Of a stretch of DNA of 64,000 nt, positions 1 to 64,000 are shown piece by piece (position 1 is the first letter of the stretch; each line of letters starts with the position of its first letter). The position numbers were made by a program, and so were the translations under genes. The DNA lies in NCBI GenBank assembly GCA_038821645.1, contig JAWBDT010000005.1, positions 1-64,000 of the forward strand. Reading direction: 5' to 3'. The notes beneath the pieces are model-generated. The model ran no database searches and was not told the origin of the DNA. It was given only the letters and a program-made list of their open reading frames with translations. The stretch comes from Ignisphaera sp. (GTDB lineage: Archaea; Thermoproteota; Thermoprotei_A; Sulfolobales; Ignisphaeraceae).

Positions 1-522
1 GGATTTTCTCTACCTATAGCTGCTAACGGTTTTCTAAAGCTTTTGACTAAGGTTGAGGTCTGGAGATATGTTGGTGAACTTAGTATTGTTTTAAGTAATG
101 TTTCTGGAACATATATTGTTGTGAACCAGAGTTTTGTGTATCTAGATTCTATAGAGCTCTATACTGTAGTTGGTGTTGGTATGGGTTCTATAGTTTGGTA
201 TCTATTTATCCCTCTACTTCTCTATACAACATATCTGGTTCTAGTTGGTAGAGATCTTGGTTTATGTTCTGGTGGAGCTACAGGTTTTAGTGGTTTTGTT
301 TTGTTTTCATGGCTTTCTCTACTCAATATTGTTGCTGGTCCTATAGATTGGTACTATGTGTATGTGCTACCTTTTCTATACATAAATACTGTTGTAGCTT
401 TAGAGAGAATAGCTAGAAAGAAGACTAGACTAGTTATAGCTCTAGTTATATCTATACAGTTCATAACATTTATCGCTACTATACTTGGCTACATACCCTT
501 TAAATATGTGGCTATATGGTGA
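1..522 (+). CDS. Polytopic membrane protein, 5'-truncated by the window edge; possibly the C-terminus of a PMT/GT-C-type glycosyltransferase
   Basis: Frame is open from base 1 (GGA TTT TCT...) through the TTG at 43; several hydrophobic helices; 'DWYYVYVLPFLY' resembles the aromatic C-terminal motif of dolichyl-phosphate sugar transferases. Confidence 0.5.
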   Translation, partial: GFSLPIAANGFLKLLTKVEVWRYVGELSIVLSNVSGTYIVVNQSFVYLDSIELYTVVGVGMGSIVWYLFIPLLLYTTYLVLVGRDLGLCSGGATGFSGFVLFSWLSLLNIVAGPIDWYYVYVLPFLYINTVVALERIARKKTRLVIALVISIQFITFIATILGYIPFKYVAIW

Positions 523-586
523 TGCTCTCTATCTAGTTGTTAAAGCATATTAATCTCTACTACCCAGTTTATCTTGGTGATGCTTT

Positions 587-1633
587 TTGGAGATTATATG
601 GAGCCATGTTTCGAGTCCTAGTGGCTATAGAGATGGTGTATATAGTGTATGTGTTTCTAGCGGTATTGTGTATGCTGTTGGTTTCGATGAGCTGATGGGC
701 TACGGTAAACAGAGGTATCGTGTAGAAGGTGTAGATGCTAGAGATGGGCATATGATAGCTAAATGGGTTGACGATAAAGCACATTCCTTCGCATCTCTAT
801 ACAGCTGTACAGCTGTTGGCGACCGTATCTATGTTTTTGGTGCAACAGATAGATTCTGGACCATTATGGTATTCGATAAACTTCTCAACCCCGTGAAGAG
901 AGTAGATAGAGAGAAGCCATATATATTACCGTTTTCTGTAGTTAATGTGGGTAGATATATCTATGTAGCAGGTGTAGAGATAACTCCTACAGGTTCTACA
1001 GCTATCCATGTATCTAGGATATCTATAGACGATCTATCTATAGTCAATAGCTATACATCTAATCCAAAAGATAGAGGTGCAGGTGCATACTCTATAGCGT
1101 ATAACAAGAAAATGAAGCAGATTATTGTTGGAGGATTCGATAAAATTGATGGTGTATCCAACTGGAGAATAGAGTATCTAACCGAAGACCTCAACCTGAT
1201 CAAGATATCTAGACCCAGTGTAAAGGGATCGATAACTGGTTTAGCTCTTGATGCAGATGGATTCATATATACAGCAGGTAGAACACGTATAGCTAGAATC
1301 AGTAGAGAAGGAGAAACACTAAACACAGTTACATCACCACAAGCAGTCAAGATATATACATCACAAGAATCTCTACCAATACTAGGAACAAATATAGCTG
1401 TAGCAACAGACAACGAAGCATATATACTCACAAATGATACACTATCGATAGTAGAGGCAATAAGACTCTCTAGAGGACCACAAATACTATCAATGATGCT
1501 GGGATCTATGGATGCAGATAACGAGAGAATATATCTAGCATCAACACAAATAGCAACAAAAGACGACTGGAACTGGACAATACTAGCTCTAAAACCAAGA
1601 GGAAGAGGATTCCTAAGACTCTTCAGAAGATAA
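587..1633 (+). CDS. Probable beta-propeller protein of unknown function
   Basis: 348-aa ORF with repeated blade-like strands (IVYAVG, IYVFG, IYVAG, IIVGG, IYTAG, IYLAS); no signal peptide. Confidence 0.6.
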   Translation: MEIIWSHVSSPSGYRDGVYSVCVSSGIVYAVGFDELMGYGKQRYRVEGVDARDGHMIAKWVDDKAHSFASLYSCTAVGDRIYVFGATDRFWTIMVFDKLLNPVKRVDREKPYILPFSVVNVGRYIYVAGVEITPTGSTAIHVSRISIDDLSIVNSYTSNPKDRGAGAYSIAYNKKMKQIIVGGFDKIDGVSNWRIEYLTEDLNLIKISRPSVKGSITGLALDADGFIYTAGRTRIARISREGETLNTVTSPQAVKIYTSQESLPILGTNIAVATDNEAYILTNDTLSIVEAIRLSRGPQILSMMLGSMDADNERIYLASTQIATKDDWNWTILALKPRGRGFLRLFRR

Positions 1634-1831
1634 ACCTGGTACTAATATAGATAGAGTTTCTGCTAAACGTTATACAGACTAGAAACTGATGAAATGAAGA
1701 GACCAACAGAAACCTTGAAGTTGTGTAACTTACTACCCTTATATCTAGTTGCGACATTAATGCATAAAAATTGTGTATAAAAATGATATAGTCATGTTCT
1801 TCGTATAGTTATATAGATAGCGGGAGACACT

Positions 1832-3550
1832 CTATCTATAGAAAGGCACCACACCTATAAACTCTAACCCAACTGTAAAATCTACATCATTTATAAAATA
1901 TACATTTCTTTGCCCTGGCCTTGTTCCATAGTACCTTCTTTCATAGCTATAGCTGTCTTGAAATGCTACTGCTATCCAGTATCTACCTGTTGATGGAAGA
2001 GGTACATATATTGATTGAGATATTTTCACAAAATAGTTATCTCTACCGAAATCTGTTACACGTGTTTTGTGATAATTGCATATCTCTTGGTATCTATACT
2101 CTCTAACTATATACTCGTTATTGTCTCTATCTATAAGCAGTATCCTTAAAACCCAATCAGTTCTATCAATATCTCCAAGCTGATTTTCATCAGGATGAGA
2201 ATTATCGTGAAAGAATATGTTCATGTATAGAACTACACCAGAATATACACTTCCATCTATTGATCCATCATCTGAACCCAAGGCTCTACCTATCTGCAGA
2301 AGCTTTAAAGTAAGTGGAACAGTAGTCCAATCACTTAAATCATCATTTCTATACATATCATTGATTCTAGAGCTATCACCGTAATACGCATCTTCTGTTA
2401 TAAATATTATCTCGTTTAAACCATTTCCATCTATATCACCTATAAACAGATATGGATAATAAGATGACTCGCCAGTAACTGATTGGCCCGAGGCCATCCT
2501 CATGAATCTAGCTACATATGTAGCAAAACCATTCAAATATATCCTAAGATTTATTGAACTATCTGTAGTTCCATAGTACCAGGCACCTATTGCCGGTAGA
2601 GCTATACCGCTACATCCGCTCGGTACTGTAGAAGAACAGGCAATAATAGTGCTACCTTTTTTTATCTGGATAACACCTGTATAGTTATTTATGACAATTC
2701 TATAGCCATTGCCAGTTAATGTATATTGTTTACCACCTATTGTTATCTTTTCTTGACCTGTAAATCCTGGACCTGCTATCATTATCGTGAATCTCGGTGG
2801 TATATCTTCATTAGGTTTATTCATTTTTTCTCTAACCCAGCTAGGATCATAACCGATTACTGCAACACCAAAAGCTACACCACTACTCTCTGTTTCAACG
2901 GTTGCATTTATGAATTCTGCTTCTTGACCTGGTGGAAGTAGCAATAGTTTTGATGATTTTACTCCTCTGTATCTCACTTGAGCTCTATCTCTTGTGTATG
3001 GTTTTGCTATGAGGCTTCTATCCACATCAAATATTTCTTGTAGATCTTCTGGAGACTTTATGTTGTCGAATGTTATAGATATCATGTAGGTTGTGTTAGC
3101 TCTAACAGCATAAGCTTTTATTAGAGGTTCATGTATATCTACAACTGTTCCACCAGGTGTTACAATAGCTATGTATTCGTAATCTCGTCTACACGTTATT
3201 GCTCTATATGTTGGTATTACATATGAACTACATATACCTTGGGAAACAATGTTTATTGCATCTACAACTTGTATAGAGCCTGTGTAGTCTTTTATTATCA
3301 TTTTGTCTATAACTATATCGCTTGAACCTATATTCTTGATCTCAACACTATTCATGGTTTTATTTAGCACAAGCTGATGTATTTCATGGGAATGTGAGTA
3401 TCTCACAATATTTCTGAATGCTATAGAACTGGTGTATGCAGAATGCATCATATTGAGTATAACATATGTAGATACCACTAAAACTACTAGAGAGATCATG
3501 AATGAAATAAATGCTGTTGAAATACCCTTACCTAGTCTAGATCTATCCAT
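1832..3550 (-). CDS. Large type IV pilin-like (class III signal peptide) surface protein, paralog group A
   Basis: N-terminus RLGKG|ISTAFISFMISLVVLVV; pilin-like 'VEIKNIGSSDIVIDKMII'; DxDxNG loop 'GDIDGNGLNEIIF'; many NxS/T sequons. Confidence 0.8.
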   Translation of the reverse strand: MDRSRLGKGISTAFISFMISLVVLVVSTYVILNMMHSAYTSSIAFRNIVRYSHSHEIHQLVLNKTMNSVEIKNIGSSDIVIDKMIIKDYTGSIQVVDAINIVSQGICSSYVIPTYRAITCRRDYEYIAIVTPGGTVVDIHEPLIKAYAVRANTTYMISITFDNIKSPEDLQEIFDVDRSLIAKPYTRDRAQVRYRGVKSSKLLLLPPGQEAEFINATVETESSGVAFGVAVIGYDPSWVREKMNKPNEDIPPRFTIMIAGPGFTGQEKITIGGKQYTLTGNGYRIVINNYTGVIQIKKGSTIIACSSTVPSGCSGIALPAIGAWYYGTTDSSINLRIYLNGFATYVARFMRMASGQSVTGESSYYPYLFIGDIDGNGLNEIIFITEDAYYGDSSRINDMYRNDDLSDWTTVPLTLKLLQIGRALGSDDGSIDGSVYSGVVLYMNIFFHDNSHPDENQLGDIDRTDWVLRILLIDRDNNEYIVREYRYQEICNYHKTRVTDFGRDNYFVKISQSIYVPLPSTGRYWIAVAFQDSYSYERRYYGTRPGQRNVYFINDVDFTVGLEFIGVVPFYR

Positions 3551-3561
3551 AGATTCATCAC

Positions 3562-5031
3562 CTAGCGACTAGAGAGAGCTATACCTATATACTCTAATCC
3601 GATTATTAAATCTGTATCATTTCTAGTACCTTCGCGACTATAGGGATCTAGAAACTCTATAGCTAGATAGTAGATGTTTCCTGTTTTCGGTATATGTATA
3701 GTAAAGTCCTTAGTTATATATGATATAGAGAATGGCTTTACATTTCTATATCTATTAAGCTCATAGTAGCTAAGCTGAGTACTGTATATAAACGATTTAG
3801 TAGAAGCATCATAGAGACCAACCCTCATTATAACCCTATTATCGTTATCACTTATATCATCTTCAGAACTATCCCAGAAAAACATCCTCATACTGAGTAT
3901 AGCTGAAGAATACATATTGCTATCTATAGGTACACCAGTAAAAACAATTCTTATAGGATCAACCGTAGAGTCTATATAATAGAGATCACTCATACCTTCT
4001 CTGATGTAGTCATTAACTCTCGTTCTATTACCTATTGTGAAATCTTGTGTAACAAATATTATCTCTACATTACTGTTATTATTTATATCGCCTACAAATA
4101 TATATGGATCTAGACCAACAACACCTGATATACTTCTACTCGCATTATATAGTGTAATTCTATCTGCTCTACCATTTAGAACTAGATTGCAGAAACTAGA
4201 TCTATCTATATAGCATGTATGTATACCCAAGCCCAGGTTTATAGATCCTGTGAAATTCTCTATCTTGAGCCTATATCTAACAGGAGCTACCCCAGCTATA
4301 CTCATTATCGAGTCACCAACTCTTATATAGGAATTAGATCCACCTCTCCCTATAGCAAGTATATTTAGTTTTTTGGTTACAGGATCTGCTACACCTATGA
4401 ACACTAGTGAGGCATTGAGTTGTGCTTCTACATTTATGTTTGTACCAGATGCATTTATTATGGGGGTTAATGACGTAGTAGTATTTATTGCACCTCTATA
4501 CATAATTGATTTATTTTCTAAGAACTTCAGCAGTTCAGAAGTTGATTTAAGCATAACACCACCATATATAGTGGTCATAGGTATTCCTAGTGTTTTCTCA
4601 AGAGCTATAGCATAGAATTCGGGATTTACAGAGAATACTCTACCGTTTTCAGTAACAATGGCTATAGGTATATAGCCTAGACAGCTAACCATAGATGTAT
4701 CTCCAGGTCTGAGGATCGTTGATGATATATTGCATAGTCTATTAGATGATACATCAATAACTATTTTCGTGCCATCACTACTAACCACAACTATATGTGT
4801 TATACGTGATACTGTAGAACCAACATTCTTTATATTTAATACATTCTCTATCAAAAATGGAACAAGCTTCTCATTAACATAGCTACTAGGTGTAGCTACA
4901 ACTTGTTGCTGGATCAACAATACTGAATAGAAGTTTAGAATTAGATAAAGTATAGAAATAGCTATAATAGAGAAAGCAATAACAACAGCAACACCTTCAG
5001 CAATACCTCTCCTCAATCTACTACATACCAT
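3562..5031 (-). CDS. Large type IV pilin-like surface protein, paralog group A
   Basis: RLRRG|IAEGVAVVIAFSII; 'LNIKNVGSTVSRITHIVV'; 'AIVTENGRVF'; 'GDINNNSNVEIIF'. Confidence 0.8.
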   Translation of the reverse strand: MVCSRLRRGIAEGVAVVIAFSIIAISILYLILNFYSVLLIQQQVVATPSSYVNEKLVPFLIENVLNIKNVGSTVSRITHIVVVSSDGTKIVIDVSSNRLCNISSTILRPGDTSMVSCLGYIPIAIVTENGRVFSVNPEFYAIALEKTLGIPMTTIYGGVMLKSTSELLKFLENKSIMYRGAINTTTSLTPIINASGTNINVEAQLNASLVFIGVADPVTKKLNILAIGRGGSNSYIRVGDSIMSIAGVAPVRYRLKIENFTGSINLGLGIHTCYIDRSSFCNLVLNGRADRITLYNASRSISGVVGLDPYIFVGDINNNSNVEIIFVTQDFTIGNRTRVNDYIREGMSDLYYIDSTVDPIRIVFTGVPIDSNMYSSAILSMRMFFWDSSEDDISDNDNRVIMRVGLYDASTKSFIYSTQLSYYELNRYRNVKPFSISYITKDFTIHIPKTGNIYYLAIEFLDPYSREGTRNDTDLIIGLEYIGIALSSR

Positions 5032-5047
5032 ATAACTCCACCTTGAT

Positions 5048-6631
5048 TCATCTCATTGGTAATATAGATAGAGACTCTATATAGAGTGTAAAATCAAGAT
5101 CATCTAGATTACCGTTATAGTGATAAGGATCTTGGATAGCTATAAACACATAGAACTTCTTTTCACCAGTTTCTCTTGGTGGAAGAGGTATGAATACTAA
5201 ACTACTTTGTGCTTGTGCTGTTGGTGGATAAGTATCTTCGTATCTCGTTAACTCTCTAAAAGTATAGCTTCTATAGCTATAGATAGCTCCATTCTCATCA
5301 ACAAGACCAACAAGCATTATAGGTCTATCGACAGATATTCCAGTAGCATCGCTACCCTCATTATCATGAAACCTATAGTTAACAGCAATAACAACAGCAC
5401 TACTATCATAATTAGATACAACATAATCTCTATACACCAGGACAAGAGCTTGTGTAGAATAATCAAGTAAAGAATCAACACCTTCATTTCTAGTGGTTAT
5501 ATTTCCCCGTGTTCTGTCTATTGATGTAAATAGTATTCCTGCTGAACCAGAGCTTTTGTCTGTGTTCATGAGCATTATGTATGGATTGTAGCTTGATTCT
5601 GAACCTGTTGAACGTACATATATCTCGATTCTATCAGCTCTACCCCTCAAAACCAATGCACTATTGTTGAATGTATAATCAGCTACATCTTGGCTTGGTC
5701 GTGTGATGGGTTTTCCTCCGAGTCGTAGAATTTCTCGAGGTGATGATGGTGTAAAGCCATATATCTTTATCCTCGTATAAGTGTTTGTTGTTACCCCTGT
5801 GCCACCTATTGATAATGTGTTAGATGTAATTCTATCTGCTGTTATGAGTATGTTGTATCTTGATGTGTTTCTAGGATCATAACCTATCCATAGATTCCTT
5901 ATGTTCAAATTATTTATTATTATCTCTGTGTTTGTATATACATTTTGTAGTCTCCATATGTATTTTGTTGTTGTTCCTCCACTCATACCTTTTCCTAGGT
6001 CTGTGAATTGTGATATTCTTGTTGGATTATCCATATTGTCTAGAGTAGATATGTTGAATGATTTTCTGAAGATAGATATGTTCCATATCTCATCATTTGG
6101 TGCTAGTTTCATGGGTATGACTTGTATTGCTGAAGATATTCCTATAGGTATTGTTGTATTGAAGAGTTGTGATTGTATTTTTTGTAGATCTTCTGGTGTT
6201 AATACTGTGCTACTTATTACTGATCCTTCTACTGTTATTAGGTGTAGAGCTACTGTTCTTTGGTTTTGACATAGCGATGGAATTGGTATGGATATTAGAA
6301 CGGTTTGTCCTGACTTTATTGTTGTTTGTATATGTGTGTCTATGTAGTGGTTTGTGTTTTCACAAGATATGTGTAGAATTGCTTTCTCTATCTCTATATC
6401 TGTTCCACCTATATTGGTTAAATATAGTTCTGAACTTGATGTATTAAGGAATGCCCTAATATCTCTACTCATCTCTTTCATAGCTATTGATACTCTTCTG
6501 GTTATTGGGTTTTCATATAGTTGTTGATTATTTAGTAAAGCATAGTAGATGTGAATTGTTAGAGGTATTACTGATAGTATTAGAATTGAGAAGAATAGTA
6601 TAGCTATTATTATGTTTCCCTGACCCTTCAT
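5048..6631 (-). CDS. Large type IV pilin-like surface protein, paralog group A
   Basis: MKG|QGNIIIAILFFSILIL; 'LYLTNIGGTDIEIEKAIL'; 'LITVEGSV'; C-terminal domain shared with the two downstream genes. Confidence 0.8.
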   Translation of the reverse strand: MKGQGNIIIAILFFSILILSVIPLTIHIYYALLNNQQLYENPITRRVSIAMKEMSRDIRAFLNTSSSELYLTNIGGTDIEIEKAILHISCENTNHYIDTHIQTTIKSGQTVLISIPIPSLCQNQRTVALHLITVEGSVISSTVLTPEDLQKIQSQLFNTTIPIGISSAIQVIPMKLAPNDEIWNISIFRKSFNISTLDNMDNPTRISQFTDLGKGMSGGTTTKYIWRLQNVYTNTEIIINNLNIRNLWIGYDPRNTSRYNILITADRITSNTLSIGGTGVTTNTYTRIKIYGFTPSSPREILRLGGKPITRPSQDVADYTFNNSALVLRGRADRIEIYVRSTGSESSYNPYIMLMNTDKSSGSAGILFTSIDRTRGNITTRNEGVDSLLDYSTQALVLVYRDYVVSNYDSSAVVIAVNYRFHDNEGSDATGISVDRPIMLVGLVDENGAIYSYRSYTFRELTRYEDTYPPTAQAQSSLVFIPLPPRETGEKKFYVFIAIQDPYHYNGNLDDLDFTLYIESLSILPMR

Positions 6632-7284
6632 CCTAGAGCCACCTCATGTACACCAACAATATAGGGTGTACCACCATAGAGTGTAACTATAAATATTCTG
6701 GCTATAGATGTTTCTGGAAGCTGTATTCTGGCTATAGTGCTATCTCTACATAGACCTTGAGTAGATGTGTATCTACATACATTCTCAATTCTACAGATAT
6801 GTATAGTATCTGAAAGTGTGAAGCCCATAGATCTTGCATATGAACGGAAATCAACTATAGATCCTTCCCAAGGCACATACACTCTCTCCATAGATCCAGA
6901 GTATATAGATGAAGAATATATACAGTCTCTCCCAACATCATTACATATAACTCCATCACTATCTCCACGAGGATTATAGAAAGAGATAGAGCTACAAGGC
7001 AGATAAGATGTACCTACATCAACAGCAACAAAAAAATCACTTAGAGATCCATCAATTCTCTTGAACAAGAGCCATAGAGTAGATGCTCTATCATCATAAG
7101 ATATCTCGCTAACAAATATATTAACAGATTCTATCTGAAGATTATTCAATAAATCTAGCTGACTTCTATAGCCAGCAAGTACTGAAGAGAAGTAACTAAG
7201 CATAGCTACACCTACAACAACTGCAAGACCTATATACATGAATGTTGTAAGTAACTCACTCTGACCCTTTACAAACATAACCAT
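6628..7284 (-). CDS. Type IV pilin-like protein, paralog group B (short form, 6 Cys)
   Basis: VKG|QSELLTTFMYIGLAVVVGVAML class III signal peptide; stop overlaps the next start (ATGA). Confidence 0.8.
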   Translation of the reverse strand: MVMFVKGQSELLTTFMYIGLAVVVGVAMLSYFSSVLAGYRSQLDLLNNLQIESVNIFVSEISYDDRASTLWLLFKRIDGSLSDFFVAVDVGTSYLPCSSISFYNPRGDSDGVICNDVGRDCIYSSSIYSGSMERVYVPWEGSIVDFRSYARSMGFTLSDTIHICRIENVCRYTSTQGLCRDSTIARIQLPETSIARIFIVTLYGGTPYIVGVHEVALG

Positions 7285-7328
7285 AATCCTTTACACCATA
7301 TATAATCTACTCTAGATAGATAAAAAAC

Positions 7329-8510
7329 CTAACTAAACTTATAATCATATTCCTCAACTAGATGTGGAACATTGTTTATATAAGTCACAACAAGTATTGA
7401 TAATCTATCGACTTTAGCTTCATCTGGCATAGAACCTATATAAACAGCTCTAGCTATACCTTCGGCATGTAGATTGTTGCTATCAAGTTGTAGAACCATT
7501 TGGGTAGAGCTGTCTATCTTCCAATCCACAACCCTTATATAGTCGCTATTGTTCCAGTAATCAACAAGTGATGAACCTCCATATGTTACTCTTACGAATC
7601 CTGGTGGTGTAGGCATTATCTCTATAGCTAGTGTAGATCTTAGCGAATCTATGTCTATAGCTACCTCACTTCTTATCTCTACATTAACGTTTCTCTCGAG
7701 TAGAGCATTATTTATATATACTCTTTCTGCAAAAACGTTAAACGATAGAATCCATGCACCTCTCTGGCCATTTGGAAGCTGTCCTGGTGTTAAATCTATC
7801 TTTCCTATCCTTGTATTTACATCAACTCTAACAATATCTCCTTCTTTAAGCTGGTACCAACTACCATTAACTGACATATGTGTTCCTCGATTGCCCAGGT
7901 ATGCAACTCTAAACTCTATAGATCCGTAGAGTCTCCATACACGATTATTAGAATGAACCACTACTTTGTTATACCCTTTAGCCACCGGTTCTAGTTCTTT
8001 TGCTAGCTGTAGAACTAGAACAGCGTTCTTGTCTATCTCTAGCTCACATATCTCTATATAGCCTGTATCTGGATATCCTTTAGCTCTAGCATAGTATTTA
8101 AAGCTATAGATAGTGTCTCTAGATACTACAGTAACATCATCAACTCTATGCATATATCTATTGATTATCCTTCCACCAACAACATCTCTAACAACATCTG
8201 AACAATTGATATAGCTACTACCATTAAATAACATAAACCATATCTTGTTGCTGGTGTCAAGTCTTCTAAAAAGTAGAGCTATAGATCCTTTCGAAGAATT
8301 AATAAGTCTCACAATAGTGCTTAACCTCTCGTGCTCAATAACCCTCTGGATAACTAGTAGATTCTGCTGTATACTGTAATCACTCTGCATATAGCTAAGA
8401 AAAGATACAGATAGAGCCATAGCTACTCCAAGCAATATTGCTAGAGCTACTGTATCTGATAGACCTCTACGTAGATTCCTAATATGTGTAGACATATCCT
8501 CTACAACCAT
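7329..8510 (-). CDS. Type IV pilin-like protein, paralog group B (long form with inserted domain)
   Basis: LRRG|LSDTVALAILLGVAMAL class III signal peptide; shares motifs with 6628..7284. Confidence 0.8.
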   Translation of the reverse strand: MVVEDMSTHIRNLRRGLSDTVALAILLGVAMALSVSFLSYMQSDYSIQQNLLVIQRVIEHERLSTIVRLINSSKGSIALLFRRLDTSNKIWFMLFNGSSYINCSDVVRDVVGGRIINRYMHRVDDVTVVSRDTIYSFKYYARAKGYPDTGYIEICELEIDKNAVLVLQLAKELEPVAKGYNKVVVHSNNRVWRLYGSIEFRVAYLGNRGTHMSVNGSWYQLKEGDIVRVDVNTRIGKIDLTPGQLPNGQRGAWILSFNVFAERVYINNALLERNVNVEIRSEVAIDIDSLRSTLAIEIMPTPPGFVRVTYGGSSLVDYWNNSDYIRVVDWKIDSSTQMVLQLDSNNLHAEGIARAVYIGSMPDEAKVDRLSILVVTYINNVPHLVEEYDYKFS

Positions 8511-8680
8511 CTATACTAAGTATAAAGCGCTATATAAATCTTAAACATGATGCTACACAATGATACTGATAATATGGTGCATTATATGGTAACTTAATCC
8601 CTACCTCATCGAAATATGTATAGGTAGTAGATTGTTGTTAGAGATCTTTGGAAAGAATATTACCTGGCATAATGTTGTGT

Positions 8681-9238
8681 TTAACGATTTAGAGTTCTTT
8701 TTGCTAGAATCTCTAGAGCTTTTAGGACTATTTCTATTGCTTCTTGAGGAGAAAAACTCTCTGTGTTTATGATTATATCGAAGTCTGTATAATCGGTTAT
8801 ATCTATTCCATAATATCTTCTGTATCTATCTCTCTCTACTTCTTCCCTCATTTTTGTTTCTCTAACAACTTCTTCAAATGGTTTTCTATCTCTTTCTGAT
8901 AATCTTCTGTATCGTATTTCTGGTTTCGCTATAACTGCTATCCTTAGATGCGCTAGTCCTTTTAATAGCCATGGAGCTGCATGACCATCTATAACTATAC
9001 CTCCTTTTTTTGCTTCTTCTATAGCCATATTGTCTAGGTAGAGATCTATTGATGGATCTTGTTGAGCTATTCTACTCAACTCTTCTATAGATACTCCTCT
9101 CTCTTGAGCTAGCTTTCTGAAGAAGAAGCCCACGGATATGTGTCTAAGCCCTAGTCTTTCTGCCAAAAGCTTAGCTATAGTTGTTTTCCCGCTTCCTGGT
9201 GGACCACCTATCGCTATAACTAGTCTAGATATGTCCAA
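8681..9238 (-). CDS. cmk: Cytidylate kinase (archaeal type)
   Basis: IAIGGPPGSGKTT, 'DPSIDLYLD', 'RYRRYYGIDITD'; follows L34e as usual. Confidence 0.93.
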   Translation of the reverse strand: MDISRLVIAIGGPPGSGKTTIAKLLAERLGLRHISVGFFFRKLAQERGVSIEELSRIAQQDPSIDLYLDNMAIEEAKKGGIVIDGHAAPWLLKGLAHLRIAVIAKPEIRYRRLSERDRKPFEEVVRETKMREEVERDRYRRYYGIDITDYTDFDIIINTESFSPQEAIEIVLKALEILAKRTLNR

Positions 9239-9328
9239 GACTCTCTACCCAAACAGTAGATAGCTATATTCCAGCTGTATCTACTAGATATGGTTTATAA
9301 GATATGTGAGGAATAGAGAATGTATTAC

Positions 9329-9616
9329 TTACTGCATAACTTGAGACGAGAATGTATTTCTGATGACTCTCTTCAATACTATTCTAAGACATCTAGAACA
9401 CAGCACTCCTCCAAACATTCTTTCAGGTCTTTTAGCTGTCTTAGGCAGTTTTCTTCTTTCACTATCTTTTATAGGTACACCAGGTAGCATGGCTCCACAT
9501 CTACCACACCTCATAGGGGTATTCTTTCTTTTCTCGAAATGGATAACTGTTTCTCCACCAGGCGTTCTTCTATATACCCTCTTATACGATCTAGATCTAT
9601 AGAGTGGTCTAACCAA
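9329..9616 (-). CDS. rpl34e: 50S ribosomal protein L34e
   Basis: RTPGG, CGRC, 'RPERMFGGVLCSRC'. Confidence 0.97.
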   Translation of the reverse strand: MVRPLYRSRSYKRVYRRTPGGETVIHFEKRKNTPMRCGRCGAMLPGVPIKDSERRKLPKTAKRPERMFGGVLCSRCLRIVLKRVIRNTFSSQVMQ

Positions 9617-9889
9617 TTAAAGACACCTTCTTTAATCCTTCTTTAGTGTTTCTGAAGAGTTTCAGAAATAAAAGCTTTGATAAAAGATGACTCTCTATTT
9701 CTGGTAATCAGTTCAGCTAAATAGATATCTATGTTCTTTCACATTCTGTAGAATCGATTATTTGTTATTCATAAAACATGAGCTTCGGTACAGCTTAACA
9801 AACATGCAGTTATTGGTGTAATCCATCTATAATCTATATCTAGAGTAGCTGAAATTATAGAGAGAAATAAGTATAGATATCAATTAATG

Positions 9890-10357
9890 TTACTCTAGAT
9901 ATTTCTTTGCGTAATACGTGTATAGTGGTAGATATAAGAGGAAGACTAGGAAGAATATCCACGACATCTGCATTGAGCAGGTACCTCTATTGTTATCTGG
10001 AAACTGTATTGGTATTGGAGCTATACATGTATTAGCTATCTCAAGTACAAGCGGATTTCCTTCGGTATAGACTATGGATGCTGCAAATATGTATATGAAT
10101 ATCGATGCTATGAATATTGACATAGGTATTAAGAATTGATAGAAGCTCAATCTAAATACTGTACTCTTTATTCTCTTGATTTGTGTAACTGCTATCTCTT
10201 TCTTCTTTCTACTGACATAAGCTTTCCTCATGCTTCTCTCTATCTTTGAACCATCTTTAACCGAACTATACTTCCTTAATATCTTAATTATTGTGTAGAG
10301 AGCTAGAGTGTTCATGGATATTGCTATAGCTAGTGCTAGAGCTAAGTATATACGCAA
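9890..10357 (-). CDS. DUF106/EMC3-TMCO1 (Oxa1-superfamily)-like membrane protein
   Basis: TM, basic coiled segment, two TMs with 'SWIFFL'; conserved position between secY and rpl34e. Confidence 0.6.
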   Translation of the reverse strand: MRIYLALALAIAISMNTLALYTIIKILRKYSSVKDGSKIERSMRKAYVSRKKKEIAVTQIKRIKSTVFRLSFYQFLIPMSIFIASIFIYIFAASIVYTEGNPLVLEIANTCIAPIPIQFPDNNRGTCSMQMSWIFFLVFLLYLPLYTYYAKKYLE

Positions 10358-10360
10358 AGG

Positions 10361-11743
10361 TTATTCGCCTATAAATCTCTTTAGTAGTGGATACATCTCT
10401 AGTGTTCTTTCGTATACAAGTATCTGGTAATAGTTATAGAGTATACCTACAGCTAACAACAATCCTGTACCAGTACCAAAGCTTCCAAAGATATCGCCTA
10501 CTAGAGCTATTACTGCTACAGCTATAGAGCTGAATATAGTTAGCGGATATATGTATCTAGCTAGATACGAGCTTAGTATCTTTGTTGATCTCCTCATGCC
10601 AGGGATATTTAGTTCAGCTTTTATCAAGTTTTCTGCTTGTGCCTCAGGATTTAGACCAGCTATCTCTATCCAAAGTATACCGAAACCTATACATAGAACA
10701 AGAAATAGAGCTACATAGATCATAGACTGGATAGGATACACAGAGAATCTAGCGAGCGTTGGTGATGATAGATAGGGACCAGCTACATCAACTAGATCTA
10801 TACCTAGATAGTTTCTTAATAGATTGAGTATCAGTAGAACATTAGATATAAGGATACCTGTTAGAAGTACAGGAATATTTGTTACATACATCAACTGTAG
10901 AGGAACCTTAGTCCTTATACCTCCATAACGTGCAACAGCTATAGGTATATTTATTCGTGCAACACTTAGATAAGTTATAACAGCTATAAGAACTATAGTT
11001 ACTATAAGCCCTGTGAGAGAAGGATATCCATAGAAAAGCCTACCTATAAACATATCGTAGAAACTAATATAACCGTTTCTAGCAGATTCAACGATATAGG
11101 GTATAAGTCCATATGGCATAGCTATTTCTTCAGATATACTGTGGGGAGCCAAAAGCTCGCTAAAGAACCTCTGAGCAACACCAATCAATATAAACAAACT
11201 TATACCGCTACCAAGACCCCAGCCTTTCTGTATAGCTTCATCAAGCACAATTATTATTATTGAGCCCCATAGAAGCTGAAGAAATACTGCAACCTTAACC
11301 CATACAGATACTGCCTGAGGAATATACCAGAATATACCGCTTATAACAAATCCTGCTGCTTCCACAATAGCCAGAATTATTGCTAGACCTTTGTTTGCTA
11401 AAGTAAATTTACGTCTATCTTCAGGATCATTTAGATCCATATCTATGATCTTTGCACCAACAAGTATCTGGAGAATTAATCCAGATGTAACTATAGGACC
11501 TATACCTAGTTGAGCCAAGGTACCTGAAGCCATAGCCAGAACTATAGAGATCATAGGAGATATAGGTGAAACACCTACACGTTGAATACCATAGAGAGGT
11601 GTTGCTGATAGCAAGATAAATGCTATAGCCGCTAAACCTGTAAAGAGAAGTCTCTTACCTAGACTAGGTCTACGTACAGGTCTAGGTGCTGAAGGTACTA
11701 CTAGACCAATCTTCGCTAATACATCCATAAAACCCATTCTCAA
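10361..11743 (-). CDS. secY: Preprotein translocase subunit SecY
   Basis: 'GTLAQLGIGPIVTSGLILQIL', 'GWGLGSGISLFI', 'YVTNIPVLL', 'GTGLLLAVGI'. Confidence 0.98.
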   Translation of the reverse strand: MRMGFMDVLAKIGLVVPSAPRPVRRPSLGKRLLFTGLAAIAFILLSATPLYGIQRVGVSPISPMISIVLAMASGTLAQLGIGPIVTSGLILQILVGAKIIDMDLNDPEDRRKFTLANKGLAIILAIVEAAGFVISGIFWYIPQAVSVWVKVAVFLQLLWGSIIIIVLDEAIQKGWGLGSGISLFILIGVAQRFFSELLAPHSISEEIAMPYGLIPYIVESARNGYISFYDMFIGRLFYGYPSLTGLIVTIVLIAVITYLSVARINIPIAVARYGGIRTKVPLQLMYVTNIPVLLTGILISNVLLILNLLRNYLGIDLVDVAGPYLSSPTLARFSVYPIQSMIYVALFLVLCIGFGILWIEIAGLNPEAQAENLIKAELNIPGMRRSTKILSSYLARYIYPLTIFSSIAVAVIALVGDIFGSFGTGTGLLLAVGILYNYYQILVYERTLEMYPLLKRFIGE

Positions 11744-11831
11744 CCCCAGCTAAATAGACACAGAAAAACAGAAGCTTAAAAAGGATAAAGGTTCATAAAT
11801 AGAGGAGAAGAGATCATCTTAAACATTATAC

Positions 11832-11845
11832 AAAAAAGTTAATAA
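11832..11845 (+). promoter_or_regulatory. BRE/TATA promoter of tRNA-Gln
   Basis: AAAAAAG-TTAATAA ending about 28 nt before the tRNA 5' end. Confidence 0.65.
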
Positions 11846-11872
11846 GTTTGCAACAATCACAATACATCTTGA

Positions 11873-11969
11873 AGCCGGGTCGTCTAGCGGCCAAGGATGC
11901 GGGGCTCTGGAGTCTACAACTAGGTGGAGTGCCCCCGTGACCGGGGTTCGAATCCCCGCCCGGCTACCA
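11873..11969 (+). tRNA. tRNA-Gln(CUG) with a 21-nt intron at 37/38 (11911-11931) and encoded CCA
   Basis: Acceptor AGCCGGG/CCCGGCT, anticodon stem CGGGG/CCCCG, CTG at 11907-11909, GTTCGAATC T-loop; bulge-helix-bulge with CTCT/GGAG central helix. Confidence 0.96.
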
Positions 11970-11984
11970 TATAATGTTTATGGT

Positions 11985-12036
11985 TATGATGAACAGAGGG
12001 TCTTTTGATTGGTGAAGAAAGCCGGAAATGCTGAAT
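11985..12036 (+). ncRNA. C/D-box sRNA candidate
   Basis: C ATGATGA (11986), 12-nt guide, D' TTGA, C' GTGAAGA, 12-nt guide, D CTGA (12031-12034). Confidence 0.75.
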
Positions 12037-12080
12037 CTTAAAATTACATTTTTAATATCGGTATTTCTTTAGGGTGTAGA

Positions 12081-13499
12081 TTGAGAAAAAGTTCTACGGA
12101 TTTTCTGGATATAGAGCCTAGATTAAAGAGCCTAGATGTTGCTAATTTAGATGATGTATGTGGATATGTTTTGAATAGATATAGGATTGGTTTAGCTGAA
12201 GTTGTTATTTGTGTAGATAAACAGAATACAGCTAGATACATAGTTCTAGAGCCTCATATAGATGATACATGTAGAAAACTTTATCCCTTGATCATGGACT
12301 CACTCTATGTATCGCTACTTGATGTCTCTTCTGAAAAAGTTCTAGAAGATACTATCGATACTATAGTGTCTAAATTAGGCTTCAGAGATTCCTTTAGGAA
12401 ATGTAGAGAAGCACTTATGTATTACGTAAAGAGAGATTCCTTTGGATATGGAGTTCTCGATGTCTTGTTTAAGGATCCAGGGATAGAGGATATAGAGCTT
12501 TGTGATTGGAGAAAACCTGTAACTGTTGTTCATAGAGATTTCCTTATTTTTGAAGCACTTTTAACAAACATACAGTTCAGTAGTGAAGAAGAAGCTAGAA
12601 GCTATGTAGAGAGATTGACACTCAAAGGCGGTAAAAGTATCTCATTAGCTAAGCCAGAAATACATACAATACTATCTGAAGGACACAGACTTTCAGTAAC
12701 CTTAGGCAATCCTGTGAGTAGAGGCCCCACATTTAGTATTAGAAAGCTTCCCGATACACCCATAGATATTGTTACCCTCATAAATCAGAAAGTCGTAGAA
12801 CCTCATTTAGCAGCACTAATATGGCTCGTGAATGATGCGAAACTATTCTACAGCATTATAGGTGGTAGTGGAACAGGTAAAACAACTATTCTTAATGCCT
12901 TTCTTCAGCTTACGAATCCAAACTGGAAGATAATAGTTGTTCAAGATGTTATGGAGATAAGGATGCCAACAAGAACAAGGTTCATACAGTTTTTTGGAGA
13001 ATCATCAGAAGAGATACTTCAGAGATGCTTCACAGCATTAAGATATAGACCAGATATTCTTGTTGTTGGCGAAGTTAGAGGTAGAGAGATATCAGCGCTT
13101 GTAAGAGCTGTTGCCTCTGGTTCTGGCTCCACTACGACATTTCATGCATCTTCTCCTGAAGAATATGAAATGGCTGTAAGAAATCTATTGCCAAGAGATC
13201 TATACACAATGTTATCGCTAAATACAGCACTATTGATCTTTGTTTCACGTATACGTATAGAAAATAGTCTCGTTAGAAGGATTTGGAAAGTATATGAACG
13301 GGTTAATGATGAATGGAGAGAAATATATGGACCTGAGAACGACTCTATATATACTAGCTATATACTCAAGAGATTAAGCAGAAGACTACTTATAGACGAT
13401 ATTGAGGCAGATCTAGAGTATAGAACAAAAATACTAATGTCTATTCAACAAGGATTTGAATCTGTTGAAAAACTCCTGAAGAAGTTCTATAGAGTTTAG
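12081..13499 (+). CDS. Type II/IV secretion (VirB11/TadA/ArlI-like) ATPase
   Basis: 'GYGVLDVLFKDPGIEDI', 'TFSIRK', Walker A GGSGTGKTT, 'LRYRPDILVVGEVRG', 'TTFHA'. Confidence 0.9.
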   Translation: MRKSSTDFLDIEPRLKSLDVANLDDVCGYVLNRYRIGLAEVVICVDKQNTARYIVLEPHIDDTCRKLYPLIMDSLYVSLLDVSSEKVLEDTIDTIVSKLGFRDSFRKCREALMYYVKRDSFGYGVLDVLFKDPGIEDIELCDWRKPVTVVHRDFLIFEALLTNIQFSSEEEARSYVERLTLKGGKSISLAKPEIHTILSEGHRLSVTLGNPVSRGPTFSIRKLPDTPIDIVTLINQKVVEPHLAALIWLVNDAKLFYSIIGGSGTGKTTILNAFLQLTNPNWKIIVVQDVMEIRMPTRTRFIQFFGESSEEILQRCFTALRYRPDILVVGEVRGREISALVRAVASGSGSTTTFHASSPEEYEMAVRNLLPRDLYTMLSLNTALLIFVSRIRIENSLVRRIWKVYERVNDEWREIYGPENDSIYTSYILKRLSRRLLIDDIEADLEYRTKILMSIQQGFESVEKLLKKFYRV

Positions 13500-14233
13500 T
13501 GAGCTCCCTTCTTTCTACCCGTTCTTCTAGCAGCTATATGGCCAACCTTACGTCCAGGAGGTGCATTACGCGATATTGTTGTAGGTTTTGATTCACTCTG
13601 ATGAGACCCTCCACCATGTGGATGATCTACAGCATTCATTGCTACACCTCTCACTCTAGGCCATTTGCGTGCTTTTGCTCTCCATTTGTAGTAAGCATTA
13701 CCAGCTTTCAGTAAAGGTTTTTCAATTCTACCGCCACCAGCAACCATACCTATCGTTGCTCTACAATCAAGTAGAACCTGTTTTTGTTTACCACTTGGTA
13801 GAACTAGTGTGGCATGCGTAGATGATTTACCTATAACAATAGCATAACCTCCACCCACTCTCACGAGTTTACCGCCATCACCAGGTCTAACCTCTATATT
13901 ACATACCTTTGTTCCTTCCGGAATACTTCTCAATGGAAGGATATTGCCTATAGATATAGAGGCTCCAGGCCCTATCTCCACCATCTGACCCACAATAAGT
14001 CCTTCAACAGCTACATTGTATACCTCTTCACCATTTTCAAGCTCTATCAAAGCAACAGGAGCACTTCGACCTGGTTCATGAATTATTTCCACCACCACAC
14101 CTCTAAGCGTTTCATTTGATATTGGTGGATACCTTACTGGCGCAATCCTTAGATGTCCAGGACTTCTATAGGTAGATGTCCCTCTACCTAGTCTCTGAAT
14201 CCGTATCCTTTTACCCATAATTCTCACCAACAT
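13496..14233 (-). CDS. rpl2: 50S ribosomal protein L2 (uL2)
   Basis: 'MGKRIRIQRLGRG', 'WPRVRGVAMNAVDHPHGGG'. Confidence 0.98.
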   Translation of the reverse strand: MLVRIMGKRIRIQRLGRGTSTYRSPGHLRIAPVRYPPISNETLRGVVVEIIHEPGRSAPVALIELENGEEVYNVAVEGLIVGQMVEIGPGASISIGNILPLRSIPEGTKVCNIEVRPGDGGKLVRVGGGYAIVIGKSSTHATLVLPSGKQKQVLLDCRATIGMVAGGGRIEKPLLKAGNAYYKWRAKARKWPRVRGVAMNAVDHPHGGGSHQSESKPTTISRNAPPGRKVGHIAARRTGRKKGAH

Positions 14234-14670
14234 TACTTAAGGGCAACAAATAGCGTGCTTCTAGTAGCCTTTAGACCTGGCTCACCATGTTTAACTTGTT
14301 TAGTTGTTGAAGCAAATTCTCCTAGATAATGTCCTATCATTTCTGGCACTATTCTTACAGGTACAAACTCTTTCCCATTGTGTATAGCTATCTTAAGTCC
14401 AACCATTATCGGAAGAACCACCATATCTCTTACACTTGTCTTAATTACAACCTCTTTGCATTCTGTTATAAGCTTCTGTCTCGCTTCAATTACTTTTTCC
14501 AGAAGCTTTCTATGTGAAGGTGAGAATCCTCTAGTTAAACTTCTTCTAGCTCTTGCTGGTAAAATTTTTGCTAATTCATCCATAGACATATCCAGTAACT
14601 CTTTAAGAGATTTACCTCTATACTTAAACTTCTTCCACTCAGCTGGTATATCCCAGCATTGTGTACTCAT
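14233..14670 (-). CDS. rps19: 30S ribosomal protein S19 (uS19)
   Basis: 'FKYRGKSL', 'PARARRSL', '[11 protein letters not shown]', '[11 protein letters not shown]'. Confidence 0.98.
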
Positions 14671-14731
14671 TTGACGACCCTCTATACACCTCGATACACA
14701 TAATAGCCAGTTAAGCGTTTATAAATAGACA

Positions 14732-14992
14732 TCATCTAGACAATCTATCAAGTATATCTAGGGCGTTATGTTCTGGTGCAAGTCTTACATAAGCTTTCTT
14801 GTAACCATCTCTATCAATTACAGTATTTACTTTAACAACTGTAATGTTGTATAGCTTCTCTATAGCCTCCTTTATCTGTTTCTTATTTGCATCACGCCGA
14901 ACCTTAAATAATAGGTAATTATGTTTCTCAGCTAATCTATAGGCTTTTTCAGTAGATATGATGTTAATTATTATAGATGTATCTAGACTCAA
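14732..14992 (-). CDS. rpl23: 50S ribosomal protein L23 (uL23)
   Basis: 'TEKA', 'ANKKQIKEAIEKLY', 'KKAYVRL'. Confidence 0.97.
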   Translation of the reverse strand: MSLDTSIIINIISTEKAYRLAEKHNYLLFKVRRDANKKQIKEAIEKLYNITVVKVNTVIDRDGYKKAYVRLAPEHNALDILDRLSR

Positions 14993-15804
14993 GCTTTCTC
15001 CACCGAAAACAACTGTGATATCATTTCTAAAGCCTTTACAGTAATTATGCTTAACCTTCCCGGTAAACCTCCGGGAGCTAGCTTCAGTATATTCAAAGTT
15101 GTTGGAGTAACATAGTCTGAGCCCGGCAAGTTTCTTAATGCTCTCACAATTGGTGCTTTACTACTTGAAACTATGAAGAGAATGCTTTTAGGCTCTACGT
15201 AACGTCTTCCACGCATTTTACCTTTACCAGCTCTTATACGTGTCATCTCTTGTGATCTCTCAATATTTTCCCAAAGACCAAGCTTTATCAAGAACTTCTT
15301 GAGATCCTTCGTCGTTGATACATCCTCAAGACTATTGACAACTACTATAGGTATGTTCTCTACATTCTTTGGAACTACATAACTTCTCTTAAATACGAAT
15401 TGGGGGTCTGCTAAAGCGGCTAGAGAAGACATCAAGGCTAACCTCATTTCTTTACGATTTATTTCTTCATGTATTCTCTTCATAACTGTTGGTGCAAACT
15501 GTCTCCTACCTCCTCTCACGTTAGGTGCGAAAACAGCTCTACCGTTATCTAGTCTAGGTACTCTTGCAACACTATAGCCTATACCCCAGGATTCGCCTAC
15601 ACGTCTTTTACCCGCTAAAGGATCTCTACCTTTTGGTTGAAGTTTTGCTGTTAAAGCCGAATGGACTGCTCTACGAATCACATCTATTCTAACAGGTAAG
15701 CTGAAAACTAGTGGAAGTTCAATTTTATCAACGATGTTTCCATCCATATCGACAAGCGTTCCATACCTTCTCTCTACAGGATATACAATCCATAACTTGT
15801 TCAT
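14989..15804 (-). CDS. rpl4: 50S ribosomal protein L4 (uL4)
   Basis: 'ESWGIGYSVARVPR', 'RAGKGKMRGRRY', 'LAPGGLPGRL'. Confidence 0.98.
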   Translation of the reverse strand: MNKLWIVYPVERRYGTLVDMDGNIVDKIELPLVFSLPVRIDVIRRAVHSALTAKLQPKGRDPLAGKRRVGESWGIGYSVARVPRLDNGRAVFAPNVRGGRRQFAPTVMKRIHEEINRKEMRLALMSSLAALADPQFVFKRSYVVPKNVENIPIVVVNSLEDVSTTKDLKKFLIKLGLWENIERSQEMTRIRAGKGKMRGRRYVEPKSILFIVSSSKAPIVRALRNLPGSDYVTPTTLNILKLAPGGLPGRLSIITVKALEMISQLFSVEKA

Positions 15805-15811
15805 ACATGCA

Positions 15812-16840
15812 TCACCCAGCTATCTTACTCTCTAAACTAATGTATCTTATGGTAGGAGGTCCTTGAGGTGACCATCGAGGCGGTCTAATAGGCCATCTAA
15901 GTATTATAGGTCTTTTAGGTGAACCCATAACACTACCTTGTACCACTACATAAGCTGATCTAACTATACCATAGTGAGGAAAACCACCTGAAGGAGTAAT
16001 ACTGTAACCATCATCACCTATAGCAAGTATCCTCTTATTGTATTCAGTCCTTCTATGGAATCCCATTTGACCTGGCTGAGGTACAGCAGACATAGCTCCT
16101 TCTGCAGGACTTCTGCTACCAACTCTTCTGCTACCTTTTCTATGTTTATGCCATCTTGGTAACTCTTTTACATGAAATCTCTTTATAACTCCCTGAAAAC
16201 CTTTCCCTTTAGTAACACCTATTACGTCTATGAATTGACCTGGAGAAAACACTTGATCCACAGAAATCTTTTTACCCAGTATACCAATTGCATAGTCTAT
16301 TACTTCATTTATAGATTTTCCTCCACCAATCTTTATCTCAATTACATCAGGTTTCTTCTTACTCAAACCTCCAGAATATTTAGGCATTGATGCTACTATA
16401 ACACTAACTTCAACTATCTTATCAATGTTTTCTCTAATCATCTGCAACCTACCTTCTAAGTCTCTTGTCGGTCTATATGTAGAGACTTTACGCCATATCT
16501 CCAGTTCTTCTGGAACCTCAATCCAAATATCTGTAAATACCGATAATCCACCGATATCATTATACTTATAGGTTCTTAGAGCTATAGGCATCATAGGGGG
16601 TGTTTCAATAATTGTTACAGGCACCATGATTTCTTTTCCTTCAGTAATACTACCAGGTCTATCATCTACGATAATCGCATGAGTCATACCTACCTTATAC
16701 CCTAGAAATCCCAGGATTCGGGGCTGTAGTAGAGATACATTAGGCCAACTTCTAATCCTAGGCACAATTCTACTGGCTCTTTTACGTGGCCTCACTCCTA
16801 AACTGCCACGTTTAGGTGCACTAGTCTTTCTATGCGCCAT
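15812..16840 (-). CDS. rpl3: 50S ribosomal protein L3 (uL3)
   Basis: 'APKRGSLGVRPRKRA', 'GYKVGMTH', 'TKGKGFQG', 'GQMGFHRRTEYNK'. Confidence 0.98.
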   Translation of the reverse strand: MAHRKTSAPKRGSLGVRPRKRASRIVPRIRSWPNVSLLQPRILGFLGYKVGMTHAIIVDDRPGSITEGKEIMVPVTIIETPPMMPIALRTYKYNDIGGLSVFTDIWIEVPEELEIWRKVSTYRPTRDLEGRLQMIRENIDKIVEVSVIVASMPKYSGGLSKKKPDVIEIKIGGGKSINEVIDYAIGILGKKISVDQVFSPGQFIDVIGVTKGKGFQGVIKRFHVKELPRWHKHRKGSRRVGSRSPAEGAMSAVPQPGQMGFHRRTEYNKRILAIGDDGYSITPSGGFPHYGIVRSAYVVVQGSVMGSPKRPIILRWPIRPPRWSPQGPPTIRYISLESKIAG

Positions 16841-16901
16841 GTATTATCCACACCACAACCTACTACAATATTGTATCGGAACTTTAGATACAGTTGCTAT
16901 C

Positions 16902-17012
16902 TTAGCTGGACTTTTTAGCTTTTTTCTTCTGCTGTTCACTAGGCTTCGAGACACTTGATTGTGTCACAGATTCTTTCACAATAAACAGGGTTGTTTTCTG
17001 GCGACCACCCAT
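16902..17012 (-). CDS. Unannotated 36-aa basic small protein (MGGRQKTTLFIVKESVTQSSVSKPSEQQKKKAKKSS)
   Basis: ATG at 17012 preceded by SD GAGGTGA (17018-17024) and TATA-like TTATAAA about 40 nt upstream; same strand, directly before rpl3. Confidence 0.6.
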   Translation of the reverse strand: MGGRQKTTLFIVKESVTQSSVSKPSEQQKKKAKKSS

Positions 17013-17206
17013 AAATATCACCTCTTGTAGCAAATTTCTAATAACAAGAACGATTTATAAGCTCTAGACATTTTATAATTCAACTCTCAAATTAACTCAT
17101 GGGAATCAGAGTATCAAAGCCACCATTTTAGACTGTGTCTTCTGTAAAAGTTTTTAAGCTGTTTTAGCTACTATAGATACTTGGAATTAAGAGAGGTACT
17201 TGGGCA

Positions 17207-17860
17207 GTGTCCGAGAAGCTCTATAGAACTAGTGAGGTTGCTGAGCTACTGAACATTAGTGTTTCTACTGTTAAAAAGTGGATAAAGCATGGTAGACTAC
17301 ATGCTCTCAGAGTCGGGAAGCTGTGGATGATCCCTGAGAGCGAAGTCAGGAGGATTCTGAGTGGTGTTGAGAGAAAAGAGATTAGAGCCGCTATATACGC
17401 TAGAGTTTCATCACGTAAGCAGAAAACAGATGGTAACTTAGAGCGGCAGATTGAAAGACTAAGAAACTACTGTTCTGCTAGAGGATACAAGGTTGTTGAT
17501 GTGGTAACAGATGTTGCTAGTGGTTTGAATGAGAAGCGTAATGGTCTACAGAAACTCCTCGATATGGCGGTTAAACACGAGATAGATGTTGTAGTTGTAG
17601 AGTTCCGTGATAGATTGACCAGGTTCGGTTTCGAGTACCTTGCTCGGTTCTTCGAGTCGCATGGTGTTAGAGTAGAGGTTGTAGAGGAGAGTGAGAAGGG
17701 TTACATGGATGAACTTGTGGAGGACTTCGTAGCGATAGTAACATCCTTCGCCGCCAGAATATACGGTAAGCGATCCCAGAAGTTCAGGAAGATAAAAAAC
17801 ACCATAGAAGAGGTGGTTGGGAACGGTTACCAAGACAGTTCAGAAGACTTTGAAGATTAA
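17207..17860 (+). CDS. tnpA: IS607 transposase (HTH + serine recombinase)
   Basis: N-terminal excisionase/MerR-like HTH; 'AAIYARVSS'; 'DVASGLN'; 'DRLTRFGFEYL'; 'ELVEDF..I..SFAARIYG'. Confidence 0.95.
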   Translation: MSEKLYRTSEVAELLNISVSTVKKWIKHGRLHALRVGKLWMIPESEVRRILSGVERKEIRAAIYARVSSRKQKTDGNLERQIERLRNYCSARGYKVVDVVTDVASGLNEKRNGLQKLLDMAVKHEIDVVVVEFRDRLTRFGFEYLARFFESHGVRVEVVEESEKGYMDELVEDFVAIVTSFAARIYGKRSQKFRKIKNTIEEVVGNGYQDSSEDFED

Positions 17861-19127
17861 GCTTTTACCAGTCTCCAGGAGAGATAAGGTTCTCGTACAT
17901 AGCTTGCTAAGCGATTACACAAACATTCTCAGGGATGCTTTGAACATAGTTGTTAAAAACGATGTGAAGAGCAAGAAGAGAGCTCACGAGCTCTGCTACA
18001 GGTACCTCAGAGAGAGGTATCCGCATCTTCACAACAAGTACGTTGAGGAAGCCTACAAGAGGGCACTCTTAGTATACAGGAGCTACAGGAAGCTTCTAGG
18101 AAAGTGGATGAAGCATAAACAAGGAAACCCGCCTTCACCACCAAGCGTTGATGCAAACAGAGTGGTTGATCTACACATTGATACTTTCAGAATCGAGGAA
18201 GAAAACAGCTTCAAGATCCTCAGGCTATCTATTGGTAGCGGTGAGTACGCTAGGTTTATCATGCTGGTTTACGACCATGTGTTGAGAGAGCTCAATAACG
18301 CTAAGGTCTCTAACTCGAAGATCATCGTAGATAGAGATGCCCTATACCTTCTCTTAACCATCAGAAGGAATGTTGAAGTGTTTGAGCATAGGAACAAGCT
18401 GGTGATCGACATAAACGAGGACAACGTAGCATGCCTTCTTGTAGATTATGAGAGAGGTAGAGCTGTATTCTTCACGATAAGCTACGACGTAAGCAGGCTA
18501 CGGGAGAACTACAGGAGGATTCGGAGATCTATTCAGAGGAAGGTGGAGAACATCTACGAGAGGAACAGGTTGCTGGAGAAGTACGGTGCTAGAGAGAGGA
18601 ACAGAGTTGAGGACAGAGTGAAGAAGGTTACAACCGTTATAGCTGAAATCGCTAAAACATACAATACAGACATTGTTAGAGAGAACCTGAGAGACATGAA
18701 GATAAACGGTAGGAAAGGTAGCAAGAAGCTGAACTACAGGCTTCAGACACTTCCATACAGAAAGATAATATTCAACCTAGAGTACAAAGCGTACGAGAGA
18801 GGCTTGAACGTTGTGGAGGTTGATGCCAGGAGAACCTCTATAACATGCCCATCCTGCGGGTACGTGGGTAAGGAGAACAGAAGCGGCGACAGATTCAAGT
18901 GCAAGAAATGCAGATTCGAGTTTAACTCGCACTACGTAGCCTGCCTAAACCTATTCTCCCGCCTCAATGACGGTGCGGTAGCCATCAGAGGCGGGAGGAT
19001 ACATATATACCTCGAGGCGGGCCTAGTGGTGCCCGCCGATGTGGCTCCCGATGACTCTGTGAACAATGAGCAGGTGCTGAGGGAGAAGCCCGTGTCGGTA
19101 ATACCCAAGATAATCAAAAACACCTAA
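17817..19127 (+). CDS. tnpB: TnpB (RNA-guided RuvC family) with atypical RuvC-III (His instead of Asp)
   Basis: RuvC-I 'VIDIN', RuvC-II 'VRENL', zinc finger CPSC/CKKC, RuvC-III 'NSHYVACLNL'. Confidence 0.9.
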   Translation: MGTVTKTVQKTLKIKLLPVSRRDKVLVHSLLSDYTNILRDALNIVVKNDVKSKKRAHELCYRYLRERYPHLHNKYVEEAYKRALLVYRSYRKLLGKWMKHKQGNPPSPPSVDANRVVDLHIDTFRIEEENSFKILRLSIGSGEYARFIMLVYDHVLRELNNAKVSNSKIIVDRDALYLLLTIRRNVEVFEHRNKLVIDINEDNVACLLVDYERGRAVFFTISYDVSRLRENYRRIRRSIQRKVENIYERNRLLEKYGARERNRVEDRVKKVTTVIAEIAKTYNTDIVRENLRDMKINGRKGSKKLNYRLQTLPYRKIIFNLEYKAYERGLNVVEVDARRTSITCPSCGYVGKENRSGDRFKCKKCRFEFNSHYVACLNLFSRLNDGAVAIRGGRIHIYLEAGLVVPADVAPDDSVNNEQVLREKPVSVIPKIIKNT

Positions 19128-19345
19128 ACAAACTCAAAGAAATAACACAGGCAACCACCTCACTACTATATATGTGTCCTGTTCTATACAGATATCGTAA
19201 CATATGTTTAAGAGATCTTTTAAGACCTTGAGCCAACACTATATAGCTAAGTTGTTCGTTAACAATGTTTATAAACTCTTACTATGTCTAGACAACAATC
19301 ATAAACAAAGACAAAGCACTCTACAGATTTGTTAGGTGATAGCTA

Positions 19346-20044
19346 ATGGATAATGATATTAATATACTATTGGTTTCAGCTTCACCAAGAAGATATGGAG
19401 CTGTAGGTTTTGTTGAGAAATTCGTTATTGAGTTAGGAAAAGATGTAGAGAAAATAAATATTAGTGCTATAAATGTTTATGAATACAACATACAGCCATG
19501 TATAGGCTGTGTATCTGATAATGTTAAATTCTGTGTATTTCCATGCATCATAGAGGATGATATGAGGAATCTATACAATACTGTATTGAAAAGTGATGGA
19601 TTTATATTCATAACACCTGTGTATTGGTACAATATTCCTGGACCACTAAAGAACTTCATAGATAGATTAACAGTTTTAGAAAACGCCATATTCATTGAAG
19701 GACGTAGTAAAGTAGAAGGTAAAGTAGCAGGATTCATAGCTGTAGGTAATGACACTGGTGCTTTAGCCGTAATACAGAATCTTATGGCAATAATGAACAG
19801 TTTCGGTATCGCGATACCACCATGGGCTTTAGCTTACCATGAATCAGAAGAAGATCCTGTGAATAATGAGAAATTTATACTTGATGTAGCTAATGTCTTA
19901 AGATGTGTAGTTCTTATGGTGAAACTCTTAAAAGGAAAAATACATCATGTAGACTACTGGTATAGAGCTGACGATGACTACGTCTCTACTACAATAAATA
20001 TAGCTAAGAGAGTCTATAATATGCTTCTAGATGAGATTAATTAA
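19346..20044 (+). CDS. Flavodoxin-family / iron-sulfur flavoprotein (NADPH-dependent FMN reductase fold)
   Basis: 'SASPRRYG', 'PCIGC...C..PC...DDM', 'TPVYWYNIPGPLKNFIDR'. Confidence 0.9.
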   Translation: MDNDINILLVSASPRRYGAVGFVEKFVIELGKDVEKINISAINVYEYNIQPCIGCVSDNVKFCVFPCIIEDDMRNLYNTVLKSDGFIFITPVYWYNIPGPLKNFIDRLTVLENAIFIEGRSKVEGKVAGFIAVGNDTGALAVIQNLMAIMNSFGIAIPPWALAYHESEEDPVNNEKFILDVANVLRCVVLMVKLLKGKIHHVDYWYRADDDYVSTTINIAKRVYNMLLDEIN

Positions 20045-20140
20045 TGGATATAGTTTAGATATCATTAGCTATATGAAGTTAATTATGGAAATGCTCAAGA
20101 AACAATCTCTACAACTAGAGATCTTTACTTAAATTTGGTC

Positions 20141-20461
20141 CTAGGCTCCAGATCTTTTTACTTCTTGTTTAACTACTAGTTTTGCTGGTTTAGTTTTCCT
20201 AGCATTAATTAGATCAGAAATCTGATTTACAATATTTCTAAGGTTTTCAACATTATTTTTGTGGATACTACGTCTTTTTGGATCTATAGGTATGTTGAAT
20301 TGTTTAGCTAGATACGGTGTAAGACCTGCTTCTTTTATTTCACCAATACTATATCCTCTCCCTACTCTAAACATTGTAGCTATTCCCCTATACTTCGTTA
20401 TCTTAGGCATTTTAACCATAGGGGGAGGTATTACAACTACTACTGTATTTTCGTTAGCCAT
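20141..20461 (-). CDS. rpl13e: 50S ribosomal protein L13e
   Basis: 'RVGRGYSIGEIKEAGL', 'IPIDPKRRSIHKNNVENL'. Confidence 0.93.
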   Translation of the reverse strand: MANENTVVVVIPPPMVKMPKITKYRGIATMFRVGRGYSIGEIKEAGLTPYLAKQFNIPIDPKRRSIHKNNVENLRNIVNQISDLINARKTKPAKLVVKQEVKRSGA

Positions 20462-20513
20462 TGTCTACACCATAGATTACCAATGGTTTCTAGCTTATAA
20501 GCTATTCTTAAAC

Positions 20514-21521
20514 CTATTCTTTTATCTTGATAGGTATATCCTGTTCAAATAATTGGTAAGCTTTAGACCAAACTATACGTAAAACAATACCATTAGTTTT
20601 TATATTCATTTGTTTAAGAGTCTCTATATCGATTTCGTAATCTAATTGTTCGTGAGGTTCTAAGGACTTCAATGATGCTCTGTATATAGGAATACCATGT
20701 CTAATTATCACTAACTCTAGTTTATCACTTCTGCTGTTACCTACATTTGTGAGCTTAAGCTTTATTGTAGATTTCTCGATTTTTAGATCATTAACAACTA
20801 TTTTTGGAAACTCTGAATACCTAAAGATAATGCATGAGAATATGTGTCTTAGACCCTCATTATCGCTAGTGATACTGAATGCTGTAATATCGTTTCTATC
20901 CAGTTTCACTTCAACAACATTGTATCCTTTAAACAACTTTATCTTTCTCTCATCACTATATGTAGCTACATTTAGTAAACTATTTGATGGAGATACTACT
21001 CCTATATTCAAAAGAATTTCGTTGGCTTTAAAAGATGGAGCAATATTGAACGAGTTTTGAATGGGATTAGCTAACGTATATGGATCTACTTTACAATAAA
21101 TATGTATGTGAAAACCTTTATAACGTAAAAGCGCTACTAATGTTGCACCATCTAGATATATGTAGCCTTTTGCATTACATGATATCTTTAGCAAAACTTC
21201 ATTACTGTTCACAATTTTCGAAACATCATATACAAAAACTGACTGTACATAGCTGTCATTCATTATTTTCTCTATATGTGGTTTAAATTCTCTAGTTAGG
21301 ATTACATTGTTAAGAGCTATTTTCCACTTCATAACATCGATATTTACCGATCTAGTAATTGATAGAATTAGATAAGCTGCCTCGATTTCGGAAGTAGGTA
21401 GAGTTATTTTCGAGATGATGGATTCTTTATCTTTACTGTTATTGCAAAGTACCTTATCCTCAACAAAATTATGTACATAGTACACAGCATCACTATATTC
21501 TCTTTGAATTACTATTGCCAC
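20514..21521 (-). CDS. Hypothetical protein, beta-rich, with a CARDB/Ig-like C-terminus
   Basis: 335-aa ORF with SD-like GGTG before GTG; 'IKLKLTNVGNSRS...SLEPHE' Ig-like pattern. Confidence 0.6.
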   Translation of the reverse strand: MAIVIQREYSDAVYYVHNFVEDKVLCNNSKDKESIISKITLPTSEIEAAYLILSITRSVNIDVMKWKIALNNVILTREFKPHIEKIMNDSYVQSVFVYDVSKIVNSNEVLLKISCNAKGYIYLDGATLVALLRYKGFHIHIYCKVDPYTLANPIQNSFNIAPSFKANEILLNIGVVSPSNSLLNVATYSDERKIKLFKGYNVVEVKLDRNDITAFSITSDNEGLRHIFSCIIFRYSEFPKIVVNDLKIEKSTIKLKLTNVGNSRSDKLELVIIRHGIPIYRASLKSLEPHEQLDYEIDIETLKQMNIKTNGIVLRIVWSKAYQLFEQDIPIKIKE

Positions 21522-21624
21522 CTATACACACCGCATTAATGCTTTACCAGAAACCTTAGATATTTTTATAGACTTAAAAAATTACCATAGTAATGCTATG
21601 CAAATCGATATAGATAGTTTAGTA

Positions 21625-22602
21625 TCATTTATGCAATATTTTCTTGATATCTTCGACAAGTTCGCAGAACTTGCATATCGATCTATTTGGTGATGTTGGT
21701 TCTCCACAAATTTTACAGGTAGGTAAAGCTATACGTGGTTTCACGAGTATGTTGGCTATTGTGTTGTCCAAGAATTCTAAAAGCTTTAGCTGAACACCTG
21801 GATAAAGCTTCTCTAGCTCAATCAATACATCTCTAACTTTTGTTCTAAGTGTAGGTCTTGTTACTATATAGGGACATTCATATTCTTGAAAAGTATATCC
21901 AAGTAGGTATGCATAATATGCAGATTCATATTCGTATATGCTTCTCAATGGTTTAACTCTCTTAACCAGTTTGTCGCTATGTGTTTCACTTAATGGATGA
22001 AGTTGTGCAAGCCTCATTACATCACCACGTATAATGTTTATAATATATGTCTGAATCTCGTCATCAAGATTATGTCCAGTAACAACTTTGTTTGCTTTTA
22101 GTTCTCTTGCATACATGTTTAAAATTCTTCTCCTAGCTATTCCACAATAAGTACATGCAGATATAGAGTACATATTGTTTTCTTTAGCGTATTCTAGATA
22201 AAACCTCATAAACCTATCAACACTAAAGTCTAGGATTTTCTCCATAGATACATAAATACAGTCTACACCAATATCTGAACAGAATTTTCTTACCGCAATA
22301 TACATATCTTCACGTGTATAGCCAGCTATACCTTCATCTATCATTACACCAATTATGTTGTTAGGGTTAACTATTTCTGAAAGTATATGTAGTACAACAT
22401 AACTATCTTTGCCACCAGAGACTCCTACAACTACCCTATCTCCAGAACTTATCATAGAATAACGTGATATCTGTTCTTTAACTCTATAGCGTATATCGTT
22501 AATGAAGCACTCTTTACACAACCTTCTTCCACTATGTTTCTGAAAGAATGTGGCCTGATTTTTGCCACAGACGCTACATATGACCATATATTGATATCCC
22601 AC
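21625..22602 (-). CDS. ttuA: tRNA 2-thiolation protein, TtuA/Ncs6 family
   Basis: Zinc-finger CxxC at both ends; PP-loop SGGKDS; 'ACTYCGIARR'; 'TGHNLDD'. Confidence 0.92.
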   Translation of the reverse strand: MGYQYMVICSVCGKNQATFFQKHSGRRLCKECFINDIRYRVKEQISRYSMISSGDRVVVGVSGGKDSYVVLHILSEIVNPNNIIGVMIDEGIAGYTREDMYIAVRKFCSDIGVDCIYVSMEKILDFSVDRFMRFYLEYAKENNMYSISACTYCGIARRRILNMYARELKANKVVTGHNLDDEIQTYIINIIRGDVMRLAQLHPLSETHSDKLVKRVKPLRSIYEYESAYYAYLLGYTFQEYECPYIVTRPTLRTKVRDVLIELEKLYPGVQLKLLEFLDNTIANILVKPRIALPTCKICGEPTSPNRSICKFCELVEDIKKILHK

Positions 22603-22642
22603 TTAACCATAATCGATTAATACATGATACTGTTATCTCTAT

Positions 22643-22800
22643 CACTGTGCTTAATCTACTGACCTCCTCCCAGTCCTAAAGGACGAGGATTCTGGGAAGG
22701 CTTGAAGCTACATTCCCGTTCTCGGGGTTCAGCTCCGCGCCTGGTCTCAGGCGCATTACCCCCTACCCCACACATAGCAGGGCTCAGGGATATGGTTTCT
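22643..22800 (-). ncRNA. Stand-alone omegaRNA/reRNA-like transcript of the miniature element (bounds approximate)
   Basis: Internal TATA TTTATAA (22829-22823), then GC-rich hairpins (GCGCCTG-AGAC-CAGGCGC; right-end palindrome) running to the TCAG end and the flanking putative guide. Confidence 0.5.
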
Positions 22801-22842
22801 TGATACCTAAAGAATACAGAGCTTATAAACATTACCACATTA

Positions 22843-22990
22843 TCCCCGCCCTAAAGGGGGTTCAGCTCTGATGTAGGTTTATATCGGTTGATGTCATTGC
22901 TTCATCTCTTTGTTCCCCTGCATTGGTCTTGGGTTTGCATCACCCTTAGGGGCGTTCAGGGGCACCCCTAGACCCCACATCTTGAGTACC
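22843..22990 (-). ncRNA. Predicted omegaRNA of the nested tnpB (overlaps the tnpB 3' end and runs to the right end plus guide)
   Basis: GC-rich structured segment GGGGTCTAGGGGTGCCCCTGAACGCCCCTAAGGG...GCAGGGGAAC directly 3' of tnpB, where TnpB omegaRNAs are encoded. Confidence 0.55.
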
Positions 22991-24086
22991 TTAGAAATAA
23001 GTTTATGCATGCGATTACATCTCTATCTCCTATGAATCCACATCTAGTGCATCGCATTACTCTATTACCGTTGCTCTCGAGTTTGTTTCCACATCTTGGA
23101 CAAGTTGATGATGTCTTTACTGGGTTGACGTATCTAACTGCTAGTCCTCTCTCTAATGCTTCATATACTATGGTGAACTGCATCTTTCTGTAGAACCACA
23201 GGGATAGCTTCTTGTTGAAATTGCTACCTCTATTCACGTTACTCCTGAGATTGCTTAGGTTTTCAAGAACTATGATTGAGCTGTGTTCATTAGCTATCTT
23301 CGCTACTCTATCACCCAGCTTGTGTGCATAGTCCCAAGCAATACTCCTTATTCTTTCTCCATGTCTTTTAATCGCTCTTCTAACTCTTCTGATGAATCTC
23401 CATGACTTTGAGTACTTTCTCTGAATCTTCTCGATCCATATCCTGTGCGTCAGTATCTTTCTGAGTAGTGTCTTGAATCGCTTCAGCTTCAACAACTCTC
23501 CACTAGGTGTAAACACAGCTAGCGTAATATTGTCGAAGTTCATGTCAACAGTCATAACAGTTCTAGTTTCTCTTGGTTCAACTGTTTTCCTGAAGTATAC
23601 TGCTACATAGACCTTGTCTCCAACTACCTTCACAGCTATTTCGTAGTTGCTCCAAGCTCTGAACTTCTCTATCCTGTCAATAGATGTTAGTAGTCTTAGT
23701 TTAACCTCTCTACCGCTATGTATCTTTAGAACAAGCATTCTGTTCTCTAGGTCTAGCTTGTAGTCGTATTTATCTATTCTAGCTGATAGTCTTCTTAGAA
23801 CCGGTTTCTTCCCACCGTTCTGCTTACTGGCTCTAGCAATTGCTTTAGCGTAGACGTAGATCTGCTTCACGTGGTGTGCTCTGAAACCGTGCTTCCTGAG
23901 CTCATTGTAGAACATTCTGTGCAGAGTTTTAATTGAAGGCACTTTGTTTAAACTCCACAGCTTGTTGATAACGAATTGAGTTGCATCACGGTACAACCTC
24001 AGGAACTCAAGTAGAGTAAGATAGTCATCGCTACCCTTGGGGAGAGCTCTCATCTTAAGTGTTTCAACAAGCTCTCCCTCCCTCAT
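22968..24086 (-). CDS. tnpB: TnpB RNA-guided endonuclease with an intact D-E-D triad
   Basis: RuvC-I 'TVDMN', RuvC-II 'VLENL', zinc finger CPRC/CTRC, RuvC-III 'DRDVIACINL'. Confidence 0.93.
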   Translation of the reverse strand: MREGELVETLKMRALPKGSDDYLTLLEFLRLYRDATQFVINKLWSLNKVPSIKTLHRMFYNELRKHGFRAHHVKQIYVYAKAIARASKQNGGKKPVLRRLSARIDKYDYKLDLENRMLVLKIHSGREVKLRLLTSIDRIEKFRAWSNYEIAVKVVGDKVYVAVYFRKTVEPRETRTVMTVDMNFDNITLAVFTPSGELLKLKRFKTLLRKILTHRIWIEKIQRKYSKSWRFIRRVRRAIKRHGERIRSIAWDYAHKLGDRVAKIANEHSSIIVLENLSNLRSNVNRGSNFNKKLSLWFYRKMQFTIVYEALERGLAVRYVNPVKTSSTCPRCGNKLESNGNRVMRCTRCGFIGDRDVIACINLFLRYSRCGV

Positions 24087-24123
24087 CGAGAAGCTCCACC
24101 ACTACTCAGCATAGACATAAGTG

Positions 24124-24130
24124 TTTATAA
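24124..24130. promoter_or_regulatory. Probable bidirectional TATA box for tnpB and the divergent small ORF
   Basis: TTTATAA reads as a TATA box on both strands; 22 nt before ATG 24152 (+, leaderless) and 38 nt before the tnpB ATG (-). Confidence 0.55.
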
Positions 24131-24151
24131 GGCTTTCTATCAGTTTTACTT

Positions 24152-24310
24152 ATGGGTGATAGATTAGCTGACAAGTTCTACTTCGTTAAGTGCAGTGTTA
24201 TAAGGTACAGATACGGTGCACCAGTACTCTACCCACTGGGGAAAGACAAAGAAAAGATCAAGCACCTCCACGGAAAAGAAGTATATGTGCTAATCATAGC
24301 AGAAGAATAA
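24152..24310 (+). CDS. 52-aa transposon-associated small protein (DUF2080/AbrB-like)
   Basis: MGDRLADKFYFVKCSVIRYRYGAPVLYPLGKDKEKIKHLHGKEVYVLIIAEE; C-terminal 'GKEVYVLII' resembles DUF2080; lies inside the nested element; absent from the ORF track. Confidence 0.65.
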   Translation: MGDRLADKFYFVKCSVIRYRYGAPVLYPLGKDKEKIKHLHGKEVYVLIIAEE

Positions 24311-24612
24311 AATCACCCAATACAAACCTATAAGAAACCCGAAACAGTTGCGCGAGGCTTTCGGGATTGTAAAGCTTATGATTTTGTGTATAGATATGTA
24401 TACCAATGATCATGAATTAGAATGTTTCTTAATAGCCATAGAATGTATTATGACAGGAGGTATATCTGAAGTGTTTATATTTACAGATAATGCTAGAGTA
24501 CTATTTAAGTATTACTCTACAAATTGAGTTTCACGATAGGATGTATCTATATTAATATATATATTATAGGGATATGTATGAAGTGAATAGTAATGTGTAG
24601 GTATCAATAGTT

Positions 24613-25296
24613 ATGACGATAAAGCCTATAGATATGGTTATTCTTGATGCTTATCAAAGATATGGCCAGAAACTCTACATAGTTCTGTCTACAGCAATAA
24701 AAATAACAAAAATGAATAGATTGAAGGGAACTAACACTCTTGGCGACTTTGAGTATAGATCTCTCGTAGAAGAACTTGAAAAAGCTAACTTTAGCTATAA
24801 CCCTTCTATGATGTTAAGAGCTCTAGAAAAAGAATATGGAATTATAGAGACAACATACAAATCAGGTAATCAGCGATGGTATCGATTTAAAGATTTAGAA
24901 GAAATAGAAAGAGCATTAAACTCGGTTGCTGGAATAGTTGCAGATGTTGATGAACCTGAGGTAGTGATGCTTAAGATACAGATGAAGAGTCTCCAGTTAG
25001 GTTACTGGCTTAAAAAACTAAAACACATGAGTATAAAGCAGAACATTAGTACAACTGATGTAGAGATGTTTAGGCGATTCGCATTTGATGTTTTACCAAA
25101 GCTTGTACATATATTGAAGAAAGCAGAAGAATATGAAGATCAACTCTATGTTGAAATAAATATGTTGAAAGAGATCTTAGGATTAGCCACTATTGTAGCA
25201 GATAGAGTTGATCTAAGTAAAACCATAAATGATACAGGAGTTGGTATCAAATTAAGAACAGAATATGCAGATATAACAGAATATTCACATACTTAG
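24613..25296 (+). CDS. Hypothetical protein with a probable winged-helix N-terminal domain
   Basis: 'LGDFEYRSLV...YNPSMMLRALEKEYGIIETTYKSGNQRWYRF' helix-helix-wing pattern, then a helical C-terminus. Confidence 0.65.
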   Translation: MTIKPIDMVILDAYQRYGQKLYIVLSTAIKITKMNRLKGTNTLGDFEYRSLVEELEKANFSYNPSMMLRALEKEYGIIETTYKSGNQRWYRFKDLEEIERALNSVAGIVADVDEPEVVMLKIQMKSLQLGYWLKKLKHMSIKQNISTTDVEMFRRFAFDVLPKLVHILKKAEEYEDQLYVEINMLKEILGLATIVADRVDLSKTINDTGVGIKLRTEYADITEYSHT

Positions 25297-25358
25297 TCTA
25301 GAAACTTATCAGCTAAACAATACTTATGATATGATTACGGTACAATAGATATTGATTG

Positions 25359-25859
25359 TTATACGTCATCATAATCATCTTTAATATGAATAGAAGATCT
25401 AGAAATGTATACATCTAGACCTATATTTATCCTCTTTCTAAGATACTCTATAAGGTCTTCTGCATTCTTTATTATCTCTTTATCTATTCTTATTTTCTCA
25501 CTAGATACTTCTACAGTATTGTTCATGATGATATCAAGAGGTATTATTTTCCATGAACGTAATTCTGCTACCTTTACAGCAATAACTGCTTCACCTTCAG
25601 CTCGTCTAGCAAATTCTTTTAGTTTTTCAATTTGTGTTCTATCTATATAGATGTGATCTAGTTTAGATCTCTTCTTAACTTCTATCACAAAGATGTGTCT
25701 ATTTTTAATGGCTACAACATCTGGATATACACTTCTCCTGATTTTAGCACCACTAGCCGGACCTCTTACAACAGCAAAACCTAATTTCCACAGCTTCCTT
25801 ACGAGCTCTCTTTCAGCACTTATTCCACGTTGTCGCCTCTTTGGAAGATTCTCTTGCAA
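25359..25859 (-). CDS. hjc: Holliday junction resolvase Hjc
   Basis: 'G..AERELV..L...GFAVVRGPASG', 'PDVVA', 'IEVK'. Confidence 0.95.
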   Translation of the reverse strand: MQENLPKRRQRGISAERELVRKLWKLGFAVVRGPASGAKIRRSVYPDVVAIKNRHIFVIEVKKRSKLDHIYIDRTQIEKLKEFARRAEGEAVIAVKVAELRSWKIIPLDIIMNNTVEVSSEKIRIDKEIIKNAEDLIEYLRKRINIGLDVYISRSSIHIKDDYDDV

Positions 25860-25880
25860 TATACCATCACTATAACGATT

Positions 25881-27431
25881 TTATGGTATTCTGATTTCGA
25901 TTTCGTAACCCATTTTACTTAACCTCTTTTTAATCCGTTTGATGGATTTTAGTACAGTTTCTGTATATAGTGACTTAGGTATGTTTAAGATTACGACTTT
26001 GTTGTTCACCTCTATATCTGCATAGGGAATATATTTCTTCACAAGTTCAACAACATGTTGGGATTTCTGTTCTTTCAAAACCTTTTTAACTGGTACAACG
26101 ACTGTTTGTTCACCAAATACGTATATCTCATACTCAAGTTCTCCTGATAGAAAGTCTTTAACCTCTACTACTGGTCTAGCTAAATCAGCTTCACGTAAAC
26201 CTGTGGGAAGCTTTACAGTAAGCTCAACTTCGTATATTTTAGATGCTGAACCTTTCTCTATAAATATAACAGTATCTATAACACTAGGTATCATACCTAT
26301 GTCAACTCTACCTATAAACCTTTGTATAGCATCTATCGGAGATGTTGCATGCACTACTCCTATCATACCTATGCCTGCTAATCTTAAATCAACATATATC
26401 TTAAAGTCTTCATCATCTCTCATTTCATCAAATACTGTATAGTCAGGTCTACTAAGGAGAAGAATGTCATGAAGTTCTCTTGATGATGCATAGAATTTCG
26501 AGTATTGAGACACAATTGGTGGTAGCTTCATATCTCTTGGAGACTCTATTGTTTTCACGATTTTTCCTTTACGGCTATAGTATTCTGCTAATGCTTGAGC
26601 AAATGTGGTCTTACCCATACCTGGTGCTCCTGCTATTAAGATACCTTCTGCTCTCTCATCTAATCTCTTCATAACCTTAGGCGGTAGGTTATAATCTTCT
26701 AGCTTTAGCTTAACTATCGGTTTTGTTATCGTTATCTCATACCCTGTACCTATAGGTGGTGTAACAATAATTATTCTATAGTCTTTGAGCTGTAACAGCA
26801 TTACTCCTTTACTCTCTATCTCTATAAATCCTTCACCAGCTTTTGCCCGTCTAACTATCTCTTCAATTAACAACTCGACAATATCTCTGGATTGAGGTCT
26901 TTCGACTACTACAGCTAGAATCCATTCGCCAGGACGCCCCTTCTTTGCTAGAATCGGAGATCCTTCTTTTATGTGGAGGCTTAGAGTATTGTGATCAAAA
27001 TATTTCTCGAACCAGAGTTCTTCGTCAATTGATCGTTGAAGCAAAACAACATCTATACCCATTATTTCACATAATGTTTTCTGCATTTCATTATGTGTTA
27101 GAATCTTTGCACCAATCTTCTTAGCTAATTCTCTAGCTAATTGATCTAATTGAGAAATATCATTTATGGCGTCTAAACGATATCCGGAATCCATAAACGA
27201 TATCTCTATATCGTTCTCATTTCTAGCTATGTTTATAGCATTATACACCTCTTGTATACAGAGTAATCCTAAAGCACTTCCTTGTAGAGCTTTACTCTCG
27301 AAATAATTTATGAACTCTCTAGGTATGATTATCTTACCCTTTATTTGTTTTTCCTTCACGATTCTAGATAAGCTTCTCTCTATTATCACAGTAGTATCAG
27401 GTACGTAGAGGTCTTCAAATGCTATCTTCAT
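25881..27431 (-). CDS. PIN-domain ATPase PINA (PIN + P-loop ATPase + KH-like tail)
   Basis: 'VPDTTVII', GAPGMGKTT, 'TIESPRD', 'RPDYTVFDEMR', 'DLRLAGIGMIGVVHAT'; adjacent to hjc. Confidence 0.92.
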   Translation of the reverse strand: MKIAFEDLYVPDTTVIIERSLSRIVKEKQIKGKIIIPREFINYFESKALQGSALGLLCIQEVYNAINIARNENDIEISFMDSGYRLDAINDISQLDQLARELAKKIGAKILTHNEMQKTLCEIMGIDVVLLQRSIDEELWFEKYFDHNTLSLHIKEGSPILAKKGRPGEWILAVVVERPQSRDIVELLIEEIVRRAKAGEGFIEIESKGVMLLQLKDYRIIIVTPPIGTGYEITITKPIVKLKLEDYNLPPKVMKRLDERAEGILIAGAPGMGKTTFAQALAEYYSRKGKIVKTIESPRDMKLPPIVSQYSKFYASSRELHDILLLSRPDYTVFDEMRDDEDFKIYVDLRLAGIGMIGVVHATSPIDAIQRFIGRVDIGMIPSVIDTVIFIEKGSASKIYEVELTVKLPTGLREADLARPVVEVKDFLSGELEYEIYVFGEQTVVVPVKKVLKEQKSQHVVELVKKYIPYADIEVNNKVVILNIPKSLYTETVLKSIKRIKKRLSKMGYEIEIRIP

Positions 27432-27659
27432 TTGAATACCCTATTCTTAGCTATGTAGTGGATATGTTGAGTAACTTAAAAATAGATTAGAAACAATTAA
27501 TTATGTATAAGTCTATAAATCATAACATAACCTCGTAATGGGGTTAAAATAAGTATAGATCCATATCTAATGTAAAAGATATAGACAACAATATGAGATC
27601 TCCGGTCTTCTCAGTAATAATTAGAAAGTCAAATGATTCATTAAAAGAAATAAAATGCT

Positions 27660-28352
27660 TTACCTATTAATTGAATATGATCTGTAAGCTGCTTCAGCCA
27701 TATCTCTTATAACTTTTGCAGGGTCTTTAGCTTTCATTATAGCTGATGCTACTAGAACACCTGCTGTTCCAAGTTTTATAGCAGCTTCTACATCTTCTGC
27801 TGAAGATATTCCTGCACCTGTAAGTATTATTACCTCTTTATTTACTTCTCTAACCTTTTCTACAGTATTTGTAACTATTTCTGGTTTAGCTTTAGAGACA
27901 GCTATACCTGTTCCTATAAGTTCCGGAGGTTCTACAGCTAGTGCTGTGGGTTTTAATGTAGCTATAGCTGCAGCCGCTATAGGTGTATCTGCACATACTA
28001 GTGTCTCAAGGTTATATTTTTTCGCGTTTTCAACTATTGCAACAATTTCATCAAGCCTAAGCCTATGTTCACTATGATTGACTAATACACCTCTAACCCC
28101 TATATCCTTAAGAGCTGATACAGGAAGCCAGCCAGTATATGCACCAAAATCGTATGGATCAGCATGTTGAGCATATACAGGAATAGAAACTTCTTTAATC
28201 ATGCTCCTTAATTCTGTAGCTGGAGGTATAACTATAACCTCTATATCAAATTCTCTTGCTACTTTTTCAGCATGCTTAGCTATATCTATTGCTTTAGACC
28301 CAAAAGACGTATTATATGCTTTATAGTTTATTGCTAATACGGGAACCTTCAT
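27660..28352 (-). CDS. tpiA: Triosephosphate isomerase
   Basis: 'INYKAY', 'NHSEHR', 'AVEPPELIGTG', 'GAGIS'. Confidence 0.97.
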   Translation of the reverse strand: MKVPVLAINYKAYNTSFGSKAIDIAKHAEKVAREFDIEVIVIPPATELRSMIKEVSIPVYAQHADPYDFGAYTGWLPVSALKDIGVRGVLVNHSEHRLRLDEIVAIVENAKKYNLETLVCADTPIAAAAIATLKPTALAVEPPELIGTGIAVSKAKPEIVTNTVEKVREVNKEVIILTGAGISSAEDVEAAIKLGTAGVLVASAIMKAKDPAKVIRDMAEAAYRSYSINR

Positions 28353-28471
28353 ACATCATTACCTCACATAAGAGGATCTCACATATATACATTGCTATAT
28401 ATACGTAATATATATGTGTAAATTAAGGTGGGTTTATTAATTAAGTTCATGAAACGTAAAAAAGAGATTCA

Positions 28472-29620
28472 TTACTCCAATAGCTCTGTCTTAACCTTAG
28501 GTCCCTTAACTTGATATAACTTAGCTTCTGTAAATCTATCCTGTAGCTTCTGTAGTACTTGTGGTAATGTGGTATACTCCATTTCCTCAGGTCCAAGTCT
28601 ATGTGGCATAAATGGTCCATGCCTTCTCATGTATTCTGCTATCGTTTGAGCTAATCTTCTAGTCTCATCAAATGCAGGATCATCAAAGAGATCTGCTGGT
28701 CCTATAAGTCTTCCATTCTTTATCTGGAATCCTAATGCTACAACTCTTGGTGGACCATCAAATCTCGTACATCTAGCGTTACGTTGACCTACTGGCATTA
28801 ATGGTCCAAAGTGGCTTCCTCTCATCCAACCTGCTACAAGATGTGGAAATGCGAAAGCCTCTATAACTTCTCCAACTGCTGGAAAACCTGATTGAGCTCT
28901 AACAATAGCTACAGGATCATCTTTACCTACATACTGGCCCGCTATGAGATTTAGTCTCTCTACAGCAACAACTGCAGCAATTTCATTATCACTCTTCCTA
29001 AATATCCTTCTTATAACAAATCTTCCTGGTGTACCTATAAGAGCTAAAAGATCGTACATCTCTTCAGGAGAATTAAGAACAACATATTTACCAGCTATAA
29101 CGTCGTATACCTCGAACTTAAATCCATCATGAATCTTTGGATCTATGACTAGCCCTGCTGTATTGAAGGGATCTGCAAACACTCTGAAGAGTGGAAGATT
29201 AAAGGCGCCGGGCTCAGTTTTATCAGCCATAAAGACTATTACTGGTTCTGAAGGTCTTTCCACAAACTCCATCTCAGCTGCCGATGGACCTAGACCTCTA
29301 ACATTTCCAGAAAATGCTTCTGTAAGTAAATCTTGTCCTGCAGCATAGAGTCCTAGTTCTTTAGCAACTTTAGCTGCTTCTTTGAATGCATTCCAAGCTG
29401 TTTCATGAACTTCAGAAGCATCAACACCTTTTCTATGAGTCATTATTAGCTCTAGATCATCTCCTACATGCGTTATATAGTAGTCTATCAATATACCCTT
29501 GCTTTTTGCTTCAGCAAGAACTTTAGCAGCTGCAGCCATGGTGTCTGGATGAACCATGTGGTGTCCTGCTAATGAACCTATATCAGCCTTAATAACCGAA
29601 ATGGTTGTTTTTTCACCCAT
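28472..29620 (-). CDS. fbp: Fructose-1,6-bisphosphate aldolase/phosphatase
   Basis: 'IKADIGSLAGH', 'GDD', 'LYAAGQDLL', 'DKTEPGAFN', 'YVGKDDP', 'GWMRGSH'. Confidence 0.97.
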   Translation of the reverse strand: MGEKTTISVIKADIGSLAGHHMVHPDTMAAAAKVLAEAKSKGILIDYYITHVGDDLELIMTHRKGVDASEVHETAWNAFKEAAKVAKELGLYAAGQDLLTEAFSGNVRGLGPSAAEMEFVERPSEPVIVFMADKTEPGAFNLPLFRVFADPFNTAGLVIDPKIHDGFKFEVYDVIAGKYVVLNSPEEMYDLLALIGTPGRFVIRRIFRKSDNEIAAVVAVERLNLIAGQYVGKDDPVAIVRAQSGFPAVGEVIEAFAFPHLVAGWMRGSHFGPLMPVGQRNARCTRFDGPPRVVALGFQIKNGRLIGPADLFDDPAFDETRRLAQTIAEYMRRHGPFMPHRLGPEEMEYTTLPQVLQKLQDRFTEAKLYQVKGPKVKTELLE

Positions 29621-29729
29621 TTAATTTACACCAAATTCCATACATGTACTATTAAAAATAAATTTTACTAATATATTGAGTTTAACAGTATATAAAGTAT
29701 ACACCCTATAGGAACCAATTTCTGTTGAT

Positions 29730-31538
29730 TTAATCTAAGTAAAAGTATTGTCCTATAGATTTCTGGTATCTATCTAGATAACTATTGGGCTTATTTATTC
29801 TAGGTCTACCTGATTGAGGATCTCTCCTCATCGTTATATTGAGTTCTTTCAAGAAATTATTGAATGTTTTAGCAACAGCATCTGGAGCATTTCCATATCC
29901 CTTTGAGCCGGGGATCCCTGAAAAGAACATAAGCCTATCTACGGCATAGTCTATGAGCAATACATTGTGGTCAACAACAAATATTGATGCCTTTCTTATT
30001 CTTGCTACACGCCTTATTACTCTCGATACTGATAACTGATCTTCTACATCTATATGAGATGAGGGTTCATCTAGAAGATATATATCGGCTTCTTGTATTA
30101 GTGTACGAGCTATATGAAATTTCTGTAATTCACCTCCACTTAAAGTGGATACATCTTTAGACATTAGTCTATCAAGGTTAAGCCGCTTAATTATTTCACT
30201 ATTCATCCAATTACCTTCAGCTAGAGCCTCCTTGTTTGCATTCTTTAAGCATTCTTCAACAGTCATACAACCTTCTATCTCTCTTGGGAGATATTGAGGT
30301 TTATAACTTAACTTAAATGCTACAGTTGTTGTGTAACCATCATCAGGCTTGATTTCGCCTGCAAGAATTTTTATGAATGTTGTCTTACCTATGCTGTTAG
30401 GACCTACAATCCCTATAACTTCACCTCTATGCACCTCTCCGGGCTCTACATAAAGCTCGAAACTGTTTAATCTCTTCCTAATTGTTCCCCAAGAACATAA
30501 TACCTCGCTATATTCTACCTCTCTCTCATTCCTAGATTCATGTAATCTAAATGTTATACTCTCAGATCTTATCTTCATATTTTCAGAAGGTAAGAAACCT
30601 TTTAAATAGTAGTCTATACCAGCATTAGTTGGGTACAGATTTGAAAATATACCATAAGTACCTGGTACACCATATGTTATAACAACATTATCAGCTACAT
30701 AGTCTAGGAATGTTAAATCATGATCTACGATAAACACGTATCTATTGCGTGCTACAAGTTCATCTAATGCTTTAGCAAGTACTACTCTTTCTTTTATATC
30801 TAAATAGCTAGTAGGTTCATCAAATAGATACACATCTCCTTCTTTCATTAATGCAACAGCTATAGCAAGTTTCTGTAGTTCTCCTCCACTTAAGATGCTA
30901 ATATCCTTGTCAATAATGTTTTCCATATTTAATACTGATATAACGTCCCTAAATAATCCACGTTCATCAACCTTTGCTAGAATTGATTTTACACTACCCT
31001 TTTTAACGTATTTAGGTATATACTCTATATACTGAATCTTATGAACTATCTTTAGATTTTGAGCATAAAGGTTAGCAAAGTATTCATAGAATTGTGTACC
31101 CTTAAACTTATCAAGCACATAGTCTGTCTTTACCTCACCTTCATATTTACCAAAGTTCGGGATAATGTTACCAGACAATATCCTTAAAGCTGTTGTTTTA
31201 CCTGCACCATTAGGTCCTATGATTGCTACAAACTTTCCTTTTACGGGGATAGGTAGCCCATATAATTTAAATGCATTGGGTCCGTATCTATGGATAAGCT
31301 TTTCCTCTATTTCTTCTGGAAGATTCACTATCCTTATTGCAGCAAAAGGACATTTTTTGATACATATACCACAAGCAATACATTTATCCTCGTATATGAG
31401 TGGCTTTCCATTTTTATTCTCACTAAGCTCTATTGCTTTATAAGGTCTTGTTCTATTTATTGGACAAAACCTAATACACGGTATACCACATTTTTGTGGA
31501 TTACAAAGATCATAATCTATTGAGGCAACTCTAACCAT
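29730..31538 (-). CDS. Ribosome recycling ATPase ABCE1 (Rli1)
   Basis: N-terminal two-[4Fe-4S] Cys motifs; two ABC domains with LSGGELQ; 'RPRINKPNS'. Confidence 0.97.
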   Translation of the reverse strand: MVRVASIDYDLCNPQKCGIPCIRFCPINRTRPYKAIELSENKNGKPLIYEDKCIACGICIKKCPFAAIRIVNLPEEIEEKLIHRYGPNAFKLYGLPIPVKGKFVAIIGPNGAGKTTALRILSGNIIPNFGKYEGEVKTDYVLDKFKGTQFYEYFANLYAQNLKIVHKIQYIEYIPKYVKKGSVKSILAKVDERGLFRDVISVLNMENIIDKDISILSGGELQKLAIAVALMKEGDVYLFDEPTSYLDIKERVVLAKALDELVARNRYVFIVDHDLTFLDYVADNVVITYGVPGTYGIFSNLYPTNAGIDYYLKGFLPSENMKIRSESITFRLHESRNEREVEYSEVLCSWGTIRKRLNSFELYVEPGEVHRGEVIGIVGPNSIGKTTFIKILAGEIKPDDGYTTTVAFKLSYKPQYLPREIEGCMTVEECLKNANKEALAEGNWMNSEIIKRLNLDRLMSKDVSTLSGGELQKFHIARTLIQEADIYLLDEPSSHIDVEDQLSVSRVIRRVARIRKASIFVVDHNVLLIDYAVDRLMFFSGIPGSKGYGNAPDAVAKTFNNFLKELNITMRRDPQSGRPRINKPNSYLDRYQKSIGQYFYLD

Positions 31539-31583
31539 TAATTATTGACCTCTCTAGAAATCTAACTTGGTAGTTAAAGTAGC

Positions 31584-31590
31584 AAAAAAA
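31584..31590 (-). terminator. Oligo-T terminator after the Glu/Trp micro-ORF
   Basis: T7 run on the minus strand about 25 nt after the stop at 31616. Confidence 0.45.
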
Positions 31591-31615
31591 TGCTTTAGTC
31601 ATATACCCGAGGCTA

Positions 31616-31690
31616 TCACCATTCTTCTTCTTCCCACTCTTCCTCTTCTTCCCACCATTCTTCTTCTTCCCACTCTTCCTCAAACATCAT
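31616..31690 (-). CDS. 24-aa Glu/Trp micro-protein (MMFEEEWEEEEWWEEEEEWEEEEW)
   Basis: ATG at 31690 with SD-like GGTG upstream, TTTAAA box near 31726-31731, downstream T7; GAA and GAG alternate in frame. Confidence 0.65.
   Translation of the reverse strand: MMFEEEWEEEEWWEEEEEWEEEEW
31617..31681. repeat. Direct repeat, 29 bp x2, period 36
   Basis: CACCATTCTTCTTCTTCCCACTCTTCCTC at 31617-31645 and 31653-31681. Confidence 0.9.
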
Positions 31691-31796
31691 TTATCTACAC
31701 CAGCATTAGCTTCACAAAACTGGGATTTAAAAATATTTTCTGTAGATAATTTATTAATGTGCTTAAATATATCACAAAGAACATGTATCTGTAACT

Positions 31797-32315
31797 CTAA
31801 TCTTTAATTAATAGATTGCTACATCCAATAATTCCTAAGACTATCTTGCCATATTCAATACTATCAAATATTCGAATTCTGTCTTCACCAATCTTTGTCT
31901 TTAAGTAATCGACGTAAAATTGATTTAGATACGAATCATGAGTCTCATACACGAAACTGCATTTAGTATTCTCTAAAACATTTCTCAATACTTTTGAAGT
32001 ACATTCATTAATTGAATAAACAAGTAGAAGTTTATGTCTATCTGAAAATCTTGAAAGATACTTATTTAGTACTGTATGTATTTGTCTTTCTGCAAAAAAC
32101 CTTATGTAGAATTCTAGCTCTGGCTTTCTTGCTACATTCTTCTTAGTTTCCACAGCTTTAACAGTATTAAAGAAAGCTAACACGATATTCTGCCATGGTG
32201 CCTTGAGCCCTTGGAGCAACATACACAATCTTACTCCACTACATAATTCATTAACTTTTGTACAAATTTCTTCATATTGATCTGACTCACATTGAATAAA
32301 TGCTAACAGTATCAA
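31797..32315 (-). CDS. cgi121: KEOPS complex subunit Cgi121-like
   Basis: 'KNVARKPELEFYIRFFAERQI' matches the Cgi121 motif; crenarchaeal S17e-Ubl-Cgi121 gene order. Confidence 0.75.
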   Translation of the reverse strand: MILLAFIQCESDQYEEICTKVNELCSGVRLCMLLQGLKAPWQNIVLAFFNTVKAVETKKNVARKPELEFYIRFFAERQIHTVLNKYLSRFSDRHKLLLVYSINECTSKVLRNVLENTKCSFVYETHDSYLNQFYVDYLKTKIGEDRIRIFDSIEYGKIVLGIIGCSNLLIKD

Positions 32316-32593
32316 ATAGATCCTCCATGGGCTATAGGTACAATTGTTACAATGTCCTCATTCTTTACTACAATATTGCTTATTCCACCATAAACGTTAA
32401 TGTCAATATCGTTAACTAATATCAAGTATTCATTTTGAAAATCACTATCATCAAATATTTTTTTGAGTTCAGATACAGCATCAACAAGTCTAGCGAAAAA
32501 AATGTGTAGAGGTTCCTCGCCAGGAATCTCTACATCTATTTCAGATAAACCTAATCTTGATCTTAAATGACCTAGAAATCTTACCTTGACTAT
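32312..32593 (-). CDS. Ubiquitin-like Urm1/SAMP (MoaD/ThiS fold), 93 aa, apparent ATA start, C-terminus HGG-SI
   Basis: Translated by hand: (M)VKVRFLGHLRSRLG...YLILVNDIDI...KNEDIVTIVPIAHGGSI; SD GGGTGA 5 nt before ATA; in-frame TAG immediately upstream. Confidence 0.88.
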   Translation of the reverse strand: MVKVRFLGHLRSRLGLSEIDVEIPGEEPLHIFFARLVDAVSELKKIFDDSDFQNEYLILVNDIDINVYGGISNIVVKNEDIVTIVPIAHGGSI

Positions 32594-32615
32594 CTATGTC
32601 ACCCTTTGTTCCTAA

Positions 32616-32819
32616 TCACGACTCTGATTGTCTTTCTCTTAATTTCACCAGATGCGTAATGTATCCTGCAATCTGATTACGTAACTTCTTGGATTTTGTA
32701 CTAACTAATTTAGAAACTAACTCTTTATTGTATTGAAATTCCGGCTTAAACATATCTGGATATAATGTTAATAACTTTCGTGCAGTTCTTTTCACTATAC
32801 CTATTCTAACTTTTCCCAT
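32616..32819 (-). CDS. rps17e: 30S ribosomal protein S17e
   Basis: 'MGKVRIGIVKRTA', 'SKKLRNQIAGYIT'; start moved to ATG 32819 after SD GGTGA. Confidence 0.96.
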   Translation of the reverse strand: MGKVRIGIVKRTARKLLTLYPDMFKPEFQYNKELVSKLVSTKSKKLRNQIAGYITHLVKLRERQSES

Positions 32820-32985
32820 GATATCACCACATTCACTAGTTGTTACATTACCTATCAATATACACAGACATACTCTATAGACCTAAATTAGCTCTAAGCT
32901 TTAAAGGTTTCATGGAAATGGACATGCTATTTTCATTAAAATTTATATAGAACCTCTGTAGATGAACGTTATTCGGTGTAGGTAT

Positions 32986-34650
32986 ATGGCTCAACAAGCT
33001 CTACCGCCCTATGAACCCACAGGCATACCTGTAATAATACTAAAGGAGGGATCTAGTAGAACCACGGGACGCGATGCATTAAGAGCTAACATGATGGCAG
33101 CTATAACTGTGGCTGAAATGATAAAAACGACATATGGACCTAGAGGAATGGATAAAATGCTTGTTGATGCATTAGGAGATGTGACAATAACAAATGATGG
33201 TGCTACTATATTAGACAAAATGGATGTACAACACCCAGCGGCAAAAATGCTAGTTCAGATAGCTAAGGGACAAGATGAAGAAGCTGGTGATGGTACTAAG
33301 ACTGCTGTAATAATTGCAGGTGAATTACTGAAACGTGCTGAAGAACTTCTAGACAAAGGTTTACATCCTACAGTTATAGTTAGTGGATATAAGAAGGCTT
33401 TAGATTATGCATTAACAATAGCTCACAACATAGCTGAAGATGTTGATGTAGAAAGTTCTTCAGCTGATGAAATACTAAAGAATGTTGCTATTTCATCCTT
33501 AACTAGCAAAGCTGTACATGGTGCACGAGAGTACATTGCAGACCTAGTTGTTAAAGCTGTTAGACAAATAGCTGAAAAGAGAGGTGAGAGATGGTACGTC
33601 GATATAGATAATGTTCAAATAATAAAGAAGAAAGGTGGAGGTCTACTAGACTCACAATTAGTATACGGTGTTGTTCTAGATAAGGAGGTTGTTCATCCAG
33701 CTATGCCTAGAAGGGTAGAAAAAGCGAGAATAGCTTTACTCGATACTCCTCTAGAAATAGAAAAACCAGAAATTGATGCAGAAATAAGAATAAGCGATCC
33801 TACACAAATACGTAGATTCCTAGAAGAAAAAGAAAACATCCTCAATAGCTATGTCGAGAAGATTGCTTCTGTTGGTGCTAATGTTGTTATTTGTCAGAAA
33901 GGTATTGATGATGTTGCTCAACACTATCTAGCTAAGAAAGGTATTATGGCTGTTAGAAGAGTCAAGAGAAGCGATATGGAGAAACTAGAAAGAGCTTCGG
34001 GAGGTAGAATAGTCAGTAATATTGAAGATCTAACAGAAAAAGATCTAGGTGAATGTGAATTAGTTGAAGAAAGAAAGGTTGGCGAAGATAAAATGGTATT
34101 CATAGAGAATTGTAAGAATCCTAAATCAGTATCAATAGTTCTTAGAGCAGGACTAGAAAGACTTGTTGATGAAGCAGAAAGATACGCTAAAGATGCCTTG
34201 AGTGCTGTTGCAGACATCTTTAGACTACCTAAAATAGTGTATGGAGCTGGAGCCTTTGAAATTGAGCTTGCTAAATATATAAGAGATTACGCTAATAAGG
34301 TTGGAGGTAAGGAGGGTCTAGCTGTAGAAGCATTTGCAAGAGCTATAGAAGGTATTGTTGAGACTTTAGCTACAAATGCTGGACTGGATCCTGTTGAAAT
34401 AATTATGAAGCTTAGAGCAGAACACATGAAGTCTGAAGGTAAATACATAGGATTCAATGTATTTACTGGCGAACTAATAGATGCGAAGAAACTAGGTATA
34501 ATAGATCCTCTCCTAGTTAAACTATCTGCACTAAAAGCAGGTACAGAAGCCGCTACTCTAATCCTCAGAATAGATGATGTAATAGCAGCATCTAGGAGGA
34601 AAGAGGAAGAAAAGAAGAAAGAAGAAAAGAAGGAAGAGGAAGAAAAGTAA
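32986..34650 (+). CDS. Thermosome (group II chaperonin) subunit
   Basis: 'GPRGMDKML', 'ITNDGATIL', 'GDGTKT', 'ILRIDDVI'; charged C-terminal tail; start probably ATG 32986. Confidence 0.97.
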
Positions 34651-34654
34651 ACAC

Positions 34655-36271
34655 TTATACTCTAGCTATTTTAACAAGTATAGGTTCAGCTAACTCTGGT
34701 AAAACAACTAATGCCTCACCAGGTTTTAGTGCAGAAATCATTTTTTTATGTTCTTTTCTAAATGGTATAGCAGATACAACTGTCTTTATATCATTGGAAG
34801 ACTTTAGTGAATGTATTATCTTTGTATTGGTATTTTTAAGTACCACAGATGATAGCATTGAAGGAGCTTGAGTAATTACAACAAAACCTATATTCCATTT
34901 TCTTACTTCGGCAATCAAGTTAGACACGGGATTCCCTGAATATAGTACATTATGAGCTTCGTCAACTATTATCAATACTGGCTTCACTATGTTGTTATAC
35001 TGAGCTTTAATTACTATGGATCTAATCAATAGAGATGATAAAACTCGCTTCACCCTGGTGTTCGGTATATACGATATATCGAATACATATATCTTTTCTT
35101 TATCGATAACTACTTTTTTAAGCTTGTTCCAATATATCTTCAGATAATCACTTGAAAGCGGCTTCAATTTCCTCAATAATGCTTCTCTCGATTCTGTAAA
35201 CCATCGTGCAGATGCAGAACTGTTCTGCACAATATCTATTATCTCATCTATACAGTAGCTACTGCTAGTAGTACGTCGAGAAACAATGTTTATAGCATCT
35301 TCTAATATATGGGCTTGAGGAGGCGTTAATTCTAATGCACTTTCCAGAATCTCTAAAAATGATAGAGGTTCTTTCTTTATCAACTCTTCAAAACTTAGTG
35401 GTTCTAAAATTGTTCCATTCAATGGATTTGTATAAACCATACTGTTTTTTAGTTGTATAAGCTCTTTGTATTCTCCATGCCAATCAAGCACTACTACGGC
35501 ATAGCCATTTTCAGCAGATTTTTCCGCTATTATCGATGCTGTTGTTGATTTACCACTACCGGTAGAGCCAACGATAGCTATGTGTCTAAATATATGATCA
35601 TTATTAAGCGTAACAATAATCTTTGGATTAGAATACAAATAACCTAATGATATTGTTCCGTGACTGAATATAGATGATAAATACTCGTATTCTTCAACAG
35701 TATTAATATTGTAAGAAGGATTCACAGATAGAGCATGTAGATGTACTGGTGTTTCTTCTTTTTCTCCTCTTTTTAGGATCTTAATTAAGTAATCAATTGG
35801 ACTCTGTAGACCAAGACATTCGTTAAGCAATGCTAAAGGATCACTCTTAACTAAGCATTTTATTTCACCTTGTCCAAGGGTTTCTACTAATGCACAAATA
35901 GTATCTAGTTCTTTGAGTACCTCATCATTTGAGTTACACATTACAATAAGATTCGACTTGACACTATATGGATTAATGCACGTCACAAATACATACTTTC
36001 TATTACTTGAGCTCCTATGATTCAAAACAGCAATAATATCTGAAACTCTACTGAGATACTGACCATCTCTAGCTTCATCACCATTAGTAAGTACAAGCTC
36101 TAGTGTACCTATGAATAGATTTTTTCCATAAGGCTCAATATGTAGTTGAGCTAAACTATCAACTTTCTCAAGAAATATACTAACGTTTTTCCTCTTAATT
36201 ATACCGACCCCAATATATGGAGATCTATTAAAGTGGTTTAAATAAAAATATAAACAGTACTTATTGTTCAT
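34655..36271 (-). CDS. HerA/VirB4/VirD4-like (DUF87) ATPase, candidate CedD-type DNA-import ATPase
   Basis: 'RHIAIVGSTGSGKS', 'LDWHGEY', 'IIVDEAH', 'EVRKWNIG...TQAPS'; adjacent to the thermosome gene. Confidence 0.8.
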   Translation of the reverse strand: MNNKYCLYFYLNHFNRSPYIGVGIIKRKNVSIFLEKVDSLAQLHIEPYGKNLFIGTLELVLTNGDEARDGQYLSRVSDIIAVLNHRSSSNRKYVFVTCINPYSVKSNLIVMCNSNDEVLKELDTICALVETLGQGEIKCLVKSDPLALLNECLGLQSPIDYLIKILKRGEKEETPVHLHALSVNPSYNINTVEEYEYLSSIFSHGTISLGYLYSNPKIIVTLNNDHIFRHIAIVGSTGSGKSTTASIIAEKSAENGYAVVVLDWHGEYKELIQLKNSMVYTNPLNGTILEPLSFEELIKKEPLSFLEILESALELTPPQAHILEDAINIVSRRTTSSSYCIDEIIDIVQNSSASARWFTESREALLRKLKPLSSDYLKIYWNKLKKVVIDKEKIYVFDISYIPNTRVKRVLSSLLIRSIVIKAQYNNIVKPVLIIVDEAHNVLYSGNPVSNLIAEVRKWNIGFVVITQAPSMLSSVVLKNTNTKIIHSLKSSNDIKTVVSAIPFRKEHKKMISALKPGEALVVLPELAEPILVKIARV

Positions 36272-36296
36272 AAACTGTAGAATAGCTTAGAAGGTA

Positions 36297-36653
36297 ATGA
36301 ATATGGAGTTCAGCTGTAAGGTAGTAGATGTTGCAGATTCGTATTTACCAAACGTCAATATACTGAATATTGATTGTGGTATAGCGATAATAAAAATGGA
36401 TATACATAGAGAACTTAACCTTGCTAGAAAAGGAGATTTAATTAACATAGGTATATACAAATCATTACCACCATATGTTGCGGGTAAGGATTTTTTAGCC
36501 CATGGTTACGTTATAACCAAGAAGAAAGATAACAACTATACAAACATTTACATAAGTTTATGGGGATATTTAGTAGTCATTAAAACTAACGAAATTAGAT
36601 TAAATGAGTATCTAAATACTATGGATAAAGTATACATAAAACTGTGGAAATAG
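36297..36653 (+). CDS. rpo8: DNA-directed RNA polymerase subunit Rpo8 (G)
   Basis: OB-fold pattern 'CKVVDV..S.LP', 'DFLAHGYVI', 'ISLWGYLV'; next to the Lsm and tgt genes. Confidence 0.8.
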   Translation: MNMEFSCKVVDVADSYLPNVNILNIDCGIAIIKMDIHRELNLARKGDLINIGIYKSLPPYVAGKDFLAHGYVITKKKDNNYTNIYISLWGYLVVIKTNEIRLNEYLNTMDKVYIKLWK

Positions 36654-36759
36654 TTATCTACAAAATAATGATAAGATACAAAGAGAGTAACATGCTCTAG
36701 TTTGGGAAATGTAGCAATATTTACAGCATATCATACGGATTAATAATACTTATTATATC

Positions 36760-37239
36760 TTGTTTAGAAGTAGATATCGTAACTTAGGTGAACTCACTAT
36801 GAGTTATGTCACGCGAAGCATCTCTGGTGAACTTTCACGTTTAATGGATAAAAAAGTTATAGTAAGACTGGTAGACGGAAAAGTCTATGTAGGTAAAATG
36901 CTATCCTTTGATCCTAACACGCTTCATATAGTATTAGGTGATGCAGAAAGTAATGATGGAAAGAAGTTTTACCGCATAATTATTAGTGGAACAAGAGTTT
37001 CTGAGATTCTTATAGAAGAGCAGCCACTTTTTGATGCTGAAGAATTTGCCACGATTCTAACATCAAAATTGGGCCTCAGACCTGATGTAATTAAGGTTCT
37101 ACATGATGTTAATGTAGTAGTAGTGTACGACAGAATAAAGGTTAGTGAATCTGGTGTTGAAGGTGCTGGAAGTTTTGCCCAGAGAATATACGAAGTATAT
37201 ACAGAATATATAGAGAATAAAAAGAGAGGTGCAAAATAG
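36760..37239 (+). CDS. Sm-like protein with C-terminal domain (SmAP3 type); start probably ATG 36799
   Basis: Sm1/Sm2 motifs 'DKKVIVRLVDGKVYVGKMLSFD', 'IIISG..VSEI' plus Lsm_C region 'FDAEEFA...IKVSESGVEG'. Confidence 0.88.
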   Translation: MFRSRYRNLGELTMSYVTRSISGELSRLMDKKVIVRLVDGKVYVGKMLSFDPNTLHIVLGDAESNDGKKFYRIIISGTRVSEILIEEQPLFDAEEFATILTSKLGLRPDVIKVLHDVNVVVVYDRIKVSESGVEGAGSFAQRIYEVYTEYIENKKRGAK

Positions 37240-38825
37240 ATTGTTTTGAGGTAAAGGATGTAGATCTAGCAGCTAGAATAGGTAAGATTAAGACAAAACG
37301 AGGTGTGATTGAGACACCATATATTTTTCCTGTTGTAGATCCAACATTAAAGAATCAATTCGTATCTCTTAATGATATTCGTAGGATTGGATTTAATGCT
37401 ATTATAACTAATGCATACTTGCTTAAGAAGCGATTACAAAAAGTTGAAGATATTCATAGTGTTTTGAATTTTGATGGAGTAGTTATGACTGATTCTGGAG
37501 CTTATCAGCTACTTAGATATGGCAATATAGATATAACTAATGTTGAGATAGTTAATTATCAGTGCGAAATTGGTAGCGATATAGGTGTAATACTCGATGT
37601 CCCTACACCTTATGATGCGCCATATGAAAAAGCATTAGAAAGTGCTGAAATAACGTTTCAGAGAGCTATTGAAGTACAAGATATAATTGAAAAGTGTACA
37701 AATACACTCTGGACATTACCGATACAGGGAGGTACACATCTAGAGATTTTACAAAAATATGCTATAAAATCTGATAGCATAGTTGGATATGGATATAGTC
37801 TATTCGCATTAGGCAGCCCTACAACACTCCTAGAGAACTATATGTTTGATAAAGTTATAGAAATGATAGTTACAGTAAGACTCAACATACGTCCTTCGTA
37901 TCCTCTTCACCTTTTTGGTGCAGGTCATCCACTCATCATGCCTTTCGCAATAGCCTTGGGTGTAGATATTATGGATTCTGCAAGCTATATTCTATACGCT
38001 AAAGATGGACGTTACATGACTAGAAAAGGTACCTATGCTGTAAAAGAATTATCGTATTTTCCGTGCTCATGCCCTGTATGTTCTAAATATACGGTTGAGG
38101 AATTCAATAAACTACCTAAACAAGATAAATGGAAACTTTTAGCGTTACATAATCTCTATACATTGTTTAGAGAATTAAATGAGATAAAAGAATGCATTAA
38201 AGAGGGAAGACTTTGGGAATATTTAGAAGAAAAAGCAAGATCTCATCCAGCAGCTAAGAGAGCATTTGAAACAATTAAAAAGAATCTAGAGTACATTTAC
38301 AGAAGAACTCCACGTGAAAAGCCTAAGGGAAAAGCTCTCTTCATCTTATCTGAAGACTCTATATACAATCCCAAGTTAATGTTAGCAAGAAGAGATATTC
38401 TTTCCAGAATTTCAAGAATTCCAACAAAAAAGAAATGCATAATATTTGCACCATTAACAACCAAGTCATCGCCTAAAGGATTATATAAAGCTACTACAAA
38501 AGAATGTCATCTTTATTTCTACTACCCGATACTGGGCCTAATCCCTTACACTTTGATCAATAGCTACCCCTTCTCACAATTTGAGGCATACAATGAGTTT
38601 TCATATAGTGTCATAAAAGATCTAGCTTACACATTTATAGAATATATAATGAATTTGTATAAAAACCTTACCCATATAGTTGAGGTAACGCTATACATAC
38701 AAAACAACGTTGAATGGCAATATAGATTTGCGGAAACAGTTAAAGAATATCTACAAATATTAAATCAAAAAGGAATAGGAATAAAGATAAAGATATTGAA
38801 TCTAGGTAATAACCCGACATATTGA
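37236..38825 (+). CDS. tgtA: Archaeosine tRNA-guanine transglycosylase; apparent ATA start at 37236
   Basis: 'MTDSGAYQ', 'HLFGAGHP', 'DSASY', 'CSCPVC'; conserved N-terminus FEVKDVDLAARIGK lies upstream of the track's GTG start. Confidence 0.93.
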   Translation: MDCFEVKDVDLAARIGKIKTKRGVIETPYIFPVVDPTLKNQFVSLNDIRRIGFNAIITNAYLLKKRLQKVEDIHSVLNFDGVVMTDSGAYQLLRYGNIDITNVEIVNYQCEIGSDIGVILDVPTPYDAPYEKALESAEITFQRAIEVQDIIEKCTNTLWTLPIQGGTHLEILQKYAIKSDSIVGYGYSLFALGSPTTLLENYMFDKVIEMIVTVRLNIRPSYPLHLFGAGHPLIMPFAIALGVDIMDSASYILYAKDGRYMTRKGTYAVKELSYFPCSCPVCSKYTVEEFNKLPKQDKWKLLALHNLYTLFRELNEIKECIKEGRLWEYLEEKARSHPAAKRAFETIKKNLEYIYRRTPREKPKGKALFILSEDSIYNPKLMLARRDILSRISRIPTKKKCIIFAPLTTKSSPKGLYKATTKECHLYFYYPILGLIPYTLINSYPFSQFEAYNEFSYSVIKDLAYTFIEYIMNLYKNLTHIVEVTLYIQNNVEWQYRFAETVKEYLQILNQKGIGIKIKILNLGNNPTY

Positions 38826-38980
38826 AAGTTTTATTCGATTTCGATCTATCATCATATAAACAAACCAGCTATAGTCTACTCTAGTTAAACTAGGCACCTA
38901 TAACATCGCTATTCTATTTCATATTTAATTCAGTGAGAGATATTAAAGTTAAAATACTACAAAACAGAATACCAGTAGTA

Positions 38981-39041
38981 GATGATGAAGAAGAGCCGAT
39001 GTGATACCTAAAGGTTATGATCTTATTATCCTCAGCTGATG
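38981..39041 (+). ncRNA. C/D-box sRNA candidate (23S rRNA peptidyl-transferase region guide)
   Basis: C ATGATGA (38982), guide GAAGAGCCGAT, D' GTGA, C' TTATGA, guide, D CTGA (39036-39039). Confidence 0.75.
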
Positions 39042-39350
39042 TTGAATTATATATCAAATAAGTTATAGAGATAAATTGCTAATCAGACCTATACTTCTGT
39101 ATAGCGTGTAGGACAATACTGTTGTAAAACTATATGAACATAAGAAAATTCTATTAACTATAGTATCAGACATCATTTACAGAAATAAATTCATTCTACT
39201 TTACTTTATCATTCCTATGAATGATTATGTTTTGTTGATAAACTCTTGGTATACTTAACATGAATTAATCTGATTGTATTAGATACTGATGTATCAAGAA
39301 AATATTATGTAAGCTAAAGATAAAATCTGTTAGGTAATATCTTTTACTTA

Positions 39351-40235
39351 GTGACATATATGAAGATACTTATCACAGGGCTTATGGTTTATGACTCAGG
39401 TAAAACATGGTTTACTGTAACTTTAGCTAGAAAACTGATTAACAAAGGACTTAAAATATCTATATATAAGCCTGTTGCAGGTCATAGTTTATGGCACCAG
39501 TATCCAACTATAATTGAAAGTATCAAAAGAGGTATGCTTTTTGGAGAAGATATTCTTAAATATGGAGAAGTTTTAAATGTAAAGGACATTAAGCAACTCG
39601 CATTAATGAATCCCATAGATATCCTATTTGCACCTTTAGATATCGTTAAGTATATTGATGATAGAAATATAGAGAAAGCGTTTGTAGATCTCGAGAACCA
39701 GTTTCTACAGATGGTCTTAGCTAGAGTGAGCTTCTGTTCAGATAGTGTAACCAAATATTATGTATTTAGAGAGAATATATCTAGAACTACACATAGAGTA
39801 AGAGAGGTAATAGATTTGTTAGCAAGAAAGTTTAATGCTATAGAAACTGATGTTATGATTTTTAATAGATTGCTACAAAGCAAAGAAGTTGATGATCAAC
39901 TTAGCACATGTTTAGAGATGTTAGCTAAGGATAATGATGTTGTTTTAATTGAATCATTTAATAATTCATTAATACCGTATATAGGGTTAATCAAAGAAGA
40001 AATAGATATACTCTTTGTAGTGTATCCTAGCGTAGTGCTAATCTACAGGAGTAGCATTAAGGATTTAATGAGATTTGTGGCACAAAATATCTATGTCTAT
40101 GGTGATAAGACTCTTGTAACAGATGTATTAGTAAACAATTTTAGATATGATAGATACTACGTGCTTAAACCTAGGGTTTCAGTATATGACGATGATGAAA
40201 TATTTGATGATATCCTTAAGCATATAGCTTTATAG
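39351..40235 (+). CDS. Predicted P-loop ATPase/GTPase (archaeal, BioD-like fold)
   Basis: 'ITGLMVYDSGKTW', 'YKPVAGH', 'NPID', 'LIESFN'. Confidence 0.75.
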   Translation: MTYMKILITGLMVYDSGKTWFTVTLARKLINKGLKISIYKPVAGHSLWHQYPTIIESIKRGMLFGEDILKYGEVLNVKDIKQLALMNPIDILFAPLDIVKYIDDRNIEKAFVDLENQFLQMVLARVSFCSDSVTKYYVFRENISRTTHRVREVIDLLARKFNAIETDVMIFNRLLQSKEVDDQLSTCLEMLAKDNDVVLIESFNNSLIPYIGLIKEEIDILFVVYPSVVLIYRSSIKDLMRFVAQNIYVYGDKTLVTDVLVNNFRYDRYYVLKPRVSVYDDDEIFDDILKHIAL

Positions 40236-40859
40236 TTTCTTTGATATATCCATCAATAGTTTCACAAATAATGTATTTAATTGTACTATTGCTAAATCTT
40301 CAATTGTTTCTGCTATAGTTTCAGCTTCATATATGTTTGTACCCAATGACACAACACCGTGTTTCTTCAATATCAATGCGTTAACATTTTTTGAAACCTT
40401 TTCCGCTACATTTTTTGCCAGCTCTTCACTTCCTGGCTCAGCTTCAGCCACATATTCTATGCCTTTTATATAAAACTTTGATTCTATCAATAAACTAGGA
40501 TCTAGCTTTATATCTAGTAGATCTAATATCAATACATTTGGATTGTGTGTATGAACTACTGCTGCAATATCTGGTCTAGATTTGTATATAGCTACATGAA
40601 ATCTCCATTCACTAGAAGGTTTATGATGGCCCTCTATTATATTTCCATTCAAATCCATCTTAATCATATCATCAGTCTTTATCTCAGCCTTATATATACT
40701 TGATGGAGTAATCCATATGTATTCTGTGCCAGGTACACGCACACTTATGTTGCCCGACAATGCCGATATAAGTCCCCTTCTGTATAGATTCCTCATAACG
40801 GTTACTATATCTTGTTTAATTAGATCATCTATATCATAGAGTTCATAGAGACTTACCAT
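40230..40859 (-). CDS. Class II aldolase/adducin family protein (FucA/MtnB-like)
   Basis: 'GNISVR', 'ITPS', 'PSSE...H...Y..RPD..AVVHTH', 'HG'. Confidence 0.9.
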   Translation of the reverse strand: MVSLYELYDIDDLIKQDIVTVMRNLYRRGLISALSGNISVRVPGTEYIWITPSSIYKAEIKTDDMIKMDLNGNIIEGHHKPSSEWRFHVAIYKSRPDIAAVVHTHNPNVLILDLLDIKLDPSLLIESKFYIKGIEYVAEAEPGSEELAKNVAEKVSKNVNALILKKHGVVSLGTNIYEAETIAETIEDLAIVQLNTLFVKLLMDISKKL

Positions 40860-41029
40860 TATAATTACCCTAGAGCATTTATGTCTTGATTAATGAATCC
40901 AACTTATGCTTAGAGATAATATGTATTCATGAAGCTATAGATTAAAATTATTGACTATCAATATAAGAGTACTTAATAAAGCTAGAGATCATCTAGAGTT
41001 AATGTGAGATTACAGGAGAAGATACATAG

Positions 41030-42319
41030 ATGAATCATCAGTTTCAGAAGGTGATAAATAAATTGAGTTTAAATGTTGAAAAGATTAGAGAAGATTTCCC
41101 TATATTCAAGAATAATCCTGATTTGGTGTATCTAGATAATGCTGCTACTACTCATAAACCTATTCAGGTAATAGATGCTATAAGAGAGTTCTATACAATG
41201 TATAATGCCAATATACATAGAGGTGTATACAGACTTAGTGTAAAGGCTACAGAACTTTATGAAGAAGCTCATGCAAAAATCGCAAAATTCATTAGTGCAA
41301 ATAGTTGGGATGAAGTAATATTCACTAAAAACTCTACAGATGCTATAAACATGATAGCTTATGCCTTAGGTTTTACGTTCTTGGAACCTGGAGATGAGAT
41401 AGTGATTACTATTATGGAGCATCATAGTAATATGCTTCCATGGATAAGGATAGCTGAAATGAGGAAAGCTATAGTAAAATTCGTAGAGGTGAATAGCAAC
41501 GGTATCCTTAATTATGAGCAACTAGCTGAATTTATTAATAACAAGACTAAAATTGTAAGTGTGACACATGTCTCTAACGTATTAGGTACTATTAATGATT
41601 TACAGAGAATATCAAAAATTGTTAGACAAAATTCAGAAGCAATACTTATTATTGATGGAGCTCAATCAGTTCCACATTTACCTATAAACGTAAAAGAATT
41701 AGATATAGATTTCCTAGTTTTTAGTGGTCATAAAATGCTTGGACCTACTGGTATAGGGGTCTTATGGGGTAAGAAAGATCTACTGGAAAAAATGTTACCA
41801 GCTATCTATGGAGGAGACATGGTAGAGAAAGTGGAAATAATTGTGAAAAATGGTACCATTGTGCATAAACAAATAGACTATAACATATTACCATGGAAAT
41901 TTGAGGCAGGAACACCAAATATTGCAGCAGGCATAGGTTTGGCCAAAGCTGTAGAATATCTCGAGAACATAGGGATGCAGAACGTTGAGACACATGAAAA
42001 AGAGTTAACAAGATACACCATAAAACGCCTAAATGAAGAACTGGGAGATTGTATAGAAATCCTAGGTCCTCGAGACCCAAGTATTCGCGGAGGTATAGTT
42101 TCATTCACGATGAAGGGTCTAGATCCCCATGTAATTGCAACACTTCTGTCTATGAATAATGTAGCTATTAGAGCGGGATTTCATTGTGCTCAACCACTTC
42201 ACACGTTCCTAGGTCTCTCAAAAGGAAGTGCCCGAGCTAGTTTCTACATATATAACGACTATAAAGATGTAGATGCATTTGTTAACGAACTTAAGAAGCT
42301 ACAGAACCTAGTTAAGTAG
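41030..42319 (+). CDS. sufS: Cysteine desulfurase, SufS type
   Basis: 'YLDNAATT', 'EHHSN', 'DGAQ', PLP Lys in 'SGHKMLGPTG', catalytic Cys in 'RAGFHCAQP'. Confidence 0.95.
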   Translation: MNHQFQKVINKLSLNVEKIREDFPIFKNNPDLVYLDNAATTHKPIQVIDAIREFYTMYNANIHRGVYRLSVKATELYEEAHAKIAKFISANSWDEVIFTKNSTDAINMIAYALGFTFLEPGDEIVITIMEHHSNMLPWIRIAEMRKAIVKFVEVNSNGILNYEQLAEFINNKTKIVSVTHVSNVLGTINDLQRISKIVRQNSEAILIIDGAQSVPHLPINVKELDIDFLVFSGHKMLGPTGIGVLWGKKDLLEKMLPAIYGGDMVEKVEIIVKNGTIVHKQIDYNILPWKFEAGTPNIAAGIGLAKAVEYLENIGMQNVETHEKELTRYTIKRLNEELGDCIEILGPRDPSIRGGIVSFTMKGLDPHVIATLLSMNNVAIRAGFHCAQPLHTFLGLSKGSARASFYIYNDYKDVDAFVNELKKLQNLVK

Positions 42320-42371
42320 ATTAAAAAGTGATTATATGAACTAAATATTTAAACTAAATTAAACAAAAATA

Positions 42372-42626
42372 ATGTGGAACAGGTGTAGTATTATGACTGC
42401 AACAATAGATCTAACAAAAGAGGATGTATCTTGTGTTGAACACCCTATAGTAAAGCTTGTTAGAACGCTTAATGATCTTAATGAAAGTGAGGTTATAGTG
42501 ATCGTCAGCAAAGATGATATCCCATCCGGTAAAATACTTGAAATGATAGCTGATAAAATAGGATACAAAATCACCGAAATGATTGAGAACGAGAAAACCA
42601 TAAAAGCTAAGTTTACTAGGATTTAG
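42372..42626 (+). CDS. TusA/SirA-like sulfur carrier (divergent); start probably MTATIDL
   Basis: 'IDLT....CVEHPIVKL...L..L....V.V' resembles the TusA CPxP region; directly after sufS. Confidence 0.55.
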   Translation: MWNRCSIMTATIDLTKEDVSCVEHPIVKLVRTLNDLNESEVIVIVSKDDIPSGKILEMIADKIGYKITEMIENEKTIKAKFTRI

Positions 42627-42979
42627 ATTAATACTATAACTAGACCTTAGTCACAATTTTAGATTATTCAAACTTAATATCACCAAATCAACTACTAAAA
42701 TATGTCTTATAAATATATAAGTAATGAAGCCTTACATTACTTAACATAATTTTGATGATTTTCCTCTCCAATTAAGTGGAGACCTTGTTATATGTTCCAT
42801 AGGCTTAGAGTTTGGTATATAATTCAATAAAATTTTGAACATATGTTTTAATTGTTACTCAAATTCTATATTAAGAATGTAATTTTGGTAAGATAGTGAG
42901 ATACGGATAAGTCAAAACATTATCTACCAACATGCATAACATAAACACTTTTATACTTTTGTATACATTTGTACCTTAA

Positions 42980-43579
42980 ATGTTATATACAGTATTGGGT
43001 GCTTTAATGCCTAGAAGAAGAATGGTGCCTATTTCTGAAGAAATAATAGATGAAGCAATAAAAATTGGAGAAAGAATAGGAATACCATACTTGGTTCTTG
43101 TAGAGAAAATACTTTCATCAGTTCTTAGGATTATGCAGCATAAGGGTAATATTCTTGATGTACTATCTATGGTGGATGCATTAGATGATATTAAAAGACT
43201 TGGAGGAATCCTATTTCCTGCTTCTATGGTTAATAGATCTCTAATAGACTTTAAGAATGAGTCGTTTCAATTACTATGTAATGAATATATCAAAATGTGT
43301 ACATGGTTTGGTGAACTAAGTAGAATTAAGAGATCTGCAACAGTAAATGAATTTAAATCGGTTCTAGCTTTATGGCTTCCTATAGCATCAATAGATGTCT
43401 CACATAATAATAATGACTACAAATTTGTTATAGGATTTCTAGGGTATAGTCCAGAAGTAGTGAGTTTAGCACGATGTATAATTGAAGGACTTATTAGAGG
43501 CTACAACTTAAATATGACAGAAATAATAGTTAAAGATTTCTTTATAGTCATTAAGGTGAGAGGCTTTGTCGAAGAGTAG
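42980..43579 (+). CDS. Putative ribbon-helix-helix regulator with a C-terminal ligand-binding-like domain
   Basis: 'RRRMVPISEEIIDEAIKIGERIGI' RHH-like; C-terminal 'IIEGLIRGY' alpha/beta domain. Confidence 0.5.
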   Translation: MLYTVLGALMPRRRMVPISEEIIDEAIKIGERIGIPYLVLVEKILSSVLRIMQHKGNILDVLSMVDALDDIKRLGGILFPASMVNRSLIDFKNESFQLLCNEYIKMCTWFGELSRIKRSATVNEFKSVLALWLPIASIDVSHNNNDYKFVIGFLGYSPEVVSLARCIIEGLIRGYNLNMTEIIVKDFFIVIKVRGFVEE

Positions 43580-44063
43580 AAGATGTATAGGTATCGACAT
43601 AGAATTAGCTGAAGAACTAAAAAACATATCTAAATCTAGAGGCATGAGTATTGTTAACTATTTGCGTAAACTTCTAGAAGAATTAATAGATTTAGAGAAA
43701 CAAGGATATTATGTACCTGAGTTGCTTCATGAAAAAAAGATAGAGTTAGTGTTATCTAAACTAGGATTTGTTTATGTTCCTTCAGAAGTAGTATCAGAAA
43801 CACTTAAACCTGAAGATGTTGAAACAATAGGAGAAAGGATTGGTAAAGCACTAATCGAACTTGACCTAAATATTGAGGAAATTATAGAAAGAATAGCTGT
43901 AAAAAACGATATAGCTATTGTTCAACGTAATTCAATAATATTGATTCCAGCATCTGGTGTGAAAGAAATGATAAAATATATTTTAATTGGTATAGCCAAA
44001 GCAGCAGGCATACCTATATCAACATCAGGTAATACTGTGATAATTAGAAGTAGACGATACTAG
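43566..44063 (+). CDS. Putative ribbon-helix-helix (CopG-like) regulator, paralogous to the upstream gene
   Basis: 'RRCIGIDIELAEELKNISKSRGMSIVNYLRKLL'; 'LGFVYVP' versus upstream 'LGGILFP'. Confidence 0.6.
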   Translation: MSKSRRCIGIDIELAEELKNISKSRGMSIVNYLRKLLEELIDLEKQGYYVPELLHEKKIELVLSKLGFVYVPSEVVSETLKPEDVETIGERIGKALIELDLNIEEIIERIAVKNDIAIVQRNSIILIPASGVKEMIKYILIGIAKAAGIPISTSGNTVIIRSRRY

Positions 44064-44164
44064 AAGACAAATATTGTATCACGATTTCTGAAGCTTATTA
44101 GGTAGACATCTTTATATGAATTTATAATCCTTTTCTCGCATATTTTTCCTAAAGGTGGTAATGT

Positions 44165-44971
44165 GTGATAGATCTACTTACATTGTTTATAATATTCTTA
44201 ATAATCGTTATCATGACTCTAATAATGTCAAGGTACATCAGAATTGTTAAAGAATGGGAACGCTTTATAGTTCTTCGATTAGGCAGATATCAAGGTATTA
44301 AAGGGCCTGGACTTGTTTTCTTAGTTCCATTTATAGATAGAGGTATTATTGTTGATCTACGCATTACCACAGTTGATGTTCCTAAACAAGAGGTTATAAC
44401 TAAGGACAACGTAACTGTGACTGTTGATGCTGTAGTTTACTATCGCATTATTGATCCTGAAAATGCTGTTCTAAAAATTAAGGATCCACATTATTCTGTA
44501 GCACTACTTACACAAACCACAATAAGAGATGTCATAGGTCAAGTAGATCTAGATACCTTACTCACTCAAAGAGAAGAAATAGGTAAAACCATACAATCTA
44601 TTGTTGATAGAATTACAGAAGCTTGGGGTGTAAAGATATCACTACTAACACTAAAGGCTATAGAACTTCCTCAAGGTCTTATAAGAGCTATGGCTAAGCA
44701 AGCAGAAGCAGAAAGACTTCGAAGAGCTAGAATTATCGAAGCAGAAGCAGAAAGAGAAGCTGCTAAGATATTATCTGAAGCAGCAATAGTGTATGAAACT
44801 CATCCAACGGCATTGAGGTTAAGAGAGCTTCAAACATATACAGATATAGCTAGAGAAAAGAATCTAATAATAATTACTGAAGCTTCGTCTAAGTCCGCAT
44901 CAACTGCTGCTGCTATATCTACAGCATTATCTGGTAGATATCCTCCTCAGGTTGAGAAGGGTGAAGAATAA
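44165..44971 (+). CDS. SPFH/stomatin (slipin) protein
   Basis: 'KEWER..VLRLG', 'GPGL', 'VITKDNV', 'AMAKQAEAER', 'ALRLRELQ'. Confidence 0.95.
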   Translation: MIDLLTLFIIFLIIVIMTLIMSRYIRIVKEWERFIVLRLGRYQGIKGPGLVFLVPFIDRGIIVDLRITTVDVPKQEVITKDNVTVTVDAVVYYRIIDPENAVLKIKDPHYSVALLTQTTIRDVIGQVDLDTLLTQREEIGKTIQSIVDRITEAWGVKISLLTLKAIELPQGLIRAMAKQAEAERLRRARIIEAEAEREAAKILSEAAIVYETHPTALRLRELQTYTDIAREKNLIIITEASSKSASTAAAISTALSGRYPPQVEKGEE

Positions 44972-46298
44972 TATTTATCCCATTATTATATCTATAATGA
45001 TAATATGCCTTGGTACACCATTTCTTACAGTAGTTGCTACAAGTAAGTCTAATTCTGATTATATTGTTGAAGAGGCATTTATTATAAGGATAGAAGGTTA
45101 TACCTCACTAATAGATACTCCTGTACAAGAATATGTAACTAACGCTCTCAATATTGCTAAGAACAGGAATAAACCTTTAATAATATATATTGACACCTAT
45201 GGAGGATATTTAGACCCCGCTCTCACGATATCGAAAAGTTTGCTCGAAGCTGAAGTACCTATAATAGTTTTTGTAAGAGATAAAGCATATAGTGCAGGTG
45301 CATTAATATCAATAGCGGCACATGTTCTCGCTATGAGGCCTACGGCTGTCATAGGAGCGGCACAACCAATATCAATAAATCCCGTTACAGGAGAAATAAT
45401 CTTTATAAACGAAAGTAAAATTTTGAATCCAATACTAAAAACTATGGAATTATGTGCTGAAGCAAGGAAAAGGAATATCACAATTATTAAGCGTTTTGTC
45501 TATGAGAATCTTGTTTTATCTGGTAAAGAAGCTCTTCAATATAAAGTCATAGATTATGTTGCTAATAGCATTGAAGAACTTTTAACACATCTTCAAGGTA
45601 TAGAGATCAACATCTCAGGCATTATTTGGAGACTATATATAAAGCGATATGAAGAGCTCCCTCCGAGTCTAGACATATATACCAAGATATTCCTCAGAAA
45701 TTCTCTTGTAAATTCATTATTACTTTTTATAGGCATCTTCGGAACACTAGGACTTCTATACACAGGACGTATAGATCTTCTACCTATAACAATCATAGCG
45801 TTAATGTTAGCATTATTTGGAAGTGATATAGAGACTAGATCTATATCAATAACACTCATAGCTTTAGGATCTATATTACTATCGATAGAATTATTCATAA
45901 CGCCAGGATTTGGTGTATTAGGAGTTTCAGGTATAATTGCCATCGTTATAGGATTACTACTAACACCACTACCCTCAACTTTATATACAGTCAGTATTGT
46001 AACTCTTCGGAAAATAATAACAATTTTTGCAATAAGTTTTGGAACATTATTTACATTCATACTTTATAAAGCTATATTGGTTATGAAGAAGCCTAAAAGC
46101 ATTAGATATACACCAGAAGATAAGGTAATCGGAAAAGCTATAGATAGGATAGAGCCTGGGGTAAAAGGATATGTATTAATTGATGGCGAATTATGGGAAG
46201 CAGAAAGCAATGAGGTGATAGAGTCTGGAGAAGAAGTAGAAGTAGTAGATAGGAAGGGATTTACTGTAAGGGTTAAGAAGATTTCAAGAAATATGTGA
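44952..46298 (+). CDS. nfeD: NfeD (stomatin operon partner) membrane serine protease
   Basis: 'IDTYGG', 'AYSAG', 'IGAAQP', TM block 'ELFITPGFG', C-terminal OB fold 'GELWEA'. Confidence 0.92.
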   Translation: MRRVKNNIYPIIISIMIICLGTPFLTVVATSKSNSDYIVEEAFIIRIEGYTSLIDTPVQEYVTNALNIAKNRNKPLIIYIDTYGGYLDPALTISKSLLEAEVPIIVFVRDKAYSAGALISIAAHVLAMRPTAVIGAAQPISINPVTGEIIFINESKILNPILKTMELCAEARKRNITIIKRFVYENLVLSGKEALQYKVIDYVANSIEELLTHLQGIEINISGIIWRLYIKRYEELPPSLDIYTKIFLRNSLVNSLLLFIGIFGTLGLLYTGRIDLLPITIIALMLALFGSDIETRSISITLIALGSILLSIELFITPGFGVLGVSGIIAIVIGLLLTPLPSTLYTVSIVTLRKIITIFAISFGTLFTFILYKAILVMKKPKSIRYTPEDKVIGKAIDRIEPGVKGYVLIDGELWEAESNEVIESGEEVEVVDRKGFTVRVKKISRNM

Positions 46299-46366
46299 TG
46301 GTATTACTATATTTATAACCGTATGAAATCTACTTAGATATACATGAGCATAATAGATACAAATAT

Positions 46367-47752
46367 ATGATCATGAATCTAGTTCATCTGTATATAGGTG
46401 TCTCTATGAAGCTTATAAAGAATAGACATGAATTAATTAAGGGAGATTTACATAAAATTGTTATTGAATCAGTTGAAGAAGCTTTTGATTATGTAGACCC
46501 TTATACTGCAATAATCAATAATGTGAAACCTACAGACAGAGGTATTAGTGTAAAAGGTATCAACATAGATATTAGTGGAAAGATTCATGTTGTGGGTTTT
46601 GGTAAAGCTTCAAAGAGAATGGCTATGGCAATAAACGATATATTGGGTGATAAGATAGAAGGAGGAATAGTAATAACGCCTAACGAAGTTGGCAAAATAG
46701 GGCCGATAATTTTAGTCAAAGGAGATCATCCTATTCCTGGAGAAAATACTGTAAAAGCGTCTAATCAGCTTATAGAATATCTCGAACGTGTAGAAAACAA
46801 TGATACATTACTTGTATTAATCTCTGGTGGAGGTTCGGCTTTATTTGAAATTCCTGAAGATGGTGTTTCACTTGACGATATAAGATTTATTACGAAAGAG
46901 CTTATGAAAAGAGGAGCTGATATATATGAATTGAATGTTGTTAGAAAAAGATTATCTAAAGTCAAAGGAGGTAAAATGTTGAGATATATAAGTGCTAAGA
47001 ACATTGTATCATTAATAATAAGCGATGTAGTAGATGACAAAATAGATACAATAGCTTCAGGACCCACAGCACCAGATGAGACAAGCTTTTTAGATGCTTA
47101 CATGATTTTAAAAAGATATGGTATTTGGAATGAAGTGCCGAACAGAATAAAAACTATAATTGAAAAAGGAATTAAAGGAGAAACACCAGATACACTTAAG
47201 GTTTCTGATCCAATTTTTAGTAAGGTTATGAACGTCATTGTGGCTAGTAATGAAATTCTTCTTGAAGCATTAGCAGAAAAGCTATCGAAACGAGGGTTTA
47301 AACCAATGATTCTTACATCTATGCTTGAAGGTGAGGCAAGAGAGGTTGGAAAGGTATTGGCATCAATAATAAAGAGTATAGACAGATATTCGAAACCTGT
47401 AGCTAAACCTGTAGCATTATTAGCTGGTGGAGAAACTGTTGTAACTGTACGTGGTAAAGGAATAGGTGGAAGGAATCAAGAGCTATGTTTGTCGCTTTCT
47501 ATATCTTTGAAGACAATTGAAAATTACTTAGCTCTCTGCATGGGAAGCGATGGAATAGATGGAATAAGTCCTGCTGCAGGCGCTATAGTTGATGGAAATG
47601 TATTTAAAGAAGCTATACAGATGGGATTAAATCCTATCGAGTTTCTTGAAAATAATGATAGCTTCACATTTTTCTCTAAACTAGGTAGAGCTATATTTAC
47701 AGATTACACAGGAACTAATGTAAATGATATATTTGTGGCTATAATTGTTTAA
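46367..47752 (+). CDS. Glycerate 2-kinase (MOFRL family)
   Basis: 'GFGKA', 'LISGGGSAL', 'SKVKGG', 'IASGPT', 'GGETVV', 'GGRNQE', 'TGTNVND'. Confidence 0.93.
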   Translation: MIMNLVHLYIGVSMKLIKNRHELIKGDLHKIVIESVEEAFDYVDPYTAIINNVKPTDRGISVKGINIDISGKIHVVGFGKASKRMAMAINDILGDKIEGGIVITPNEVGKIGPIILVKGDHPIPGENTVKASNQLIEYLERVENNDTLLVLISGGGSALFEIPEDGVSLDDIRFITKELMKRGADIYELNVVRKRLSKVKGGKMLRYISAKNIVSLIISDVVDDKIDTIASGPTAPDETSFLDAYMILKRYGIWNEVPNRIKTIIEKGIKGETPDTLKVSDPIFSKVMNVIVASNEILLEALAEKLSKRGFKPMILTSMLEGEAREVGKVLASIIKSIDRYSKPVAKPVALLAGGETVVTVRGKGIGGRNQELCLSLSISLKTIENYLALCMGSDGIDGISPAAGAIVDGNVFKEAIQMGLNPIEFLENNDSFTFFSKLGRAIFTDYTGTNVNDIFVAIIV

Positions 47753-47836
47753 ACCTGTGATTATGCTGATGTTTGCTAAGCAATAGTAGATATGATAATA
47801 TAAATACCAGTATTGTTAGAAATCTAGTGAGGAAAA

Positions 47837-48235
47837 ATGTTACCCATGAATCCTCGAGAACTTCAAAAACAATTAAGACAGTTAAAGAAGTTAGGCATAA
47901 AGATAGATCAACTTGTAGATGCTGAAGAAGTATATATAGTATTAAGTGACAAAAAATTGATCTTAGAGAAACCCGATGTGTTTATAGTCGAGTTTAGTGG
48001 ACAAAAAATGTTCTATCTAGTTGCCCAAAACATTCGTGAAGAGTTAAAGAAGGATCAACAAATTTCTTCAACACCTACACAAATAGAGATATCTGATGAT
48101 GATGTACAATTTGTAGCTGAATACACACATGTATCAATTGAAAAAGCTAAAGAAGCTATACTAAAAGCAGGTGGTGATATAGCTAAAGCTATAGAGCTTA
48201 TAGAATCTGAAAAGAAATCATCCTACACTACATGA
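47837..48235 (+). CDS. nac: Nascent polypeptide-associated complex protein
   Basis: 'MNPREL...LKKLGI', UBA-like tail 'DDVQFVAE...A..A.....GDIAKAI'. Confidence 0.92.
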   Translation: MLPMNPRELQKQLRQLKKLGIKIDQLVDAEEVYIVLSDKKLILEKPDVFIVEFSGQKMFYLVAQNIREELKKDQQISSTPTQIEISDDDVQFVAEYTHVSIEKAKEAILKAGGDIAKAIELIESEKKSSYTT

Positions 48236-48643
48236 ATTCTTCAAATACTTGTTAACACAAGGACATAAAATCTCTAAAACATTAAGAACTGTGCTATTGT
48301 CTGCATAACTATATTCACCATGAAAGAAATGCATACCTAATTCAATTGACTTTCTTAAGATATCTTCTGGACAGAACATCTTTATATCATTATCCCTATT
48401 AGTTGTCATAATTAGAATGGTTATAATAACAATCAAGTATCTGGCTATGTAGTAATTTGCCCTATAGTTGGTTACCCCATTTATACTCAGGTTTATGATG
48501 TCTTTACATAGATTCAAATACCATTTTAAACGTATACAAATCTCTCCCATAGCGTAAAGAGACATAAATACTAAATAATTTAAATCTTTTATGTACTTCG
48601 AGGCCTCAATATGGTTAAAGATGGTATAAACTACATTATTCAA
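48218..48643 (-). CDS. Hypothetical protein (uncertain)
   Basis: Fills a 370-bp gap but overlaps both neighbours; no recognisable motif. Confidence 0.3.
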   Translation of the reverse strand: MNNVVYTIFNHIEASKYIKDLNYLVFMSLYAMGEICIRLKWYLNLCKDIINLSINGVTNYRANYYIARYLIVIITILIMTTNRDNDIKMFCPEDILRKSIELGMHFFHGEYSYADNSTVLNVLEILCPCVNKYLKNSCSVG

Positions 48644-49156
48644 AATATTTCAGTAGCTATACTCATAACCCTCTTGATTGTGGCTTACATAAATGTTATT
48701 GTAATTTGTGTACCTCCACCAGAAGGAATTAGAGAAGAAATCATCGAGTCTGTAACCAGAATTAGAGAAGTAGTATCTAGTTTAACTATACCGCAAGATA
48801 GGTTTATGTATATGCTCCAAAACGAATTATATATAATGATGTATATCTTCATACCAGTAATAGGACCTATTAACTATATAGAGATTGTAACTAGATATGC
48901 GTGGGGAATAGCTATAACCAGTCACACAAACTCAGACACTATAAGTAATCTACTCATGTTAATGTCTACACCAACACTATATTTACATCTTCTATCTTAT
49001 AGCTTGATTATGATAGAAGGTAATAGAATACTTCTTGATATTGTTAAGAAAAAGTATTATCTTAGGGTATGGCTCTATCACATATTTACCTTATCCATAG
49101 CTATATCAATAATGTTGCTTTCTATAACTCTAGAGATCTTATTAACATTTTTCTAA
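48611..49156 (+). CDS. Membrane protein, SpoIIM/DUF95-like
   Basis: 4-5 TM helices; 'QNE....IFIPVIGP' and terminal 'LE' pattern. Confidence 0.5.
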   Translation: MVKDGINYIIQNISVAILITLLIVAYINVIVICVPPPEGIREEIIESVTRIREVVSSLTIPQDRFMYMLQNELYIMMYIFIPVIGPINYIEIVTRYAWGIAITSHTNSDTISNLLMLMSTPTLYLHLLSYSLIMIEGNRILLDIVKKKYYLRVWLYHIFTLSIAISIMLLSITLEILLTFF

Positions 49157-49310
49157 CTTTTAACTCAAAATATTGAATAGAATATTTGTATCTTTTAGCG
49201 AACAAATGGTTAACTATCATATCTAGCTATAATACATTATCTACAGATTAATACAGCATGTTTTCCCAAATTGAGAAAGTTCATACCATCTTAGAATATT
49301 GGAATAAATA

Positions 49311-49369
49311 GTTCAGTGAGATTCGTACACATCATCTTTAAGGTTCAGTAAGGATGCAGTTCATCATTT
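49311..49369 (-). ncRNA. C/D-box sRNA candidate (possible tRNA guide)
   Basis: Minus strand ATGATGA-ACTGCATCCTTA-CTGA-accttaaag-ATGATGT-GTACGAATCTCA-CTGA. Confidence 0.82.
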
Positions 49370-49528
49370 TAATGAGTTTATGAATATACTGTACTACGTG
49401 ATGATGTGGTGATCATACCCACTTATTTGTAATTTTTCACATTTAAAACATTTATGTATATTGCTCTTATGGTGTATCCACATATAGAGCTATATACTAG
49501 GGATATTAATGCGTATAAGGTGAAATAA

Positions 49529-50209
49529 ATGCCTCGTGTACCAGTTAAATTAGTTAGTTGGAATGATATTGTTGAATGGAGCTGGGGTCTAGCTAAGAAA
49601 ATAGAATCTGATGGATATGTACCAGATGTAGTTATAGCTATTGCTAGAGGTGGTTATGTACCAGCAAGACTTTTATGTGATTTTCTAGGAATTGAAAACC
49701 TTATCTCAATACAATCACAACACTGGACCGAAGCTGCCAAGAAAGGAGAGAGAGCACTAATAAAATTCGAGTATACAATAGATCTATCAGACTATAGAGC
49801 ATTACTTGTTGATGATATTATAGATACAGGAGAATCCGTTATATTAGCTAAAAGTTACATATTAAGTAATTGGAAACCAAAGGATCTTCGTGTAGCTGCA
49901 CTTCAATGGATTTCACCTATAGCCAAGATAAAACCTGATTACTTCTATATAGAAGTAAAGGATTGGGTATGGTTCCAATATCCATGGACAAGACTTGAGG
50001 ATATCACACAATTTATAAAAAGGATATTAGTTGAAATGAAAAGAGATATAGGGAAAGACCTATGGAGTTTAGAAGAACTTCGTAATGCTTTTTATGAATG
50101 GTATGGTATTGAGGTTAACGAAAATTACTTTAGCGAAGCTATTCGACAGCTACTGAAGAAAGGAGTGCTAGTTCATGATGTAGATAAGTACAAGTATGTT
50201 GAAAGATAA
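49529..50209 (+). CDS. Type I (purine) phosphoribosyltransferase
   Basis: 'IARGGYVPAR', PRPP motif 'LLVDDIIDTGES', 'W..YPW'. Confidence 0.9.
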   Translation: MPRVPVKLVSWNDIVEWSWGLAKKIESDGYVPDVVIAIARGGYVPARLLCDFLGIENLISIQSQHWTEAAKKGERALIKFEYTIDLSDYRALLVDDIIDTGESVILAKSYILSNWKPKDLRVAALQWISPIAKIKPDYFYIEVKDWVWFQYPWTRLEDITQFIKRILVEMKRDIGKDLWSLEELRNAFYEWYGIEVNENYFSEAIRQLLKKGVLVHDVDKYKYVER

Positions 50210-50873
50210 TATAATACTGATGCATCTCAGGTTAGCTAAATTTATGAAATTCAGCATATGTAACGATAATCTAGACAAGTTACTATTTTCAGAACCTAAG
50301 AAGATCGTAATATATGGTGAGGCAGCTACAGGTAAAACTAATATTCTTTTAAACACAATAAAATGTTCCTATACATCTTTAACTCAACATGAAACTCTAT
50401 TCTTCATAAGCACAGAAGGATCCTCCTTCGTCACAAGAATGTATCTTTTAGATATAGACTCCAGAAACGTCTTTTTTTCGATAGCCATAGATCAGCAACA
50501 TATTCTTAGCAACGTGTTGGAGATAGTGAAGAATCTTGACTTACTTAAACCTGTATGTATAATCATTGATAGTATTAATTATCACTATCGAATAGAATCT
50601 TTAACGCCAATAGGTATAAAACTTTTTACAGAACTATTATCGCTTCTTGACACATTTAATGAAAATGGGGTTTTCATCATCTCTTCAGCTCAGGTAAGAG
50701 CTAGCGAAGATGAAGTATTTCCTGGTTATGTATATCTTCACTACTGGGCCGATATAGTTATAGAGTTAGAGCGTATATCTACATCAAGAAGAGTTCTAAG
50801 AATTGTCAAACCCAAAATTGATCGCTTATTTCAATTCGATGTTGTAGCAAACGGTGTCAAATGGTTAACATAG
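50196..50873 (+). CDS. RecA-superfamily ATPase, RadB/aRadC-like (no N-terminal domain)
   Basis: 'IYGEAATGKTN', 'FISTEG', 'IIIDSI...YR', 'SAQV'. Confidence 0.75.
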   Translation: MLKDNIILMHLRLAKFMKFSICNDNLDKLLFSEPKKIVIYGEAATGKTNILLNTIKCSYTSLTQHETLFFISTEGSSFVTRMYLLDIDSRNVFFSIAIDQQHILSNVLEIVKNLDLLKPVCIIIDSINYHYRIESLTPIGIKLFTELLSLLDTFNENGVFIISSAQVRASEDEVFPGYVYLHYWADIVIELERISTSRRVLRIVKPKIDRLFQFDVVANGVKWLT

Positions 50874-50902
50874 TTAATCTATTGGTAATTATGGTGATAT
50901 AA

Positions 50903-51088
50903 TTACATGTTATTTTGTAGTTTCTTAAGTAATTCGGGGTACTTGGCCTTTATCCTGTACTCTACGTATTTATCTTCAGGTGAGAATCTTGGTGGATGAG
51001 GTGTATATGTCTTTGCACCACATTTAGGACATAAATCCTTAAGTGTATAAGTTTTGCAGTTTAAACATTTCCTTATTTTCCATTTCAT
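50903..51088 (-). CDS. nop10: H/ACA RNP protein Nop10
   Basis: '[11 protein letters not shown]', '[11 protein letters not shown]'. Confidence 0.96.
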
Positions 51089-51094
51089 TAAATA

Positions 51095-51919
51095 TTATCC
51101 CCCTTTTTCTACCTCTTCACGTTCTATATTGAATTGATCTATTTCAAGTTCTTTTACTAAATTACGTAACATAGCATCTATGTGGCTAAATATCTTTTCA
51201 GCATCTTTGTAATGTGGTGCTATTATTTCTATCCTATATCGTGGTGCACCAATAGCATAAACATATACCTTAGTGTTTTGGGGAAGCTCAATATTGTGTA
51301 TACTAGTAAGTATTTTCTTTATTCTTTCAATACCATCTGGTTTGTATGTCACAATCTTCATGATAGCCCTAATCTTTACCATTTTTATCGATATATGTTT
51401 CTTAGCTTCTTCACATACAACATTACTCCAATAGTCTGATATACCTTTTCTAATAAGTGCTTCAGGACCTTCAAGTATACATTGCTCAAGAATTGACATT
51501 GGATCGATATCTTTTTCAAGCTTAGACCATACCATATTATAAGCCTCATCTAAACTCATTTTTATGTTCCTGGCAGCAAGTTCTACTATTTTTTGAGCTC
51601 TCTGTAGCCTCTTCCACCTCAAAATTTTGATCTTCTTCTCTCCTTCTAAAACTCTTTTAATGGAAATATCTATTTGTACCTTAGGGGCTTTTTTATCAAC
51701 CCTTATAACCTTACCTACAACAACACGTCCTTCCTTGAGTACATCCCTTATGTCTTTTACATATCTTGTACTTACTTCACTCCATGGGATAAATGCTTCT
51801 TGTACCTCATATTCGAGAAGAGTAGCATAGGCACCATATTCGAAAACTTTATCTATTCTAGCTATAACTAGTTCTCCGACCTCAGGTAAACCTTTTTTCC
51901 TAAATGGTATGGCACTCAT
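51095..51919 (-). CDS. Translation initiation factor aIF2 alpha
   Basis: 'LPEVGELV', 'GAYATLLEY', 'IDISIKRV', 'GAPRYRI'. Confidence 0.96.
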   Translation of the reverse strand: MSAIPFRKKGLPEVGELVIARIDKVFEYGAYATLLEYEVQEAFIPWSEVSTRYVKDIRDVLKEGRVVVGKVIRVDKKAPKVQIDISIKRVLEGEKKIKILRWKRLQRAQKIVELAARNIKMSLDEAYNMVWSKLEKDIDPMSILEQCILEGPEALIRKGISDYWSNVVCEEAKKHISIKMVKIRAIMKIVTYKPDGIERIKKILTSIHNIELPQNTKVYVYAIGAPRYRIEIIAPHYKDAEKIFSHIDAMLRNLVKELEIDQFNIEREEVEKGG

Positions 51920-51985
51920 ATCGTATCAACTTGAGTAGATATTTCTACGTAATTCTAGTACTTATTTAATTAAGATAATGAAGCT

Positions 51986-52204
51986 CTAGTCTAGTATCTT
52001 TACAACCTCAGCATTAATGAGCTTTACTTTACCTCCAGTTGACTGAACAATTTGAGTTCCACATACAAGACATCTTGAAGGAAATGTTGCATGATCAAAT
52101 ACTACTTGTTCGTTTCCACATACTGTACACTTAACTCTAATAAATCTCGATCTAGGTTCTGGTATCAATATTTTTCTCTTTTTAGCCATGGTATCACCTA
52201 CCAA
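51986..52204 (-). CDS. rps27e: 30S ribosomal protein S27e
   Basis: '[20 protein letters not shown]', 'TGGK'. Confidence 0.96.
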
Positions 52205-52206
52205 CT

Positions 52207-52482
52207 TTAGATTTGTTCAGCTTTCTTGATTCTTATCCCCGTTCTATGGTGTATAAATCCACATTTCGAACATTTAAGCTTCAGCACCACTTTTTTGGTT
52301 ACTTTTGCAAATCTTTTTTGCTCTGGTTTACGTTTTGATCCATATCCTTCTTGCTTCCTTAAATATCTCCTTTGACCTTGGGCTAGCGTTCTACGCTTAC
52401 CATGTTTATATATGGTTATACTATGTTGTGTATGTGAGCGACATTTAGGACAATATGTGTTCATAGTCCTTGGTATCTTCAA
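52207..52482 (-). CDS. rpl44e: 50S ribosomal protein L44e (eL42)
   Basis: 'TYCPKC..HT.H', 'GQRRY.RKQEGYG', 'KVTKK'. Confidence 0.97.
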
Positions 52483-52622
52483 CCAGCATCCCTTGTGTAA
52501 TCTTCTGCTATGAGTATACCGATTTAGATCGATTTATAAGTCATAATGATACAACCAAGTATGTATTATGAGACTATGTCTAATCGCTTTTTAGTATAGA
52601 TATTAACTTAATATTCAATGTA

Positions 52623-53129
52623 TTATTTCTTGATTTGAATAGATACATAAATAGGTTCTACATAGCCTAGTGCACTTAAAATTGATGCTAAACTTATATG
52701 GATAGGTGTTATGAATCCTTTTGCAATAACTGTATTGTATATCGATATGGGCTTTAATATCCTACATAAAACTTTTTCGCCATGTATTATAATTGAATTT
52801 TGAACAATATTCTTTAAAACATTGCAAGTGCTTAAGAATAGATTGTAAAGTTTAGATAGAACATCATTACTTGATATTATTTTTCCTTCGATAGATCTTG
52901 ATTCTAAAAACTTTAAAACACTATCTATAACCTCATCTATTAATTTAAGAGTTTCATTACATATGCTATAATGTATTGGATCATGTACATTAGATAAACA
53001 CCATCCATTGAATGTTATAACCATATCGTTTATTTCTACTAATGATTTATATATGCTCTCAATATCTATATCTCTAAATAAGATATCCTCAATTAATTTA
53101 TATAATATACTTATATCATGCTTAGACAC
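52623..53129 (-). CDS. Probable GINS subunit Gins15/51 (divergent)
   Basis: Position between priS and rpl44e in the conserved archaeal cluster; helical A-domain then beta B-domain ending 'A.IL...GYVEPI'. Confidence 0.6.
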   Translation of the reverse strand: MSKHDISILYKLIEDILFRDIDIESIYKSLVEINDMVITFNGWCLSNVHDPIHYSICNETLKLIDEVIDSVLKFLESRSIEGKIISSNDVLSKLYNLFLSTCNVLKNIVQNSIIIHGEKVLCRILKPISIYNTVIAKGFITPIHISLASILSALGYVEPIYVSIQIKK

Positions 53130-53133
53130 ATTA

Positions 53134-54291
53134 TCACCTAACTACATTAACTATCGATGCTAGACCTTTATATACAAAATATGATGCATATGGATACTCA
53201 AGAGAGGCTTCATCACCTTTCTTAAAACTGAATTCCTCGTCTATTACTGTTACTCGTGGTATAGAAGTTAGGAATCTTATCTTAAGCTTAATATCAGAGA
53301 TTGATAGGATATGAGGTGATAGTTCAAAAGCATATACATCTGAGTTACTAATTTGCACCACTTTCCAACCTGTTTTTCCATTTATACTATTTGGGACTCT
53401 AATTAGGTGTGTAATATCTATTGTGACCTTAGTATCTATGTAGACTGAAATAGCCTTAATTACATTATTTAAGTTTTGCACCAGATACTCATAAACTTTT
53501 TGTGCTGCTTCAAAATTCAATACGGATTTGAATCCCATTATGAACTCTCTAACCTCTTCATCTACATGATTAGCTAGGTATCTCGCTATTCGTCTTCTTA
53601 TACCACCGTCAGTAACTCTAGGTGGAAGCACTACATACCTCTTCGACTTCTTAATTATTTGATCTACAAATGCTTTCAACTGATAGTCATCGACCTTTAT
53701 GTAAGACACTATTTCGCGTCTTTCATCTGATGACATGTAACTATATGGTTCATCAAGTTCTACAATTACATGAAATCCTCTATGACCTGAAAACGTTGTA
53801 ATTATTTCAGTAAAGCCTAAATCGTTTTCAAGTATATCGATAAGTTTTGCGACATGTTCTTTAGCTATATCGATACACTCTGGCTCAACATGCTCAAATT
53901 TGTTTAATTCTTCTCCGCATCGTGGACATAATTTAGCATCTGTTTGTTGAATGTAGAAACCACATTTTCTACAGAATTTCATCTGAACATATTTGTCACT
54001 TTCTTGACATTCGGATGCTTCATTAGCATCAATATCAAACACTAGATCACTTCCTAACCACTTTTTTTCATCCATAATAGGATTTGCAGGTTCTCTATAA
54101 CGAGCCGAGGAGTAGTAAAGATGTCTTGGAATCACATCAATTATGTATTTCTTCAGTTCTGAAAATGATGAAAAAGATAAGTGCCGTAGATATGTTTCAC
54201 TATTGAATGATTGTAGAGCTATTTCTCTAAGGTAGTAATCTTGTGGAAACACAGGATCATTCTTTATATAGAATTCTTTTACTAGATTCAT
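53134..54291 (-). CDS. priS: DNA primase small (catalytic) subunit
   Basis: 'REIA', 'HLYYSSA.Y..P', 'DLVFDID', 'FSGHRGFH', 'D.KVT.D...LIR.PNS'. Confidence 0.95.
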   Translation of the reverse strand: MNLVKEFYIKNDPVFPQDYYLREIALQSFNSETYLRHLSFSSFSELKKYIIDVIPRHLYYSSARYREPANPIMDEKKWLGSDLVFDIDANEASECQESDKYVQMKFCRKCGFYIQQTDAKLCPRCGEELNKFEHVEPECIDIAKEHVAKLIDILENDLGFTEIITTFSGHRGFHVIVELDEPYSYMSSDERREIVSYIKVDDYQLKAFVDQIIKKSKRYVVLPPRVTDGGIRRRIARYLANHVDEEVREFIMGFKSVLNFEAAQKVYEYLVQNLNNVIKAISVYIDTKVTIDITHLIRVPNSINGKTGWKVVQISNSDVYAFELSPHILSISDIKLKIRFLTSIPRVTVIDEEFSFKKGDEASLEYPYASYFVYKGLASIVNVVR

Positions 54292-54328
54292 GACTATGTT
54301 TATTGATTTCGTGTCTATGGTTTGTCCC

Positions 54329-55099
54329 TTACTCTGATCTGGGTGCTACGTAGAATTTCAGTATAGAGCCTGATGTAAGATCTAGATCGAATTCGCAAGG
54401 AATATCCCTACCTAACTTAATAGTGACAGTTTCTGCCATCTTGGATATCGTTGACAACATCGATAAATACTCCATAGAGTACGCATTGACAAATTCTTCA
54501 ATATCTTGTGGAGATTGGTAGTCTATTAACGTTCCTGCAGGTATTGTTAACGCTATTTCTGCTTCGCCAAGTTCTGAGGCAGATATAAGTGATATACCTT
54601 CTTTATAAACCTTTATCTTTAGAACATCGCCTACATCTTCTAGAATACTTAAAGATACTGCCAATGTTATTCCCGTAGTCTTTGCCTGTACATCGAATTC
54701 CAGCGATAGTTCTGGTATTTCTTCATAGCTTCCTGGAAGAAGAGGTAATGTGAAGATCCTCTCTGTGTTTCCTCTAGATATGAGACCTACTGTGAGTTTT
54801 AGACCATCACTTGCAATCATTAGTTTATCGCCTCTCCCAGCTCTACGCAAAATTTTTGATACAGATTCTAATGGTATTATTAGTGTGGATTCTTCATTTA
54901 CATCGTATTCTTCAAATGCTGTAGAAGGTATAGAAAGATCTACAAGTGCAACATGACTAGGATCCATAGCTTTAAGGCGTACACCTTCAGAAGGATGAAA
55001 CTTTATTCCAACTGCTTCTACGAATTGTGAAAGTTCTCTTAATATGTATCGCCATAGTCTTGCATCAAGGAATACTGCTCTCAAATTCATTAATTTCAC
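54329..55099 (-). CDS. pcn: PCNA sliding clamp paralog
   Basis: 'LKAMDPSHVALVDL', 'YSMEYL', 'FYVAPR'. Confidence 0.93.
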   Translation of the reverse strand: MKLMNLRAVFLDARLWRYILRELSQFVEAVGIKFHPSEGVRLKAMDPSHVALVDLSIPSTAFEEYDVNEESTLIIPLESVSKILRRAGRGDKLMIASDGLKLTVGLISRGNTERIFTLPLLPGSYEEIPELSLEFDVQAKTTGITLAVSLSILEDVGDVLKIKVYKEGISLISASELGEAEIALTIPAGTLIDYQSPQDIEEFVNAYSMEYLSMLSTISKMAETVTIKLGRDIPCEFDLDLTSGSILKFYVAPRSE

Positions 55100-55170
55100 C
55101 TACACTCTACAACATGTTGTATACAGTATTAATATTTATGGTATATAGTGTGATAGATATAGGTTATCAC

Positions 55171-55524
55171 CTATACCTCAGTACAGTTAACAGATTTAGT
55201 AAAGTTGTCTATGGCTTGTATAACATTGTTCGAGTTTTTCATTAAAATACTACATCTATATAGACTACAGTTTTGAACATCTACACATATACACTTAATG
55301 CTAATGATGTCTGTTTTATTAATCAGCCTTATTAAATCGTCTTTAGTGATAATACCTAGACAGTCAATCGCTTTATCTCGAAGTGTTCTTATCTCTATAA
55401 CTTTCCTATCCTCATCTACATTCATAACAACACTACTTCCTTCACTAATATCTAGAATGAGTCTTGCATATGATGGTATGGTTATCCTTCCTTTACCATC
55501 AATCTTAACTACTTCAATATACAT
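55171..55524 (-). CDS. AbrB/MazE/SpoVT-family DNA-binding protein
   Basis: 'VKIDGKGRITIPSYAR..L.I.EG'. Confidence 0.8.
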   Translation of the reverse strand: MYIEVVKIDGKGRITIPSYARLILDISEGSSVVMNVDEDRKVIEIRTLRDKAIDCLGIITKDDLIRLINKTDIISIKCICVDVQNCSLYRCSILMKNSNNVIQAIDNFTKSVNCTEV

Positions 55525-55567
55525 ATCTATATCCTCAGATCATGTAACTTAGTTACCTATCATTGAT

Positions 55568-56329
55568 TCAGCCTCTTGGAGCTATCCATGCAACAATCCT
55601 TCCTCCACCAGCAACATTTAATGAAATCTTCAGAGGCTTCTCAGGACCAAAAGCTATTGTACAGTCATCAGCTAGATCTAGCAATTTCGAGAGTGGCTTA
55701 AGATGATCTACACCGTATTTTACTATGGCACTTCCTATAGATGATTCTAGATATGTTAATGGTTGAAACTGTCTTAGTATTGTACTGTATTCTGCGAGCT
55801 CACCGTGTCCCAACACCTTTAAAGCATTTATATCTGACGAATACACAAACGTTATCTCATCTCCAACCAATGCTACATCCTTTATAATCCCCACTAGTTC
55901 CGATGTAGGTAACGATGCTTGAACTTCATACGATATATCGATTTCTCCTAGTCTTTCGAAACCTATATCTGATAGTGATACTGTATGCTCCCTCTCGACA
56001 CCCGACCTTACATTTAGTATTTTAATTTTGAGTTCTCTAGAACCTTCAAGATACTCAAATACAACTCTATCTCGTTTTGATGCTCTTTTAAATGATTTAA
56101 TACATTCATCTCTATCAGCTACTACACTAACATTACTCGTAACAGTATATTCTTCAAAAACCGTTGAAGGAAGCTCGAAAACAACCATCGTGACTTTATC
56201 TGGACTTAATGCTTCTATAGTAAAACCCTCCAAGCCAAAGGCCATAGGTATCTGATCGACAATCCCTTTAAGTGCAGCCATAACCTTTTTAAATACTACT
56301 CCACTTGGATAAACTGCTCTCACACTCAT
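55568..56329 (-). CDS. pcn: PCNA sliding clamp paralog
   Basis: 'ALSPDKVTMV', 'FEEY', 'KPLKI', 'WIAPR'. Confidence 0.9.
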   Translation of the reverse strand: MSVRAVYPSGVVFKKVMAALKGIVDQIPMAFGLEGFTIEALSPDKVTMVVFELPSTVFEEYTVTSNVSVVADRDECIKSFKRASKRDRVVFEYLEGSRELKIKILNVRSGVEREHTVSLSDIGFERLGEIDISYEVQASLPTSELVGIIKDVALVGDEITFVYSSDINALKVLGHGELAEYSTILRQFQPLTYLESSIGSAIVKYGVDHLKPLSKLLDLADDCTIAFGPEKPLKISLNVAGGGRIVAWIAPRG

Positions 56330-56414
56330 TAAGACACCGATATTTCTCTTTTTTTACAAACCTTAAAATTGTTACAATTTATGAGTATATATTAAGTCAT
56401 TTGAGTGAAGGTTC

Positions 56415-56789
56415 ATGACTAAAAAAGTTAAAGTATATAAAACTATTGGAGACTACGTAGTATTAGTAATGCTTGCTGAAGACGCTACCGAAATACTCAA
56501 TATATTGCAGAGAAGCTTGAATAAAGGTGAGGAAGATGTTGAAGATACTATACGTATGATTAACTATTTTGATACATTCTATAACATCATGAAGAAGAAA
56601 TTTAAGGAATATCTAACACCTAAAAAGAATGTAAGTGATATTATCAGGAAAAGAGTTCTTATAGACAAAATAAAGTTAATTAAGACTGATGGAACAAGAA
56701 TAGTTGAGGTTATCTTGGATAGATCTGTATCATTAGATGAAGTTCTAGAGATACTTATTAGTAATAATATAGAAGTAGAAAAAACTTAA
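56415..56789 (+). CDS. Hypothetical protein
   Basis: 124-aa ORF with normal composition and upstream TATA-like and SD-like sequence; no motif recognised. Confidence 0.6.
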   Translation: MTKKVKVYKTIGDYVVLVMLAEDATEILNILQRSLNKGEEDVEDTIRMINYFDTFYNIMKKKFKEYLTPKKNVSDIIRKRVLIDKIKLIKTDGTRIVEVILDRSVSLDEVLEILISNNIEVEKT

Positions 56790-57052
56790 GATTTTCTTTT
56801 ACGTGACCTCTTTGAAGCTTCTTTTGTTGTCTCTTGTAATGATTTAGATGAAAGAAATGAATTTAGGGCTTCATTAATAGTGATTCTATTCTGTAAAAGA
56901 CCGTTCCATATTTCAGCTCTAGATAGAAATAACTCAATTTCTGATATACTTATGCTTCCTATATCAATCTCTTCCTCTCCTAAATAGTCTGCTTCTTCTT
57001 CTACTACGCTCTCTTCTTCGATTACCTCACTTGAAACCTCTTCATCGAACAT
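56786..57052 (-). CDS. rpo13: RNA polymerase subunit Rpo13
   Basis: Acidic N-terminus, core 'ISISEIELFLSRAEIWNGLLQNRITINEA', basic tail; start moved to ATG 57052 after SD GGTGG. Confidence 0.85.
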   Translation of the reverse strand: MFDEEVSSEVIEEESVVEEEADYLGEEEIDIGSISISEIELFLSRAEIWNGLLQNRITINEALNSFLSSKSLQETTKEASKRSRKRKS

Positions 57053-57142
57053 GATTTCCACCAATTTATAAATTGCTTTAAGTATGTGATTATAACACTT
57101 GATAACATAAGTCAACATAACGAACTTTTATATCTTTCGTTC

Positions 57143-57856
57143 TTAGTACATTTCATGACTCTCTAGCCCAACCTTCTTAGATCGTAAGGGTTTTTCACAT
57201 TCTTTAGTATACCATGGAATGATTACTCCAAAAGGTGGTATTGCGGATAACAGTATTTCAACACCATGGTTTTTCGATATACAGCTTAATCGATAGCATA
57301 TTGACATAATAGTTGCATAGATCGCTACCGTAACAATGTTTACAGATATTATGTAAGAGTACAGTATATGAACACCTATACAAATTCCTAAGATAAGTAT
57401 GATTAATCCACGAGATTTAGGTTCTGAATTACATTCCCTACTTAATGATAAACAGAGATGATTATTATGACTATAAACGCATTTGTCTGCAAGTTTCAGT
57501 AGTACATAGGACATCACAATGTATATTAACACTACTTCTATACTCCATAAATAAAGAATTAATAACATGGATTCAAATAATAATAACGCTCTTGTATTTA
57601 TTATAGATATTCGAAGTGTTTCGACAAATATTAAGATAAGTAATAGAACGGTGTACTCAATATTCATTGATAAGAATACCAGTATGTTGATAACTCTACT
57701 CCAGATACCTGTTTTGAAGAACATATCTAGTGTATTGTTAATGTAACTATTAACGATATAGGAGAAGATATAGAGTAAGCAAGGACCATATATTGCTGGA
57801 TAGAAAAGCAAAAAACCATGCTTAACTTTTTCAAGGATCATACACTTAGACCTCAA
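57143..57856 (-). CDS. Polytopic membrane protein of unknown function
   Basis: About 7 hydrophobic segments; divergent from lhr. Confidence 0.55.
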   Translation of the reverse strand: MRSKCMILEKVKHGFLLFYPAIYGPCLLYIFSYIVNSYINNTLDMFFKTGIWSRVINILVFLSMNIEYTVLLLILIFVETLRISIINTRALLLFESMLLILYLWSIEVVLIYIVMSYVLLKLADKCVYSHNNHLCLSLSRECNSEPKSRGLIILILGICIGVHILYSYIISVNIVTVAIYATIMSICYRLSCISKNHGVEILLSAIPPFGVIIPWYTKECEKPLRSKKVGLESHEMY

Positions 57857-58022
57857 ATTATTTCTATATAATGGTCACAAATACTATAAAACCATCTGTA
57901 TCTTAGTAATCCATACAGGAGATAATAAGGAAATTAGCTTATTATCCGTATATCGTATCGTGAAAGTAGGTAAATATATTAGTGACAATGCTTACGTTAT
58001 CTAGTATGAGAGATGATAGAAT

Positions 58023-60902
58023 ATGATGGAAGTTCTAGGAGAAGATGACATTAAACGATTATTAAATGCTGTGGGATTCTATTCTCCAACTCTTGTTCAA
58101 AAAATTGCAATACCAAGGATACTGAGTCACGAACTAGACATAATAATAGTTGCTCCTACAGGTAGTGGTAAGACTGAAGCTGCTATTTTGCCCCTTATGT
58201 ATAAATTAACATTAAAAGGTGTAAATAATAATAGTGGTGTTAAAATACTCTATATAACTCCTCTGAGAGCTCTAAATAGAGATATATATCGTAGAATTGA
58301 ACGAATTGCATCAATCTTTAAGTTAAATGTAGATGTATGGCATGGCGATACCTCTCCAAGTGCTAGAAAAAGAGTCCTAAAGAACCCTCCTAATATCTTG
58401 ATTACTACTCCAGAAAGTCTTCAAATATTGTTAATTAAGGAAAGAATGCGAGATAGCTTCCGTAGCTTATATGCTGTTGTAGTAGACGAAGCACAAGATA
58501 TTTTACCAAATGAACGAGGAACAGAACTTGTTGTAGCTCTTGAGAGACTCGATGAAATTGTCGGTAGACATGTGAGGAGATTGCTTATTTCTTCACCATT
58601 AGGTAATGTAGATTCCATTGCTCATTATTTTTTCTCGGGCAGAAGATATGATGTGGTGTATGTTAAAGGTTCTAAGGAATATGACATAGAGGTATTGGTT
58701 TCAGATAACTCGTACAATGATGGAGAATTTGATGTCGATAATGTTGTAGCATTCCTATGCAACAACATCTTAGGTAATGAAGCTCCGAGACAAGTTCTCT
58801 TGTTTGCCAATACGCGTGTCACAGCAGAAGAACTTGGCTACAGTCTATCTAAATGCTTAGATAAGGATGTTATAGCCTTGCATCATAGTTCCTTATCTAG
58901 AGATATAAGAGAATTGGTTGAAGAGATGTTCAAGAAAGGAGACTTACGTATTGTTGTTGCTACATCTAGTCTCGAACTAGGTATAGATGTGGGTGGCGTA
59001 GATATGGTTATACAGTACATGTCTCCTAGACAAGCATTAAAGCTTGTACAAAGAGTTGGTAGAGCTGGACATCGAGAACAAGCTGTATCTAAGGGAGTTA
59101 TAGTAGTTCCACCACTTGTTACAGAGTTAATGGAATCCCTAATTATAGCTCGTAGAGCCATGAGGGGCTTCCTAGAACGTTTAAACTATCATATAGCACC
59201 ACTTGACGTACTTGCTCATCAAATAGTTGGTATAATTCTAGAGAGGGGACATGCTAATATAGAGGAGATATGGAGAATTATCACAAAAGCTACTCCGTTC
59301 AACTCTATAACATTATCACAGATCGAAGCTGTAGTAGATTTTCTCAATACGATTGGTATAATCAAGTGTGAAAATAGAGAATGTATGTACACTAAAAGAG
59401 GACTTATATACTATGTATCAACAAATATGATTCCTGACACTAATCACTATGAAGCTAAATCTCTCCTAGATAGGAAGACTGTGGGATTTCTTGATGAAGA
59501 ATTTGTATTAACTTGCAATGAGGATGATGTTATTGTTTTAGCCGGTAAGTTATGGAGAGTAGTTGGAGTTGATGTAGAGAATAGAGAGGTAGTAGTTTTA
59601 CCTATAGAATCGTCTGATCAAGAGATTCTACCTAAATGGGTCGGAGAAACTATTCCGGTTCATAGAAATGTTGCACGTGAAGTCTGTGCCTTTGCTAGAA
59701 GATTTTGTACTTGTGATACCGATATTTGTGTAGATAGATTAATGGATGAGTATAGAGCTAGTGAGATTGTAAGGGAATTTTTTAAAAAGAATAGAGAAAA
59801 GATTTGCCGAATATACCCTAGGGATGACACTATTGTTGTAGAAGTATTTCGTATGCAAAGAGAGAATAAATCATTACTCGCCTTCTACACATGTCTAGGT
59901 ACGAAAGCTTCTGAAGCATTCTCCATATTGCTAGAGTATCTAGTAAAGTATGAATTAGGTGTATCAGTAGCATATAAGTCACATCAGTTGGGTACTGTTC
60001 TATTCGTCAATAGTTTACTCAGTAAGAATGACTTAATCAAGATTTTTAAGAAACTTCATCAAATAGCTAGAGCTCCTGATGAAGTAACAGAAATCATTAA
60101 AAATGTGGTTAAGAATAGTTCTTTATTTAAATGGAGATTAGTAAGTGTTGCCAAGAAACTAGGTATCATAGGTAAGGAAGTTGAGGCAATTAACGTGAAA
60201 AGAATTATTGAAGGTTTATCTAATATCGATATCGTTGTTTCAGAAGCTTTGAGGGAACTCTATTTAGATAAAATCGATATAGATGAACTTCTAAGATTTC
60301 TTCAAAATATTGCTAAGGGTAAAATCAAAGTCAAAATAATCATTTCTTCAAAGGCATCACCATTTATTGAAGAAATTGCTGCATTAAGTGTGTTTAGAAC
60401 CTTAGTTAAATATTCAATACTTCCTCGCGAAACTATGATTGAAATTGTTAAGAGAAGACTTCTTGAAACTGAAATCAAATTGTTCTGCACCTCTTGTTAC
60501 AATACATGGAGTATAAACTTGAAAGAAAGGCTAAGTTCGTGTAGTTCGTTATTCTCTTGCTCTATAGTATGTCCTTATTGTGGATCCATGGCTATAACGT
60601 TAGTTAATCAAGCCGATGAAACACGCTTACTCAAGAAAGTATTTGAAAAACTCAGGAGAAGTAGTTATGAAGATGTCAAGTTTCTACAAATAGAGAAAGA
60701 GATTTTAGATAAACATCGAAAACTAGTAGATTTTATTATGAGTCATGGGGTAGCAGGAGTTATAGCGCTTCAAGGTATTGGTATAGGTATTGAAGCTGCG
60801 AAACGTATTATAGCTAAGTCTTCAGATCTTGATACACTAATAATGAATATCATAGATCAGGAAAAAACATTCTTAAGGACTGCAAGATATTGGAGGAAAT
60901 AA
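58023..60902 (+). CDS. lhr: Lhr-family SF2 helicase with C-terminal zinc ribbon
   Basis: 'APTGSGKTEAA', 'YITPLRALNRD', 'TTPESL', 'DEAQ', 'TSSLELGIDVG', 'QRVGRAGH', 'LDVLAHQI'. Confidence 0.92.
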   Translation: MMEVLGEDDIKRLLNAVGFYSPTLVQKIAIPRILSHELDIIIVAPTGSGKTEAAILPLMYKLTLKGVNNNSGVKILYITPLRALNRDIYRRIERIASIFKLNVDVWHGDTSPSARKRVLKNPPNILITTPESLQILLIKERMRDSFRSLYAVVVDEAQDILPNERGTELVVALERLDEIVGRHVRRLLISSPLGNVDSIAHYFFSGRRYDVVYVKGSKEYDIEVLVSDNSYNDGEFDVDNVVAFLCNNILGNEAPRQVLLFANTRVTAEELGYSLSKCLDKDVIALHHSSLSRDIRELVEEMFKKGDLRIVVATSSLELGIDVGGVDMVIQYMSPRQALKLVQRVGRAGHREQAVSKGVIVVPPLVTELMESLIIARRAMRGFLERLNYHIAPLDVLAHQIVGIILERGHANIEEIWRIITKATPFNSITLSQIEAVVDFLNTIGIIKCENRECMYTKRGLIYYVSTNMIPDTNHYEAKSLLDRKTVGFLDEEFVLTCNEDDVIVLAGKLWRVVGVDVENREVVVLPIESSDQEILPKWVGETIPVHRNVAREVCAFARRFCTCDTDICVDRLMDEYRASEIVREFFKKNREKICRIYPRDDTIVVEVFRMQRENKSLLAFYTCLGTKASEAFSILLEYLVKYELGVSVAYKSHQLGTVLFVNSLLSKNDLIKIFKKLHQIARAPDEVTEIIKNVVKNSSLFKWRLVSVAKKLGIIGKEVEAINVKRIIEGLSNIDIVVSEALRELYLDKIDIDELLRFLQNIAKGKIKVKIIISSKASPFIEEIAALSVFRTLVKYSILPRETMIEIVKRRLLETEIKLFCTSCYNTWSINLKERLSSCSSLFSCSIVCPYCGSMAITLVNQADETRLLKKVFEKLRRSSYEDVKFLQIEKEILDKHRKLVDFIMSHGVAGVIALQGIGIGIEAAKRIIAKSSDLDTLIMNIIDQEKTFLRTARYWRK

Positions 60903-60982
60903 AATAATCATTAATGCCATCGAGATTCTCTACATCATTCATCAGATTACAGTATAATTACACTTTATATACTGATTAAATA

Positions 60983-61267
60983 TTGTGGGAGACAATGGAT
61001 ATAGTACAATTAATTAGAGATTTAATAGGAAAAGTAGTTATAATTTCATGGATGTTGTTTCTACTAACGTGGATAATTGGATGGGCTATCAAGGGATCTC
61101 CCATCCCTTCAAGTAAGATTAGGAGAGTGGGACAAGGTTTAATAGAGGACGCTATTTGGGGCGCCTTTTGGGTTGCTATTGGAACCTCTATCTTTTGGTT
61201 AATATCGTACATATCTTCAGCTATCGGAAATGTACTACCAAAGCCACCTGTACCTGAACTACCTTAA
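60983..61267 (+). CDS. cedA1: DNA import protein CedA1 (pilin-like, VirB2 analogue)
   Basis: 'LTWIIGWAIKGSPIP...IRRVGQGLIEDAIWGAFWVAIG'; two TMs; upstream of cedA. Confidence 0.88.
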   Translation: MWETMDIVQLIRDLIGKVVIISWMLFLLTWIIGWAIKGSPIPSSKIRRVGQGLIEDAIWGAFWVAIGTSIFWLISYISSAIGNVLPKPPVPELP

Positions 61268-61285
61268 CATTAGTCAGGTGCTACA

Positions 61286-62668
61286 ATGCATCTACTTTTA
61301 ACATCATTTTATTTATCGATTCTAACATTCTATCTAGGTGTTTTTATCTATGCACTACCTATACCCATAACTGGCCTTAAGAGGTGGGGCCCTAGATTAA
61401 TAAATGATGCATTCTTTATAGCCATTCTTTCTACAACTATAGATAGTATCATAGGTTTTGCTGACTACTTAAGACATACTTTAGGAGGTAATTGGACATA
61501 TTATATACACGCCGTTAGGGGTTTAATAATGTATAGAACAACCCTCATAACTGTTTTAAGTATACTGAAAGACTACATATTAAAGGTTGTTCCAGGTGTA
61601 TCAAGACTTCTATCAATAGGTATAAACATCCTTACAGCATCACTATATGCATTACTACTCATGTACTTTCTCGCTTTACTGGTTTATTATAACATTGGGG
61701 TACTCTCATCTTTGGGTATAACATTAATGGCTATACCATTCAGAATAGCTAGGAGTGCAGGTGCATTTCTTCTATCATTTACACTTGTGCTCTATTTAGC
61801 TTTACCCTTGTATCCAAATTTCGTGTCAATTCTTTCTGTACCACTTTCACATTCATTTCTAGATGTTACAGTAATATATGGTAATATTGTTACCGATTTA
61901 GGCTATAGAGTTCTAGAAGGATATGTAGGTCTTGAAGTAGAGAATAAATATATAGGTCCAGCAAAACTTGCACCTAACGGACATATGCTCCTAATAGTTA
62001 ATAAAAAGTATCTAGACAAACCATCAACATTATATTTTGATGCATCTAGTCATAGATTCTATACAAACTTAACAAACATCATTCTATCAAATTTATGTCT
62101 AAATCGATCTACACTAAATATGTGTAGAATAGATGTAGCAGTTAAAGGATTACTCTACTACAGAAAAGGTATGACTATACATATGACACCTCAACCACAA
62201 TTCTTAGAAATATTGGAGATAGAGAGCAACTCTATCTCTTTTAAGGTTAAGCTTCAATCAAATGGAAGTCTCTACCTCTCTATAGTAAATCAATACAAAA
62301 TAAATCTAATATCTATAAACAATACCATCAATATAGATGATTTAGCAAAATATAGAGCCTATGGTTGGATATGGTATAACGTTCCAGGAAATACATATGT
62401 AATTCCACTAACACCAGGGATCTATACCATACATCTAAAGTTTGAAGTAAGTTCCTTAGAAGGACTAGAACCATCTACAGATCATTTGTATCCTATCAAT
62501 ATATATGAACTACAGTCAGAGACCGTAGGCGATATTATGGATATACTCACCTATACTTCATATGTAGAAGTTATCTCATCTCTACTATATCTTTCGTTAC
62601 TCATGTCAACATCTTATGGTTTATCGAAACTACTAGGTAGTACTACAAGACTTAGGCTGATACCATGA
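61286..62668 (+). CDS. cedA: DNA import membrane protein CedA with a long soluble insertion
   Basis: 'LTFYLGVFIYALPIP..GLKRWGPRLINDA', 'GITLMAIPFRIARSAGAFL...Y.ALP', final TM 'Y..LL....YGLS..LG'. Confidence 0.88.
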   Translation: MHLLLTSFYLSILTFYLGVFIYALPIPITGLKRWGPRLINDAFFIAILSTTIDSIIGFADYLRHTLGGNWTYYIHAVRGLIMYRTTLITVLSILKDYILKVVPGVSRLLSIGINILTASLYALLLMYFLALLVYYNIGVLSSLGITLMAIPFRIARSAGAFLLSFTLVLYLALPLYPNFVSILSVPLSHSFLDVTVIYGNIVTDLGYRVLEGYVGLEVENKYIGPAKLAPNGHMLLIVNKKYLDKPSTLYFDASSHRFYTNLTNIILSNLCLNRSTLNMCRIDVAVKGLLYYRKGMTIHMTPQPQFLEILEIESNSISFKVKLQSNGSLYLSIVNQYKINLISINNTINIDDLAKYRAYGWIWYNVPGNTYVIPLTPGIYTIHLKFEVSSLEGLEPSTDHLYPINIYELQSETVGDIMDILTYTSYVEVISSLLYLSLLMSTSYGLSKLLGSTTRLRLIP

Positions 62669-62835
62669 TACTAAATGAACTTCGCAACAAAATAATACTA
62701 TTCAACTTAGTAATGATTATTCTATTTGTTATGATTATGATTAAATATAACGAAGACTTCAACCTAATTAACCTTATTCTATTATTAGGAGTATCAATAT
62801 CATCCTACATACTTTTAGAAAAATACAGAAAATAG
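62665..62835 (+). CDS. 56-aa two-TM protein, probable CedA2
   Basis: MILNELRNKIILFNLVMIILFVMIMIKYNEDFNLINLILLLGVSISSYILLEKYRK; ATGA overlap with the cedA stop; absent from the ORF track. Confidence 0.65.
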   Translation: MILNELRNKIILFNLVMIILFVMIMIKYNEDFNLINLILLLGVSISSYILLEKYRK

Positions 62836-62977
62836 TAATCTGATTTTTATTGTATAGAACAAACTTCTTAGCCATGAACATTTAAACTTAATAACTAAGT
62901 AATTCGAATTCTATAACAAACCTGGTAATACATAATTCAAATACTAAAATCCGTAGTATACTCTGTGATTAAAGTTA

Positions 62978-63030
62978 GTTGATGAATCTACCCGAAATCT
63001 GATGCATGATGAATTTGCCAAGTTCTGAAA
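62978..63030 (+). ncRNA. C/D-box sRNA candidate (23S rRNA guide)
   Basis: TTGATGA-ATCTACCCGAAAT-CTGA-tgc-ATGATGA-ATTTGCCAAGTT-CTGA. Confidence 0.85.
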
Positions 63031-63411
63031 CGTAATGCAACTGTTTCAGGGTTCATAATGATTTATAAGGGTTGATATATGTTGCTTTATCGTGAATTGA
63101 ACCTATTCCCAAGGCAAATGGGCAACAAAAATTCAAGTAGATGGGTATCCAATATCAGGATGTGATATTTCCCTACAACTATGAATTCAATGGAGATGTG
63201 GTGTAGATTTAAGGTTGCTCCAAATGAGTGGAGATCAACGACATAGACTTCAATGAAACACGCTCGAAGCTCATGAAAACAAGGATCAATATTAGATTAC
63301 ATCAACTACATGAAATCTAAACCTCTATTAGTTAATAACTGAAACAGTTATTAGTTTTAGTATACGATAACGCTATCTTGATGATCATTATGTAACAAGG
63401 GTGTATTATCT

Positions 63412-63693
63412 ATGTATATCCAAAACATTAAGAGAGAGAAATATATTAATATATTTGTTTTACTTAAAGAGAGTGAGAACCTTAAAGATTTGATTAGGAT
63501 CATAGATAGTATTTGCATACCTAAGTTATGTAAATATGATATAAAGAAGAGCTTTATAGATAACTTCATCTACATAAAGGTATATAGCGTTGCTTCACCA
63601 TTGAAAGACTTTAAGCAAGAGGTAGAGAAGGCACTAGAGAAACTTAAGGACTATATATCGTGGATGAAAGTAGAGGTTATTGAAGTTAAATAG
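63412..63693 (+). CDS. Hypothetical small protein (possible ferredoxin/ACT-like fold)
   Basis: 93-aa ORF with an alternating strand/helix pattern; no motif recognised. Confidence 0.45.
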   Translation: MYIQNIKREKYINIFVLLKESENLKDLIRIIDSICIPKLCKYDIKKSFIDNFIYIKVYSVASPLKDFKQEVEKALEKLKDYISWMKVEVIEVK

Positions 63694-64000
63694 GCTTTCT
63701 ACAAATTTGTATTCAATTATGAGAAAGACTGATATTAGTCTTGTCCATAGGAACTAATGAACTTTTTCTATATTCAGCTATTATTCTCTACTATCCCCAC
63801 AATTAATATATTGAAGGTTAACTTCATAAAACATACAATAGTATTTTGTTGATCATAAAATTATCCACATTGAGTCATATATCTGACATCACTCTTGAGG
63901 TAGTAATAACGAGAGAAGCTATATAATTTAGCATGAAAGCTCTATGGATATCAAATATTCATGATATCAGGGGTAGCAACTATACTATTCCTCTACTTCA

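Follow-up and report, generated by a model that had tools for sequence, protein, structure and literature searches.

When a tnpB element lies inside the end of another element, does its guide simply follow from where it landed, or does it arm TnpB against the family of its host? This question is raised by a locus in a 64-kb stretch of DNA (hereafter the window), which is chromosomal DNA of a Thermoproteota archaeon encoding ribosomal proteins, SecY, a thermosome, PCNA, and primase. A first-pass annotation of the window had proposed that a tnpB element split the terminal palindrome of a second transposon and took one half of that palindrome as its guide. Here, we examined the ends of both elements, compared the insert with its relatives, and searched for the identity of the host and for further targets of the predicted guide.

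Results

A tnpB element interrupts a GC-rich palindrome

Read on the minus strand, the locus consists of TTAC, a 17-nt half-palindrome, a 1,495-bp insert, the second half-palindrome, an AT-rich stretch, and a ~150-nt RNA-like segment (Table 1). The rejoined flanks of the insert (24352-24368 plus 22838-22856) fold into a GC hairpin of 7-8 bp, with an RNA folding energy of -15.1 or -17.6 kcal/mol. Compared with the hairpin region at 22659-22696, the rejoined flanks gave an alignment score of 10, which was reached by 0 of 2000 shuffles (shuffle maximum, 7). The shuffle test and the fold bear out the proposal that the insert splits a left-end palindrome resembling a right-end palindrome, and the TTAC noted next to the palindrome is indeed present. 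We also considered a tRNA or tmRNA as the split structure, and there was none at the locus.

Table 1. Features of the nested locus (window coordinates) and the basis of each assignment
Feature	Position	Strand	Basis
TTAC, directly 5' of the host palindrome; putative host target motif	24369..24372	-	Read from sequence
H1, 5' half of the split GC-rich host palindrome, 17 nt; last 7 nt, GCCTCGC, form the TAM-like insert flank	24352..24368	-	Alignment to H2 5' half at 22682-22696
Non-autonomous tnpB insert of 1,495 bp, comprising left end, 52-aa ORF, tnpB, omegaRNA, and right end	22857..24351	-	Ends of relatives (14 right, 11 left)
Conserved 52-aa ORF within the insert, opposite strand to tnpB	24152..24310	+	tblastn and alignment
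tnpB, 372 aa	22968..24086	-	Pfam; RuvC D181/E275/D356 and zinc-ribbon cysteines
omegaRNA scaffold, ~135 nt, terminating GAGCTGAACCCC	22857..22992	-	14-sequence alignment and covariance model
Predicted guide, first 20 nt beyond the right end; positions 1-13 are H1 loop plus 3' arm	22837..22856	-	Family conservation ends at 22857
3' half of the split H1 palindrome	22838..22856	-	Alignment of rejoined halves to H2 region
TATA-like box TTTATAA, ~25 nt upstream of the HgcC-like RNA; putative promoter	22823..22829	-	Read from sequence
HgcC/sot0042-like host RNA, omegaRNA-like, without protein gene	22646..22795	-	Rfam models, below gathering score
Internal GAGCTGAACCCC in host RNA, equal to the last 12 nt of the insert right end	22724..22735	-	Exact match
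H2, host right-end palindrome (22669-22696) plus conserved tail GGAGGTCAG (22659-22667)	22659..22696	-	Alignment to HgcC terminal hairpin and AGGAGGUCAG tail

The insert encodes an intact TnpB and no transposase

The tnpB product matches Cas12f1-like_TNB (Pfam PF07282) with an E-value of 8e-17 and 61.6 bits, compared with a cut-off of 26.3. Its residues Asp-181, Glu-275, and Asp-356 line up with catalytic positions in the solved TnpB/Cas12f chains 8j3r and 8hr5, and the four cysteines of a CxxC...CxxC zinc ribbon are in place at residues 329-349. Both features that define a TnpB, the RuvC-like D-E-D triad and the C-terminal zinc ribbon, are thus present, and nuclease activity can be presumed. 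One scan of genome contigs provided our sample of relatives, 16 related loci with TnpB proteins 38-86% identical to that of the window (74-80% for L001-L004 and L009), the nearest of which come from Ignisphaera, Desulfurococcaceae, and Sulfolobales assemblies. Residues 1-372 are covered against four relatives, indicating a full-length protein. These data confirm that the tnpB gene is intact, and the sequence likewise agrees with the earlier statement that the insert contains no tnpA and is not bordered by a target duplication.

No Y1 transposase was detected among 57 window ORFs, nine of which were scanned with a cut-off of E<=0.01 and the other 48 with E<=1e-8; the set covered the locus and the ORFs of at least 110 aa elsewhere. 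No serine recombinase is found inside the insert. A serine TnpA is encoded elsewhere in the window (17207..17860), and one relative, L013, carries an HTH ORF upstream.

The insert also contains a 52-aa ORF that went unmentioned in the first-pass annotation. We found this ORF by tblastn in 12 related loci, at 43-96% identity, and the alignment (A2) has 12 invariant columns. A profile search retrieved 213 database proteins at E<=0.001; those with a name are all labeled hypothetical, and the set is devoid of Pfam domains. The ORF itself gave no Pfam match at E<=1, and a fold search against the PDB found nothing at E<=0.001 (best E-value, 0.96). The locus therefore brings out a conserved, unnamed protein of 47-52 aa that accompanies this TnpB family.

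The right end of the insert places the predicted guide in the host palindrome

Right ends are present in 14 of the 16 related loci; in the other two (L012 and L016) the contig stops short of it. Each of the 14 is similar as far as ...CTGAACCCC (...AACCCT in L013), where the similarity ceases. Because the similarity stops at this point, the last base of the insert, which ends ...GAACCCC in the window, is 22857; the first-pass annotation had given 22858 with an ambiguity of 1 nt, and our boundary falls inside that range. The flanks beyond the 14 right ends are unrelated to one another and to the window flank, as expected for independent insertions whose guides would be derived from the flank.

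With the right end fixed at 22857, the predicted guide starts CTTTAGGGCGGGGA. The sequence beyond the right end begins CTTTAGGGCGGGGATAAT, and this is the position from which ISDra2 TnpB draws its guide; a guide of ~16 nt from flanking DNA has been demonstrated for ISDra2 (PMC8612924). For the element studied here, we infer the 3' end of the omegaRNA, and hence the guide, from conservation within the family. The choice of left boundary, discussed below, leaves the predicted guide unchanged.

The omegaRNA consensus fold, built from 14 sequences, comprises 18 pairs, three of them with compensatory changes, and its closing helix pairs GGGGU with the terminal ACCCC. A conserved structured RNA that overlaps the 3' end of tnpB and stops at the right end of the transposon, as in TnpB systems, is therefore present at this locus. 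A covariance model of this RNA (R1) scored 145 bits at the insert. The first 14 nt of the guide agree exactly with the HgcC consensus in Rfam, where they cover the loop of the terminal hairpin, its 3' arm, and one further base. Our data support, as a prediction, the earlier proposal that the guide is the 3' arm of the host palindrome.

The left end lies beside a motif conserved in the family

The conserved left-end block opens with GCAACTG at 24351, and the 7 nt outside it in the window are GCCTCGC. The tetranucleotide GCCT occupies positions -7 to -4 in 10 of 12 left ends (in L006 the GCC lies one base further out, and L005 differs), and a C is found at -1 in seven of 11. The window flank fits this family motif, in agreement with the suggestion that the other half of the hairpin supplies the TAM; GCCTCGC is accordingly labeled a putative TAM. 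The ends of the insert are imperfect inverted repeats of 38 nt that are 71% complementary.

The position of the left boundary carries an uncertainty of 3-5 nt. We somewhat favor a boundary ahead of GCAACTG, as chosen in the first-pass annotation. A boundary at this position restores the pairing of the arm with GGGCGGGG and keeps a hairpin of L009 entirely in flanking DNA; it also implies that the flank motif stands 3 nt away from the junction, which is unusual. The other reading is an IS607-like crossover at a CC dinucleotide, which would shift 3-4 nt (TCGC) into the element and alter the TAM. All 12 elements have a GCC at the left junction, although its offset takes three values (-7 in 10 elements, one base more distal in L006, and two bases more distal in L005). 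CCCC forms the right end of 14 of 15 elements, and a T comes first after it in nine of 14. The rejoined site also folds when the boundary is moved to the CC crossover. Two further candidates were rejected. A TTTAC located 17 nt upstream of the left end in the window and L009, considered as the true TAM, is missing at that spacing in L002, L003, L004, L012, and L016, and a 4-nt repeat at both junctions (L011 and, partly, L002) is not general among the relatives.

The host resembles HgcC RNAs and PATEs

Searching Rfam over the window at gathering thresholds returned zero matches. In a permissive search of 1.9 kb, positions 22646-22756 aligned with the HgcC model (RF00062) from end to end at 30.1 bits and an E-value of 1.4e-4, below the gathering score of 50; the E-value is 0.0047 when the whole window is searched. 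Positions 22668-22795 aligned with the full length of the sot0042 model (RF02656) at 22.1 bits (gathering score, 88) and an E-value of 0.0037. This is the single HgcC/sot match in the window. Each model terminates in an 8-bp stem capped by a UUYA loop, and in HgcC AGGAGGUCAG comes next. The host RNA has an 8-bp terminal hairpin with a UUUA loop and then AGGAGGUCAG, aligned with high posterior probability and containing one non-canonical pair. The sotRNAs, which map to the 3' end of tnpB genes of IS1341 type, are omegaRNAs. In the host, a unit of ~200 nt that has no protein gene lies between two directly oriented, similar palindromes, which is the layout of a PATE; a 60-aa ORF at 22656..22838 has no Pfam match.

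PMC4615843 names the 8-bp UUCA/UUUA hairpin the "RE-like tetraloop" and describes it in IS1341-type tnpB sotRNAs, in HgcC RNAs, and in PATEs whose left and right ends are fused. PMC10055086 describes PATEs with omegaRNAs that serve TnpB in trans, and HgcC RNAs are annotated as RNA genes whose function is called unresolved in PMC5732400. The host is best described as an HgcC-like and PATE-like omegaRNA element that lies below the Rfam thresholds, was seen in one copy, and is putatively mobile. Our results thereby support a nested insertion into the palindromic end of an omegaRNA-like host related to IS200/IS605. No second copy of the host unit was found in the window, and a scan of 12 of the 16 related loci (64,521 bases) gave no HgcC/sot match. 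Against a plasmid collection, the host unit gave two chance matches of 39 nt only, both to Klebsiella plasmids.

The internal GAGCTGAACCCC of the host RNA makes two exact copies of this 12-mer in the window, compared with 0.07 expected. We considered whether the host RNA is a close relative of the omegaRNA of the insert and rejected this, as model R1 misses the host with default filters and gives 8.4 bits with filters off; the two RNAs share only the frame UGUGGGGU ... GAGCTGAACCCC. The 16 nt after the GAACCCC inside the host were also tried as a fixed guide and have no second window match at <=3 mismatches. We read this stretch as structure, not guide, because it forms a nested stem with the motif.

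Further targets of the predicted guide

The first-pass annotation went on to suggest that a single insertion lets this TnpB recognize other copies of the host family, either for targeting of one transposon by another or for homing into multicopy sites. Our searches gave no support to this idea. None of the 14 other right ends in the family is flanked by a hairpin arm. The 16-nt guide has no further match at <=3 mismatches in the 64-kb window. Nor did the uninterrupted hairpin copies whose search had been recommended turn up in the window or the related loci: a scan for intact GC-rich TTYA tetraloop hairpins, at a threshold that excludes the host's own H2 palindrome, found 0 in 149,158 bases (the window plus the 16 loci, ~85 kb).

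Of the 20 guide positions, H2 agrees with 15 and differs at 8, 10, 15, 16, and 18, and only the first seven matches are contiguous. The 5' flank of H2 is CCTCGTC, compared with GCCTCGC at the insert, and is without the flank motif. TnpB needs ~12 contiguous matches proximal to the TAM. Canonical copies of the HgcC hairpin, if the genome holds them, would match the first 14 nt of the guide.

Finally, we looked at the insertion sites of the family. In two of the nine elements with both ends, namely the window element (z = -2.1) and L011 (z = -2.8), there is strong pairing between the rejoined flanks across the junction, and L009 has a perfect 6-bp UUCA hairpin that ends 1 nt ahead of its left end. 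The structures in these three of nine elements are hints of a preference for hairpins in insertion.

Discussion

We propose, with a probability of roughly two in three, that the locus records a chance nested insertion of a tnpB element at a TAM-like site in the left-end palindrome of an element of the HgcC/sotRNA/PATE kind. A non-autonomous insert, carrying tnpB, the omegaRNA, and the 52-aa ORF and no transposase, would have entered the left palindrome of a host without protein genes. It landed there, we suggest, because the 5' arm of the palindrome carries the motif beside which the family inserts, and happens to do so (GCCT at -7 to -4 and C at -1). Under the usual behavior of TnpB, the sequence past the right end would then become the guide, here the palindrome's loop together with its 3' arm. 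The one target that is certain to exist is the element's own vacated donor joint, where a cut by TnpB would restore the element after excision. For the host, the insertion splits its left palindrome and probably leaves it immobile.

The same anatomy might instead reflect a host that is no transposon at all. In that case a fixed HgcC-like ncRNA gene would be read from its own promoter, and the split palindrome would be an upstream structural or regulatory hairpin. The TATA-like box between the palindrome and the RNA, the single copy in the window, and the annotation of HgcC as RNA genes of unknown function (PMC5732400) speak for such a gene, and the Rfam HgcC model contains no upstream hairpin. 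Against this, the two similar direct palindromes around a ~200-nt unit are arranged as in PATEs and at the ends of IS200/IS605 elements (PMC4615843), and the alignment of the RNA to a model of tnpB-associated sotRNAs is full-length; we consider a fixed gene unlikely. Still less probable, in our judgment, is that the insertion armed TnpB against the end hairpins of the host family, cutting other copies in a conflict or homing into them as multicopy safe sites. The match of guide positions 1-14 to the HgcC consensus and the hints of hairpin preference speak for it, and a drive of TnpB on multicopy targets has been discussed for plasmids (bioRxiv 2025.02.20.638934). If the TAM is GCC beside a CC crossover, the 5' arm of the canonical hairpin would also end in a correctly placed GCC. 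These points are opposed by the lack of hairpin arms at the 14 other right-end flanks, of further targets in 64 kb, and of intact hairpins in 149 kb, and by H2, the only other family hairpin at hand, which combines 15 of 20 matches with a CCTCGTC flank. Moreover, the split site lies ~17 nt from the left terminus of the host, so that homology on that side would be poor for recombinational homing into other copies, and a cut copy would share almost no left-side homology for templated repair.

We find it very doubtful that this TnpB family prefers exposed hairpins and, on entering the end hairpin of an HgcC/PATE-type element, gained a guide equal to the consensus hairpin of that family, with which one insertion would make every canonical rival copy cuttable, in an RNA-guided conflict between two transposon lineages. 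The most improbable of the explanations considered is that there was no insertion into a prior palindrome; the left half would belong to the tnpB element, and the likeness to a split hairpin would be partly coincidence or the product of recombination between elements. The family junction GCCTCAC does resemble the hairpin arm: L009, the closest relative here (its small ORF is 96% identical), differs from the window by one base at this junction (GCCTCAC versus GCCTCGC), and the variable three bases recur in relatives (CAC three times and ATC twice). However, the similarity to H2 continues 10 nt further out (AATCCCGAAA versus CCCAGAAT), past the sequence conserved in the family; the perfect 3' arm GGGCGGGG needs a partner; and the rejoined site still folds if the boundary is shifted.

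Nested insertions, guides taken from flanking sequence, PATEs, and the tetraloop all have precedents. In a literature search that was not exhaustive, we found no report of a TnpB guide taken from the end hairpin of another element. If other matching copies exist, the locus would be a natural case of a transposon guide RNA aimed at the repeat of another mobile element, and the known role of TnpB would, if this is true, reach beyond protection of its own donor site and include conflict between elements. On the chance-insertion reading that we prefer, the locus offers a clean nested insertion that fixes the right end and the predicted guide of an uncharacterized Thermoproteota TnpB family, and it ties Rfam HgcC, an RNA of unknown function, to omegaRNA and PATE elements in a genome of crenarchaeal type.

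The host shares with HgcC (RF00062) and the haloarchaeal sotRNAs (RF02656) the end-to-end model alignment, the 8-bp UUUA stem, and the AGGAGGUCAG tail, and with PATEs, according to PMC4615843, the short, protein-less unit between two similar bracketing palindromes. Unlike the members of the HgcC and sotRNA families, it scores below threshold, belongs to a Thermoproteota (Ignisphaera-like) organism, and was seen in one copy.

The insert is comparable with the tnpB-only elements of IS1341 type, such as ISDra2 and ISGst, as these are described in PMC8612924 and PMC10055086. Shared features are the RuvC triad and zinc ribbon of TnpB, a structured RNA of ~135 nt that shares sequence with the 3' end of tnpB and extends as far as the right end, a flank-derived guide (here predicted), the lack of a target duplication, a motif beside the left end, and non-autonomy. 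In contrast to IS1341-type elements, whose ends are similar same-strand hairpins, the insert ends in imperfect inverted repeats; its flank motif is 3 nt from the left-end block, it carries an ORF on the opposite strand, and its activities are predicted from sequence. Other features recall IS607, namely the CC dinucleotide at both junctions in the family and the upstream HTH ORF of L013. The insert differs from IS607 in having no serine recombinase within it and in its inverted-repeat-like ends, as IS607 elements are without inverted repeats or palindromic ends (bioRxiv 2023.11.20.567912). An IS607-type element is located in the same window, at ~17150-19170, and has a similar left-end motif, CTGTTTTAG.

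A 12-mer common to the insert omegaRNA and the host RNA

The 12-mer GAGCTGAACCCC (minus strand) occurs at window positions 22724-22735 and 22857-22868, 133 nt apart, compared with 0.07 copies expected by chance. One copy is the terminus of the omegaRNA of the inserted tnpB element; the other lies within the host RNA, in a nested stem whose 5' strand it forms. A similar motif stands at the matching position of the HgcC consensus. These features suggest that the two scaffolds share a distant ancestor.

Related tnpB loci and their insertion sites

Hairpins were also found at or next to the insertion sites of two relatives. When the flanks of locus L011 (around 812 and 2277) were rejoined, a 13-pair palindrome spanned the junction (z -2.8), and in locus L009 a 6-bp hairpin with a UUCA tetraloop (2715-2738) ended 1 nt before the left end of the element. 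The tnpB family may tend to insert in or beside hairpins. The insert's tnpB copy in the window is unbroken, but two related copies are broken: in L009 (3001-4118) a frame change near residue 137 divides the match in two, and in L015 (3001-3881) the match is split into three pieces and a run of N is masked.

A conserved small ORF in the tnpB element

A conserved ORF of 47-52 aa occupies the part of the element that separates its left end from tnpB and is encoded on the strand opposite to tnpB; it also lies upstream of tnpB in L002-L006, L008-L012, and L016. The alignment of 12 sequences contains 12 invariant columns. A profile search retrieved 213 database proteins at E<=0.001, from thermophilic archaea; those with a name are all labelled "hypothetical," and none of the 213 has a Pfam domain. 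The AlphaFold model (pLDDT 79) predicts two strands and a short helix, a fold for which comparison with the PDB returned no match.

Other elements in the window

The TnpB of an IS607-type element in the same window is 28% identical to that of the insert. At its left end, this element bears CTGTTTTAG, resembling the left ends of the insert's tnpB family, and it is possibly a mobiliser in trans.

Positions of features in the window
Feature	Position	Strand	Remarks
C/D-box sRNA-like sequence	11982-12036	+	directly downstream of tRNA-Pro (11873-11969)
IS607-type element	~17150-19170		serine recombinase TnpA and second TnpB
Serine recombinase TnpA	17207-17860		Resolvase and HTH_17
Second TnpB	17817-19127		overlaps TnpA of the IS607-type element
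Small ORF	24152-24310	+	within the tnpB element
MITE-like unit	~63033-63345		~310 bp

The MITE-like unit has the left end GCAACTGTTTCAGG and a right-end-like sequence finishing in AAATCTAAACCTC. Its left flank lacks GCCT, and the omegaRNA model of the tnpB family gave one weak match to each of its strands, with E-values of 0.087 and 0.39. The C/D-box sRNA-like sequence matched several archaeal sR families, all below threshold, the best being sR20 (32.1 bits versus 44).

Follow-up and report, generated by a model that had tools for sequence, protein, structure and literature searches.

Judged from substitution patterns in eight genomes, a micro-ORF of 24 codons, almost all of them Glu or Trp, was a protein-coding micro-gene that had long been kept in the Ignisphaera lineage of hot-spring archaea, with selection acting on the Glu/Trp frame. 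It was located next to the gene for the ribosome-splitting ATPase ABCE1. We proposed, with a probability of about 40%, that the micro-ORF is a cis-acting, hard-to-translate leader, and that the continuity of its translation would set U-tract read-through into ABCE1. The whole stretch of DNA that was analysed (64,000 nt of Ignisphaera sp. contig JAWBDT010000005.1) is called the window below.

The micro-ORF and its surroundings

The features of the locus were as follows.

31616..31690, minus strand: Glu/Trp micro-ORF, 24 codons plus TGA, MMFEEEWEEEEWWEEEEEWEEEEW (from sequence and from orthologues in 7/7 Ignisphaera-lineage loci)
31617..31681, minus strand: internal duplication of the micro-ORF, two identical 29-nt copies (31617-31645 and 31653-31681)
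31698..31701, minus strand: Shine-Dalgarno (SD)-like GGTG, 7 nt 5' of the micro-ORF ATG (from sequence)
31721..31740, minus strand: BRE/TATA-like promoter element of the micro-ORF, AATATTTTTAAAT, with the TATA-like core at 31725-31734 (from sequence)
31584..31590, minus strand: T7 run starting 26 nt past the micro-ORF stop, a candidate archaeal U-tract terminator or attenuator
31571..31580, minus strand: weak TATA-like ACTTTAACTA, about 37 nt 5' of the ABCE1 ATG (by eye and from the geometry of window genes)
31548..31554, minus strand: SD-like GAGAGGT, 9 nt 5' of the ABCE1 ATG (from sequence)
29730..31538, minus strand: ABCE1 (RLI), 602 aa (Pfam ABC_tran 5e-41, Fer4_RLI and Fer4)
31797..32315, minus strand: Cgi121-like protein (KEOPS subunit), 172 aa, the 5' neighbour (sub-cut-off NCBIfam and profile matches)

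The sequence-only reading had marked the interval 31584-31735 as carrying a 24-aa Glu/Trp ORF upstream of ABCE1, and this ORF was confirmed at 31616..31690 of the minus strand, with its TGA at 31616-31618. The interval extended from the T7 run to the TATA-like box, and the box, the GGTG and the stop were all present. The reported in-frame duplication with a 36-bp period was also found, as an exact 29-nt direct repeat with a 36-nt copy spacing and an 18-nt sub-period, and both Glu codons were indeed used (12 GAA, 4 GAG). The 'T7 terminator' was a T run only, the hairpin-terminator scan giving 0 sites.

The GGTG preceded a tandem ATGATG at the micro-ORF start, and GGTG at 7-10 nt 5' of the ATG was common among the window genes. 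Likewise, the promoter box was as far from the ATG as in the FBPase gene and in other genes of the window. The BRE/TATA-like box was probably the promoter of the micro-ORF, and the T7 run was a candidate termination site. A sigma-70 promoter scan returned 4 sites versus 3.3 expected and is uninformative for an archaeon.

The composition of the encoded peptide was extreme, with about 70% Glu, 20% Trp and a net charge of about -17; across genomes the products were polyanions of 24-28 residues. With up to 2 mismatches, GARGARGARTGGGARGAR matched 5 times in the window, 4 of them within the micro-ORF, where 0.06 were expected, and a count of 5 was reached in 0/100 shuffles. Among 72 short SD-led ATG-ORFs of 10-50 codons in the window, the two most frequent residues made up 0.60 of the runner-up, compared with 0.88-0.91 for the micro-ORF.

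On the 3' side of the micro-ORF were the genes for ABCE1 (publicly named 'ribosome biogenesis/translation initiation ATPase RLI [Ignisphaera sp.]'), FBP aldolase/phosphatase and triose-phosphate isomerase, and a Urm1-like gene and S17e were also found in the neighbourhood. The micro-ORF was separated by 77 nt from ABCE1 and by 106 nt from the Cgi121-like gene on its 5' side. The product of the latter had no Pfam match; the NCBIfam Cgi121 model gave a match below cut-off in 4/4 homologues tested, and a profile of 8 homologues matched PDB 1zd0_A (E=4e-8) and three Cgi121 chains (E about 0.008).

Conservation of the Glu/Trp frame

The comparison set consisted of eight genomes, namely the window and seven Ignisphaera-lineage loci (L001-L006 and L008) whose ABCE1 proteins were 64-76% identical. 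An orthologous ORF was present at the same place and on the same strand 5' of ABCE1 in 8/8 genomes, always between the Cgi121-like gene and ABCE1. The motif was not found in L007 (Undinarchaeota, ABCE1 40% identical) or in seven bacterial Fer4-only loci, so that 7/15 loci matched. The eight ORFs had 24-28 codons with exactly five Trp, 16-19 Glu and no Asp each, and Lys, Gly and Arg were likewise absent from all of them. Over the set, 139/205 codons encoded Glu (97 GAA and 42 GAG) and 40/205 encoded Trp, compared with 25/4639 Trp codons in eight long window genes. In the same long genes Asp accounted for 252/549 acidic codons, versus 0/139 in the micro-ORFs.

The variation was concentrated at synonymous sites. 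Across the 19 aligned Glu columns, codon positions 1, 2 and 3 were variable in 0, 0 and 17 columns, respectively, and across all 27 aligned columns in 2, 1 and 19. The mean pairwise mismatch at third positions was 0.39 (28 pairs), versus 0.42 at saturation. The peptides were nevertheless 91-96% identical, in comparison to 64-76% for ABCE1 and 26-40% for the Cgi121-like protein, and the spacer and flanks of the micro-ORF gave no alignment between clades. The sequence-only reading had named frame-breaking indels in relatives as evidence against the ORF; we looked for them and found none, since all length differences were whole codons. The stop codon was TGA in three genomes, TAA in four and TAG in one, always right after the last TGG. 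The open frame, the synonymous-site variation and the changing identity of the stop thus pointed to a translated, tightly constrained micro-gene, and the idea of an expressed ORF was strongly supported by a frame that was intact and constrained at the level of residues in 8/8 genomes.

Several peptide and signal features were shared as well. The N-terminus was M-x-[F/L]-E-E-E-W in 8/8 peptides, with EEE at residues 4-6 in 7/8; a tandem WW occurred in 7/8, and the C-terminus ...EEEW was invariant, ending in Trp in 8/8. The promoter element was near-identical, reading AGAAATATTTTTAAT in L001-L003 and AGAGAAATGCTTTTAT in L004-L006. GGTG or GAGGTG was located 7-9 nt 5' of the start in 7/8 genomes, and L008 had GAGGA.

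A reading in which the ORF is incidental to a non-coding purine-rich RNA or DNA element (a GAR repeat acting in protein binding, as a triplex or as an sRNA) had to be weighed against this pattern. The tract was 84-87% purine, its 3-nt unit would give in-frame indels from slippage alone, and all variable sites were A-to-G or G-to-A changes that kept a purine. However, such an element would be expected to accept A/G changes at all codon positions, and over the Glu columns they were confined to the third. The SD-spaced ATG was kept in 8/8 genomes, the stop stayed fixed after the last TGG despite its varying identity, and neither an Rfam match nor conserved pairs nor a CUGA motif was found. We therefore regarded the purine element as very improbable.

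The Lys-rich frame at +1 (31531..31683, minus strand, 50 aa, TTG start) would be the true product according to another reading, which we considered scarcely credible. Its exact 50-aa sequence was public as 'hypothetical protein QW101_02035 [Ignisphaera sp.]', and the frame was open over 27-55 codons in 7/8 genomes. Nevertheless, its start codon was missing in L008, and the tails that followed the repeat were unrelated in both sequence and length. Its synonymous third positions coincided with the invariant first positions of the Glu frame, and its second positions were near saturation (K/R and N/S changes), which was the reverse of a coding signature. Moreover, the TTG was 7 nt farther from the SD than the ATG, and the overlap with the ABCE1 start occurred in the window only. 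A collection of some 15 billion proteins did not contain the product of the Glu/Trp frame.

Other candidates were rejected, among them the Arg-rich +2 frame. An antisense 60-aa ORF (31567..31749, plus strand) had no Pfam match, was absent from the protein collection, and every variable site was non-synonymous in it. Fusion to ABCE1 by read-through or frameshifting was dismissed, as the phase of the spacers was not constant and TGA, TAA and TAG all served as stops. A RiPP or cofactor precursor (PqqA-like) was set aside as well: an adjacent maturase such as a radical-SAM protein was absent, and synteny was identical in the seven loci. A C/D-box sRNA was also discarded, for the ATGATG resembled a C box and the D motif CUGA was absent by eye.

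The micro-ORF as a putative leader of ABCE1

In the proposed leader model, the N-terminal M-x-[F/L]-E-E-E would belong to the class of acidic runs that destabilise the ribosome from within (intrinsic ribosome destabilisation, IRD). The later Glu runs are broken by Trp, the bulkiest residue, which may counteract this effect, as bulky residues oppose IRD. With five copies of the rarest codon and 16-19 Glu codons, translation could also be sensitive to charged tRNA-Trp and tRNA-Glu. Ribosomes that stay coupled to RNA polymerase as they cross the ORF would let the polymerase pass the U-tracts of the 54-115-nt spacer and reach ABCE1; alternatively, ribosomes might re-initiate at the ABCE1 SD. Ribosomes that abort or stall would leave transcription uncoupled, and it would end at a U-tract, either intrinsically or with the assistance of aCPSF1/FttA. 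The dose of ABCE1 would thereby follow ribosome stability or translational health.

Several elements of the model had precedents in the literature. According to excerpts of PMC11162784, a reconstituted E. coli system showed IRD with three N-terminal Glu residues, and the effect was relieved by twin-NBD ABC-F ATPases. IRD was described as strongest at N-termini and opposed by bulky residues (bioRxiv 10.1101/2021.02.02.429294, in part), and it was also reported in eukaryotes (excerpts of PMC9718836 and PMC12673854). At least three Asp, Glu or Pro among the first residues, the sequence criterion for IRD drawn from PMC11162784 and bioRxiv 10.1101/2021.02.02.429294, were found in the micro-ORF in 8/8 genomes. 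EttA rescued pausing where acidic residues fell among the first 30, the leader MgtL included (excerpts of PMC11282234). The efficacy of termination in an archaeon was stated to be set by the U-tract plus aCPSF1 (excerpt of PMC8716108), and a Rho-like quality-control role over how transcription is coupled to translation was proposed for FttA (excerpt of PMC11616081).

The arrangement of the locus was consistent with the leader model. The promoter box and the SD of the micro-ORF were conserved, with the geometry of bona fide window genes, and ABCE1 followed on the same strand with its own SD in 8/8 genomes (GGTG, GGGT or AGGT in all seven relatives). A run of at least four T residues lay between the micro-ORF and ABCE1 in 8/8 genomes, and a T6 run abutted the 5' side of the ABCE1 SD in 7/7 relatives, leaving no room for a separate promoter there.

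However, a number of observations did not favour the leader model. The spacers varied in length (77, 94, 88, 111, 78, 54, 54 and 115 nt in the eight genomes), and the first T run came anywhere from 17 to 60 nt past the stop. ABCE1 may have a promoter of its own: ACTTTAACTA could speculatively serve as one in the window, and A/T-rich boxes were seen by eye 5' of ABCE1 in relatives, although the ACTTTAACTA box as such was not conserved in them. The micro-ORF with its T run resembled a self-contained gene. The adjacency to ABCE1 was weak evidence alone because the 10-kb neighbourhood was wholly syntenic in all seven relatives. Furthermore, ABCE1 is universal in archaea and the micro-ORF was known from the Ignisphaera lineage alone. 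The exclusion of Asp was not predicted by IRD, where three Asp act like three Glu (excerpts of PMC11162784), Trp could abolish IRD rather than tune it, and the IRD precedents in the excerpts were bacterial and eukaryotic, none of them archaeal.

RNA structure linking the micro-ORF to the ABCE1 start was also not conserved, with 0 conserved pairs in RNAalifold (8 sequences). Rfam 15 gave 0 matches at the gathering threshold over the window, and the interval 31450-31850 also had none when E values up to 1 were accepted. The single-sequence fold was not significant (z = -1.07), and 30/200 shuffles folded as well or better. Pairing between the U-tract and the GAA tract appeared in the minimum-free-energy fold of the window and was rejected as insignificant: it is trivially possible for any such tracts, and at the temperature where the lineage grows it would not be stable.

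In a classical Trp/Glu attenuator, the RNA must form alternative hairpins and the downstream genes must belong to a related pathway. When the micro-ORF was proposed earlier as a Trp/Glu-sensing leader, this form of the idea was borne out with respect to codon enrichment but not with respect to the hairpins or the pathway, as ABCE1 and FBP aldolase/phosphatase are outside the Trp and Glu pathways. Similar to trpL, hisL and the mycobacterial polycysteine sORFs (bioRxiv 10.1101/834739, in part), the locus had a tiny 5' ORF dominated by one or two residues, with tandem Trp. In contrast to trpL and hisL, the whole peptide was conserved beyond any regulatory codons.

Enterobacterial IRD leaders such as MgtL resemble the micro-ORF in being very short, in lying just 5' of the gene that is regulated and in having an acidic run directly after the start; such sequences are functionally tied to twin-NBD ABC ATPases (excerpts of PMC11282234). 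MgtL motifs, however, mix Asp, Glu and Pro and are coupled to RNA structure and Rho, whereas the micro-ORF was Glu-only and archaeal, had five conserved Trp and ABCE1 downstream, and showed no conserved RNA switch. Genes of ribosome-associated ABC-F ATPases are placed under stalling leader ORFs, for instance msrDL-msrD, as excerpts of PMC10314930 describe; here too a short ORF precedes the gene of a twin-NBD ABC ATPase that acts on the ribosome. The logic would be alike in the leader model, with trouble in leader translation changing the dose of a rescue factor. Unlike our case, the msrDL-msrD type is bacterial, senses antibiotics and uses hairpins that mask the RBS or act as terminators, and ABCE1 is a member of another ABC subfamily.

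In a more specific version, which we entertained with some doubt, the micro-ORF would be the first of its kind, an archaeal leader-peptide rheostat in which Trp 'ballast' offsets the risk of a Glu-run ORF, whose successful translation licenses read-through past the U-tracts into ABCE1. The translating ribosome would stay coupled to RNA polymerase and keep FttA/aCPSF1 off. The inputs could be ribosome stability (Mg2+, polyamines, temperature) or the supply of tRNA-Glu and tRNA-Trp. The released peptide might also act in trans on the NBD1 patch of ABCE1, giving two functions to one gene.

The peptide as a possible free effector

The sequence-only reading had offered two functional ideas, a factor-modulating peptide and an ABCE1-controlling leader, and both were retained as our two leading hypotheses. 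Under the former, the free micro-protein would dock on the NBD1 patch of ABCE1 or on other aP1-binding factors and compete with the stalk, tuning ATPase activation and splitting. We judged this unlikely, if less so than the other readings of a free product. The promoter-like box, the SD, the ORF and the T run look like a self-contained unit, and the extreme constraint on residues (five Trp, the C-terminal Trp in 8/8, the exclusion of Asp) seems beyond the needs of a mere stalling tract. A shared function would also be argued by operon partnership, provided that both ORFs are co-transcribed.

The docking patch itself is known. According to excerpts of PMC6125642, the C-terminal 18-mer of aP1 binds NBD1 as an induced helix and makes contact through a hydrophobic triad (L103, L106 and F107) with the spacing i, i+3, i+4. 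The N-terminus of yeast eIF3j sits on ABCE1 near the position of the aP1 tail, in a 'multivalent interaction patch' (excerpts of PMC7780240). Similar to these segments, the micro-ORF peptide was strongly acidic, presumably flexible, and had key aromatic residues, and the gene of the protein that carries this patch started 77 nt downstream. Of the stalk-tail likeness suggested earlier, the acidic stretch therefore remained, but the hydrophobic triad did not: the Trp residues were adjacent (WW) or 4-8 residues apart, with spacing that differed between species, so a constant helical face was absent. The product would moreover be a free peptide rather than a tail, and full synthesis of an N-terminal poly-Glu stretch may be hard.

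Alternatively, the free micro-protein could have a target unrelated to ABCE1 and act as a nucleic-acid mimic, a polyanionic 'glue', a cation binder or a chaperone-like polyanion. Candidate partners would include the tRNA-binding face of Cgi121/KEOPS, a chromatin protein and ribosomal proteins. The same coding and constraint evidence applied here, and the Cgi121-like gene was about as near as ABCE1. Variable Glu spacers with a fixed number of Trp would be less expected of a folded peptide than of a disordered one of the sticker-and-spacer kind. DSS1/Sem1-type proteins of eukaryotes and acidic DNA- or RNA-mimic proteins are small polyanions that gain specificity from a few Trp, and acidic, Trp-bearing DSS1/Sem1-type proteins act in a similar way; they are, however, about three times the length of the micro-ORF peptide and have a richer composition. 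On the other hand, synteny across the whole region made the neighbourhood uninformative, and a generic polyanion gives no obvious need for the strict exclusion of Asp. We considered a target unrelated to ABCE1 quite unlikely.

Significance of the micro-gene

ABCE1 is an essential protein that all archaea and eukaryotes possess. Among the matches listed from the literature on leader ORFs and archaeal ABCE1, none described a leader ORF of the ABCE1 gene in the text available. Similarly, the peptide was absent among the matches listed for archaeal leader peptides, ABCE1 uORFs and acidic small proteins of Sulfolobus, in the available text of these sources. The locus also exposed a blind spot of annotation, where the true 24-codon frame was missed and the wrong Lys-rich +1 frame was called. 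Since the peptide is intrinsically fluorescent and readily synthesised, the leader and the free-peptide hypotheses are cheap to test.

Trp is the costliest residue, and five copies of it were retained by every species here. If the micro-ORF is a cis-acting sensor, then nascent-chain or IRD-type sensing and translation-coupled control of termination would reach the archaea, where they would be tied to the ribosome-recycling factor. If it instead yields a free peptide, then this product would stand out among polyanionic effectors as unusually small and extreme.

The micro-ORF and its genomic setting

The window had a G+C content of 34.7% and was rich in informational genes (ribosomal proteins, SecY, aIF2-alpha, Nop10, two PCNA genes, PriS, TgtA, NcsA). 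Its minus strand carried, in order, S17e, a Urm1-like gene, a gene for a 172-aa protein, a short Glu/Trp ORF (the micro-ORF), ABCE1 (public name RLI of Ignisphaera sp. / I. aggregans), FBP aldolase/phosphatase and triose-phosphate isomerase.

Features of the locus, with their basis in brackets
31797-32315, minus: 172-aa "uncharacterized protein", Cgi121-like (NCBIfam below cut-off and PDB profile)
31725-31734, minus: core of the BRE/TATA-like box of the micro-ORF, within the 106 nt after the 172-aa ORF (sequence)
31698-31701, minus: SD-like GGTG before the micro-ORF (sequence)
31690 down to 31616, minus: micro-ORF, 24 codons, opening ATGATG and ending TGA (sequence)
31590-31584, minus: T7 run beginning 26 nt past the micro-ORF stop (sequence)
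31554-31548, minus: SD-like GAGAGGT before the ABCE1 ATG (sequence)
31538, minus: ABCE1 ATG, 77 nt past the micro-ORF stop (Pfam ABC_tran, Fer4_RLI, Fer4)

The sequence-only reading had reported an ORF with a promoter-like box, GGTG, a stop, a 36-nt-spaced duplication and a terminator. All of these were found as described except the last, which was just the T run; a hairpin-terminator scan returned none. The duplication was exact over 29 nt, with a spacing of 36 nt and a sub-period of 18 nt. The core motif was unique to this site in the 64 kb: allowing at most 2 mismatches gave five matches, four of them within the ORF, where 0.06 would be expected, and none of 100 shuffles reached five. Of the window's 72 ATG-ORFs that have 10-50 codons and follow an SD, the micro-ORF was the sole compositional outlier, its two commonest residues making up 0.88-0.91 of the peptide versus 0.60 in the next-best ORF. 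A 14-nt inverted repeat (86% complementary, 31686-31699 and 31741-31754) bracketed the promoter box and ran into the start codon; it was not seen in the relatives' sequences and may either mark a site for a regulator or be fortuitous.

The 172-aa protein had no Pfam match. The NCBIfam Cgi121 model matched its family below the cut-off in all four homologues tested, and a profile built from eight homologues recovered PDB 1zd0_A (E = 4e-8) together with three Cgi121 chains (E ~0.008). Judging by these profiles, it was most likely a very divergent Cgi121 subunit of KEOPS. The neighbouring Urm1-like ORF (32312-32593, minus; NCBIfam Urm1_like, 37 bits, below cut-off) lacked ATG, GTG and TTG in its first ~56 codons, while its frame began with ATA directly past a stop and 5 nt past an SD-like AGGGTGA, which suggests a non-canonical ATA start. 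Elsewhere in the window, an IS607-family transposase with a TnpB-like gene (17207-19127) and a second TnpB-like gene (22968-24086) flanked L13e, a 335-aa unknown ORF and NcsA (tRNA 2-thiolation, 21628-22602). Urm1-type sulfur carriers have NcsA as their partner enzyme, and NcsA thiolates tRNA-Glu among others, a curious echo of a micro-ORF whose acidic codons were all Glu and which had a Urm1-like gene two genes away. Six large ORFs in a row (218-572 aa, 1832-8510, minus) had no NCBIfam match at E up to 1e-5. Several of them had overlapping or abutting stops and starts together with strong SD motifs, which gives the run the look of an operon.

Conservation and coding signature

A search of genome contigs with ABCE1 as the query gave 15 loci. 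Seven belonged to Ignisphaera/Desulfurococcales-type MAGs (L001-L006 and L008; ABCE1 64-76% identical), and the others were an Undinarchaeota MAG (L007, ABCE1 40% identical) and seven bacterial loci matching in the ferredoxin domain only. An orthologous micro-ORF occupied the same position in all seven related loci, and none was found in the other eight.

Micro-ORF peptides
Window: MMFEEEWEEEEWWEEEEEWEEEEW
L001: MMFEEEWEEEEWEEEEWEEEEWEEEEW
L002: MMFEEEWEEEEWWEEEEEWEEEEEEW
L003: MMLEEEWEEEEWWEEEEEWEEEEW
L004: MMFEEEWEEEEEWWEEEEEWEEEEW
L005: MMFEEEWEEEEEEWWEEEEEWEEEEW
L006: MMLEEEWEEEEEWWEEEEEWEEEEW
L008: M-N-MYFEEEWEEEEEEEWWEEEEEWEEEW (SD spacing favours the second ATG as the start)

The sequence-only reading had held frame-breaking indels in relatives to be evidence against an expressed peptide; none occurred, and length differences among the eight genomes were whole codons only. 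The start was an ATG at 7-9 nt behind an SD-like GGTG, GAGGTG or GAGGA, and the stop (TGA in three, TAA in four, TAG in one) always lay directly past the last TGG. Over 27 aligned codon columns the first, second and third positions varied in 2, 1 and 19 cases, and over the 19 Glu columns in 0, 0 and 17. Third positions were essentially saturated, with a mean pairwise GAA/GAG mismatch of 0.39 over 28 pairs where equilibrium would give 0.42. Despite this, the peptides were 91-96% identical, compared with 64-76% for ABCE1 and only 26-40% for the Cgi121-like protein, and DNA past the stop was unalignable between clades. Whole-codon indels, conserved starts and stop positions, third-position variation and a peptide far better conserved than its flank together argue that the micro-ORF is translated, as its expressed look had suggested.

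This substitution pattern also contradicted a non-coding element, which we regard as very improbable. A purine-only constraint on RNA or DNA would permit A/G exchange at all three codon positions and so would not yield counts of 0, 0 and 17; there was no Rfam match in the window or the micro-ORF region, no significant fold of that region (z = -1.07) and no conserved base pair in its alignment. No other frame made the variable sites synonymous: on the antisense strand they gave F/L or L/P changes, and in the overlapping +1 frame K/R and N/S swaps, with that frame's own third positions invariant. The +1 frame had no start in L008 and ran elsewhere into unrelated tails (27-55 codons). In the window it is a Lys-rich 50-aa ORF (31531-31683, minus, TTG start) that overlaps the ABCE1 start and is public as "hypothetical protein QW101_02035 [Ignisphaera sp.]"; as a real product it is scarcely credible on the same substitution evidence. 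None of nine versions of the Glu/Trp peptide was present in a collection of ~15 billion proteins. Since the Lys-rich frame was present there, the public annotation looks like a wrong-frame call, presumably because the micro-ORF falls below gene-caller length limits.

Composition was also unusually constrained. All eight peptides had exactly five Trp, whatever their arrangement (L001 lost the WW doublet and kept five), and Trp took 40 of 205 codons versus 25 of 4639 in eight long window genes. Acidic codons were Glu in 139 of 139 cases, while Asp made up 252 of 549 in the same long genes. The N-terminus read M-x-[F/L]-EEE-W in all eight, and WWEEEEEW occurred in seven. Glu runs varied in length (second run 4-7, last run 3-6), so that no constant helical face was kept.

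Relation to ABCE1

The micro-ORF's promoter-like box and SD were arranged as they are before the FBPase gene and other window genes, and the box was kept as AGAAATATTTTTAAT in L001-L003 and as AGAGAAATGCTTTTAT in L004-L006. A run of at least four T lay 17-60 nt past the micro-ORF stop in all eight genomes. In L005 only, a perfect hairpin-like inverted repeat (6+6 nt, 2-nt loop, ~3947-3960, by eye) directly followed the stop. In all seven relatives a T6 run adjoined the ABCE1 SD, 13-18 nt before the ATG, within a stretch ~13-24 nt upstream of it (locus positions ~3977-3988); the window had instead a T7 46 nt upstream of that ATG. The T6 could be an attenuator, a promoter-proximal element or a translation signal. 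So near the ATG, there is no space for a promoter that could supply an SD-led mRNA, an argument that transcription of ABCE1 comes at least in part from upstream, through U-tracts. By eye, a weak TATA-like ACTTTAACTA lay ~37 nt before the ABCE1 ATG in the window, and several relatives had A/T-rich boxes at -26 to -38. The micro-ORF and ABCE1 may form either an operon attenuated by a terminator inside it or two separate units; in an archaeon, internal U-tract termination is described as tuning operon genes (PMC10450193, PMC8716108).

The peptide might act freely on ABCE1 or the factor cycle, which we consider rather unlikely. A patch on ABCE1 NBD1 is documented for acidic-hydrophobic flexible tails, where the aP1 C-terminus (PMC6125642) and the eIF3j N-terminus dock, the latter at a "multivalent interaction patch" (PMC7780240). 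The invariant five Trp, invariant C-terminal Trp and Glu-only rule look like product-level constraints. However, the i, i+3, i+4 hydrophobic pattern of the aP1 tail was absent from the peptide, whose Trp spacing varied. It seems less probable still that a free peptide would have some other target, such as Cgi121/KEOPS, a nucleic-acid-binding protein or cations. Neither this peptide nor an archaeal ABCE1 leader ORF was described in the titles and abstract openings surveyed, which does not prove that none has been published.

The most likely single mechanism, with a probability of about 0.4, is that the micro-ORF is a cis-acting "translation-continuity" leader for ABCE1. Its observed base is a conserved, probably translated ORF with an N-terminal EEE, followed by U-tracts and SD-led ABCE1. 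In other domains of life, N-terminal runs of at least three acidic residues destabilise the translating ribosome (intrinsic ribosome destabilisation, IRD), an effect opposed by bulky residues close to the peptidyl-transferase centre (bioRxiv 10.1101/2021.02.02.429294, PMC11162784). Such N-termini serve as sensors, as in the bacterial leader peptide MgtL, and twin-NBD ABC ATPases that bind the ribosome deal with them (PMC11282234). Eukaryotes show IRD as well (PMC9718836, PMC12673854); none of the cited work reports it in archaea. Archaeal transcription is terminated by FttA/aCPSF1 with U-tracts, and its policing of transcription-translation coupling, as Rho does, is its authors' hypothesis (PMC11616081).

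Several points spoke against a leader. No RNA switch was found and the geometry varied; a separate promoter may serve ABCE1, and Trp may cancel IRD. Adjacency to ABCE1 is weak evidence because the whole region was syntenic, the order from HerA to the genes past FBPase being identical in all seven related loci. Nor does IRD explain the ban on Asp, since a 3D motif behaved like 3E (PMC11162784).

Under the leader model, ribosomes aborting or starving in the micro-ORF would uncouple from the polymerase, termination would then fall before ABCE1, and the dose of this splitting factor would thus track ribosome stability or the supply of tRNA-Glu and tRNA-Trp. On comparison of the eight genomes, the micro-ORF is a real micro-gene that annotation has missed and that is under striking constraint; a tie to ABCE1 is plausible.
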